Source: a virus (Duplodnaviria; Caudoviricetes). From it: a stretch of DNA of 57,014 nucleotides. A program made the position numbers and the translations under genes. The DNA lies in IMG/VR virus record IMGVR_UViG_3300005805_000106, positions 1 to 57,014 of that record, one strand, 5' to 3'. This document shows positions 1 through 57,014 of the stretch, one piece after another; positions within the stretch are counted from its first letter, which is position 1, and every line of letters begins with the position of its first letter. The notes beneath the pieces are model-generated. The model was not told where the DNA came from. It worked only from the letters and a program-made list of their open reading frames with translations, and did not search any database.

Positions 1-1370
1 ACAGTATGTCCAAACTCGGCCATGCTGTCTTTGTTCTCGACGAGCAAATCTCTGAATTGAAAAAGGTTGTCGGACGCACGTTTGATGGCTTCCCAAATTG
101 GGTCCCATGCTTTATAAAGAACTCTTGCGCCATCTATTAACGGCCTTAGTCGGTCAAGTACTAAGTTCCATCCCCGCCTGAATTTGTCAAACCAGTCACC
201 CATGCGTTCAAACATGCCCATAGCGTTAGGCAGATACTCGCGTATCATTTTGACCATCCAGTTGGATGCCTTATCAATCATCCCAACAAATCCATCGATA
301 TACCCTTGATACCCGACAGTTGCCTGAATGGTTCCCATAATCCTTGTTAAATCGCGACGAATCACTTCAAAAATGTCGCCGAAGGCAACCTTTAATGGCT
401 CGAGGAATTGGTCGCCAAAATCAGCAAAAAGAGTCCGAAGACGACTAAAGTAACCCTTGAGCGTGCTCATCAACGTTGTATTTACCGCATCAAACTGACC
501 AGTAACACCGCCGCGTTTTGCCAGGCCGCCAGACATGAGCAGGTCCTCAAAATCTTTTTTTGTCCTGATTTTTGCGCCCTTGAGCGCCTTCTCCATCTCT
601 GGACCGAGCTTCTTTGCTTCTGCAATTACCTGTGAAACATTTTTCTTCTTATCTCCGAGCGCCGCCAAAACGACCCCAACTTGCTCCAGCCCTTTTGCCG
701 GGTCTTGTCCAGCTGAACCAAAATCCATCAAAGCTTTTATTGCGCCAGTACTACCGGCTATTGCGCGAGAAGACATTGTTTTTGACATGCTCGCATAGGC
801 TTTATTGAGCGCTTCTACACCGAGGGTGCTTAGGTCGGCGTCGGACTGAAGAGCCCTCATCGCCATTCTTGTTTGGTTCATGGCTGAGCCAAATTCTCTT
901 GCGCCCTTACCCCTATAGGCAAACATGGCAGCCTGCTGTTCGCGAATTGCTGCAGAAAAAGCGGCAACTGCCATTGTTGCGCCGGCCGCTCCGCCGGCAA
1001 GAAGTTGCATCACACCCCGATATGCCTTCATGATTAACTGGCCCGCCACAAACGTCGCATGGACAGCTACCATTGTTGCGCTCAGGGCAAGCATTTGAAC
1101 TATTACGCCCTTGATTGATTTGGCCAAAAATCCGGCAAGCATTTTTCCAGTACCGGCAACCATCCCGTCCATTTGGTCGAAGTTGCGCTTCCACTTGCGG
1201 GTCATTTCACCGATTGACCTAGTGTTGCGCTTGGCCATGTTCTCTATCTGCCTGCCACTAGAAAGGCGGCGCTCCATGGCCTTGAGACGGTTCATTTCAA
1301 CCATGAGCTTCTTCAGCTCACGGTCATGCGACTCAACTTTAAGTACTATACTTACTTTTTCGTCTGCCAT
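1..1370 (-). CDS. Tape measure protein (5' part; runs off left edge)
   Basis: Hand-translated open frame from ATG 1370 (MADEKVSIVLKVESHDRELKKLMVEMNRLKAMERRLSSGRQ...), Ala/Gly/Met-rich and helical, directly downstream of the tail chaperone; not in the ORF track because no stop lies in the window. Confidence 0.85.
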   Translation of the reverse strand, partial: MADEKVSIVLKVESHDRELKKLMVEMNRLKAMERRLSSGRQIENMAKRNTRSIGEMTRKWKRNFDQMDGMVAGTGKMLAGFLAKSIKGVIVQMLALSATMVAVHATFVAGQLIMKAYRGVMQLLAGGAAGATMAVAAFSAAIREQQAAMFAYRGKGAREFGSAMNQTRMAMRALQSDADLSTLGVEALNKAYASMSKTMSSRAIAGSTGAIKALMDFGSAGQDPAKGLEQVGVVLAALGDKKKNVSQVIAEAKKLGPEMEKALKGAKIRTKKDFEDLLMSGGLAKRGGVTGQFDAVNTTLMSTLKGYFSRLRTLFADFGDQFLEPLKVAFGDIFEVIRRDLTRIMGTIQATVGYQGYIDGFVGMIDKASNWMVKMIREYLPNAMGMFERMGDWFDKFRRGWNLVLDRLRPLIDGARVLYKAWDPIWEAIKRASDNLFQFRDLLVENKDSMAEFGHT

Positions 1371-1424
1371 TACTTCCCCAGGTGAGTTAGGTCACGTGAG
1401 TGTAAGGGCGGCCGAGCTATGGGC

Positions 1425-1627
1425 TTATAGGCCCTGAGTCTTCGACTTTCGCTCTTGCTCTTCGCGGTCGTTACCTATAACTGTAGCACAGGCCATTAAT
1501 AACAACCAGTCATTATCATCCAGATTTAGTATGTCTAAAGGATTTACGTGGAAGAGTTCAGCAACTCTTGCTGCTGATTTTATTGTCGAATCTTCAACTA
1601 GCTCGTCGAAGATTCGTTCGTAGGGTC
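1425..1627 (-). CDS. Frameshift extension of tail chaperone (gpT-like part of gpGT)
   Basis: -1 frame open from GGA CCC TAC through YERIFDELVEDSTIKSAARVAELFHVNPLDILNLDDNDWLLLMACATVIGNDREEQERKSKTQGL*, with no start codon near its 5' end. Confidence 0.7.
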
Positions 1628-2149
1628 CACTGTCCCTACCGCATCCGAGTAACCGGCCGCATCAAGAATTGCAAGGGCAGCAGACTCAACGTGCGGGTCA
1701 ACCCCAAAAAGCGCTCTTACTGCATCCGGGACAGGCTTTGTTGTCTCTGTCATCTCAAGGATTGCCGGGTGGGCAAAGTTTAGATTGTGCCCATCCTCGT
1801 CGTATATTTCCTCATCATCAATGCAGACGCCAACTGTTGTGTGGCCAATAACTAGGCACGCAAACTTTGTTGGGTCGAGGCCATTACGGGAGTCCTCGCC
1901 AGCATTTTTACGCCAGTTCTTCATCTGTGACTGGGTGATGTTGGGGCTAATGCGAAGGCTAACTCCAGGACGTTCTGGCACAGGAAGGAGAACAATATTG
2001 CGCTCGACCTTTTTCTTCACGATAGTGCGAAGGCGGTCAAGCTGTGTCTCTTCCTTTGTCTGCACAAGACCGGATGAAAGGTCTTTAGTTGACTTTTTGG
2101 CATCCCGTGGGCTGTCGCCGTCGGTTGTATAAAGTGTGTTATCGCTCAT
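1598..2149 (-). CDS. Tail assembly chaperone (gpG-like)
   Basis: Position between tail tube and tape measure; ends ...VDPTNESSTS with an overlapping -1 frame ORF. Confidence 0.75.
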   Translation of the reverse strand: MSDNTLYTTDGDSPRDAKKSTKDLSSGLVQTKEETQLDRLRTIVKKKVERNIVLLPVPERPGVSLRISPNITQSQMKNWRKNAGEDSRNGLDPTKFACLVIGHTTVGVCIDDEEIYDEDGHNLNFAHPAILEMTETTKPVPDAVRALFGVDPHVESAALAILDAAGYSDAVGTVDPTNESSTS

Positions 2150-2156
2150 AGGCGAA

Positions 2157-2192
2157 AAACTAGCACACTAAAACCATCCGGTTGTGCAACTA
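2157..2192 (-). promoter_or_regulatory. Putative promoter TAGTTGCA-N22-TAGTTT (TGn-extended -10), leaderless start
   Basis: Same motif and spacing as at 4210-4245 and 41700-41735; -10 ends 7 nt before the ATG at 2149. Confidence 0.55.
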
Positions 2193-2193
2193 A

Positions 2194-2697
2194 TTATGCA
2201 GTCGGCGCTGATACGTCCGAGATAGCAAATGTTAAGGCGAATGTTGCAGGGGCACCAGAAGATGAGTCACCCTCTGGCTCCGTCATCCCGACAAGGAGGG
2301 CGTTCGTGTAAACCCTGTCGTTGGTCGGGTCCTTGATGTCACAGTCGTAAACAGATACTGTGATGTCGTAATACGCTACACCGACGTACTTGCGTAGACC
2401 GCGCAGTTTGCTACCGATACCCGAACCAGTGTCCGAAGGGGCCATGTCATCGTCGTAGTGGGCAGTAAGGGTGACGTCGCCTATTTCTGATGGGGCACAT
2501 AGGACTGTTGGCCGTGCACTGCCACCTTCATAGATTTTCTCAACCGAAGCGGTTATTTCGCCTCCAGAAACTTGGGCAAAACGAAATGTGTTCCACTTTG
2601 GCAGATTGACCTGGACATTTGTCTGCTGCTTTGCATTAGCATTAAATGTTGACGGCACGATTGTCGCCAGTACTTGCCTCTGAGCTATTTTTGCCAT
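2194..2697 (-). CDS. Tail tube protein
   Basis: 167 aa beta-rich protein right after the sheath (FAQVSGGEITASVEKIYEGG...DSSSGAPATFALTF). Confidence 0.75.
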   Translation of the reverse strand: MAKIAQRQVLATIVPSTFNANAKQQTNVQVNLPKWNTFRFAQVSGGEITASVEKIYEGGSARPTVLCAPSEIGDVTLTAHYDDDMAPSDTGSGIGSKLRGLRKYVGVAYYDITVSVYDCDIKDPTNDRVYTNALLVGMTEPEGDSSSGAPATFALTFAISDVSAPTA

Positions 2698-2710
2698 GTT
2701 TTATCCTCCG

Positions 2711-4165
2711 TTAGACCACTGTTGAGGTCAGGTTTGATTTGACAATGTCTATTTCAATCTGGTCGCCGACGCTGCTGACGCGTACGCCGAGTCTTGCCTT
2801 AACCAGCCCCTCAGCTAGCTGAGATGTTGGGTTGATTGAGGAATCACACTTGACAGTGTAGCCGTCGTCTAGCTGACGGCCATTTGCATCAAATGCTGGG
2901 TAAAGGGCGCCGATGTTTCTCATTACTGTGAGTACAGCAAGGAGACGCGACTCAATATTTGCGAAGATTGTATTTCTGCCATCAATGGAGCTGAATACAA
3001 CATCCTCAACTGTTCGGTAGCACTCCGTAACAATGCTGTTTATAACGTCTTGCTGTGTTATGTATCGGAAGTTCTCCGTATCAGCAGAGCATGAACGGGC
3101 GCCATATATGCGGACAGTATTCTGTATAACGCGAATTGCGTTCACGTAATTCTCATCCAGGTCGTCACCGGTGACTTTATTTATTTCGGACTTAACACCG
3201 GTAATAAAACGCGCTACGGATAGAAGACCAGCACCGGGCATGTGGGGACCTACCTGGTTGTGGGCCAGTGCACGCTTTGCGGCAACATACCCAACCGGCG
3301 GAATAAAACGAGTGATTCCAGCGGTTGATGTCGGAGCCTCAACCCATGGGTAATACATTGCAGCGTGCTCGGAACCATCTTCGCCTTGAACGGTCAATGC
3401 CTTTGCCTTAACCGTCGCAGCCGATGAACCCTCCGGAGCATACAGGAGGGCAATTCTGCTATATGCATTTGCATGGGCAATAAGACCACTCGTGACGGTC
3501 GCATCGCTTTCATCCGCACAGGCTACAGCACCAGAGCCAAGAGCATCATTAAATAGCTCCAAAGCATCAACATATCCAGCTGATGTCACCGAGCTTGCGT
3601 CATCGTCGCCGGCACTGAGTGCGGTTGCACTGATTGCGTCCGGAATAAGAGCTGCGTCATCTAGTGATGCAATAACGTATCGCGATGCAATTGCGCTTAG
3701 GTTTATTCGGCCAACAGCTTGCGAGGAAGTCGAAACAGTTCCAGTTGAGTACTTCAAATCACCGTTGTAGTACAGGTTAATCTTGAAAGTAGAACCGGTC
3801 GGGTGTGTAACCTCTACCTCAACATCACCGCTCCAGTCGCCAGCTCCGTTTGCTGTTAGTGTGATGACATCATCTCCGCCATCCTGAAGCGTTAGCTCGC
3901 CAATGGTGGCGGAGGCGCCAACGACGCGAGCAACGTATGCACGCGTGCCACCCTCTTCAAAAAATGCCTCTACGGTTGGATGCAGGTAAGAAGTTGAGAT
4001 GTAGTCGCCAAAGACATCCTCAAAGTCGGCGATGCTCTCAATCAGGATGGCCTCATCAGAGGGCCCACGCTGCGACAATCCAACAACAAAAAGCTGCGAC
4101 GACTCACGTGTCGTTGCTGTTGATGGGCCTGTTCTTACTGAAGTTGAAATTACTACGCCTGGCAT
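2711..4165 (-). CDS. Contractile tail sheath protein
   Basis: MPGVVI N-terminus, FFEEGGTRAYVARV, YYPWV, PPVGYVAA, VNAIRVI..VRIYGARS sheath motifs. Confidence 0.92.
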   Translation of the reverse strand: MPGVVISTSVRTGPSTATTRESSQLFVVGLSQRGPSDEAILIESIADFEDVFGDYISTSYLHPTVEAFFEEGGTRAYVARVVGASATIGELTLQDGGDDVITLTANGAGDWSGDVEVEVTHPTGSTFKINLYYNGDLKYSTGTVSTSSQAVGRINLSAIASRYVIASLDDAALIPDAISATALSAGDDDASSVTSAGYVDALELFNDALGSGAVACADESDATVTSGLIAHANAYSRIALLYAPEGSSAATVKAKALTVQGEDGSEHAAMYYPWVEAPTSTAGITRFIPPVGYVAAKRALAHNQVGPHMPGAGLLSVARFITGVKSEINKVTGDDLDENYVNAIRVIQNTVRIYGARSCSADTENFRYITQQDVINSIVTECYRTVEDVVFSSIDGRNTIFANIESRLLAVLTVMRNIGALYPAFDANGRQLDDGYTVKCDSSINPTSQLAEGLVKARLGVRVSSVGDQIEIDIVKSNLTSTVV

Positions 4166-4209
4166 AGGACCTCACTGTTTTGACTAGGACACAAACCGTA
4201 TCGAGGTCA

Positions 4210-4245
4210 ATTGTACATACGCGAAACGAATATTTTATGCAACTA
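4210..4245 (-). promoter_or_regulatory. Putative promoter TAGTTGCA-N22-TACAAT upstream of sheath
   Basis: Intergenic; octamer and spacing identical to two other structural-gene upstream regions. Confidence 0.55.
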
Positions 4246-4269
4246 TGAATTTAACAAATCAAAAACGGA

Positions 4270-4881
4270 TTAATCATTGAGCGATGGCATGTCTTGGCCC
4301 ACGCCGGCGCTAAATGCCTCAATTTGAATCTCGTTTGCTATTCCAATTTGTTCTCTGGTTACAACCTCATCAATATCAAGAGTAAATGAAATATATGACC
4401 CAGCCATCATTCTCTCGCCCTTTAAGAGGGTAATGTCCGAATACTCTTCACGTATTGACGACTCTTCGATTATTGCCCTAAATGATGTCCTTGAGTCGTA
4501 GGCCTTTAAACACGGATAGTCAAGTAATGCAGAGCGGACAACGGTTGTCAGTCTGTCCCTCATCTCCGTGGTGTGCTCAGAGCCTTCTGCTCGTACCCAC
4601 GTATATGTTCGCATATTGTATGTAACCCTATACAGGGGGTCCGGACCATCAAACCCAATTCTTGACAGTCCGCTCATGCCGATTGCAACAGTAATCAGTG
4701 TAGGCCAATGGTCAATCGCCAGCGGTTCATATGGGATGTAGCGCTCGGGGTCGGGCAGTGCGGTGCTATCCAGGTTCCATCCATTTCTATAGGTAATGAG
4801 GCGTATGGGGATGTCCTGCTCCAGATAGTCATTAACGTATTTTTTTGCATAGTAGGCGCCATGCATAAGTGCCGAGGTCAT
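4270..4881 (-). CDS. Putative tail completion/terminator protein
   Basis: Size and position between neck genes and sheath. Confidence 0.5.
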   Translation of the reverse strand: MTSALMHGAYYAKKYVNDYLEQDIPIRLITYRNGWNLDSTALPDPERYIPYEPLAIDHWPTLITVAIGMSGLSRIGFDGPDPLYRVTYNMRTYTWVRAEGSEHTTEMRDRLTTVVRSALLDYPCLKAYDSRTSFRAIIEESSIREEYSDITLLKGERMMAGSYISFTLDIDEVVTREQIGIANEIQIEAFSAGVGQDMPSLND

Positions 4882-5375
4882 GTCAGTTCACTTCCCTTAA
4901 CAACGTACTGCTCAACTTTTTTTCCAAGGTCTTTATCAAAGTTGCGCGGAACAAAGATGATTTTTCTTGCCGGCATCGTGCTTGTGCCGTACTGGTGATA
5001 CTGGGCAATTCTGCCTGCAATTCCAAACTCGGCCTGATGGTCGCTGATTTTATTTATGGGACCAGAGCTCATATCGGCAACGCTTTTAAAAAGCTCACCG
5101 GTGCGAACAAGTGTTGGCGCACCCGGGAACCTAGACGACTTCCACGCCCCATATTCCGCATCTAGGGGAGGCCACGCATTTCGGAGCATTGCTTGGGCGG
5201 CCATGAGACCCATTGTCGTAAAGTTTTCAGAATAGATTCGTTCAAGGTGTTTTTCTGCCCATTTAAAAACTGGGCCGAAATCACGCATTCTGTCCTGCAT
5301 CGCCTCGAGTCTGTCCATTGCCTCATCGGCTTTTACATTTATTTCTATATAAACGTCTGCGTTACGGCGTGGCAT
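4878..5375 (-). CDS. Virion morphogenesis / tail completion protein
   Basis: WPPL...LVRTGEL...AQYHQYGTSTMPARKII motif; start moved to ATG 5375, abutting the upstream stop. Confidence 0.75.
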   Translation of the reverse strand: MPRRNADVYIEINVKADEAMDRLEAMQDRMRDFGPVFKWAEKHLERIYSENFTTMGLMAAQAMLRNAWPPLDAEYGAWKSSRFPGAPTLVRTGELFKSVADMSSGPINKISDHQAEFGIAGRIAQYHQYGTSTMPARKIIFVPRNFDKDLGKKVEQYVVKGSELT

Positions 5376-5376
5376 T

Positions 5377-6024
5377 TTAAATACGATTTCTTCTATACTT
5401 CCGGATGCTCCCAAGCTCAGTATCAAGAAAACCAGTAACAAGCGGACCGACGTTGCGCGTGTTGATGTCCTTTACGCCAACAACGTCGTCGTACATGTTT
5501 TGCATCTCCCTAGATGCGGCACGCAGGATTAGCAGTTTTAAAACCGGGATAGTGGAGCCATCAAGGCCAGCCTCATAGGTAACAGTTACGAGGTCGTCTG
5601 AGTAGCCATAAAAATAATCAATTCCATATTTTCGCTGTACGTAATCAACCTCATTTACCAGTACGCGCTCTTCACCCTGAAGGGGTTTAACCTTCACCTC
5701 GGAGATGGAAACTATTGGCGTATTTTTTAAATAGATTGATGGCGGTGGCTCTGCCCACATCGTTGAATCGTTATTTGGAGATGCTGTCGTAAAAGATGAA
5801 TTATATGTATTTTCGGCAGTTGTTAAAAATGTTCCCATTGGAACTCCGTAATGGCTTGTGTCCAGCCTGTGCTCCTCAACAAATTCCTGCACCTCAATTG
5901 GGCGACGCAAAAATGTTTCCAATTCACTCTGGAGTCCAGCAAGTATTAATTCCGCGGCATCCTCTTGACGTGCCGTTAGGGATATATCCATATATGTCTT
6001 GATATCGCTGATTGTCACAAGCAT
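5377..6024 (-). CDS. Head-tail connector/adaptor
   Basis: LVTISDIKTYM...ELETFLRRPI...VTVTYEAG...KYRR gp6/gp15-like pattern. Confidence 0.7.
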   Translation of the reverse strand: MLVTISDIKTYMDISLTARQEDAAELILAGLQSELETFLRRPIEVQEFVEEHRLDTSHYGVPMGTFLTTAENTYNSSFTTASPNNDSTMWAEPPPSIYLKNTPIVSISEVKVKPLQGEERVLVNEVDYVQRKYGIDYFYGYSDDLVTVTYEAGLDGSTIPVLKLLILRAASREMQNMYDDVVGVKDINTRNVGPLVTGFLDTELGSIRKYRRNRI

Positions 6025-6125
6025 GGTCAACACTTTCGGTTATATATCTGGGGACATCAAATTTTACATCATCGAATGGTCCGGGAGGGATTGACTGTTT
6101 CTTTATGGCGATGTACTGTTGGGAT

Positions 6126-6494
6126 ATGGCAAACAAAATCACCAAATCACAGCGTCAAGATGCAACCATTGAGGTGCTCAATCACGTAACTGAAGTTTTG
6201 TTTTATTTCTTCCAAGAGACAGAAGAAGACCTTGAAATTGAACAAGTATTAAATGATTTTACTTCCTCGATGTGGGATATAGCCGTCGTTTCAATGGCCG
6301 CAGCAGGAATGAAAATCACGGGAATAAACGAAGATGGAACCTATAGCGCAACATTTTCCCCCGTTAAAAGCATCAAAGAATTTATGATTAACGATGACTA
6401 TGCATCAGATGACGATACTTTTTTTGAGGACATAGCCGAGAGGCTCCCGGGTGGGGATATGGGGAAGCATGAAAATCGACTACTGGGAGATTAA
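6126..6494 (+). CDS. Hypothetical acidic protein, opposite strand to its neighbours
   Basis: Fills the gap between minus-strand genes; TACTGT -10 element 6 nt before ATG 6126. Confidence 0.6.
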   Translation: MANKITKSQRQDATIEVLNHVTEVLFYFFQETEEDLEIEQVLNDFTSSMWDIAVVSMAAAGMKITGINEDGTYSATFSPVKSIKEFMINDDYASDDDTFFEDIAERLPGGDMGKHENRLLGD

Positions 6495-7240
6495 CTCTTC
6501 TTCTTCCTTGGCCTAGCCACAGAAGCTTTACCCTTTGACGCTTCGCCGGCGGCATCCTGGGCTGCTTTACGCGCGGCAGCCTGCCCTCGTTTTCTCGCTG
6601 TATCTCTAGCGGCTTTTCTCATTGGTGGGCGTATGGTTCCACCCCTGGGTGTTGAGCCACCATATGGCTGGGTTTCGAGCCCGGGGGTGTATCTCCCCGC
6701 TCTAGCTATATTAAGTTTGTCAATTGCCGCCGCATCAGCTGTTTTTGTTATCTTATTTCTTTTTGCTCGTGCATAGGCAGCATTCGCCAGTTCGTCAAAT
6801 TTTTTGGTTTTGGTACGGCCAATATACATTGCGCCACCCGGAACCTCGGCCAGTGGGCCAGTTCCAACCGAGCCGACAGTCTGTCGTCCGGCTTTTTTGT
6901 CACCACCAGCACGTTTCTCAAATTCTTGGGCAATGCCACGTTTCATGAGACGCCCGGTTCTCCATGACCTTTCAAGTTTTGAGCGCTTGTATGCCCTGCC
7001 ACGCGCGTCACGGCCAGAAATACTGTATTGCGCTAGTTGTTGGAGGGCACCAAATCGACCACGGTCAACATCGCGTAAGCTAACGCCGAACACTTTATTT
7101 GCCAAAGTTCTGGCTTTATCGTATTGTCGTTGGTCTTCTGGTTTCAGACCCCTAGCAATACGGCGTTGCTGGTCGCGAAGTAGATTAAGAACAAAGGCGG
7201 CGTCGTCGGCAATATCTGGGCCGTATCTTACTCCTGGCAT
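6491..7240 (-). CDS. Hypothetical highly basic (Arg/Lys/Ala) protein, possibly nucleic-acid binding
   Basis: 249 aa ORF with GAGGAG RBS and upstream TGG-TATATT; very basic composition. Confidence 0.65.
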   Translation of the reverse strand: MPGVRYGPDIADDAAFVLNLLRDQQRRIARGLKPEDQRQYDKARTLANKVFGVSLRDVDRGRFGALQQLAQYSISGRDARGRAYKRSKLERSWRTGRLMKRGIAQEFEKRAGGDKKAGRQTVGSVGTGPLAEVPGGAMYIGRTKTKKFDELANAAYARAKRNKITKTADAAAIDKLNIARAGRYTPGLETQPYGGSTPRGGTIRPPMRKAARDTARKRGQAAARKAAQDAAGEASKGKASVARPRKKKS

Positions 7241-7281
7241 ATTTTCTCCTCGAGGTTATTTAAAAATATACCAGAAAAAAT

Positions 7282-7839
7282 CTATCTGTCCGGATTAGGT
7301 GGTCTTTCTATTGTAAAAGAGCCGGAATCCGTGTAGCCGGGGGGTGCCTCAATTGGAACCCACGCCCGCGCGTAGTTATGTTCTTTGATGTTCCTGACCT
7401 TGATTAAACTACCGTCAAGCATTAAGGACAGTTCTTCTGAACGCATACACAAAAACCGGTCGAAATCAACTGCGCCATATTTTCCGGAACGTCTTGCCGT
7501 TCTAATTATATTTGACAGTTTTGATGCAACAACAGTTGAATGCCCCCTATTTAGACGAACGTGCAAAATCATTGCATCGATTAAGTCAATATCATGGAAT
7601 ACAACAGGAACTAATCCGTCTGTATGTTTCAGTATGTCCTTAATGTTGGTGGCTAATCTGATTCTCTCTGAGCCATCAATAATCTCGTTTGTTCCACGAC
7701 GTACGTGGATTGGCTGAATAAATCCGAACTGAGACAGAGATGCGCTGATAACCAAAAGTTCTGGTCTAAGCGTGTGTGTTGCCTTCCATTCTGGGACTAC
7801 TAAAATTTTTGGGTCTACGTACTCAATGTTTAACTTCAT
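7282..7839 (-). CDS. ParB/Srx-like protein (IbrB-like)
   Basis: SLSQFGFIQPIHV...IIDGSERIRL...HVRLNRGH; overlaps the IbrA-like gene. Confidence 0.75.
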   Translation of the reverse strand: MKLNIEYVDPKILVVPEWKATHTLRPELLVISASLSQFGFIQPIHVRRGTNEIIDGSERIRLATNIKDILKHTDGLVPVVFHDIDLIDAMILHVRLNRGHSTVVASKLSNIIRTARRSGKYGAVDFDRFLCMRSEELSLMLDGSLIKVRNIKEHNYARAWVPIEAPPGYTDSGSFTIERPPNPDR

Positions 7840-8966
7840 GGTGATTCCTCAATAATTTCAGACGCCCGAACCGTAAATGCTTTTGTTTTTGGTCCAACTG
7901 GGGTTGGTGAATTGACGTCTATTTCGTTTAACATCAAGTTACGTATTAGCCAGCTGACGGGATATCCATGCGGGTCGGTCGCATGTTTTTTTCGGAACTT
8001 CGACACATATACACGAGCTTCTGTTTTCCTTCTATCGCCAACCAGATAGTCGTCAATAAATTCACTCGCCCCATCAAAACCACGAGAAGAGTACCTGGAA
8101 ATAAGTTTCTCAACGTCAAACTCTGGCCATAGCCGTCTCTGTGCGTCTATGTACGGGAAACATTCAAACAGCCTGTCATAAAATTCTGGTTCAGTAGCTA
8201 TTACGTCACCTATTCGCCTAATCGCTGTCGCATGAAGCGGTATGCCTACGCGCGTGTTGCTACCTGTCGATACAGCGAGGTCGTAGTATTCGCAGTAGTC
8301 GGCACCATGCTCTTCTATTATGAATTTGAAAACATCGTTGGTATTCCAGTCATATATAACTTTTGCAAATTTTAATGGGATACCCTTTTTTAATTTGTAT
8401 GGCGTATTGATGTAGTTCTCGTGAAGCTTTTGAACTATTGAGCGATAGCGAACCATCGATTCGCTTGCCCTTACCCCGGTCAGGAAAGCAACATTTCCTT
8501 TCTTTCCTTGCATTGTGTAGTAGTCGGTTTGTTCAGGAAGGGAGACGCTATGCGATAATCCAAAATTCATCCCGCTAATTGCCCACGGCGGCATATCGCG
8601 CACCCACCTGTTTTGCTCAAACCGCTCTTGGCTCCAGAGGAGGGTTGTTAGGCGATAACCAAGAACCCAAATTTCCGCTGGATAGGGCAGGCAGTACCAC
8701 TCCATATCAACCCAGTCGTAATTACTGACCTGCTCGACATACCTAGCTACGGTGGGGCTTACCATTTCTTCGTCCCTAAAAATAACTTTTACTGGACCAA
8801 GACCCCGCTCCTCATGAACCTCTTTGGCTAGAAGCAACACTGCAGTGCTGTCTTTACCGCCAGAAAACTGCACGCACACTGTGTCAAAAGTATCGTATAC
8901 ATGGCGAATGCGCTCGCGTGCCGCATCAATGCAATTGGCATCCAGGAACAGTCGTTGGCGTGTCAT
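7836..8966 (-). CDS. PAPS-reductase-family PP-loop protein (IbrA-like)
   Basis: FSGGKDS PP-loop, FRDEE, GVRASESMVR, IYDW, RVGIPLH motifs. Confidence 0.85.
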   Translation of the reverse strand: MTRQRLFLDANCIDAARERIRHVYDTFDTVCVQFSGGKDSTAVLLLAKEVHEERGLGPVKVIFRDEEMVSPTVARYVEQVSNYDWVDMEWYCLPYPAEIWVLGYRLTTLLWSQERFEQNRWVRDMPPWAISGMNFGLSHSVSLPEQTDYYTMQGKKGNVAFLTGVRASESMVRYRSIVQKLHENYINTPYKLKKGIPLKFAKVIYDWNTNDVFKFIIEEHGADYCEYYDLAVSTGSNTRVGIPLHATAIRRIGDVIATEPEFYDRLFECFPYIDAQRRLWPEFDVEKLISRYSSRGFDGASEFIDDYLVGDRRKTEARVYVSKFRKKHATDPHGYPVSWLIRNLMLNEIDVNSPTPVGPKTKAFTVRASEIIEESP

Positions 8967-8983
8967 ATTTTATGATTTATCTT

Positions 8984-9856
8984 CTATATCTCTGTATGTT
9001 GAGATATGAAATCTAACAATTTTTCAGCAAGAGTCGAACCGACGATTGAGTCGTCAGATTTAAGCCACCTTACAAAGTCATACCATTTGGATTGTTGTGC
9101 CGTGTCCTCAAAAACGATTGTGTATTGAACGATTGCCCGCGGTGCGGAGGATGGCGATACGGTTGTTGAACCGCGAATAATCGCATCCCGCTGGTTGACG
9201 CCCTCACGGGCAACCATCTGTGATTCGCCCAGCTCGTTCTTTTCAACGCCTACTGTTAATGAGTCAACGGAGTGGGTCGGTGTTTTGTCTTGAACTGGCC
9301 CATCAAAATCCCCATCCTCGTCATCGTCGTTGTAATCGTCATTGCGAATAGATGTAAACCCATTGCCGTTAAGGTCGGCAACTGGTGGCGTATATCCACC
9401 AGAATCAATAACAGCATTATCTTCGCGTATTACCTTTTGCTCTACTGCCGATATGTCAAATTCATCCCAGCCGAGACCATCGAGCAGCTCTGGGTACACG
9501 TCGTTGATTTCCAATATCATGTGGTTCAGCATTTCTGGCTCGGTATATCCAAGCTCCATCGTCCTATTGTCTGCTAATGCAAAAGCAATAGCGCGCTTGT
9601 CGTCAACGTCATATTCAACAACTGCTATCTTGTCCCACCCAAGCCGTTTTGCTGCCTCGAGCTGGTGATTACCAGCAATCACAGTTGCTGTCCCGTCATC
9701 ATTTGGACGCACCACTATTGGCTTTATTTGGCCAAACTCTTCATAGGACGACATAATCGCCTCGACATTTCCGCGCCGTGGATTGTCGCCAAGTGGCACG
9801 AGGGTGTCGATATCAACAGCAAGGCTCTCTAGTGATTCATGAATTCCGTGAGTCAT
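8984..9856 (-). CDS. ParB/Srx N-terminal domain protein
   Basis: NPRRG...FGQIKPIVV...IAGNHQLEAAKRLGW...ALADNRT. Confidence 0.85.
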   Translation of the reverse strand: MTHGIHESLESLAVDIDTLVPLGDNPRRGNVEAIMSSYEEFGQIKPIVVRPNDDGTATVIAGNHQLEAAKRLGWDKIAVVEYDVDDKRAIAFALADNRTMELGYTEPEMLNHMILEINDVYPELLDGLGWDEFDISAVEQKVIREDNAVIDSGGYTPPVADLNGNGFTSIRNDDYNDDDEDGDFDGPVQDKTPTHSVDSLTVGVEKNELGESQMVAREGVNQRDAIIRGSTTVSPSSAPRAIVQYTIVFEDTAQQSKWYDFVRWLKSDDSIVGSTLAEKLLDFISQHTEI

Positions 9857-9858
9857 TG

Positions 9859-10197
9859 TTAACCAACCTGCGCCCTAACATTGGCATTGAGTGTCCGAAT
9901 TGCATCCATCGATGCCCGAATAGATAAAAGCATCTCCCTTTTTGTTTTAACAAGAGCTTCCGCGCATTTAAAATCAAAGTGTTCATGGTCAAGCTTGTAG
10001 TCTGCCCATGCTTCGCGTTCCTTAATGGAGCCTTTGGCGGATAGGTATTCCTTCGCCCAGTTGCTTTTGTACAGTGCTTCTTTTTTAGCACAATCCATAG
10101 CAAGTGTCTCAAACTGTTCTGTTTCTATTTCCAGCCTATCTATCAAGCGCAAAAGCTCACGCTCAATTTCAACTTGGCTTATTGGTTCAGACCGCAT
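9859..10197 (-). CDS. Hypothetical helical protein
   Basis: 112 aa coiled-coil-like ORF in the operon. Confidence 0.6.
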   Translation of the reverse strand: MRSEPISQVEIERELLRLIDRLEIETEQFETLAMDCAKKEALYKSNWAKEYLSAKGSIKEREAWADYKLDHEHFDFKCAEALVKTKREMLLSIRASMDAIRTLNANVRAQVG

Positions 10198-10208
10198 ACT
10201 ATTCCTTT

Positions 10209-10733
10209 TTATTTGTCTTCCGATGCAACTAGTGGAGACCAGTCAATCTTAGACAAAGATTCCATCTGTGTCGATGACCACGAGTATGGGGAGAGTCCAA
10301 GTTTTGCTAAGCCCATCTGCTCCAAAATCCACGCGTCGCATTCATCGTCCGCGCCACCACCAATAAAGGTTTTTCCAGTTTTTGATGATATGGCGGAGAT
10401 TACTTCTGCCTTCCCGGCATTACCCTTGCCTGTCGCAAATTTTGCCCTGGAGGTAGGTGGCACCTCAACATATTTAATGTTTTTTTCCCACAACTTCATT
10501 CTTATACATCCACCCAATTCGCCAATGCTGTGAGCCTGGGAATTTCGCGAGGCAAAAGAATACCCCTCTAAAATCACGCAGTCAATTGAATTATCAATAC
10601 ATAGGTTGAGAATTGTTTCAGAAACAAGAGACAGGCGCTCTGCACCTTTGTATTTTGTCGCAACGACCGAGGTCTCTTCGCGCATGGATATGCCCGTAGA
10701 GGTTAGGGATATATCAAGACCCATAAGGAACAT
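10209..10733 (-). CDS. ruvC: RuvC-like Holliday junction resolvase
   Basis: GLDISLTSTG, VILEGYS, ATGKGNAGK, DDECDA catalytic pattern. Confidence 0.85.
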   Translation of the reverse strand: MFLMGLDISLTSTGISMREETSVVATKYKGAERLSLVSETILNLCIDNSIDCVILEGYSFASRNSQAHSIGELGGCIRMKLWEKNIKYVEVPPTSRAKFATGKGNAGKAEVISAISSKTGKTFIGGGADDECDAWILEQMGLAKLGLSPYSWSSTQMESLSKIDWSPLVASEDK

Positions 10734-10830
10734 CGCCGGAAAATATATAACACACTCAATGCAGAAGCAAGAAGGTATTTCCAACTTGCTCCTGCATCCA
10801 CAGCGGGCCTAAGGTGATTTTAGTGTATCA

Positions 10831-11187
10831 CTAGTCCCATGAATGTTTTGCTAGTCCTAGCTCAAAAGCAAGTGCTGGCTCACTGCCAATACGAACATGA
10901 CAGGGGCGACATACTGCAAGAACATTTGCCTCATCAAGAATCGAACCACCCTGTGAACGCCTAACAACCTCGTGAACATCCCTGCTCATATGATGATTGA
11001 ATGTTGTTTTATTGTCATGCGCCGCAAAAACACGACATGCTTCACAAAGGGGGCGTTCTGAAAGAATTTTCTTAACCAGCTCGCGTCGCTCAACGTACTT
11101 ATCTTCAGTTTTTTTACTACGCTTGGCTAGGCCTTTTGTTCCGCGCTTGAGCGGACTGCGCTTAAGTTCTGTTTTTCTTTTGAGCAT
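10831..11187 (-). CDS. HNH endonuclease
   Basis: CEAC...DVHEVVRRSQGG...NVLAVCRPCH. Confidence 0.8.
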   Translation of the reverse strand: MLKRKTELKRSPLKRGTKGLAKRSKKTEDKYVERRELVKKILSERPLCEACRVFAAHDNKTTFNHHMSRDVHEVVRRSQGGSILDEANVLAVCRPCHVRIGSEPALAFELGLAKHSWD

Positions 11188-11250
11188 CCCACAACCACTA
11201 CTTCCATAAAATGCCTACTTTGGCGGGAACAGTGATTATGACATACAAGA

Positions 11251-11799
11251 TTAAAGATTGTCTGTATTGATGTCGTCAAATGTCCACTTGTCATCAAGAG
11301 CGTCCCACAGTGCCCTATCAATGGCCGTGTCCTCTAGGTCGTAGTCGCGGAGAAGATTGCGATGGGCGATAATTGCCCTCCGGTAGAACTCAACCTTATC
11401 CCATCCATCGTTTTGGATTGTCTGCCCGGTGTCAATCATCAGGCAAACCTCATCAAGACGCTTGTCGACATGGAACTTAAACCGGCGAATTTTGTTTATT
11501 TTGTTGTCGTAGTAGTTGCGGGTTTCGGATGAAAGTTTCTTCCCCCTCCCGCCCATGGAGGAGTACCTACCCATATCGGACTGGGCATCATCTTCTGCAT
11601 CCTCAATCTGTGACTGCAGGTGGTCGGACAGTGCTACGAGGGCACGCTTCCACCTATCCCAGTTCTTGGGCTCCATGAGGACACCCTTGTGGAGTGGGGA
11701 GAGTTTGTTCTTTACCTCCTCCGCAACCATTCTGGCGAAAGAATCATCATTAACATCCATATCGGACTTCAACCTTCTTGTATTTTTTACTTGTTCCAT
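11251..11799 (-). CDS. Hypothetical protein
   Basis: 182 aa ORF overlapping the upstream nuclease. Confidence 0.6.
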   Translation of the reverse strand: MEQVKNTRRLKSDMDVNDDSFARMVAEEVKNKLSPLHKGVLMEPKNWDRWKRALVALSDHLQSQIEDAEDDAQSDMGRYSSMGGRGKKLSSETRNYYDNKINKIRRFKFHVDKRLDEVCLMIDTGQTIQNDGWDKVEFYRRAIIAHRNLLRDYDLEDTAIDRALWDALDDKWTFDDINTDNL

Positions 11800-12557
11800 G
11801 CTGGGCAGATTCCTTTGAAATTACACCAATTGCAGAGCACTGACGTCGATGGCTCAAAATAGCCACGCGAGCAGCGTTCCTCAATTCCTTCTCTTACTTC
11901 CTGAACCACGGATACGACGGTGTCGATGTCCTTCGGTGTCAAGTCCTTTTCAAATCTAACGCCATCCTTCAGATACAACAACTCGACCGAAAGTGACACC
12001 GGATTTATTTCGAGGCTTTGAAGTAGTTGTGTATAAATGATGAGTTGAAAAAATTTGTCATCGACATAGTTTTTGCGTGGTGTTTTACCAGTCTTATAGT
12101 CACATACGCGGGCGCTGTCATTTCCGTCGTACATCAACCTGTCGATATATCCGTGGAGCTTGACGCCCCCTATCTCGCCCTCAACGTGACGCTCTATTCC
12201 CCAGGGGTTGAGGGTTGATGGGTCCTCAAGGCGCCATAGGTTCTCCACGCACCACCATGCAGTCCAACGGAAAAGATTTTGGTCGCGCTCGCCACGCACC
12301 ACAGTAGATGCTTCCGCTTCCCACTTCTCTGTCCATATCGACCTGGCGATATGCCGTGCAAGTTCGATTGTGCGCTCTTCTGCCGGCGACATGTACAGCT
12401 CTTCAAGAATCTCATGAACAAAATTGCCGAGTATTGTGGCCTGGGTTCCAGGCTCGGTCATTCCATCGATTTTGTTGTACTTGAACTTCAGGGGGCACTG
12501 CCTGAATGTTGATATGGAAGACGGGGAGAGCTGTGCCGGTGCTATCAGTTCTGTCAT
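11787..12557 (-). CDS. PD-(D/E)XK RecB/Cas4-like exonuclease
   Basis: LSPSSISTFRQCP, GNFVHEILE, GYIDRL, DYKTGK, QLIIY, CNWCNFKGIC. Confidence 0.88.
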   Translation of the reverse strand: MTELIAPAQLSPSSISTFRQCPLKFKYNKIDGMTEPGTQATILGNFVHEILEELYMSPAEERTIELARHIARSIWTEKWEAEASTVVRGERDQNLFRWTAWWCVENLWRLEDPSTLNPWGIERHVEGEIGGVKLHGYIDRLMYDGNDSARVCDYKTGKTPRKNYVDDKFFQLIIYTQLLQSLEINPVSLSVELLYLKDGVRFEKDLTPKDIDTVVSVVQEVREGIEERCSRGYFEPSTSVLCNWCNFKGICPAWNK

Positions 12558-13249
12558 TCGCCGTCGTTTTCTTGGCTAGATGGTGATGTGAATGTGAGGC
12601 GGAGTGCCTCCTGGATAAGGGCTTCCATATCCTCCGTGGTCGCCTGCGCGCGCGTCGGCTTCGGACGGCCACCGGAATGGGAATCCCAGAACAAACCAAG
12701 CGAATCTTTCTGCTCCTTGGTCATCGTTTTTGTGATGGTGACAAAACTCTGCCACATCTCGTCAATCTCGGAGGAAACAGCCTGCTCATGCACTGTGTTG
12801 CTGGGGGTAGACATGGCATCTTCTGCATCCATTGCATCGGCGGAACGTGCAAGGTAGAGGCCAACGCCAAGCTGTTGTGCTGCCTTCTTGAGTGCATCGG
12901 AGACAGCGCCCTTGAAGTCGTTGCCAAGGTCGACAGGCTTGTTGTCCTTCTTCATGCGCTTTACGCTTTGTCCGCCGAAACCGTGCTTGATAACCGTACG
13001 GTCGCCAATGAAGGCAGTAAGCGAGACATGGGCGATGAGTTCGTCTGGGTCAACCGAATCACGGCCAACTGAGATGATTTCGAATGACCATCCATCAACC
13101 CCCAGTGCCTTGTTGAGTCGATTGATTACTTCACTGATTGGCAAATAGACAAGCTCAACGCCACTCTTGACGATGACCTTCTCCATCTCCTCGGGAAATG
13201 GTTCGGCAAGACTTTTTGCGATTGAATGAATGTCGCGTGTTGTATCCAT
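12554..13249 (-). CDS. Rad52/Rad22-family single-strand annealing protein (Sak-like)
   Basis: VINRLNKALGVDGWSFEI...KGAVSDALKKAAQQLGVGLYL. Confidence 0.88.
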   Translation of the reverse strand: MDTTRDIHSIAKSLAEPFPEEMEKVIVKSGVELVYLPISEVINRLNKALGVDGWSFEIISVGRDSVDPDELIAHVSLTAFIGDRTVIKHGFGGQSVKRMKKDNKPVDLGNDFKGAVSDALKKAAQQLGVGLYLARSADAMDAEDAMSTPSNTVHEQAVSSEIDEMWQSFVTITKTMTKEQKDSLGLFWDSHSGGRPKPTRAQATTEDMEALIQEALRLTFTSPSSQENDGE

Positions 13250-13267
13250 CTGTTTTGTCCTTTGTTG

Positions 13268-13762
13268 TTAAATTTTCGGTTTGCGAACAATAATGCTTGT
13301 CTTCAGCTCGCCCACATCACAGTAGTTATCTGGGTTTATGCCGATTTTTGAGAGTTCCTTGATACGCCAGTAAGACGGAGCGCAGTAGGTCAGCATATCG
13401 CTGGCAATCTCCTCTGGGGACTTCATTACCTCGCCAGTGTCCATATCTATGGCCATCTTTGCGAGCCTTTCAGCCACGTCACGGCCGATGTCGGCGTGCC
13501 TCCACCCCTTGCGGTCATAGGAAGACTTTTTCTCCACGGAGCTTCCGTCAGGAAGTGTTACCAGTTCCGATGAGCCAAGTGCTTCCCCCACGGACGAGGC
13601 AAACGAATCATAAACAAACCCCAAGTCACGCTTGAGCAGATTAAGCTCCACGAGCGTTGCGCACATCTCGATTTCATCAGGCTCGGAAGAAATAAAACTC
13701 GTTATTTCCTTGTCAAGGTCTAATATGAGTGCTGCCAATTCAGCTATTTTGTCAAGTGCCAA
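13268..13762 (-). CDS. Hypothetical protein
   Basis: 164 aa ORF between TerL and the Sak-like gene. Confidence 0.6.
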   Translation of the reverse strand: MALDKIAELAALILDLDKEITSFISSEPDEIEMCATLVELNLLKRDLGFVYDSFASSVGEALGSSELVTLPDGSSVEKKSSYDRKGWRHADIGRDVAERLAKMAIDMDTGEVMKSPEEIASDMLTYCAPSYWRIKELSKIGINPDNYCDVGELKTSIIVRKPKI

Positions 13763-13791
13763 AGTAATACTCCGTATGTTGGTTGGTGTGT

Positions 13792-15105
13792 TTAGAGGAG
13801 TATAGAGGCCCTCTTACGACCGGGCAACCCCAGCCCTGTCAGGGCGGTAAATGCCCCAACGGCCGCGTCGACCTGGTCATCGTGGTCGCACGCCTCGGGG
13901 AATGAGGAAAATTCGTCGTACCACGACCCCAACCACGGAGCCCGTACCAGCCTCACATTCCCATTTGCCACGGCAGCAGCAAATGGACGAGCCCGCGTCA
14001 CCTTGTCGCCACTGGGGCGGATGGGCATAAAATCATATCCAGGAACAACATATCTGGCGTATTGGTCAGCCAGTGCCTTGCCCGATGAACCAGGCTCCTG
14101 CTCCATTCTTATCGCCACCCCGTAGCCATCTTCTTCGGCTGTTTGGGCAATAAGGCGCTCAACCTTGTCGCCCTTTTCCCGTATCCGCTTTACATCCAGC
14201 ACATAAAATATCCCGTTGTCGTGGAGCATCAAAACCCCAACCGTCCAGTCGGGGTCCGGATTGGAGGGTGACGGCTCGGTTGCGGCCAAGTCCCAATACC
14301 TCACAACCCGTGCGGACGGGCTGATTGTTGGGATTTCACCACCGTCAATGACCACAAATGAGGTTCTATCAAATAATGTACCAAGCGTAGTGCTCCACCA
14401 GTCGCCCTCTTCAAGGCGTCTGCGTTCTACTGGGTCAAGGGCAGATAGGGCCTGCCGATACGAATCGGCATCAATTCCAGGGTTATCAGTCAAACGTGAA
14501 GGAACAAATATCCTACCTTCGGACCGCCCCTCAACAATAAAGCGTTGCCTGACCCAGTTTGGCGCAGGGTTTGATGCGCATCTCATCCTTAGGGGGACCT
14601 GGGATATAGGGCCACTGGCAGGACGGCGGAGTCGAGAGAACAGGTACCGGTAGTCGGACTCCCTAATTTCGGTCACCTCGTCCATGCCGATGAACTGAAA
14701 CTCCGAGCCCTTATATCGCAAATAGTCGTTTACGTTATTTAAATAACCGAACGATATTCTCGCGCCGGACGGGAATGTGGCGACGAACGTATTGTTATTC
14801 CAGTGAACATCATCGTAGTTGCTCATCCACGACTTAAATCTGTCCATCAAGGCTCCAGGCAGAGATAAGTCGGCAAATGTACGCCTAAACAAAATCGCCG
14901 AATAGCCAGGAACATCGACATATTGCAGGGCGGCCATCAATAGTGCTGATGATTTTCCACCGCCAGCAGCGCCTCCAAACAGGGCCTCAATCGCACTAGT
15001 TCTTAGAAACACTTTCTGGTTAACCGACGGTTCTTCTGGGCAAAAATGTGGCTCTATTGGCTGGAGGTAGTTCAATACCTCTTGCCAGTTTGGAGTGCTC
15101 GCCAT
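13792..15105 (-). CDS. terL: Terminase large subunit
   Basis: GGAAGGGKS Walker A, IGMDEVT Walker B, ASNP, YWDLAAT and HDDQVDA nuclease motifs. Confidence 0.95.
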   Translation of the reverse strand: MASTPNWQEVLNYLQPIEPHFCPEEPSVNQKVFLRTSAIEALFGGAAGGGKSSALLMAALQYVDVPGYSAILFRRTFADLSLPGALMDRFKSWMSNYDDVHWNNNTFVATFPSGARISFGYLNNVNDYLRYKGSEFQFIGMDEVTEIRESDYRYLFSRLRRPASGPISQVPLRMRCASNPAPNWVRQRFIVEGRSEGRIFVPSRLTDNPGIDADSYRQALSALDPVERRRLEEGDWWSTTLGTLFDRTSFVVIDGGEIPTISPSARVVRYWDLAATEPSPSNPDPDWTVGVLMLHDNGIFYVLDVKRIREKGDKVERLIAQTAEEDGYGVAIRMEQEPGSSGKALADQYARYVVPGYDFMPIRPSGDKVTRARPFAAAVANGNVRLVRAPWLGSWYDEFSSFPEACDHDDQVDAAVGAFTALTGLGLPGRKRASILL

Positions 15106-15162
15106 AATTTATAACCGCCCATAGTGCTGTACGTTCGCAATAATTGCGCTAGTGTATGTTAT

Positions 15163-15429
15163 ATGCCAAAATCTAACACCAAAAGAAATACTGCGATACA
15201 AAGGGTACTTGTATTTTGGAAAAAATTAGGATACATATTTACATCTCGGCTTGTGGTCGTCCGTCTTCGTCTTAGAAGAGCGGCAAATAGACAAACCTTC
15301 GCCAATATATTTATGTTGTCATTTATAATATTAACAAGTATTGGAGCAGGCATGATTTACCCGCCTGCGGGCTGGGTGGTTGCAGGTGTGTCATGCGGAA
15401 TATTTGGCTTCCTTCTAGGTCTTGAGTGA
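15163..15429 (+). CDS. Small membrane protein preceding portal
   Basis: Hydrophobic C-terminal helices; TAGTGT -10 element 7 nt before ATG 15163. Confidence 0.55.
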   Translation: MPKSNTKRNTAIQRVLVFWKKLGYIFTSRLVVVRLRLRRAANRQTFANIFMLSFIILTSIGAGMIYPPAGWVVAGVSCGIFGFLLGLE

Positions 15430-15438
15430 TAGGCAACT

Positions 15439-17592
15439 ATGGGCTGGAATTCACCGCAGAATAAATCAATCAACCAACCGAGCAATAAACAGCTCGGGTA
15501 CGGCATACCAATATCCCTAAATCCATCGTACCAAGGCAAGGCATATAGGGACTCCTGGGACATCGAACGTGCATACCGCGAAGGTATGTCCAAGATTACG
15601 TGGGTTAATAGGTGTATTGACGCAATTGCTGGCAACCAGGCGCGACTACCAATAATCTTGCGCAAAGACAATTCCAACAGAGGAGAAGTTCTGGGAGGGA
15701 AGGAAGCAAAACGCTCAACCCTTTTAGAGCTTCTTAACGTTAAAGCCAATGTTGGCGAGAATTCGTTTATTTTCAGATACAGACTTTCGGCCCAGCTCCT
15801 GCTCGGAACCAGGGGCGTTTTCATTGAAAAAATCAAAGGGCGGGACGGCGGAATTATTGCCCTAAATCTCCTCCCACCACAATCAACATCTCCTATTCCG
15901 GACCCAAAAACATTCGTATCAGGTTTCGAAGTTTTGATGCCAAACGGCGATAAAAAAATACTAAAGCCTGATGATGTCTGCTGGATTAGACGCCCACATC
16001 CAATAGACCCATATCTATCCCTTACACCGCTTGAAGCGTCAGGCGTAGCGATAGAAATTGAAAACCTAGCTAAGTTGTATAACAGAAATTACCTTCTCAA
16101 CGACGGAAGACCAGGTGGTCTGCTTGTCGTTCGTGGAGAAATCGACGACGACGATAAAGAGGAGCTCCGTAGTAGGTTCAGGGGCAACCTAGCCAAAACT
16201 GGGCAAACCACAGTAATTTCGGCCGATGATGGTGTTGACTTTGTTGATACATCAGCCAATCCACGAGACGCCGCATACATCCAGATGCGCCAGGTCACAA
16301 AAGAGGAAATACTTTCAGCTTTTGGCGTACCGGAATCAGTAATAGGAAACGCTTCTGGGCGAACATTTAGCAACGCCGCCGAGGAGATTCGCGTTTTCTG
16401 GATGGAGACAATGCTCCCACACCTCGAGCCGGTGGCTCGGGCGCTAGACGAGCTGGATGATAAATACTACGTCGATTTCGATACATCAGAGGTTCCGATA
16501 CTCATGCTTTATAAGCAAGAGCGCGACAGATATTTGATGTCAGAATTTCAGGCCGGGCTGATAAGCGCAAACGAATACCGCATAGGTTCTTCTAGAAAAG
16601 ACGTTGAAGCTGACCTTGCGGATTCGCTTTTGATGAACCCGAACTTGATTCCAATCGCAAATACCAAGAAAAAGATGGAAGACCCGCAAAGTCAGATGAT
16701 GGGTGGCCCGGGGGCCCCCGGTATGCCCGGTATGCCCCCTGGCATGCCCGGCATGCCACCCGGTATGCCCGGAGCTCCAGCCATGCCCGGCATGCCCCCA
16801 GGAGCCGAAGCCCCACCGCTTGACCCGAACACGATGCAGGGGGCGATGGCTCAAGCCATGGCCGCCGGAGAGGGTGCCGCGCCTGCACCTGCGCCAATGG
16901 CGGGCGGAGAGTTGGCACAGACAACAGTGCCCCCGGAGGCAATGGGGGCTCCTCCGGAGCCACAAAATACACCAAACGGAGAACCGATACTCGCTCCCGC
17001 ATCCATGACAAAAGAGGAAGATACGGGTATAGAGGTCAAATCTGCAGGACCCAGCTACGAGGAAAAAGCAGAAATCGCAATTGAGCGCTGGAGCGACATT
17101 CTTGCTAGGGGAATCGAAAGGGTAATGGAGCGCCAACAGCGCGTCGTTCTTGAAAAGGTCGGCGGGGTCAAGTCCAAAAAGGCTCTCATGTCCGGAACTC
17201 TTGACCTAGACGGAATATTTTCTGTCGACATCTGGAACAAGCAGATGGATGAGGATATTAGACCCGTCATCCTGGCAATAGTCAACGACTCCAGAGATGT
17301 CAAGAGGGAGGGCTCCGCCGATAGGGGAATCAGGGTTAAGTCAATCCCGACGGTTGAGGTCGTTAAACGGGTCGACGCAACGATGAGCCAAATAAAGAAA
17401 ATCAACGAAGGCATCTTTTCCGACATACACGAACTAATGCTCAAGTCCTTCAACTTGTCTAGCGAAGAGGAAAGATTCAAAATGTTCCGCGAGGGAATAG
17501 TTGATGCTTATGCCTATTTCTTTGGCCGCGAACAGCATGAAATAGCCGACTTTGAAACCCGCCGGGCGTGGGCATTCGGTCAGTCATCGTAA
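15439..17592 (+). CDS. Portal protein (HK97 family) with low-complexity linker and C-terminal extension
   Basis: VNRCIDAIA, NYLLNDGRPGG, EILSAFGVPESVIG, TFSNA motifs. Confidence 0.92.
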   Translation: MGWNSPQNKSINQPSNKQLGYGIPISLNPSYQGKAYRDSWDIERAYREGMSKITWVNRCIDAIAGNQARLPIILRKDNSNRGEVLGGKEAKRSTLLELLNVKANVGENSFIFRYRLSAQLLLGTRGVFIEKIKGRDGGIIALNLLPPQSTSPIPDPKTFVSGFEVLMPNGDKKILKPDDVCWIRRPHPIDPYLSLTPLEASGVAIEIENLAKLYNRNYLLNDGRPGGLLVVRGEIDDDDKEELRSRFRGNLAKTGQTTVISADDGVDFVDTSANPRDAAYIQMRQVTKEEILSAFGVPESVIGNASGRTFSNAAEEIRVFWMETMLPHLEPVARALDELDDKYYVDFDTSEVPILMLYKQERDRYLMSEFQAGLISANEYRIGSSRKDVEADLADSLLMNPNLIPIANTKKKMEDPQSQMMGGPGAPGMPGMPPGMPGMPPGMPGAPAMPGMPPGAEAPPLDPNTMQGAMAQAMAAGEGAAPAPAPMAGGELAQTTVPPEAMGAPPEPQNTPNGEPILAPASMTKEEDTGIEVKSAGPSYEEKAEIAIERWSDILARGIERVMERQQRVVLEKVGGVKSKKALMSGTLDLDGIFSVDIWNKQMDEDIRPVILAIVNDSRDVKREGSADRGIRVKSIPTVEVVKRVDATMSQIKKINEGIFSDIHELMLKSFNLSSEEERFKMFREGIVDAYAYFFGREQHEIADFETRRAWAFGQSS
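16702..16810 (+). repeat. PGMP/PGMPP low-complexity coding repeat in portal
   Basis: Imperfect tandem ggtatgccc/ggcatgccc units. Confidence 0.8.
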
Positions 17593-17691
17593 TTTCTTTA
17601 AATAATTTCAGTAAACTAAGAAAAATAAATCATACTTGCAAAATTCTGTCCCCCCACAAATTAATATTGACCTTGAAACAAAGGTGACCGC

Positions 17692-20600
17692 ATGAACGAA
17701 ATGTTTGAATACAAATCAACTTCGATTGGTGCTGGTGATTCAAAGTCGGGTGCAATAGATATAGATAATGCTCAGGGAATAGTTGAGTGTTTTGTTGCTG
17801 GCATTGGAAATAGGGACTCGGTTGGCGACATTGTTGCAACTGGAGCATTTACCAAGAGCCTTCAGCGCCGAAAGCCACGTGTTGTTTGGGGCCATAACTG
17901 GAATGACCCAATCGGAAAAGTCCTGGAAATCTACGAGGTTCCAACCACGGACCCGCGGTTGCCGATGAAAATGAAAATGGCAGGGATTGGTGGTCTTTTC
18001 GCAAGGGTCCAATTCAACCTGCAATCAGAAAAGGGCAGAGAGGCGTTCGCAAACGTAGCATTCTTTGGTGAGGAGCAAGAATGGTCAATTGGATACAAGA
18101 CCCTTCGTGCCCAATTCGACCAGAAATCGCAAGCAAACGTCATCTATGAGCTTGAGCTTTATGAGGTATCTCCTGTTTTGCATGGAGCCAATCAGCTAAC
18201 TGGGACTATTTCCGTTAAGGCTGACACAATGCCTGGAGCCGTGGTTGAGATGGATAACCCCGGCCCAATGGCAATCAATAGGGCTGAGATGGAGACACAG
18301 CTATCGCAAGTCATTGGAGCCAAGGTATCTGTCATGGATGTCAATGACGACATGGTTACTTTTGCCAGACGTGAATCCGATGGAAATGTCGGAAGATACA
18401 AGTGCCACTTCAACCACAATAATGGAAGGTTCATGTTTGGCGCTCCACAGCGGATAGTTGTAGTAGCACCAGCCCCACAGGCGCCAGCCCCACAACAGGG
18501 AATGCCTAGCGGTACGCCACCGATGCACAGCACAATGCCACGCGTTGGCCCTGTTGTAATGCGTCCCACACAAATGCCAGCTATCCCCGTAGCCATTAAA
18601 CCCGGCCCGGACGGAATGACAATCGTTCCTCTTCCCCCAGTTCAGTATGACAGCTCGGACAGTTCCGGAAGAAGCCCAGATTTTGATGCCAACAATCTAG
18701 ATAAAGAGGAGTCAGACCTACGTGACGCCCTATTGAAGATTGTGAAGAGGCATGGCAAGTTCAATCAGGACTCAGAGGGTGTGTGGGCTGGATATAAACC
18801 AGCAGCACAAAACCCGGTATCAGGAATAGGCGTGAAATGTGCTAACTGCGTCTTCTACCAGGGTGGTTCGAGCTGCAAGATAATCGACATGGAGATTGAG
18901 GCTGAAGGAAAATGCAGATTTGCCGTAATACCAAACGGCGTTGTAAAGGGTGACTTTGCTTCAAAAAAGAGTTTTGAAGTAGCGCAAGAAATAACCGAAG
19001 ATGAGTTCATAGCAGAACTAGAATTCAAATACCCAGGAGAACTTGCCGTTGCAGCGCTTCGTGGGGCGGTTGGAATGAAGAGGCGCCGGCGTCGTAGGTT
19101 TAAGAATCTGGCGGAGTTTGGTATGCCGGACGACGGAACGGAAGAAAAAGCATACTGCATCCCCGTAGCACCAGAATTTGCTTTCCAGGTAAAGCAGGCT
19201 CTCGACCCAATTTTTGACTACCACTATGCAGAGTCGTTTGTTGACCCAGAGGGAATAGTAATCACATCCGGTGTTACGTACGATTTGATTGACGCCGTAG
19301 ACACAGCGCTCGACAATTTAAAAAAAAAAATATTAAATGACAATGGCCTAGAGGAAAAAGCCCTCGGCTACAGGCTTGGAAGGGCGCTCGGTGCCCGATT
19401 AATAGATAGACCGAATCTCGGCGGTCGACGTGGTGGGTTTGGCGGTAGAGGTCTCGGGATGCCAAACGGCGACCTTAACCCCAAAACAAGACGCGACTCA
19501 AACCTAAACGGAATTATTTTCGACAACATTCCAGGATGGGAACAGCCAGACCCGACACCAAATGACCCCGGTTCAATCAATAACCCAGACCCATCAGCGG
19601 AACAATTAGTTGACTCCGCACGAGATGCGGGCCCAGGAAAACTTTCTTCCGGCGAAATAGGTGGAAAATTCAATACTGAAGGAATGGACCCAAAGATACT
19701 GGCGCGCCTAAACAAGCACCTTGATGAGCGCATTAGGTATGAGGGTCAAATAATGACCAACCGCGAACTTTATGAAAATATAGGAGTAGGTAAAGGCAAA
19801 TACGGATACATCACGCCAAGTGGAAAAACAAGCACAAAATACAAAATTTACGCCGATATGGACAAGGGTTCATATTGGGAGGTTCCAAAAGTTGTTTATG
19901 ACTCGTTTGTTCCTAATTCAAACATAGATACAGACGAAACAGACAAAAATATTACCTCTGCTGCCCGGCCGGATAGAATTAGCGACAGACTTGCATCCGG
20001 CGGACCACAGGCTGCCTATGCGCAACGCTCAAAATTTGATACAAGAAATAGCAAGCTTGCTAATGAAATGTTTTGGAGCCCTGAAAATGGTGGAACGGTT
20101 TCCGTTACCGACAAGGACGGAAAAGTACGTAAATTCACTGGTATCGACTATGAGCGTGCCAGAAAAGCCGGCGCGGCCGCAATTGATAAAGATGACGGCA
20201 TAGATGATTTCATCCGCGAGTTGAGCGGTACGGCAAAGGGGCAGCCCGACCAAAAACCAAATCAAATATCAGATAAGTACAGAAACTACCTAGACAAACT
20301 TCCCAACGAGCGCACAGAAGAAGAGAAAGTTTATTTTGACGGCGCACTGCATAAGTACGCCAAGAGATTGGCGTCGGGTCAGAAGACCGAACTTACGCTT
20401 AAAGAGGGAGAGGAGGCGATAAAGACACAGTACGCGGAAATGGCTGCAGCCGTGCTGAAAGACATGCAAGAGGCAGCAAAAAGTAAAAACAAGAAAACAT
20501 GGAAGACGCCATGGAGAACTATGTTCCTAGGCGTACGAAACCCAACGACAAACAACAGGGCATACGAGGGCTCCAATAGGGTTGCGCTTGCCGCGGTGGC

Positions 20601-23600
20601 AAGAGCGCGTGGATACCAGACAAATAAATGGGCTGGTGCAGCACAGTGGAAGGCGATGGGTGGGAAAATATCGCCCAGCGTTCTTGAAAATCGCGGTGTT
20701 GTAATTCTTGCTCCAGATAAATGGTTAACTCCGATTACGGATAATAATGGAACGGTTATAGGTCAAAAACGCGGATTCCATCCAACTGTCGTATATAACG
20801 TCGCCGATGTTAAGGGTCTTGCGCCCGAGATGTACGAAGATAAGCCATTAGACAATCTTTCTGAATCAGAACGTGTTGAGCAGCTAGAAGATGTAATTAA
20901 GGAAATTCAGCAAGCAACCGGAATGAGATGGCAAGAATCTGGCCAGAGTGCATACTTTTCGCCGGTTGCAGATGAAATTAAAATGCCACCGTTTACAACT
21001 TTCAACTCTCCCCAAGATTTCTATGGAACCCTATTTCATGAAATGGTTCACTGGACTGGCCATACAACGCGCCTGAACAGAAAAGCAATACAAGATATTG
21101 TTAATACTGGTTCAATTGATGATGCGACGAGGGGTTTCGAGGAGCTGGTGGCAGAAATAGGTTCCGTCTTTGCGATGGGCCTTCTTGGTCTAGAGCCAGG
21201 AGTCAGGGAGGACCACATTCCCTACCTCCAGCACTGGATTGCGCATTTGCAAAATGACCCAACAGCGCTTGAGAGGGCAATTCAACTAGCGCAGCAGGGT
21301 GTCGACTATTTGATGGACCGCTCGCCAACACTGCGTCGTGTTGCTGGCAAGAGAGATAATGAAAGAAAAGGCACATCTGGATTCATCATCGATACGCCAC
21401 TCACCGGCAGAAGAGAACTGCCAGATAAGTGGTGGGAGAAACTCAGCATTGAAGCCAAAAAAATACCTGGCCTGCAGAAACGGCACAACAACGTCGAAAG
21501 CATCAATGACCCAGAGCAAAGACCGCAAAAGAAAACAAGAACCGTCAAAGGTGCTGGCTCAAAAGCAGAAAAAACCAAGAGAAACATCGAGCGGGCGGCA
21601 AAATCCGCGGCTGACGAAAGAATGTCAAGCGGAAGAAACTGGCAAGATAATGTTTCAAATTCGCCAACACGCGATGACGACGGCAACGTAATTGACGACC
21701 TCGGGAGACTTGCCAGTGGTGGAACTGGCCCAATCAAGAGCGTCGATGGTGACCCAGAAAAAGATATTGCGCGCTTACCGGAAGATTTCAGCTTCCGTGA
21801 AATGCATGGCGTCAGATATGAGCCATCCGCAGAACAGAGAGTCATATCGGAAATTGCTCTTGGGTTGCTTTTTGATAAAAAGAATCCGAAACGCATAATG
21901 GCAATTAGTGCTGGCGCCGGTACGGGCAAAACAACAACTCTGCAAAATACGATGATGGCCCTTAAGCATGAATTCTTGCTTCACGATTCCCTATTCCGTG
22001 CTGGTAATGAAAATAGATTAGACAGAAAACTAAAATATCTAAAAGACAAGTACGGAATTACCCCAAGAGTTAGCAAGCCAACGGCGGAACGCGGTAGCGA
22101 AGAGTACTTTCAGCAAATAACAGCTTTTAAGAACGACATCATTCAGCTCGCAAGAGAAGCCGGATTTAACCCAGAGCCAAATGGGTACTACACGGTTTTC
22201 AACCGTGATGCACAGGGCGACGCTGCCCCCAATACGCCTGATAATACAGGCGTTGCAACGGTATCTAAATTTACGTGGTGGTCAATGATGATGGGCCAGT
22301 TGGACGAGAAATTCGGCCCCGAACTCAAAGAAAAATTAAAACTAATGCTTCAACGCGATGTGCGCGCTCGCACTTTTGAAAAAGGTCCAGATGGAAAAAT
22401 ATTAATAGACCCAGCTACTGGAAGAAGGGTGTATAAAAAATTTGAAGCACCGCACAAAACTGAAAAAAACCCAGACGGCACGCCGAGAATTGTGGTCACC
22501 AATGGACTGCCGGCAACTCCAGAAGAACTCGGCTATCAAGATGTTAAGAATCAAAGCACATTTATAAACCCCCTACGCCTAGAAAGTCGATTCGGCATCT
22601 CTAGTTCTGAGAAAAAGTGGAGAACAGATAGAGTTGTCGAGGCGCCGAGCGAATTTCCCGCCATTGTTGAAACAACGAAAAAAGGGCCTCGCGGCGGAAC
22701 GGAAAAAATTAGACAGCTAGAAATGGTTGACAAACTAACACCCAATGAATATGTTTATGCGCTGAGAAATGCGCTAAATAGATTCATGAACAGCGAAGAT
22801 AGTGAAATTAGTGCAAAACACTTCATACCGACCGGTATGTATAGAAGACATGAAGTTGATTCGCCAAAAGACGACCCCACAAAAGCCCAGGATTACGACT
22901 GGATAGACGAAAAATTAATACCGGACTCTTGGGTAAAAGATGCACAAGAGATGTGGTCGCTATATATAGACCCAAATTCAACAGTGCTACCGAATCAAAA
23001 CATTGTGGACAAGCTTTGGTCTTTATCTGACCCCGACCTCACGTCCGACCCGGGCTTACTTGGAAATACACCCGGAGTAGACCTTCTTGATGTAAACCTA
23101 CCAGGCACATTCAAGATAGGCGACATAGTGGATAGGGGGGACGGAAAAACTTGGGTTGTCAGGAGCATAAGTGGTGCCGCCGGTGGAGACCAAAAAGGAA
23201 ATGTATCGAAAAAAAATAAGGTTCAAATAGCCGTTCAATATGGAACAAAAGATAATCCACTTGGTGTCTTTTATATAGACGAAGCGCAGGACCTAAACCC
23301 GGCAATTGTATCTGTCTTGCAAAAACACGCAGGAAAAATAAACCTAATCCTTGTTGGTGACGACAGACAAAAGGTTTATGGATTTAGAGATGTTGTTAAC
23401 TCAATGGCCCTTGTCCCGGCTGATTATCGTCCGGAAATCAAGGAGTCACGGCGTTACGGTTCAACAATACAAAACCTAGCGAACCTTGTACTCGCGAATG
23501 AAAACCTAGAAGACGAACGAGATGGAACAGAAGGACCATTCAAGCATGTAATTGGTTTAGCAGAAGCAGTAATAGAAAAAGATTTTGATTTTAACTTTGA

Positions 23601-26600
23601 CCATATTGCAGACCCGGAAGAGGCAAGACAGGCTCGCGTAGAAAAATTATTTGATAACGACGGAAAATACCATGAAAGAAGGTTGGAGCTACTCACGGAT
23701 GCCGTTTACTCACAGCTGACATTTTCCCCCGATGCCACCCTTGACGAAAAGAAACAAAGACTTGCCGAAATTCAGCAGGAGTATGGGGTAGCGCTTAAAT
23801 CAAAAGGTGGACAGGGTCAAAAAACAATTGACTTAACAAAACTTAGTGATGATGAGATAAATAGCTGGTCGGAATTGCGCGGCACCGAAAAACAACCACT
23901 TCGCCAAGTAGTGCTTGGGAAAATAAGCGCATACATAAACGAGTCAACAAAAAGTCTATATGAATTATATAAAGAAACTCAAAACGAGACGGATGATAAA
24001 AAGAAAAAAGTAGCCGAAGATGCTTTCGCAAATGAATTACGACTAAGAAAGAGAATCCTGCTGGATGATGCACGGGGAACAATAACAGATGACCCATATG
24101 TTCGACATGATGCAATTCTTGCTGCTACAAACGAGGGGGTTTTAGCAGAAGCAATACTAGCAATGAGCTCAGTTCCGCTTCGCTATGACACAAATGGAAA
24201 CATCATCCCAGCAACCATAGCAATATCATCCACAAAACATGCAGAGATGATTGCATGGATTGACCACATGAATTGGGTACTAATGGTGGAAAAGGGCATA
24301 CTTACTAAGGATTCTCCAAAGCCAAGGAAATCTGAGTACATAGGTGGAATATGGGACTTCGGCGGAGTAATGCAAAAGGCAATGCAGGGTGGTAAAGATG
24401 CTGCACAACACCGCACGCTTCTTAGCCTCTGGCAACAGGGGATAGAAAACCCGGATGACCCCGACAATCCCCTCATCCCGGCGGGGGCGCCACTTTCCTA
24501 TTGGAGAGATTTGCTGGCACAGTCCCCAAGGGATGTGGCTGATATTAATCAGAAATGGATTGAGTGGGCAGAACAGAACCCTATTACCGTTCCCGGTAAG
24601 CCCCCCAAAGCAAGAACGCCCCTTCCGGAAATAAAGGGCAGTTTAGTTCCAGCAAGAAATAGAAGACACGGACTGGAATTTGTCAAAGAAACACAGGATA
24701 CGTTGACAGAGAAGTCAATGTTAGCAGCGCCAGCCAGGGCGGGCGGTGGACGTGGTCAGGGTGGTGCACGTACGCGCGGAACTGCTTACCAAATTTTCGG
24801 ACCGGGAAAACAACATAGTTCACTCGAAGAAATTTCATGGAAACTTGAGCTAGATGAAAACAATAATTGGACAGGCGCAGTAATTGTTTACGGACGCGGA
24901 CTACAGGCAATCAACCGGACTGAGCAATTAGACCTTCCAGTACAAATTATCGAAGACCCACAAAATCCCGGGTCGTACATCAGAAAAAGCTTAATAACGA
25001 CCGCTCAGGGCATATATAGAAAAGACTTAATAGATATTCTTGAGAGAACAAATTACTTTGAAGACAAAGTAAAAGTCGTGCCGAGAATAGTACCTAGCAA
25101 AAACATGAAAAATGCAGATGGTTCCGGCTCCGCCCCAGCGGGTTACTTTGATGGCGTCCGCATACAGGGAGCTGATGCTAAGGAAACAGCAGAAATATTA
25201 AACCGTCTGAGGGGCGCTTTAGTTAAGTCCGCAGAAGAAGTTAATGCGGACACGGAGGTAACAACATTTCAGCTATCAAAAGGACGGGAATGGAATTCAG
25301 TAAAACTTGGCGAGGACTTTACCCTTGTTCCCGGTCCTCGGCTTGAAAAGGACAATCCGTGGGTAGAAAAAATCGACCCCGAAGGACCAGACACCCCAGA
25401 CAATCTTAGATGGAAGATAGACCCACGCACCGGAAAACCGCTAACTGCGGAGAAAAGGAGGGAGGGTCTTCACAATGCATATGTTGCAATCACAAGAGCA
25501 AAACGGCGCATTGACCCTGGTAGTGCGATTTCCGGTTTGGTTTTAGCAGAAAAAGTTACGCAAAAAGAAAAGGAAGCAATAAAAAGAGCGATAGCCGACG
25601 GAAGGATGGCTCCAGAGTTTGATATTCCGGATAATTTAAATAATCCGTATGATGGTGGCGAACAATCTAAAAGAGTTCTAGTACCACAATTTGACCCAAA
25701 CATTGATGCCAGGGAGGCAATTGATGGAGAAAAGTGGTTTGGCACACCAGACACCACTGACGTTCCACGTCCAAATGATGATGATGAATTGGGTGAGGCT
25801 GACGAGGACACTTCAATTGGAATTTCTGATATAGATGAAAATTTTGATATGTTGGAGCAAGAGCGTGAGTCCGAGTCAGCTTCGGATGTGCAAGTCGACG
25901 AAACCGATATAGACGATGATGAAATCGGAAGGCTGTCGTCCGGAATATCCGTTACACAAAATAACCGCGCCGACAGAAGAAGACGCGTCTATTCACAACT
26001 ACGTCGTGGGGATATAGAGTACCAAACAACAAGACCGGGCCAGAAGCGCGTAGTTGGAATGGGTGAAAAATTAAGAGCGTTCCTAGATATAAGACCATTG
26101 AACTCTGACGACCGCGCCGACCGTGAGGCAGCCCAGTATGCCCTGGAAGAGTCAATGCAATTGTGGGACATATTTAGACAAACAGGAATTGCCCTAGACG
26201 TTGGCCCAGCCGATATAAGTCCAGAATCTTCAGCGAGAAAAAAGGCCGTAAGAGATGGCATAGAGGCTGTTGGCGAATTAATGCGTGGCCGTAAGGTCGC
26301 CATTGGAAATATATCTACAAATAATAATCCAGAAAATCAATCAAAAGACAAATGGATGCTACCGGTAGACAAACTGCTTGAAGCAATTAGATTCCCCACT
26401 AACTGGAAAAAAACAGAAACAGAAACGGCCAAGAGAATTGAATATCTACCCGGGTATGTATCACCGGATGACAAGAAAAACAGGTCTGATGACTTAGTAG
26501 AAACGCAATCAAGAATAGACGTATCTGAGTCAAGAAATTTAACCCTGGACGAGCTAGCAACAATGCTTGGTATATCAGGAAAAGATAAAGAAAGCAGAGA

Positions 26601-28020
26601 GGCTAGAGAGGCGCTTGGCAGGCCTGGCGCCGGAATCAGCCATGCAGATATGCACTTTCTACTGGGCGCCCTCGCTGAAGCAGCTTCACCAGACAAAGAG
26701 CAACGTAGCACTGGTATTGTCAAAAAAGGGTTTAGATACTTCCCTCAATGGAAACTTTTCGGCGCAGTCGATGGAGATGACTGGCAAAATCTCGATATGA
26801 AGAATCCACTTGAAGCATTAGAGCTTGGTATCAGGCGCGGCGAAATGAGAGACAGATTTATCATTGAAACATTTGGCAAAGATGCATTTCCTCTTTGGTT
26901 TGACAGAACAGAAGGTTCACTGATTGATGGAATAAGAAGTGGAATGGTCATCGACCAGGATGCATACGACGAGCTTGAAACACTTGGGCGCGATGGCCAG
27001 AGAGCTAGATTCCTGGCACAGGGAAGATTTGATAGAGAAGACGGAAGCCTCGGCATGGAGTCACGTGCCGACGATGAACTGATTTACGGCGGAACGGATA
27101 ATCCCACGATTGGAAAATTATCGCCGGATGATATGGGTGTATCAAGGGAAGAATTTAATTCTATATTTGACCCCGGCTCCGATGATTCGCCAGTATCAGA
27201 AAAAGTTCAGCGCGGGGAATTAAATATCGAGCCGTTGCTTGATTATTTCGGAATACAGAAAAAGGGTGACTGGAGAGGCAATCTCCGCCTAAGACTCGTT
27301 AAAGAATTTGGAAAAACGGGAGAAAGCTCACAGGTTCCAGGATTTACCAAAGATGAGGAGTGGTCGACGTCTGGTGTCCCGACAGCGTGGGTCCAAATAA
27401 TGATACAACGGGGAATTATCCCCTCAGCGTCGGCCATATGGAAAGAAAATAGGGCTGGCGAACGCCTTGATGATGAACTATCGCTTAGGACGGCTGCTGT
27501 AACAGAGGCGCTGCTTGGCTTCATCAATAGAGGCTCGCTGAGGGATTCGGAGTATTTCAATCCTAAAAACATTCAACAAATCCTTAAGAATGCTGGTTAC
27601 GCTAAACTCCTGCGCGCAGAGGCAGATGCTCGCGGTCCCGTATTTGCACCTAGAAAGGGAGATGCTCCAAGATACTCCCGTCGCCAATTACAGGACGTTG
27701 TTAACAGATTTAATGAAGTATTTGGAACAGAATACACAATCGATGATATTTTTAGCGATGAACAACTGCGTCAAGCTAGACAAAGAATTGAAAACGGCGA
27801 AGTGAGCGTGCCGAAGCCGGTTAAAAAAGCAAATGTAAAAATTAAGAAGCTTCCGAGTGACGACGGCAGGCTTGAGGTTCGCTGGGTTGACGCTGATGGA
27901 AAGACACAACAAGAATATTTCAACACCTTCGATGACGCCGAAAAACGCAAGAAGGCGATTGTTGCAATGCTTGAAGGCGCTACAGAGGAAATTCAGGACA
28001 GCGGGGACGACGAAGAGTAG
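17692..28020 (+). CDS. Giant polyvalent protein: HK97-type prohead protease + Cys4 domain + ArdC-like ssDNA-binding/zincin + SF1 (UvrD-like) helicase + C-terminal Arm-type DNA-binding-like domain
   Basis: DSVGDIV..GAF, WGHNWNDPIG, WSIGY, LYEVSPVLHGAN (protease); WKTPW, YEGSN, VYNVADV, HEMVHWTGH, EELVAEIG (ArdC); AGAGTGKTT, IDEAQD, VGDDRQ, SRRYG, SKGREW, YVAITRAK (helicase). Confidence 0.85.
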   Translation: MNEMFEYKSTSIGAGDSKSGAIDIDNAQGIVECFVAGIGNRDSVGDIVATGAFTKSLQRRKPRVVWGHNWNDPIGKVLEIYEVPTTDPRLPMKMKMAGIGGLFARVQFNLQSEKGREAFANVAFFGEEQEWSIGYKTLRAQFDQKSQANVIYELELYEVSPVLHGANQLTGTISVKADTMPGAVVEMDNPGPMAINRAEMETQLSQVIGAKVSVMDVNDDMVTFARRESDGNVGRYKCHFNHNNGRFMFGAPQRIVVVAPAPQAPAPQQGMPSGTPPMHSTMPRVGPVVMRPTQMPAIPVAIKPGPDGMTIVPLPPVQYDSSDSSGRSPDFDANNLDKEESDLRDALLKIVKRHGKFNQDSEGVWAGYKPAAQNPVSGIGVKCANCVFYQGGSSCKIIDMEIEAEGKCRFAVIPNGVVKGDFASKKSFEVAQEITEDEFIAELEFKYPGELAVAALRGAVGMKRRRRRRFKNLAEFGMPDDGTEEKAYCIPVAPEFAFQVKQALDPIFDYHYAESFVDPEGIVITSGVTYDLIDAVDTALDNLKKKILNDNGLEEKALGYRLGRALGARLIDRPNLGGRRGGFGGRGLGMPNGDLNPKTRRDSNLNGIIFDNIPGWEQPDPTPNDPGSINNPDPSAEQLVDSARDAGPGKLSSGEIGGKFNTEGMDPKILARLNKHLDERIRYEGQIMTNRELYENIGVGKGKYGYITPSGKTSTKYKIYADMDKGSYWEVPKVVYDSFVPNSNIDTDETDKNITSAARPDRISDRLASGGPQAAYAQRSKFDTRNSKLANEMFWSPENGGTVSVTDKDGKVRKFTGIDYERARKAGAAAIDKDDGIDDFIRELSGTAKGQPDQKPNQISDKYRNYLDKLPNERTEEEKVYFDGALHKYAKRLASGQKTELTLKEGEEAIKTQYAEMAAAVLKDMQEAAKSKNKKTWKTPWRTMFLGVRNPTTNNRAYEGSNRVALAAVARARGYQTNKWAGAAQWKAMGGKISPSVLENRGVVILAPDKWLTPITDNNGTVIGQKRGFHPTVVYNVADVKGLAPEMYEDKPLDNLSESERVEQLEDVIKEIQQATGMRWQESGQSAYFSPVADEIKMPPFTTFNSPQDFYGTLFHEMVHWTGHTTRLNRKAIQDIVNTGSIDDATRGFEELVAEIGSVFAMGLLGLEPGVREDHIPYLQHWIAHLQNDPTALERAIQLAQQGVDYLMDRSPTLRRVAGKRDNERKGTSGFIIDTPLTGRRELPDKWWEKLSIEAKKIPGLQKRHNNVESINDPEQRPQKKTRTVKGAGSKAEKTKRNIERAAKSAADERMSSGRNWQDNVSNSPTRDDDGNVIDDLGRLASGGTGPIKSVDGDPEKDIARLPEDFSFREMHGVRYEPSAEQRVISEIALGLLFDKKNPKRIMAISAGAGTGKTTTLQNTMMALKHEFLLHDSLFRAGNENRLDRKLKYLKDKYGITPRVSKPTAERGSEEYFQQITAFKNDIIQLAREAGFNPEPNGYYTVFNRDAQGDAAPNTPDNTGVATVSKFTWWSMMMGQLDEKFGPELKEKLKLMLQRDVRARTFEKGPDGKILIDPATGRRVYKKFEAPHKTEKNPDGTPRIVVTNGLPATPEELGYQDVKNQSTFINPLRLESRFGISSSEKKWRTDRVVEAPSEFPAIVETTKKGPRGGTEKIRQLEMVDKLTPNEYVYALRNALNRFMNSEDSEISAKHFIPTGMYRRHEVDSPKDDPTKAQDYDWIDEKLIPDSWVKDAQEMWSLYIDPNSTVLPNQNIVDKLWSLSDPDLTSDPGLLGNTPGVDLLDVNLPGTFKIGDIVDRGDGKTWVVRSISGAAGGDQKGNVSKKNKVQIAVQYGTKDNPLGVFYIDEAQDLNPAIVSVLQKHAGKINLILVGDDRQKVYGFRDVVNSMALVPADYRPEIKESRRYGSTIQNLANLVLANENLEDERDGTEGPFKHVIGLAEAVIEKDFDFNFDHIADPEEARQARVEKLFDNDGKYHERRLELLTDAVYSQLTFSPDATLDEKKQRLAEIQQEYGVALKSKGGQGQKTIDLTKLSDDEINSWSELRGTEKQPLRQVVLGKISAYINESTKSLYELYKETQNETDDKKKKVAEDAFANELRLRKRILLDDARGTITDDPYVRHDAILAATNEGVLAEAILAMSSVPLRYDTNGNIIPATIAISSTKHAEMIAWIDHMNWVLMVEKGILTKDSPKPRKSEYIGGIWDFGGVMQKAMQGGKDAAQHRTLLSLWQQGIENPDDPDNPLIPAGAPLSYWRDLLAQSPRDVADINQKWIEWAEQNPITVPGKPPKARTPLPEIKGSLVPARNRRHGLEFVKETQDTLTEKSMLAAPARAGGGRGQGGARTRGTAYQIFGPGKQHSSLEEISWKLELDENNNWTGAVIVYGRGLQAINRTEQLDLPVQIIEDPQNPGSYIRKSLITTAQGIYRKDLIDILERTNYFEDKVKVVPRIVPSKNMKNADGSGSAPAGYFDGVRIQGADAKETAEILNRLRGALVKSAEEVNADTEVTTFQLSKGREWNSVKLGEDFTLVPGPRLEKDNPWVEKIDPEGPDTPDNLRWKIDPRTGKPLTAEKRREGLHNAYVAITRAKRRIDPGSAISGLVLAEKVTQKEKEAIKRAIADGRMAPEFDIPDNLNNPYDGGEQSKRVLVPQFDPNIDAREAIDGEKWFGTPDTTDVPRPNDDDELGEADEDTSIGISDIDENFDMLEQERESESASDVQVDETDIDDDEIGRLSSGISVTQNNRADRRRRVYSQLRRGDIEYQTTRPGQKRVVGMGEKLRAFLDIRPLNSDDRADREAAQYALEESMQLWDIFRQTGIALDVGPADISPESSARKKAVRDGIEAVGELMRGRKVAIGNISTNNNPENQSKDKWMLPVDKLLEAIRFPTNWKKTETETAKRIEYLPGYVSPDDKKNRSDDLVETQSRIDVSESRNLTLDELATMLGISGKDKESREAREALGRPGAGISHADMHFLLGALAEAASPDKEQRSTGIVKKGFRYFPQWKLFGAVDGDDWQNLDMKNPLEALELGIRRGEMRDRFIIETFGKDAFPLWFDRTEGSLIDGIRSGMVIDQDAYDELETLGRDGQRARFLAQGRFDREDGSLGMESRADDELIYGGTDNPTIGKLSPDDMGVSREEFNSIFDPGSDDSPVSEKVQRGELNIEPLLDYFGIQKKGDWRGNLRLRLVKEFGKTGESSQVPGFTKDEEWSTSGVPTAWVQIMIQRGIIPSASAIWKENRAGERLDDELSLRTAAVTEALLGFINRGSLRDSEYFNPKNIQQILKNAGYAKLLRAEADARGPVFAPRKGDAPRYSRRQLQDVVNRFNEVFGTEYTIDDIFSDEQLRQARQRIENGEVSVPKPVKKANVKIKKLPSDDGRLEVRWVDADGKTQQEYFNTFDDAEKRKKAIVAMLEGATEEIQDSGDDEE

Positions 28021-28184
28021 CCAGGGCAAATTGTCTACTGCTATAGACATTTTTAATACACTATTGATGCTAAACTAAATGGTGATACTGCTTATCATTG
28101 CTGCGTTATCGTGATAGGTTATACTTAAAGATATTTCACAACGTTTGTCATCACTGACATTCATTGCACAAAATCAGGAGTTCT

Positions 28185-29720
28185 ATGAGCTACGACGAAA
28201 AAGCGACTGTAGGCGTTGATGCCGATGGGAATGTACTCAAGTGCGCAAAGGGAGCTGCTCCTGGTGAATGTGGGTATGTAAAGGGTGCAGAGCTCTGCGC
28301 AAAGTGTGGCGCAATGGCAGTTGAGATGAAGATGGTTCCCGCTATGGGCGATGAAGAGCAGATTATGCCACCCAAAAAGAAGCCGGTGATGTCAGCAATT
28401 GACGAGGAAGAGATGGGCGACGAAGAGGAAATGTCGTCTACAAAGGGTTACGGCAAGCCCGGAATGCCAGTATCTGCTGATGTCCCAGTAGAGGACATGG
28501 AAGAGGAGATGCCGGAGGACGAGGAAATGGTCCCGGGCAGAAAGATGGGCAAAAAGTACCGTCAGTCAATGAAGGCCATGCCAATGGACATGGAAGACGA
28601 AGAGGACATGGACGAGGATGCCATGGACGAAGAGGATGACGAGGCCATGCCCGCAGTGCGGCGCCCAATGTCACCAGCAATGGATGAAGACGAAATGGGC
28701 GAAGACGAAGAGGAAATGGATGAGGAGGAGGACGAAGAGGAAGAGGAAGAGGAGGCAATGCTTGGCGAAAAAGCCTTCTCACCGCTGGACAGCGAGTGGG
28801 AGCAGCTCCGCCGTCAGCGTATTTCTTCGATGGGTCTAAAGTCCGCCGACCTCGGCGCTCATGGCTATGTGTGTGCACTGGAGAGAAAGGCATACGCCGG
28901 AGCTAGCCCTGTATGCGAAGACTGCCCTGGTGGCTGTGTTTCGGAAAAAGGCATGCCGGGAATCCTTCATGTTGAGGGTCTTGCTGAGAAAATGTTTAAT
29001 GGAGTTGTAATTGACTCCGGATATTCAAGCGACGCCGACATGTTCGTAGTAGATGTTCAGACAAAAGATGGTTCCGTAAAGGAAGTTTTCATCGATGGCA
29101 GTAGCGCCGAGATTATGGGTTTCCACAAGCTAGATGCCTCGCAGTACGAGCAAAAATCAGATATCGGGACATACAGGCTGATTGACTTCACCGAAGCGGC
29201 AGAAATTGCAGTCAAGTCAATTGACGGTCATGTTGTTGCTGTTGAGCCTGACATTTTTGAAGGCTTTGATGCTTACGCTGTTGAGATTGAGGGTTTTGAC
29301 GGTAAGTCTTACGATGTATTCGTTGCGCTCGATGGCGAGGTTCTCGGTTACGACAAGTACGAGCTAGACGAGGCAGAAAGCATTGAAGCCGAAGCTGCCG
29401 AGATAGCCCTGAAGAGGGCCTTCTCTGAAGACCGTAGGATGGAACTCGCTAAAGACGGAATGGCGATGCCTGATGGTTCGTACCCAATCGTCTCCGAAAC
29501 AGATTTGCGCAATGCTATTCAGGCTTTTGGCCGGGCAAAGGATAAAGAGGCCACAAAGAAACACATCATGAAGCGCGCTCGCGCCCTAAAGATGGAGAGC
29601 CTAATTCCTGCAAATTGGCTTGCGCGAAGTGAAGAGAAGAGCACCGGGATTGACGATGCAAACTTCATGGCATCACTAGTTGAATTCCAGTTGCTTGAAG
29701 ACTCAATCGATAACAACTAG
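28185..29720 (+). CDS. Acidic head-region protein with Cys clusters, two PepSY-like repeats and a C-terminal PDGSYPI domain
   Basis: AGGAG RBS; D/E/M-rich tract; EAAEIAVKSIDGHVVAVE..AYAVEIE..GKSYDVFVALDGEVL; GMAMPDGSYPI..DLRNAIQAFGRA. Confidence 0.6.
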   Translation: MSYDEKATVGVDADGNVLKCAKGAAPGECGYVKGAELCAKCGAMAVEMKMVPAMGDEEQIMPPKKKPVMSAIDEEEMGDEEEMSSTKGYGKPGMPVSADVPVEDMEEEMPEDEEMVPGRKMGKKYRQSMKAMPMDMEDEEDMDEDAMDEEDDEAMPAVRRPMSPAMDEDEMGEDEEEMDEEEDEEEEEEEAMLGEKAFSPLDSEWEQLRRQRISSMGLKSADLGAHGYVCALERKAYAGASPVCEDCPGGCVSEKGMPGILHVEGLAEKMFNGVVIDSGYSSDADMFVVDVQTKDGSVKEVFIDGSSAEIMGFHKLDASQYEQKSDIGTYRLIDFTEAAEIAVKSIDGHVVAVEPDIFEGFDAYAVEIEGFDGKSYDVFVALDGEVLGYDKYELDEAESIEAEAAEIALKRAFSEDRRMELAKDGMAMPDGSYPIVSETDLRNAIQAFGRAKDKEATKKHIMKRARALKMESLIPANWLARSEEKSTGIDDANFMASLVEFQLLEDSIDNN

Positions 29721-29735
29721 TCGAGGGGCCCGCCT

Positions 29736-32700
29736 ATGACGGGTGATAAAAAAATAGATGGCGAGAGGGTAATTGTTTCGCCGCGACTGATGGCCCCAGA
29801 GTCATACTGCTGCCGCGACGTTGACCTCGTGGCTAAAACATTTCTTCAGTCTGTTAATGCTTCGCGTATACAGGAGCGCCTGAGTGCCGACATCGCAATC
29901 AAGGCACTAGAGGGAATGTCGGCTTTTGGTAAAAAACCAACATACGAGGATACAGATAATAGAAAACGCGATTTTACCGGCGACCTAGAGCCAGGCGTAA
30001 TTGCCGATGAAATGAACAATCGGTGGAACCCTTCTAAAACATATGAACCCGGGGACAAGCTTGTTATTTTTCCGTCATATGAGTCGCGCGAATCTATAAG
30101 CAACAAACCGAACTTTGGGTGGATTAGGCCACCCGAATCAAGCCCACGTTCTTTTGACGAGCTAATACGAAAATTAGAAAAACGTCCACACATACAGCTC
30201 ACAAGATATGACGTTGACCCCAAAACAGATGACGTTATAGAGGAGTCGGCAAAAATTATTGACCCGCTGTCTATTACGTCTGGCATGACGGCCGATGAGA
30301 GACGCAAAGCACTTGCAAAATATTCCCAAGTAAACACTAAGCGCCTGCCGGGTAGGACAATTGGGGAAAGATTTCCCGGCGGAAGTATAATAGGAAGAGT
30401 CGCGGCTGCGTTTGGAATTATTCGCGACGCACAAAACAAATTTCGCTGTCCACCCGGCACCCCAGCGGCAAATCAGTTCACTGACGCATTCGGCACAAAC
30501 TGTTTTGGTTTCAGTCCCACTAGATTTGCCCGTTTTGCAGCAAGACAGGCCGCACAGGCAACAGAAGACGGTGCCTTTTCCAAACTGCAAAATAGGGCTG
30601 AAAAGTTCTTTGATTTTCTATACAACGATAGGTGGGGGGTCGACGAGGCGGGAAGCGACCCTGCACGTTTAGCGCGAAACGCATTTTACGACTCGCTCCA
30701 CGGGGACAGATTTAAACCACCGGACTGGGCAACAATTGACGTACCGCCAGAAATGCGCCGTTTTAAGAACGGTGCAATTGAGGCAATGTCTAGAGATGCT
30801 GAGCTCGCAAGGAACATAAGAGAGCTAGGCGACGCGCTCGGAATAGTTACAACCGACGAGGAGCGGGCAACCAACGCCGATGTTCACAAAATACTAGCCG
30901 CGCTACGTCAAATCTCCGATGCATCTTCTGGCGAACAGGGCTGGGATATAAAAATTATCAATAAAACGAACGGTCGTCAGGGTGATTCCGCCCCCCTGAC
31001 ACCAGAAGAAGTCAGACGATTTGTTACAGCAAGAATTGCGAACATACCTGGAGTCCAAACATTATCGGCCGAAGAACGAGAGAGGCTCATCAAGGCCGAT
31101 ACCGCGAGATACTACGAAATTGAACGTGCGCTTCTTGAAACATTTGTGGGACAATTTCTTGAAAACCCAGCAATGGCAAGAAAACAATTGCAACAACTCG
31201 AATATGACTTTAACAGCGGGGACGAAGCGGGCACTGGAATTATTATTGCCCCCGGACGAAAAATCCCCCTAATAGACCCAGAAACAGGGGAACAGGTCCT
31301 AAACCCAGAAACTGGTGAACCGGCATGGATAGATGCGGGCTCAACTGGATTTTCTCAGTTTTCGGGCGTAATCCATATGAATATGGAACAAATCATGTCC
31401 AACACTGAGACGATGTTGCCAAAACTTCTCCCAAATCAGCGTCTTGCCGTTAGCGCCGTTGGTGCAGCAACAGACGCCGAAGCACGCCTTGCAGTAGCTG
31501 ATTTTATAATGAATTCATCGTATGCCGCCAGACACGTTGCCGGACTTGTTAACGGGCCACGGTCTTTTGCTAGACACATAGCACTTCATGAATGGGCCCA
31601 CTCTGTACAGCAAATGGCGTTTCTGTATGCAGTACAAAACAAGATTCGCACAGACGGTTTCATCGATATGCCAAGATACGATAAACGTGGCAACGTATCA
31701 TTCACGCGAATAACCGACATAAGACAACTTAATAATGCCGACTTAGCAAGGCTTATGCAAGATGTTGCAGATAATGTAAATGTTGCCGACATCAAGAATG
31801 CGATGGAAAGCATCAAGGACGTCGCACCACTGGCTGGTAATTATCCCGCTCTTTCCACTAGGGAGGGAAGCGAGGTCTGGGCACTTGAGGCAGCGGCAGA
31901 ACTTTGGGCCCTACGGGAAGCTGGACTTATTTACGGCGAAGACATAGATAAAGCACTTGAGTGGATGGACGACGTTGAGGCACAGTCTGCCGAAGAAGAT
32001 GCAGTTCGTCGGGCAGGGCTAGTAAAACGCCTGCGTGGCCTGTATGGAGTTGACGATGACTCCATTGACCCTGCTGACCCAACAGATGTTGGCGACATTG
32101 CGCCAGATGACCTCGATGCAATGGAGGCAGATGCAATCGCAAGAGAAGTAGCATCGAGACGGGACGAGCTAGACGTATTTGAGGCAGATTTTGCTGCATT
32201 TGATGAAGAAGAAATGTTTGAAGAGGCAGCAATAATTGGGGCGCAAATCGACTCAGCCCGCGCACGTCTTAAATCGGCAGAAGATGCCGCCCGCTCGGGT
32301 GGACCCGATGCTGGTGATATTGCAAGGATTGAAATAAATAAAGCGCGGCGCGATATTGATTTCTACGAGGAGAAGTACAAGAGGGCAGGAAAAGCGTGGA
32401 GAAAGAAGTACGGCATCGGCGCACGGTCCGAAATGGACCGTTTTGAAGAGAACGTTACAGCCATAAGACGAAGCCGTGGAATGTACGAACCAGAGGAGCT
32501 TGACAGAATAGCCAGAGAGGCACACCTTGATGACCTCAGGGATGGAATGTCAAAGCTTTCACCAGATGACATAGTTAAAAAAATTGTCGACCACAAAATA
32601 CTGATGTCGCGGATGGACAAAACATCTCCAGAAGTAGTTAAAGCCGCAGAAGAACTAGACATAATGAAGGGTGCATACATCGAGTCCCTTAGGTCAAGCG

Positions 32701-35700
32701 GTGATTCCAGAACAAGGGCGCGGATTGGAAAAGAACTAGACGAAAAAATTGAAGCCATTCTTCACCCAGCCCCCAGAGAAGCTCGCATTTTTGATACAGC
32801 CGATGACGCAAAAGACATGGCAAAAAGAGAACGAGCATCTATTGCCAGAAAATTGACACCAGAACAGCGGAAAGCAATAGTTGAGGCTGGTGATTTTCAA
32901 TCAAGCGACATCATTCAATTTATTGATTCTCCGCAAGCTGTTAGGCGCGGTCGTGCTATAAACAGAAGAAATGCACGACTCAAGCGCCTTGGCTTACCAG
33001 TGGATACAGCGTCGGCTGAAGAAGCAGCGTTAGATGACCAGGTAAAAAATATATTAATACCGGTACTTGAGTCAATGGAAGTTTCAAGGGCCAGGGAGCC
33101 AATGGACGTTGAGGCGGTTGTTGAGTTTGCACCACGCGCATTTGAAGGAAAAGCAGTCGGAAAAGAAATTGACATTGAACAGTTTGTAACGGGAAGGGTT
33201 ATCACAGATGAAACCGTCCCAACACGCATCCCGCGTGGTGAGGTTGCCGATAGGGAAACATGGCGACGTAAAAGGCGAGTAATTATTCAGGTCAACGAGG
33301 GTGATAGGGGGCTTTTCCCCAAAGCAGGAAAAGATGCTGAACAGTCATTTGTTATGCCACCAGGAAGATTGCGTGTAGTCGGTAGAGACAGTGATGGAAC
33401 AATAAGGGCGGAATTTGTATCGCAAAAAAGCACAGATGAAGTGCTTGGAACAATGCTAAACGCCATTGAAAGTGGCGATGATGATGTTATCTGGAGAAGG
33501 GGACAGCGCCGAAGGGTTGGCACGGTTGTCAGCAAATACACGTCTGGACGGCTCAGCTCTGGACGAACAATGGACGGCGGTAGAGATAGGTCGGGCGAGG
33601 AAATACGTTCTACAAACAGGGATGTACTTGGTTCGTTAATTGACTCTGGTGGCTCATTTGGTGAGTCATTCGACGAATTTTCATTGGGCGACGAGTCCGT
33701 TCTAGACGAAATTGATACAGACCCACTACGGGGGCGTTTATTTGATGAGGCAGATGAATACCTTGATTCATTGTTTGGCGGGTTTACGAATAGGCAAAGC
33801 CGTGCAAGATTAAGACAGCAACGTTTTGAAAATGGCATAAAAGAAGTAGACCGAACATTGTTACCCGGTGGTTCACTAGCTGGGTCAGAACAGATACAGA
33901 AACAAATTGAGGATGCAGCATTTGTTCACCACATGGGTCTAGATAGAAAAGTTAGAGTAAGAATAAATGATACAGAGCTCAGAAAGCTGGGCGAAACTGG
34001 CTCAATTAGGTATGGTCAATCGGCACAACCCGATAGTGGCATGTCGCGCAGAATGGCGTCGAGAATCAGGTCAGCCGAAGCTGGCCGGCTTTCATCTGGA
34101 AAAACATCACCCGTACCCACAACTGTCGAGGAGCGAAAAAAACGAGTACAGCTGACAGCCGAACGCGCCGCTGGAGTTTGGTCTGAAATATCGAATAAGT
34201 TAATTGAGCTATCAGATAGACAGCCCGCTGGTGGAAAATTGTTGACATTCGACGATTTAACTCAAGAACAAATAGATGAAATATTGAAGGATTTACCATC
34301 GGTAAAAATCCTCCCACAAAAATCAATCGGTATGAATAGTGAGCGCATTTACAAAACCGATGATGTGCCAACAGCCCTAGCCCTAATGATGCATGGTCAC
34401 CATGTCGAAATTAAATCAGGAGGAACAATCCTGACGCAACAATCACAAGAAGAGTTGGAGAAAATAGTTGAGAGAAGTGCCAAGGACTTAATATCAACTG
34501 AATCGCGACCTTGGCGCGAATGGCGCGATGCAGAAATTGAAAAAATAGACGGGTGGGCCGACAAAACAGATTCAGAGAAAGCCGCTCTTATAAAAGAGCT
34601 GGAAGACAATTTTGTTGATAAATTTCAAGCCGACCTATGTAAGCTTTATAGCCCGGAAACAAACATATTCTGCTCTGAGCATCTCGGTATAAAGCGCGAA
34701 GATATGCCACAAGTCAATGGCCGGTCACTTGGGTCTAGCACAATGGCAATTCGAATGCTCAAAGATGGGCGTGCCGCCGGTAAGTGGGAAGCAAAAAAGG
34801 GAGACATATCTGAACCGCCATCATCTTTTGTGGTTCGCTATAAAGACAAAATTGATGCAGAAATTGCAAAAGAGACAACAAAACAAATTGGAAAAGGAAA
34901 ATTAAAACCAGGTGAAGAACTGAGTGAAAACCAAAAACGTGCAGTAATACATGCCGTAATGGGTGAAGTTCATAACGTTCGTAATGACAACGACCCGGCC
35001 AAAACACAACAAATAATGCGTGGTAATACCGAAAGTGGTTTTGCATCCCTTAGCACAGAAGAAAAAGAATGGCTTTACGCAAATGCGAACTGGCAAAATA
35101 CAGAAGTAAACCTCGAATCGCAATTTATTGACTACCTACGCCAAACAATAAAAACAGATGACGGCCGGAATGCGGTAATACGTAAAAGTGTAAAAATGGA
35201 GGACTTGAGCCCATCACAGATGGAGCTAGTCGGTTCAAAGGTTGACGAAACAAACCAACAGATACTTGATGAAGTAGATAAAACTTTAGAAACACTAAAA
35301 GCGGAAGGTTTATCTCCCGGAACGCCAGAATATATAGCTCGGTATAGGGAAATAATGAACAAACAATGGTTCATGCAGCCGATTTTGACAACGAGCGACG
35401 GATATATATTAGATGGACATCACCGCGCAATAGGAATTACAGTAGCTAACCAAGTTCTTTCACAGCGGGGGCTTGAGCTAGAAATTCAAGTCAATGAAGT
35501 GCAGACAAATATTATTGAAGCGCTTACACTCGGTAAAGTTTTCCAAGACCACTGGGGCATAAAAGAAGCTCGACTTGGAATTGAGAGAAAATTCGAAGGA
35601 GACGCTTCTTCAATTACTTCAATAAACGAAGAAGACATAAATGCAAGCATGTTGCAGTTAGTTAACGACACACCATTGAGGGTGGATGAAAAATACGCCA

Positions 35701-37025
35701 AAGGGACATATGTAAATCCCAAATCTATCGGTTTGTCTGTGAGACAGTCTTATAGGGACCAGCAGGTTGGGCGCAAAAATACAGCTTCTGAAAGACAAAT
35801 AGAGAGGATGCTAGAACAGCAGTTTGCAAGAGGCGAAAGGGCGCCAGCATTTGCAGTAGGGGGAAGACTTTCAAGTGGCGCCACTGGACGCAGAACGACC
35901 GGTCAAACAAGGTCACCGATTATTGACGAATCAACTGGCAGAACCATGGGTTCTTCCTATGCGGACATTGATTTTATTATAAATGATGACGGCCCAAGAC
36001 AGAGGGGTACTGACCGTGGTCTTGGAAATGAATATAAGGTTAATCCAAATGATGACGCAATAAAAGCGTTAGTACGTGAATATAACCAGAGAATTGGAAT
36101 ACCAAAAAACTCTGACGACTCAAATAGGCCAGTCGTTGGTTATGTCGTCCATGGTTCACAACTGGCACAGAAACGTAAGGACGCACTTAAAGCCGGACGC
36201 GGAAACGTAAACGACGACGCAATTTTTGAGATTGGTGATAAGGACATAGTTGGAGACGGTCTTAGTGCGTTTGGCGAAATTGAATTAGTTTTACATCCGT
36301 CTGTTGCCAACAGAACCGCCTATGGTCGTGGAATGTCTGCGCGTTCATCCCATAGGCCAGTCTTGCTGAATTCAACCAACAAGGATGACGTGTCTGACGC
36401 TCTATTAAATTTTGACGGGCCAGATGGTAAACAAAATACAATAAATGCGATAACCGGTTTTAGCCGTTCTATTGAAACTGGAAATCGCTCAAAAATGAAC
36501 CAAGTAATTGGTAAAAATGGTGATGACGATATTACGCACGATGTATTGAGGGCTCAAATTTTGGGTGGATTTGATAAGGACGAAATAGTCCAAGTAAATT
36601 ATCCATTCTCCAAGATATCCGAAATGGCGGATAATGAGGACATTAGCGACATAGTTAATAATAAAACCATCGCATCCCGCCTAAGAGCTGCTGGATTTTC
36701 CCAGGAAGAAATCGAATACTTTTATTCAATGGGTCTAGGAAATAAAATAACCACGGAAAGCATGCTTGCGCTGAGGAGATACAGAACGGCAAAGCGTGTC
36801 GAAAAAGAGTTAAACGACATCGGATTCCCAAATGTAAAATTTGCTCATCCGGACGGAATAAACATAAACGACCCCCGCTCGTACAGAAAAAATGCATCTC
36901 CGTCCGATAAGGTTGAAAAAATACTCAATCAAAATATTGCCAGGGAAATAAAAGAAGAAGCAGAAAAATTATTAAAAGAAATGCGCAAACCCGGCATACC
37001 GCAACTAGTTGGAAGGTCGGCATAA
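29736..37025 (+). CDS. Giant polyvalent protein: zincin HExxH, degenerate ART-like, ParB-like, degenerate DUF3626-like domains
   Basis: HEWAH..EAAAE; VIIQVNEGDRGL..EQSFVMPPG; LSPSQ..PILTTSDGYILDGHHR; RPVVGYV..FGEIELVL..AQILGG. Confidence 0.7.
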   Translation: MTGDKKIDGERVIVSPRLMAPESYCCRDVDLVAKTFLQSVNASRIQERLSADIAIKALEGMSAFGKKPTYEDTDNRKRDFTGDLEPGVIADEMNNRWNPSKTYEPGDKLVIFPSYESRESISNKPNFGWIRPPESSPRSFDELIRKLEKRPHIQLTRYDVDPKTDDVIEESAKIIDPLSITSGMTADERRKALAKYSQVNTKRLPGRTIGERFPGGSIIGRVAAAFGIIRDAQNKFRCPPGTPAANQFTDAFGTNCFGFSPTRFARFAARQAAQATEDGAFSKLQNRAEKFFDFLYNDRWGVDEAGSDPARLARNAFYDSLHGDRFKPPDWATIDVPPEMRRFKNGAIEAMSRDAELARNIRELGDALGIVTTDEERATNADVHKILAALRQISDASSGEQGWDIKIINKTNGRQGDSAPLTPEEVRRFVTARIANIPGVQTLSAEERERLIKADTARYYEIERALLETFVGQFLENPAMARKQLQQLEYDFNSGDEAGTGIIIAPGRKIPLIDPETGEQVLNPETGEPAWIDAGSTGFSQFSGVIHMNMEQIMSNTETMLPKLLPNQRLAVSAVGAATDAEARLAVADFIMNSSYAARHVAGLVNGPRSFARHIALHEWAHSVQQMAFLYAVQNKIRTDGFIDMPRYDKRGNVSFTRITDIRQLNNADLARLMQDVADNVNVADIKNAMESIKDVAPLAGNYPALSTREGSEVWALEAAAELWALREAGLIYGEDIDKALEWMDDVEAQSAEEDAVRRAGLVKRLRGLYGVDDDSIDPADPTDVGDIAPDDLDAMEADAIAREVASRRDELDVFEADFAAFDEEEMFEEAAIIGAQIDSARARLKSAEDAARSGGPDAGDIARIEINKARRDIDFYEEKYKRAGKAWRKKYGIGARSEMDRFEENVTAIRRSRGMYEPEELDRIAREAHLDDLRDGMSKLSPDDIVKKIVDHKILMSRMDKTSPEVVKAAEELDIMKGAYIESLRSSGDSRTRARIGKELDEKIEAILHPAPREARIFDTADDAKDMAKRERASIARKLTPEQRKAIVEAGDFQSSDIIQFIDSPQAVRRGRAINRRNARLKRLGLPVDTASAEEAALDDQVKNILIPVLESMEVSRAREPMDVEAVVEFAPRAFEGKAVGKEIDIEQFVTGRVITDETVPTRIPRGEVADRETWRRKRRVIIQVNEGDRGLFPKAGKDAEQSFVMPPGRLRVVGRDSDGTIRAEFVSQKSTDEVLGTMLNAIESGDDDVIWRRGQRRRVGTVVSKYTSGRLSSGRTMDGGRDRSGEEIRSTNRDVLGSLIDSGGSFGESFDEFSLGDESVLDEIDTDPLRGRLFDEADEYLDSLFGGFTNRQSRARLRQQRFENGIKEVDRTLLPGGSLAGSEQIQKQIEDAAFVHHMGLDRKVRVRINDTELRKLGETGSIRYGQSAQPDSGMSRRMASRIRSAEAGRLSSGKTSPVPTTVEERKKRVQLTAERAAGVWSEISNKLIELSDRQPAGGKLLTFDDLTQEQIDEILKDLPSVKILPQKSIGMNSERIYKTDDVPTALALMMHGHHVEIKSGGTILTQQSQEELEKIVERSAKDLISTESRPWREWRDAEIEKIDGWADKTDSEKAALIKELEDNFVDKFQADLCKLYSPETNIFCSEHLGIKREDMPQVNGRSLGSSTMAIRMLKDGRAAGKWEAKKGDISEPPSSFVVRYKDKIDAEIAKETTKQIGKGKLKPGEELSENQKRAVIHAVMGEVHNVRNDNDPAKTQQIMRGNTESGFASLSTEEKEWLYANANWQNTEVNLESQFIDYLRQTIKTDDGRNAVIRKSVKMEDLSPSQMELVGSKVDETNQQILDEVDKTLETLKAEGLSPGTPEYIARYREIMNKQWFMQPILTTSDGYILDGHHRAIGITVANQVLSQRGLELEIQVNEVQTNIIEALTLGKVFQDHWGIKEARLGIERKFEGDASSITSINEEDINASMLQLVNDTPLRVDEKYAKGTYVNPKSIGLSVRQSYRDQQVGRKNTASERQIERMLEQQFARGERAPAFAVGGRLSSGATGRRTTGQTRSPIIDESTGRTMGSSYADIDFIINDDGPRQRGTDRGLGNEYKVNPNDDAIKALVREYNQRIGIPKNSDDSNRPVVGYVVHGSQLAQKRKDALKAGRGNVNDDAIFEIGDKDIVGDGLSAFGEIELVLHPSVANRTAYGRGMSARSSHRPVLLNSTNKDDVSDALLNFDGPDGKQNTINAITGFSRSIETGNRSKMNQVIGKNGDDDITHDVLRAQILGGFDKDEIVQVNYPFSKISEMADNEDISDIVNNKTIASRLRAAGFSQEEIEYFYSMGLGNKITTESMLALRRYRTAKRVEKELNDIGFPNVKFAHPDGININDPRSYRKNASPSDKVEKILNQNIAREIKEEAEKLLKEMRKPGIPQLVGRSA

Positions 37026-37028
37026 TTC

Positions 37029-37523
37029 ATGCAAGCAGTACTTATTGGTTCAACCGACAGCAATAAACTTTACTTCATTGCTGATGCTTCAAATGATGAA
37101 CCAAATCTGGCGATAGAAAAACCAAATGGCTCTGTGATTTATACAAATTTTCTTGATTTCTGTATTAATGCGCCCAACATCACAAAAATTCGGAATACCC
37201 GATTTCATAGGTTTCTATGGGATAAACCACAAAATATTGCAAAGGGGGCGTGGTATGACACATTTGTTGAGCGCACAAGGCCCATTAAAGATTCCTTGCT
37301 AGAAGATGTTGTTATCAATAAAACACTTGGCACCAATAGAAGGAAACTTCAGCAAAAAAATGACGCAGTAAATAGATTTGTAACTAAAAGAATTCTTAAC
37401 GGATGCTGCGACGAAATGATACAGTTAGATGATAACTCATTTTATTATAAAAATATAAATGAGCGAAAAGATGCCTGGACTGCAATAGTTCTTTTAAATA
37501 AACTCGAGGAAGGTCTCTTCTAG
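37029..37523 (+). CDS. Hypothetical protein
   Basis: 164 aa, tightly packed in the operon. Confidence 0.6.
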   Translation: MQAVLIGSTDSNKLYFIADASNDEPNLAIEKPNGSVIYTNFLDFCINAPNITKIRNTRFHRFLWDKPQNIAKGAWYDTFVERTRPIKDSLLEDVVINKTLGTNRRKLQQKNDAVNRFVTKRILNGCCDEMIQLDDNSFYYKNINERKDAWTAIVLLNKLEEGLF

Positions 37524-38182
37524 TGGAATACGAACAAGATATTAAAGCTGACCCGCTGGGCGGAATACTTCCACAGGAGCTGGTTACTGGCGACATTCTT
37601 CGTGGCTACGGGCCAAGGCGCGGAAACCTAGAGCGACTACTGCGCTATTGGAGGCCGATTATGAAAAAGCCCGGTGGTTTCAGGAGATGCCGCGTCATCC
37701 TGGCAAACCCCCCCGAGCTATATCCGCTTAGCAATATTTGTGCTTGGTTGCACCATGAAACAACTGGTCTCTGGCCTAATGAAGGGTGCCATCACCCAGG
37801 AATGAAAAACTGCAGAAAAAAATTACGGAAAATGACCAACTGGACTGATTCGCAATTTGCGGCATCACTCAGGGGTAAAAAACCCAAAAACGTGGTTAAA
37901 AATTCATCAAAATCAGAACAGCAAGATATGTCTGATTGGTTTTTTTACACAGATGAATATTTTGATTACAAGGGGCTATCACCGGTAGTTACTGAAGCTG
38001 ATATTAAATATGCCAGCGATGTACTTGCTGAATTTATTGAAATGGAACCTGATTTTGCGAAGTATTTACGCGACGACGAAAATTGGCAGGTAGAGGGAGA
38101 GGATGACACCGGTTCTGCTGTTTACTCAAAAGTAAATAAAACGAAGTCGCTTGAGCAGGAGTGCTGTAGCGATGGCTGGTAA
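37523..38182 (+). CDS. Hypothetical head-region protein with Cys/His motif
   Basis: GNLERLLRYW..PGGFRRC..ICAWLHHETTGLWP. Confidence 0.6.
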   Translation: MEYEQDIKADPLGGILPQELVTGDILRGYGPRRGNLERLLRYWRPIMKKPGGFRRCRVILANPPELYPLSNICAWLHHETTGLWPNEGCHHPGMKNCRKKLRKMTNWTDSQFAASLRGKKPKNVVKNSSKSEQQDMSDWFFYTDEYFDYKGLSPVVTEADIKYASDVLAEFIEMEPDFAKYLRDDENWQVEGEDDTGSAVYSKVNKTKSLEQECCSDGW

Positions 38183-40205
38183 TCAGGAGTGCTGCGACAG
38201 CGTCATACTAAATGCCTCACGGCATATTGTCGCCGATATATCGTCTAAAGAGTATATTGACCATATACGCGGGATGAGCGCGCGTGGCGCCAACTTAATC
38301 AACTATAAAGCGCTGTCTAGAAGAAATGGAAACACGCGCAGGAAAACTATCTCCTCTAGAGATAGCCAAATAATGTTCAAAGCTAATACCCTGCGTCAAA
38401 TAGCAAGCACAATTGGAAGCGTTTTGACACCCGGTGATTTGGGGCCGGTTCGTTCGCCCGTTCGCTCTGCCGGATATAGAGCTGTTACCCCGGGATTTGG
38501 CGGGGGGAGACGCGGTGGCTCACGTCCTGGTGAAAACAGAGCTCACAGGTGCCCAGAGGGGTACCAATACGGCGGAAGATTTACAGACAATAGGTTTTCT
38601 ACGTGCGGCCAACAGCTTTTTGCCATTCCGTCGGCACTTGGTGCAGCGATAGGCGCAGCCCGAAGGGCACTCACATCGGGATTGCCATCGCGAACATCTG
38701 GTCAAACTATAACTGGCGGAGTTGCACCAAGCGTACTTATTCAATCACGCGCACCGCAGATACCAAGAGTCGGAAATGAAAATGCAAATCTAAGGTCCTC
38801 GCGCGCTGTTTCTGCGGTTAAAGAAATGGGCCAATATGCAAAAACGTCAAACGAAAAAGTTCGCAGAATGATTAGAAAAGATGGTTTTGTTCTAGAGCCA
38901 GTGGTCCCCAACAGCGTATTGCGTGCAATACCCGATAACAGAGACATGGAGGGCGCATCGTTTTTGATGACGGCGCTTTCTCCAAAAGATATAGGCACGG
39001 ATGAACTTGGCTTGCTTTCCAATACTGGAGTTAAATCGCTTATATATGTTCTCCCCGGTGGCTCAACAATTACACTAGAAAAAGCACGGGCACTAGAAGT
39101 TGGTGAAAGACGAAAGCTGGGAAGAACCGTTGCGACGGCACAGCAGATACCAAACAGCTCCGACCCGACAATTCGTCTAAGAAATGTTGCCGAGGAAATA
39201 GGCGACGGCCTCTCCTATTCAGAAAATTTCATAGGCGTAAAAAATCCAAATGAAAAAGTCGGGAAAATGCCGAAATGGGCGAGTGTTCTGTGGGGAAACA
39301 GAAAAAACATAAAATCTCCTGGTGATGGCGTTGGAAGCGCCAGGCAAACAGAAACATTTTCATCTAGAAGAAAATTAATTACAAATATAGATGAAGCACT
39401 GCAGCACATATCAGAGGGCGGAAGTTTTGCCGACATCGAGCCGTCACTTCTTGCCCAAGTACTGCAGAGGTCAAACGAGATTCGCAAACAGCGTTTATCC
39501 GACAATATAACCGCAATAGTCTCCGGCCAATCAAAATTTTTTATGTATGACAGGCCAGCGAAGTACCAACACTTGGCGGAAAGATTTTCATCTGACGTAC
39601 AGCAGTTTCTTGGCCTTGAATCACCGGATGTAATTTTCCTTGGCAAGCCCGGGGATAAGAGAAAGTATCTTCGTCAGGACGTTGAGGGCGTAATACCTGG
39701 TTCAACGTTTAATCCAAACGCAAAATTCGAAGACATTTCACCCGATGATGTCGCAAGAATAATGATTGCCGACTTTCTCACTGACCAAAGAGAAAGGCCC
39801 ATGACGTCAATATACGCACTCGATACTCCAGATGGCATAAGGGGAACAGTTGCGGACAATACCTCATCTTCGCTAATTGATTTATCGAAAATAGAAATCA
39901 CAAAACGAACAAAGATGAATATTCGCGAGTTTTATACTGGTTCTATAACTCCGGATTACTCAAAATACTATCAGGCACTTAAGGCACAACAAAGAATCGC
40001 TTTCATTAGACTTATCAATCAGTTAATTCAAAAAGCAAGAACGTTCGACCCGTCTAGGCTTGCAAACGATTACGGCCGGTATGGGCTTTCTGATGGAGAA
40101 AGAATTCACCTAAATATTGTGACCAGGCTTATCGAGTCACGAATAGATATATTGCGCACGCAAAAAAACGTCCTTCGTTCAATCATTGGGGGAACAGGTG
40201 AATAA
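38172..40205 (+). CDS. Head-region protein with degenerate HipA/PI3-4-kinase-like C-terminal domain
   Basis: LAERFSSDVQQFLGLESP..IMIADFLTDQRERPMTSI..VADN resembles the kinase E..a....lGl..P / D.l.gn.DRH..N / iDnG scaffold. Confidence 0.5.
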   Translation: MAGNQECCDSVILNASRHIVADISSKEYIDHIRGMSARGANLINYKALSRRNGNTRRKTISSRDSQIMFKANTLRQIASTIGSVLTPGDLGPVRSPVRSAGYRAVTPGFGGGRRGGSRPGENRAHRCPEGYQYGGRFTDNRFSTCGQQLFAIPSALGAAIGAARRALTSGLPSRTSGQTITGGVAPSVLIQSRAPQIPRVGNENANLRSSRAVSAVKEMGQYAKTSNEKVRRMIRKDGFVLEPVVPNSVLRAIPDNRDMEGASFLMTALSPKDIGTDELGLLSNTGVKSLIYVLPGGSTITLEKARALEVGERRKLGRTVATAQQIPNSSDPTIRLRNVAEEIGDGLSYSENFIGVKNPNEKVGKMPKWASVLWGNRKNIKSPGDGVGSARQTETFSSRRKLITNIDEALQHISEGGSFADIEPSLLAQVLQRSNEIRKQRLSDNITAIVSGQSKFFMYDRPAKYQHLAERFSSDVQQFLGLESPDVIFLGKPGDKRKYLRQDVEGVIPGSTFNPNAKFEDISPDDVARIMIADFLTDQRERPMTSIYALDTPDGIRGTVADNTSSSLIDLSKIEITKRTKMNIREFYTGSITPDYSKYYQALKAQQRIAFIRLINQLIQKARTFDPSRLANDYGRYGLSDGERIHLNIVTRLIESRIDILRTQKNVLRSIIGGTGE

Positions 40206-40926
40206 GCAAATAGCAATAATTAAAGACGCCGTGCGCAATAGTCCGCATGTAATGATAGTCAAGGATGGCGACTCCACCATCTGCAAATCACTAACTACAT
40301 ATGGCGAATCACTATTATCGTCATGCTATAGGGATGGGGAAATAATTGAACAATTTCTCCCGGCTGGATTTGTGTCAACTGGATTCCATCAACTAACGCC
40401 AGCACTTGAGCAGGTTTCTGGAATCAAATTTAACGGCAATACAAAATCCCTCGATGACCACGAATTGCGAGCACCAGATAATTTTTATTCCGGGCAGCGA
40501 CTGCGCGACAGAAAAGTTCTGAAGAGCACAATGAAAAATCCCCCCAAAATGTCGGTTGTAGATATAAAAATCAATAGATACAGATTTTCCGACACAAAGA
40601 CATCGGCTGTCGCATTCAAGGCCGCGATGTTTAAAAAGCACATAAAGCAGAAAAAAATGCTGACGGAAATGAAGCAAAAATCAATGTCATTTAATCCAAG
40701 AAACAATACAATTGTTGCATCTAAGTCACTCGATGGCTTAAACGCAGTTGTATCAAATTTTATATCTCAATGGGGAACAGGAACAATACGGCGCGCCATG
40801 AAACAGAAAACTCTCAATAAATCAGCATCAACTTCCCGACGCGCTGCAAGAAGAGCAGAAGTTCTTGTACAAATATCAAGAGAAGAAAACGAAATAAAAT
40901 CAACAATCAGTAGATTTTTGTCCTAA
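40198..40926 (+). CDS. Hypothetical basic protein
   Basis: ORF in operon, GTG start overlapping the end of the upstream gene. Confidence 0.55.
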   Translation: MNKQIAIIKDAVRNSPHVMIVKDGDSTICKSLTTYGESLLSSCYRDGEIIEQFLPAGFVSTGFHQLTPALEQVSGIKFNGNTKSLDDHELRAPDNFYSGQRLRDRKVLKSTMKNPPKMSVVDIKINRYRFSDTKTSAVAFKAAMFKKHIKQKKMLTEMKQKSMSFNPRNNTIVASKSLDGLNAVVSNFISQWGTGTIRRAMKQKTLNKSASTSRRAARRAEVLVQISREENEIKSTISRFLS

Positions 40927-40936
40927 GGGGCCCGTA

Positions 40937-41671
40937 ATGAAAAAAGAACTTGTTACAAAACTGCAGGCGCTTCGGGCTGCTTCTGAAATTGGGTGTTCTG
41001 GCGCGCACAAAAACGACGACGGAAACTGGATGCCGTGTGCAAGCATGGAGGAGCTGGCGAGACTGTCAGATACAGCTGAGACATCAAAATGGAGGTCGGT
41101 TGTGCCCGGCTACTCTTCTAGCCGCACAAAGAAATCTGACAACACAGAAAGAACACAAATAGGGCGAATAAAAAAAAGAAAGCGCGACTGGGAAGACCTC
41201 GGCGAGAAGCCAATTATGGGAATTGAGTCAATACCTGGACCAAATGGTGGCTTAGTTTCGGGAAATCTTTTTGCAGGTAAGTCTGATACATATCAAGCAT
41301 CTCCCAATTCAGAAGAAACCCAAGAGCAGTCGGGCATTGAAAAAAAGAGCGTCGGGCCAGAATATGTAAGGGAAAACGATAAAGACGTTTTCATGGACCC
41401 CGAGTCAGCAAGGGCACGCTCTAGACAAATTGGCTGTATAGGAATAAGCAGAAGAGTTAGCAAAACTGGCCGCACTGTTTGGATGCCATGCACAAACATG
41501 AGCGATTATGCCAATAGAACCGGCTCAACATCACTCGGTAGAAGAAATTCAGAAAACAAGAAAAAGCGCGACATGGAGAAGGCAGTCCGCACGGTTCTTG
41601 TTGATAAAACTAAAAAACTATTTACCAGAAAAAAATCAATCGCCAGAGAGCTTATCGAGTCGCAATATTAA
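40937..41671 (+). CDS. Hypothetical protein with two IGCxG...WMPC repeats
   Basis: EIGCSGAHKNDDGNWMPCASM and QIGCIGISRRVSKTGRTVWMPCTNM. Confidence 0.65.
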   Translation: MKKELVTKLQALRAASEIGCSGAHKNDDGNWMPCASMEELARLSDTAETSKWRSVVPGYSSSRTKKSDNTERTQIGRIKKRKRDWEDLGEKPIMGIESIPGPNGGLVSGNLFAGKSDTYQASPNSEETQEQSGIEKKSVGPEYVRENDKDVFMDPESARARSRQIGCIGISRRVSKTGRTVWMPCTNMSDYANRTGSTSLGRRNSENKKKRDMEKAVRTVLVDKTKKLFTRKKSIARELIESQY

Positions 41672-41699
41672 TTGACTCACTATAATTATGAAATTGTAT

Positions 41700-41735
41700 T
41701 AGTTGCATAAATGTGCGTCAAGAATCTGTTATTTT
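41700..41735 (+). promoter_or_regulatory. Putative promoter TAGTTGCA-N22-TATTTT (TGn-extended) upstream of major capsid
   Basis: Third copy of the octamer with identical spacing. Confidence 0.55.
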
Positions 41736-41815
41736 TGACTACTAGGCAGGGCTGGGTGCTTACCTAAGCCACCAAAACAGCAACATCCAAAATTCAAAAA
41801 AACAGGAGAGTACCC

Positions 41816-43174
41816 ATGTCGGAAGACAAGGCCCGTATAGATGAGCTACAATCAGCTCTTCGTCAGAAGATGGCAGACAATAAGACCATCGCTGATTCAT
41901 TCAAGATTGAGGACGGCACAGTAGTCGTTTCCTCAGAGCAGAAGACAGCGTTCGACAAGAACATGCGTGACATCAAGGAAATCAAGTCACTGCTTTCAGA
42001 CCTTCAGGAGATGAGCGGTGTTGACTCTTGGTCATCACAGCCGGCCGGCGAGTCAGTCTCGTCAGCATATGCTGCTGCTGCCGCCGAGGCAACACAGCTG
42101 ACATCTCGTGAAATCAAGAGCATTGGCGCAATGTTCCTCGATTCACCAGAGTTCAAGTCACTTGCGAACGGCAAGAATGGCGCAAACATGGCCGCCCCGT
42201 GGCAGGCCGGCGTTTCGCTAACTGGCTACAACGTAAAGGACGTCTATTCAGCTCTGCCAACAACAGATGTCACCGGTAGCCGGCTCGGCTCGTTCGGCAC
42301 AGTTCAGCGCGACCCGATGGTAACGCCGCCAATGCGCACAAAGCGCGTTCGCGACCTCTTCCCGGTTCGCACCACAACTGCTGCTGTCATCGAGTACTTC
42401 CGTCAGCTCGGTTTCACCACGCTGCAGGCTGGTCATGGCACAAACTCGGCTTCTTCGGTTGCTGAGCGTAATGCCGGCAACACAGCGTTTGGCCTCAAGC
42501 CGCAGTCGTCCTTCGCCTTCGTTGGCGAGCAGGCGCCGGTACGCACCCTCGCGCACTGGGAGGCTGCACACCGGAACGTTCTTGCGGACGAGCCACAGCT
42601 ACGGTCAATCATCGACAACGAGCTCATGTACGGCCTACGCCTTCTTGAGGATAACCAAATCCTCAACGGCGACGGTGTCGGCGAGAACCTGCTCGGCGTT
42701 CTAAATACCCCGAACATTCAGGAGTATGCATGGTCGTCGGGTGCGGTTACCCCGGTTGCGGACACAAAGGCTGATGCTCTGCGTCGTGCCGCGACACTCT
42801 CATTCCTCGCGTACTACGAGCCGTCAGGCATCGTTCTGCACCCGAATGACTGGGAGGACATCGAGCTGACAAAGGACGAGAATGGCCAGTACCTCATCGC
42901 GGTTTCTGTCGCAATGGGTGGCGAGCCACGCGTCTGGAGAATGCCAATCGTCGACACGCCGGCAATGACCGAGGGCACGGCCCTGGTTGGTGCCTTCGGT
43001 ACCGGCGCACAGCTGTATGACCGCGAGCAGGCCAGCATCCGTATCTCTGAGCAGCACTCAGACTTCTTCATCAGGAACGCGATTGTCATCCTGGCCGAGC
43101 AGCGTCTCGCCCTGGCTGTCAAGCGCCCGGAGGCTTTCGTCAAGGTCGACTTCGACGAGGCTCCATCCGCCTGA
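41816..43174 (+). CDS. Major capsid protein (HK97 fold)
   Basis: Coiled-coil delta domain, VRDLFP, EDNQILNGDG, LHPNDW, LAEQRLALAVKRPEAFVK; AGGAG RBS; strongly biased codon usage. Confidence 0.95.
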   Translation: MSEDKARIDELQSALRQKMADNKTIADSFKIEDGTVVVSSEQKTAFDKNMRDIKEIKSLLSDLQEMSGVDSWSSQPAGESVSSAYAAAAAEATQLTSREIKSIGAMFLDSPEFKSLANGKNGANMAAPWQAGVSLTGYNVKDVYSALPTTDVTGSRLGSFGTVQRDPMVTPPMRTKRVRDLFPVRTTTAAVIEYFRQLGFTTLQAGHGTNSASSVAERNAGNTAFGLKPQSSFAFVGEQAPVRTLAHWEAAHRNVLADEPQLRSIIDNELMYGLRLLEDNQILNGDGVGENLLGVLNTPNIQEYAWSSGAVTPVADTKADALRRAATLSFLAYYEPSGIVLHPNDWEDIELTKDENGQYLIAVSVAMGGEPRVWRMPIVDTPAMTEGTALVGAFGTGAQLYDREQASIRISEQHSDFFIRNAIVILAEQRLALAVKRPEAFVKVDFDEAPSA

Positions 43175-43196
43175 TAGCTAAGAACGGCTAGGGCTC

Positions 43197-43246
43197 AGGC
43201 CCCCGTCTATCTCCACCATGGAGTGTGACGGGGGCCTTTGCCTTTT
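43197..43246 (+). terminator. Rho-independent terminator after the capsid gene
   Basis: 11-bp stem AGGCCCCCGTC/GACGGGGGCCT with inner CTCCA/TGGAG pairing, then TTGCCTTTT. Confidence 0.75.
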
Positions 43247-43296
43247 GCTGTAATATTTTTAAAGCGCACCATATGTGTTTAGTTTCGGAGAAGTAG

Positions 43297-44580
43297 ATGG
43301 CAACAAAAAAATGCCCACCGGCAACAACTGATGTTGCCGTAAATTTAAGAAACAGAGAAAAGGCGATAAAAACAGCCGCCTACGGCCCACTAAATCCAGC
43401 CGAGCCAAATGATGGATTTTGGGAAAAGAAAGCTGAACGCTGGGATGTTTCGACAAGCAGTGCAAAGAAATCAATATGCGGTAATTGTGCAGCTTTTATC
43501 AAAACCGAAAGAATGATTGGATGCATTAAGGGTGGTCTGGGAAACGAAGAGGGTGACAGTGCGTGGGATACGATAAAGGCAGGAGACCTGGGCTATTGCG
43601 AAGCATTCGATTTTAAGTGCGCCTCATCGAGAACCTGCGATGCGTGGATTACCGGCGGTCCAATCACGCAGGAGAAAGAAGAAAAGTCACTTGATGATGA
43701 GTTGCGTGATATGGAGATTCTGTCAATAAAAATCAAATCAGACGATGACGACGTCGAAACCGCATTTCAAAAGTTAATGGAAATATCGGAACTTGTTGAC
43801 GTAGAAGAGCAGCTTGCTCAAATAGCAGAGCAATCAATGGTGGAGCTCAAGTACGACGAAATGATGCCCATTTTTGATGAGTACTACAGTTCTGCGGTTC
43901 TAAACAAGGCCTACGGCGAGACTCTTATGGTCAAGGGCTCGAAAAAGCCAGTTCTGCGCGACCCCAAGGGCGGGCTAACTGCTGCTGGGCGTGCGTACTT
44001 CAAAAGAAAAGAAGGAGCAAACCTTAAGCCAGGAGTTCGCGGTCCCGCAAATACGCCGGAAAAAATGAGAAGAAAAGGTTCATTCCTAACTCGTTTTTTC
44101 ACAAACCCATCGGGACCGATGAAAGATGAAAAGGGACGAGCAACAAGACTCGCCCTTTCTGCTGCCGCATGGGGCGAACCGGTGCCGAAGAATATGGAAG
44201 ATGCTGCAAAGCTTGCCGCTAAAGGTCGCCGGCTACTCGAACGATATGGAAAAGCAAAAAAACAAAAGAAGTCAGAAGATTTTATTTCTATACGTAAAGA
44301 TATATTTTTCACAGGCGGATATATACCGAACGACATGGATGCCAAGGACCTTATGGGCATAGGCTCAATCCATGACCTGATAATCCAAAAGGAAGACGAC
44401 GAATTTTCCGAGGAGTTCTTTGTCAGAACCGCAATCAGAAAAAAGATGATGAACTATGCACCGTCAAGGTTAAGGGAAGATTCATACATACCAATTGATA
44501 GCGACCTGCGCATCAAGAGGATGAAGACAGCGGCGGCGCAGATGAAGAAGAGACGGAAAAAGAAGTTGCCTAGGGTTTAG
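43297..44580 (+). CDS. Head-region protein: Cys-rich domain plus DUF6321-like domain
   Basis: CGNCAAF..GYCEAFDFKCASSRTCDAW; DPKGGLTAAGRAYFKRKEGANLKPGV..RRKGSFLTRF. Confidence 0.6.
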   Translation: MATKKCPPATTDVAVNLRNREKAIKTAAYGPLNPAEPNDGFWEKKAERWDVSTSSAKKSICGNCAAFIKTERMIGCIKGGLGNEEGDSAWDTIKAGDLGYCEAFDFKCASSRTCDAWITGGPITQEKEEKSLDDELRDMEILSIKIKSDDDDVETAFQKLMEISELVDVEEQLAQIAEQSMVELKYDEMMPIFDEYYSSAVLNKAYGETLMVKGSKKPVLRDPKGGLTAAGRAYFKRKEGANLKPGVRGPANTPEKMRRKGSFLTRFFTNPSGPMKDEKGRATRLALSAAAWGEPVPKNMEDAAKLAAKGRRLLERYGKAKKQKKSEDFISIRKDIFFTGGYIPNDMDAKDLMGIGSIHDLIIQKEDDEFSEEFFVRTAIRKKMMNYAPSRLREDSYIPIDSDLRIKRMKTAAAQMKKRRKKKLPRV

Positions 44581-44757
44581 AAAAACAATGGGCTAACTGC
44601 CGACACAATACAGATATCCCTATTTCTTATTGATTTTCTGGCGTTAAAAAAAGCACTTCTGAACATATTTACCGATTTCCTCCACGGTCTAAACGAGCAT
44701 AAATTGTGGCACGTATATAAACCCGCGCCGTGCACCGTTTCCGTGCTGTACGTCACT

Positions 44758-44833
44758 TGGCGCCCTGGGTAGGACTCGAACCTACAACCCACAGATTAGA
44801 AGTCTGTTGCTCTATCCATTGAGCCACCAGGGC
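44758..44833 (-). tRNA. tRNA-Arg(UCU)
   Basis: GCCCTGG acceptor stem, TGGCTCAATGGATAGAGC D-arm, anticodon loop CTTCTAA, GGTTCGAGTCC T-arm, encoded CCA; 76 nt. Confidence 0.95.
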
Positions 44834-44841
44834 TGGCAGGA

Positions 44842-46767
44842 TTACTTTACAGGGCAAGCCCCAGTAGCGCAATCATCAAGACTGAGCTCGCCAGAAAATG
44901 TGGACTGCACCAAGGGGACGGTGAAGTCGATTTTTGCTACCGTCTTCTCATAAACCTCTTTTGTTATCTCCTCGTACGGGGGGAGAACAAAGTTGTGGTC
45001 ACTGTGGAGAAGGAAAGACACAGACTTAACGCCTTTGTCGTAGTTCTTTGAGAGCCATTCCTTGATGCTGTCAAGCTCGTCTTTTCTGTAATAAACAGTT
45101 ACAGACACGGCATTGTCGGCCCACTCCGTCTGCATCTTCTTGACCCACTCAAGCTGTTCTACGGCGGTCATCTGCGATGCCAGAATTGACCCGTCCGGAG
45201 ACATGCAGGGGAACTCGACCACGTAACGCGAATGGTCCTCTCGGCCGTCTATGCCTATATCCCACACAACCTTGTAGCCCCTCTTCCTGCAGGCGTCAAC
45301 CAGGGGGTCGTTAGAGCCGAATCTGACCCGACGTATATAGTAAGGGGCGTATGCAGGGTGAATACCCGGAGTAACGCCAGGAAGCAGAGAGAGTGTTCCG
45401 GACGGCTGAACGGTGGTAATCCGAACAGACTGCGGGAATCCCATCTTCTCGCTATATTCCTTGTCGAAGTCGCGGAGATACTCGTATGTCTGACCCAGCC
45501 AGGCAAGCTGGCGCTCAGAAGACTGCAGTACGCCAGTGATGCTCTGACCAAGGCGGGCATTCTGTCTGACAATCGATGTTGTCTTTTCGTACGGGTATGG
45601 AAGCCTGGTGATGTGCTTCTGGGTCATATATAGCAAACGAGAGATGGACAGCAGTTGCTTGAGGGACTCGACGTTGGGCAAAAATATCGTTGCAAGGTTG
45701 CACGATTCACCGTCGGCTAGCGCAATCTCGGCACAGGGGTTAAAACCCTCGATTGATGGGTCTGGTCTCTTTTCGCCAAGACGGCCATATGTGCGGGCTA
45801 GTTTCCTGTTCACGAGCCCGTATGGTTCGCCCGAGCCGTCGTAGCCGCGCCACAGTTCGGTCGGAAGCTCATCGAACCCATCGGCGTAAATCGAGTTATT
45901 GCTGTTTGCCCTCCAGCCTGGAATGGAGCCAGTAGACCAGTTCTTTGCCCGAAGGAACAAAACATCATCGGGGTCGCCCATCGCTATTTGTGCCGACCGC
46001 CTAGACGAGCCGGAAACAACAATGCGACCAATAATGTTGCAAATATCCAAAACATCAACTGACCTCAGTTTCTTTCCGACACGGTTATCCATTACTTTGC
46101 AGATATCAGCTATGCCGTCGATTAAAGCTCCAGGCCCAGAGGCGGTGCCCCCGAAGGACTTGAGTGGAGCACCGTATTCACGGATGAGTATCGTGGAGTA
46201 ACTAAATGACTTGCCGGTGTCGAAGTATGACTTGAGCACGCTATGGAGTAGTCGACGCCAGCCCTGACGCGAGTCCGGCACGATTATGTCAGCATCGTTT
46301 GTGCGTTCATGTGTAATTGTCACCCCAGCCTTGACCTTCGGAAGGTCGTGAATTTTTGCGCGCTCTACGGAAAATCCAACGCCCCCACCAAGCATGAGGT
46401 AGTCGAAAAGAAACTCAAAGTCCTCAACTTTTTCAATGTTTGTGAAGTAACAGTTGTTCAGTGACGCTCCGCCAAATTTCTGCACCATTGGGGTGCCGAG
46501 CTGCCATAGCGCTCTACCACTCATTGAGCAACGCAGGTTATACATGTGGTCAAAAAGCTCTTCGGCCTCGCTCTGCGTGTACGGGACACCAATCTCGACA
46601 GCCCCATTTATGACCCGCTGAACAGTTTCGCCCCATGTCTCAATGGTGCCATTGTCTTTTGTTCTGCTATATGTACGCAGGAATACTATTTCTCCCATCC
46701 CGTTAAAACCCCACGGGATTGGGCGCTGGGCGTAATTTGAAACAAACGAGTCACTAATCATGTTCAC
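44842..46767 (-). CDS. nrdJ: Class II (B12-dependent, monomeric RTPR-type) ribonucleotide reductase
   Basis: SLNNCYF, GGGVGFSV, RRSAQIA, FNPCAEI, TTVQPSGTLSLL, C-terminal CATGACP. Confidence 0.93.
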   Translation of the reverse strand: MNMISDSFVSNYAQRPIPWGFNGMGEIVFLRTYSRTKDNGTIETWGETVQRVINGAVEIGVPYTQSEAEELFDHMYNLRCSMSGRALWQLGTPMVQKFGGASLNNCYFTNIEKVEDFEFLFDYLMLGGGVGFSVERAKIHDLPKVKAGVTITHERTNDADIIVPDSRQGWRRLLHSVLKSYFDTGKSFSYSTILIREYGAPLKSFGGTASGPGALIDGIADICKVMDNRVGKKLRSVDVLDICNIIGRIVVSGSSRRSAQIAMGDPDDVLFLRAKNWSTGSIPGWRANSNNSIYADGFDELPTELWRGYDGSGEPYGLVNRKLARTYGRLGEKRPDPSIEGFNPCAEIALADGESCNLATIFLPNVESLKQLLSISRLLYMTQKHITRLPYPYEKTTSIVRQNARLGQSITGVLQSSERQLAWLGQTYEYLRDFDKEYSEKMGFPQSVRITTVQPSGTLSLLPGVTPGIHPAYAPYYIRRVRFGSNDPLVDACRKRGYKVVWDIGIDGREDHSRYVVEFPCMSPDGSILASQMTAVEQLEWVKKMQTEWADNAVSVTVYYRKDELDSIKEWLSKNYDKGVKSVSFLLHSDHNFVLPPYEEITKEVYEKTVAKIDFTVPLVQSTFSGELSLDDCATGACPVK

Positions 46768-46878
46768 TTTTTCTTATCCTTGGGTGCTTGAATGGAGTGG
46801 CGATAATACCTGGAGACACGAGTTTAACCCATACGAGAATACTGAAAAAGTCGAGACCTGTTTGAATTTATTTGTTGG

Positions 46879-47214
46879 TTAGATGAGGCCCAGTTCTTTT
46901 GCAACCGCAAACGGAATATGTTTGCCTTTCCTGTGGATAAGCACCTTGGTCCTCAATCCCGCTACAAGCTCGCGCTCCTCATAATAATCTTCTTCAAGAT
47001 AGAAGGTTGTTTTTTCATCCAGGGTCGAGTTTGTGTTAAATCCAAAAACGGTAGTTGGTGGGCCAGTCGTGCCAGTGCAGTCGCCGGTTGGGTGCCCGCA
47101 AACTGGACATGGATTTCTTGTCGCACGAAGAAATTCAACGCCCTTAGAATCAACAAATTTTTCTGGAGGGTTAAAACCAGGGCTGTCGTAAAAAGGCATA
47201 TAAAATAATACCAC
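46879..47214 (-). CDS. Hypothetical protein with CxxCxH...C motif
   Basis: PCPVCGHPTGDC; the true start may be the MPFYD ATG. Confidence 0.6.
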   Translation of the reverse strand: MVLFYMPFYDSPGFNPPEKFVDSKGVEFLRATRNPCPVCGHPTGDCTGTTGPPTTVFGFNTNSTLDEKTTFYLEEDYYEERELVAGLRTKVLIHRKGKHIPFAVAKELGLI

Positions 47215-47849
47215 TAAGCGAATTCTTGCATCAGAAATCCCATACCATAAATGGCATCCCTGGCTTCGCTGAAGGACGTGTCAGACGCATCCCCGGATGG
47301 CGGTTCCATCAGCGATTTGCGCAGCATCGATGGGTAACGGGCTTGACGAATAAATTCCTCAGCCCGCTCGGGGTAGACAAGAGAATCGAGCCACTGAACC
47401 GTCCTGCCAGCCATCACCTTGTAGGGGGCCGCAACCATCGACACCGGACCAACCCCGCCTGGGGTTTGTATTGACGCGTGGTTTATGGCTATGCACTCCA
47501 GGACTGGCATTTCGGAATTTGTAAAAGCCTCAGCCAACTCAAGCCCCTTAGTTTTGTTTTCGTCAAGGGAACAATAGGCCTCGGATACCATTGTTACCGC
47601 ATCTATCCACCACATGGACCTGAGCGTGGAGCAAAGCTCATAGCTAGCAACGAGTTTTTCATCGTGTGTTTTTTTTGAAAGTTCATCATTCATTTGACAA
47701 ATTACGACTAAGGAATCCTCAATCCACCCAAGAAAGTGAATATAGAGGTCTTCGCCCGGCCCGTGTTCCTTGACTGCATCGTCTTTTGCCATCTGGGCAG
47801 ACGTCAGGGCGAGCGCCATTTTGCTTATGTCGTCAAAATATCCATCCAC
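47214..47849 (-). CDS. Hypothetical protein
   Basis: 211 aa; TAGTAT -10 element 7 nt before the GTG. Confidence 0.6.
   Translation of the reverse strand: MDGYFDDISKMALALTSAQMAKDDAVKEHGPGEDLYIHFLGWIEDSLVVICQMNDELSKKTHDEKLVASYELCSTLRSMWWIDAVTMVSEAYCSLDENKTKGLELAEAFTNSEMPVLECIAINHASIQTPGGVGPVSMVAAPYKVMAGRTVQWLDSLVYPERAEEFIRQARYPSMLRKSLMEPPSGDASDTSFSEARDAIYGMGFLMQEFA

Positions 47850-57014: not shown

Follow-up and report, generated by a model that had tools for sequence, protein, structure and literature searches.

A conserved A-run as a candidate slippage site between the prohead protease and a giant cargo polyprotein of lake phages

The protease-cargo gene and its A11 run

The window, by which we mean the whole stretch of DNA analysed here (57,014 bases), is a complete virus record of IMG/VR with an estimated completeness of 38%. 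The metagenome runs containing its sequence were of lake and freshwater origin, and a single RNA run (X20) matched positions 20110–20292. The window carries a zero-frame ORF of 3442 amino acids that is preceded by a portal gene (15439–17592); a large terminase gene lies nearby on the minus strand (13792–15105) and the major capsid gene is found at 41816–43174. A blastn search against cultured phages returned no DNA match. In protein searches against cultured phages, the protease domain was the only part of the ORF with matches (39–41% identity, Gordonia and Brevibacterium phages), the capsid protein was 47–48% identical to those of Brevibacterium phage Cantare and Gordonia phages, and the nearest cultured phages were actinophages. 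The fusion of the protease to cargo was absent from the cultured relatives in these protein searches, and hence no annotated homologue was available for comparison. The features of the locus, with coordinates in the window, are the following:

17692..28020, plus strand: zero-frame ORF of 3442 aa, in which leader, ArdC-N, MPTase-PolyVal and UvrD-like helicase modules follow a protease on one chain
17692..19329, plus strand: coding part common to both predicted products (aa 1–546)
19320..19330, plus strand: A11 run, the putative slippery site, with the conserved core NNA AAA AAA AAA (from the sequence and its relatives)
19334..19336, plus strand: TAA stop of the +1 frame, which would be reached via the loss of one A from the RNA
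19338..19340, plus strand: TGA stop of the −1 frame, which would be reached if one A were added to the RNA or if the ribosome shifted by −1
19351..19419, plus strand: leader module EEKALGYRLGRALGARLIDRPNL (EEKA..RLIDRP), directly 3' of the slip site and part of the long product only
51985..52053, plus strand: second copy of the leader (residues 24–46 of ORF 51916–57012; 57% identity, E = 5e-4)

The part common to both products consists, in this order, of an S78 protease, a small beta domain, a linker in which a Cys4 motif (aa 383–408) is invariant, a helical hairpin and an alpha/beta domain. Peptidase_S78 was found at aa 30–173 (PF04586 with 42.9 bits at a cut-off of 21; phrog_80 with E = 1.5e-26), and residues H68 and S132, a putative catalytic His/Ser pair by analogy with HK97, were invariant among 35 sequences. 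Further along the 3442-aa ORF, ArdC-N (aa 913–993) and MPTase-PolyVal (aa 1070–1196) are followed by a UvrD/AAA_19 helicase. A structural model of aa 1–660 had a mean pLDDT of 56.5. Within it, the predicted alpha/beta domain (aa 488–551, block pLDDT 72–89) ends in a helix (aa 530–551) that carries three consecutive lysines (KKK) at its end, and aa 547–593 (pLDDT < 50) are predicted to be disordered. Since KKK closes the last helix of the modelled domain and disorder comes next, the slip site is, according to the model, a domain boundary. A fold search with the same model gave a weak match to T4 gp21 (Z = 6.3, rmsd 4.8, 117 aligned residues), the other matches being generic helical hairpins (Z ≤ 7.5); these matches point to no function for the aa 488–551 domain or the leader. 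The ORF that holds the second leader copy is another giant ORF, with NUDIX and RNase_T domains, and to judge from the two copies the module behaves like a leader borne by cargo proteins.

In the frame of the ORF, positions 19315–19340 read AAT TTA AAA AAA AAA ATA TTA AAT GA, after which a C completes the codon GAC. The A11 run spans the last base of codon 543, Lys 544–546 and the first base of Ile 547 (ATA). Translation in the −1 frame is predicted to give a product of 549 aa with the C-terminus ...KKKNIK, and translation in the +1 frame a product of 547 aa ending in ...KKKY. When the sequence was re-read, the coordinates and phase of the run, the in-phase T_TTA_AAA and the two nearby stops were all as an earlier, sequence-only reading had given them; the domain map likewise agrees with its placement of the site at about codon 543, past the protease and Cys domain and before the EEKA–RLID module.

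No A-run of at least nine other than the A11 at 19320–19330 occurs in the window. Taken in the window alone, the A11 is within chance: 55 of 100 dinucleotide shuffles matched or exceeded the observed A9 match count, the probability of one A-run of at least 11 in the window was about 0.20 (first-order analytic estimate), and, at a share of AAA among the lysine codons of the window of 61%, the peptide L-KKK-I would give an A11 in about 7% of cases. The significance of the run is therefore supplied by comparison with relatives and not by the window. That the run might be an assembly artefact, a doubt raised along with the original proposal, was not borne out, since contigs from two other studies cross it without a gap (X3 record 5, 18649–20134; X5 record 10, 19033–19421), so that its length is not peculiar to one assembly; a relative with 98% amino-acid identity (L003) also has A11. 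In a further data set the X1 contigs break off at 19304 and restart at 19387, a gap that was not taken as heterogeneity.

Conservation of the run among relatives

From 420 related loci in viral contigs, 80 were taken for comparison, and the site was examinable in 79 of them (L075 stops short of it). An A-run of 9–11 was present at the homologous codon in 73 of the 79 loci (62 with A10, two with A11 and nine with A9). The six loci without a run comprise one contig that ends inside the site (L024) and five that are without the 15-codon segment (L077–L081). Two more scans, of viral and metagenome contigs, brought the total to 233 loci, which fall into 70 clusters when grouped at 97% amino-acid identity. 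In this set, 29 clusters had a run at codon 524–546, three had runs of at least nine elsewhere in the ORF and 38 had no run of that length, in two cases because the contig ends before the site. Several run-free lineages retain a continuous fusion ORF, which argues that the fusion architecture does not need the site. Divergent relatives without the site were found to carry other A9 or A10 runs in the same ORF, which also code for KKK and are followed by stops in both alternative frames (for example 'LSSGRKKKGK' in L077/L078/L081, and further runs in L080 and at L081:7689). In 841 kb of related loci, all 79 homopolymers of at least nine lay inside the protease-cargo gene. Another 459 kb of relatives held 28 such homopolymers, 27 of them in this gene and the remaining one a C19 at a contig end. 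Long homopolymers are thus avoided outside the protease-cargo gene in the relatives.

Codon usage around the site was assessed in 27 in-frame representatives of run-bearing clusters (alignment of 1980 nt). Lysines 544, 545 and 546 were encoded by AAA in 27, 27 and 26 of the 27 representatives, respectively, whereas the other 17 of the 20 invariant lysine columns showed AAA in 5–18 of 27. Among 466 gap-free columns with at least three codons, the third base was invariant at a single one, codon 543, which directly precedes KKK and ended in A in all representatives (TTA in 10, ATA in 7, CTA in 7, GTA in 2 and ACA in 1). Sites with identical amino acids had different codons at 56% on average, and the A9 core was the only invariant stretch of eight or more nucleotides in the alignment. 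A version of this comparison with 34 representatives had a similar outcome. These comparisons provide strong support for the view that the A-run is under selection as nucleotides, beyond codon usage. Homologues had been named as the place where the run might prove to be missing or replaced by AAG codons; it was kept despite synonymous drift. The sequence-only reading needs correction as regards T_TTA_AAA: this heptamer varies among the relatives (KKK is preceded by AAC CTA, AAC ATA, AAT GTA and others), and the conserved element is the A9–A10 core. An in-phase A_AAA_AAA or A_AAA_AAG was present at all sites, T_TTA_AAA in some lineages only.

The surroundings of the run were inspected for further signals. 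Both alternative frames closed early in all 29 of the 29 representatives, the −1 frame within 1–6 codons and the +1 frame within 0–5 codons, despite differing downstream residues; at background, a −1 stop within six codons together with a +1 stop within three has a probability of 0.064. RNAalifold predicted no conserved pair (0 pairs, 28 sequences) in the approximately 100 nt downstream, and no Shine-Dalgarno-like motif was visible by eye 10–16 nt upstream (alignment A1). An internal promoter or terminator in the AT-rich run was also considered and dismissed because the A's alone were conserved and there was no conserved hairpin.

In one lineage, represented by three contigs (L074, L167 and L168, of which the latter two are metagenome contigs of two different assemblies), the register is reversed. 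Here TTA or ATA is followed by AAA AAA AAG (A9), the protease ORF ends at 548 aa and the cargo is in the −1 frame, where at least 827 codons follow without a stop. On the upstream side of the run this frame has 11 open codons, none of them a start codon, and its first start-like codon lies 59 codons downstream, past the leader. Between L167 and L168, changes were counted at 51 of 540 protease codons (37 synonymous and 14 non-synonymous), a divergence that points to an old out-of-frame state, and in the cargo there are 134 synonymous versus 64 non-synonymous changes; by this comparison the cargo frame looks constrained. A cargo that is out of frame, open and apparently constrained, with no nearby start, would be reached only by a −1 shift or by an extra A in the RNA. 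Two additional A9 cases are L166 and L010, the latter in contrast to the A10 of four members of its 95% cluster (L005–L008). Moreover, a set of public gene calls of 534–548 aa, selected by length and thus not random, includes members of at least six 90% clusters (P0002, P0003, P0004, P0006, P0008 and P0009) whose C-termini fall within seven residues of KKK. The two further scans, made with P0002, did not return the contigs of P0002, P0003, P0008 or P0009, and the run lengths for these four are inferred from the protein ends only. P0011, of a divergent clade, ends at a different KKK, and P0016 and P0017 share the boundary of the six clusters but lack KKK.

Proposed slippage and alternative explanations

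We consider it highly probable that the A-run functions as a slippage site in one form or another. According to the proposed mechanism, it would be a programmed slippage site between the prohead protease unit (aa 1–546) and the leader-plus-cargo polyprotein. RNA polymerase would slip on nine or more A's and produce mRNAs that are one A longer or shorter. The unslipped mRNA would be translated into the 3442-aa protease-cargo fusion, and translation of a slipped mRNA would terminate 1–3 codons on in either alternative frame to give a stand-alone protease of 547–549 aa, so that one gene would supply both forms in a set ratio. In this way the protease would enter the procapsid in large numbers and the giant cargo in small numbers, and the protease would then free the cargo by cleavage. 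A reason for two forms may be that a 3442-residue appendage on every protease copy of the procapsid would crowd the head. That the polymerase and not the ribosome slips is inferred, as are the ratio of the forms, the packaging in the capsid and the cleavage. The original claim that slippage yields a protease of about 550 aa beside the fusion gains support from the conserved run, the stops in both frames, the out-of-frame lineage and the gene calls that end at KKK, the products themselves being predicted ones.

That the slippage is specifically transcriptional appears to us the probable reading, if only by a modest degree of confidence. It is favoured by the run length of at least nine, by the conservation of A's beyond the last seven, by the stops in both frames and by the lack of a stimulatory structure in the alignments. 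Ribosomal −1 frameshifting on the in-phase A_AAA_AAA or A_AAA_AAG would account for the truncated protease in the in-frame lineages and for the fusion in the A9 lineages. It has in its favour that such a heptamer, the classical site of ribosomal −1 shifts, is present throughout, that the heptamer of E. coli dnaX (A AAA AAG) occurs in L074/L167/L168, in L166 and in the in-frame L040 group, and that the out-of-frame lineages need precisely a −1 shift. Yet a heptamer needs only seven A's, while positions 1–3 of the A10 are equally invariant, including a wobble base that is shared by five different codons, and a −1 shift alone leaves the stop that is kept in the +1 frame unexplained. At E. coli dnaX, frameshifting is stimulated by an upstream Shine-Dalgarno-like element and a downstream hairpin. 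The site described here differs in that it has no conserved counterpart of these stimulators, neither a downstream structure nor, by eye, an upstream Shine-Dalgarno-like motif, and in that its conservation exceeds the heptamer. In view of this evidence, we regard ribosomal frameshifting as an unlikely basis of the two forms.

Less likely still is phase variation at the DNA level, in which replication slippage would heritably alter the run length and so toggle the cargo fusion in the phage population. Run lengths do range from 9 to 11 across lineages, L010 has A9 where four members of its 95% cluster have A10, and the length-picked public gene calls from at least six 90% clusters end just past KKK. 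On the other hand, L010 is alone among the 73 run-bearing loci in deviating from its cluster, the A11 of the window was reproduced in the contigs of the two other studies, and fast switching fits poorly with a lineage that is still out of frame although 51 of 540 protease codons have come to differ within it. In addition, the off state would deprive all particles of a burst of their cargo. The sequence-only reading had offered slippage that sets a ratio and phase variation as two options, and the near-uniform run length within lineages favours the former and weakens the latter. Finally, the explanation that there is no recoding at all, with KKK kept for protein function and the A's arising from codon preference or assembly error, agrees with the AAA share and the chance-level statistics of the window (an A11 given L-KKK-I at about 0.07) but is very improbable and close to refuted by the relatives, in which other invariant lysine columns mix AAA and AAG, a variable preceding codon keeps an invariant wobble base (one column of 466), long runs are absent elsewhere in 1.3 Mb (apart from the C19 at a contig end) and independent assemblies agree on the length.

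Relation to known recoding systems and implications

Slippage is a known mechanism, proposed here in a new gene context. In the accounts available in PMC1088944 and PMC5009743, dnaX of Thermus thermophilus (Larsen et al. 2000) has an A9 run with stops in both non-zero frames, on which polymerase slippage leads to truncation of about half of the product, and nine is the usual run length for efficient slippage of bacterial RNA polymerases; the minimal conserved length in the protease-cargo gene is nine as well. Both systems have an A-run of at least nine on the sense strand within one long ORF, the zero frame of which specifies the long product. Both have stops in the two other frames, so that slips by other than a multiple of three would truncate the protein with loss of its C-terminal functions, and neither appears to need a stimulatory structure. 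They differ in the gene concerned (a phage head protease with cargo versus a clamp-loader subunit), in the length of the run (mostly A10–A11 versus A9) and in that slippage at the present site is a prediction. In some of our lineages the register is, moreover, reversed relative to Thermus dnaX, the zero frame encoding the short form. According to PMC1088944, truncating slippage sites are difficult to detect in comparative analyses, since no coding sequence is gained at them. With E. coli dnaX (A_AAA_AAG, in the same source) the site shares an in-phase A-rich heptamer and a truncated product that ends just past it. In Shigella mxiE and in genes of IS elements, slippage on A- or T-runs restores a longer product (as reported in PMC1088944), and the A9 lineages (L074/L167/L168, L166 and L010) would likewise need one extra A, whereas the ORF in the window is already continuous.

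A further parallel is provided by retroviral Gag/Gag-Pol, as outlined in PMC5009743, where a structural or assembly protein mostly appears by itself and more rarely fused to enzymes, which it brings into the particle for later cleavage by the viral protease; in the phages the cleavage is presumed. L074/L167/L168 share the register of Gag/Gag-Pol, in that the zero frame yields the short form and a −1 shift would yield the fusion. In most lineages, the window included, it is instead the fusion that the zero frame specifies; furthermore, the protease itself would act as the carrier, and packaging is postulated. The cargo resembles the polyvalent proteins of phages and conjugative elements described by Iyer et al. 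2017 (PMC5512222), in which several effector domains, such as ArdC-N, MPTase and helicase modules, are combined in one polypeptide; in the window, ArdC-N, MPTase-PolyVal and UvrD/AAA_19 are found in a single phage ORF close to head genes, with the portal and terminase genes as neighbours. The same text states that the assemblin-like peptidases of polyvalent proteins are 'always' C-terminal, unlike the S78 protease of the 3442-aa ORF, which is N-terminal (aa 30–173). The words 'frameshift' and 'slippage' are absent from the text of PMC5512222, and 'prohead' and 'scaffold' from the first 300,000 characters of the review of Atkins et al. (PMC5009743). Within the literature searched, which comprises listings and abstracts along with the text of PMC5512222 and these 300,000 characters of PMC5009743, no account was found of slippage or frameshifting in a gene for a prohead (or maturation) protease.

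A wider scenario can be put forward tentatively. In these lake phages of about 150 kb, the head protease might serve as the packaging handle of a giant anti-defence cargo, in the manner of Gag/Gag-Pol, with polymerase slippage on the conserved A-run setting the ratio of bare to fused protease. As slippage would populate all three frames, the genomic register might flip between lineages, the fusion or the bare protease taking the zero frame, while both products are retained. In other clades, the further A-runs beside recurrent [RK]L[AS]SG junction peptides might then give rise to graded truncations of the cargo.

The comparative support for the site is unusually clean, and both genomic registers occur in nature. 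If the proposal is confirmed, a tailed phage would use recoding to set the amount of a cargo polyprotein packaged in the capsid relative to that of its own maturation protease, and the arms race in which polyvalent proteins take part would be tied to head assembly. For annotation, the rule would follow that gene calls of protease and cargo that are split at the A-run are neither pseudogenes nor sequencing errors.

Recurrent pentapeptide and leader in the giant ORFs

Three giant ORFs contain copies of the pentapeptide [RK][LM][AS]SG: six in ORF 17692 (the 3442-aa protease-cargo fusion), three in ORF 29736 and four in ORF 51916 (NUDIX and RNase_T), against a shuffled mean of 0.035 per ORF, and none in the 4972 aa scanned from other ORFs. 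The proposed slip site (the A11 run at the protease/cargo boundary) precedes every copy, and copy number among relatives ranged from 0 to 11.

Copies of [RK][LM][AS]SG
ORF 17692 (+ strand), window positions: 19639-19653, 19987-20001, 20365-20379, 21619-21633, 21706-21720, 25930-25944
ORF 29736, residues: 1272, 1451, 2044
ORF 51916, residues: 804, 851, 1140, 1509

The copies are candidates for positions at which the prohead protease cleaves, or for junctions. ORF 51916-57012 carries, in its first ~100 residues (window 51916-52220), the leader also found 3' of the slip site; this copy is closer still to the segment that follows the junction in the divergent L077 clade (L077:2160-2470), with which it has in common the peptide IDIPTGG...DGWADEGTT.PVWVG. 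The leader following the slip site looks like a portable cargo leader.

Further homopolymers

Additional long A-runs were found within the same giant ORF, both in relatives lacking the KKK site and in the lineage whose cargo is out of frame. LSSG motifs adjoin several of these runs, after which, with one exception, both alternative frames reach stops.

Additional A-runs (locus:position)
A9, relatives without the KKK site: L077:4350, L078:9805, L081:8941, L176:6314, L177:5768
A10, relatives without the KKK site: L080:4821, L179/L180:4369, L081:7689
A9, out-of-frame lineage: L074:3525, L167/L168:4500

The helicase part of ORF 17692 holds an A8 run (window 23209-23216, codon 1840, TCG AAA AAA AAT) that is shorter than the length regarded as slippery, with alternative-frame stops 1 and 4 codons off; an A8 with different flanking sequence also occurs in a comparable region of two related loci, L067 and L012. 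A C19 run at the extreme end of a metagenome contig (L211:3991) is most likely an assembly artefact.

Protease linker and downstream ORF

Four cysteines of the protease linker (C383, C386, C395 and C408; window 18838-18915, aa 383-408) were unchanged across 35 sequences. They probably give this linker, which is part of the predicted stand-alone protease, a small metal-binding knuckle; the structure model is poor in this region (aa 383-408). Downstream of the fusion gene, residues 450-499 of a 518-aa ORF (window 28164-29720) matched positions 545-591 of 607 (E 3e-4), the C-terminal end, of phrog_80, the PHROG head-maturation-protease profile. The 518-aa ORF and protease-scaffold fusions may have a capsid-binding tail in common.
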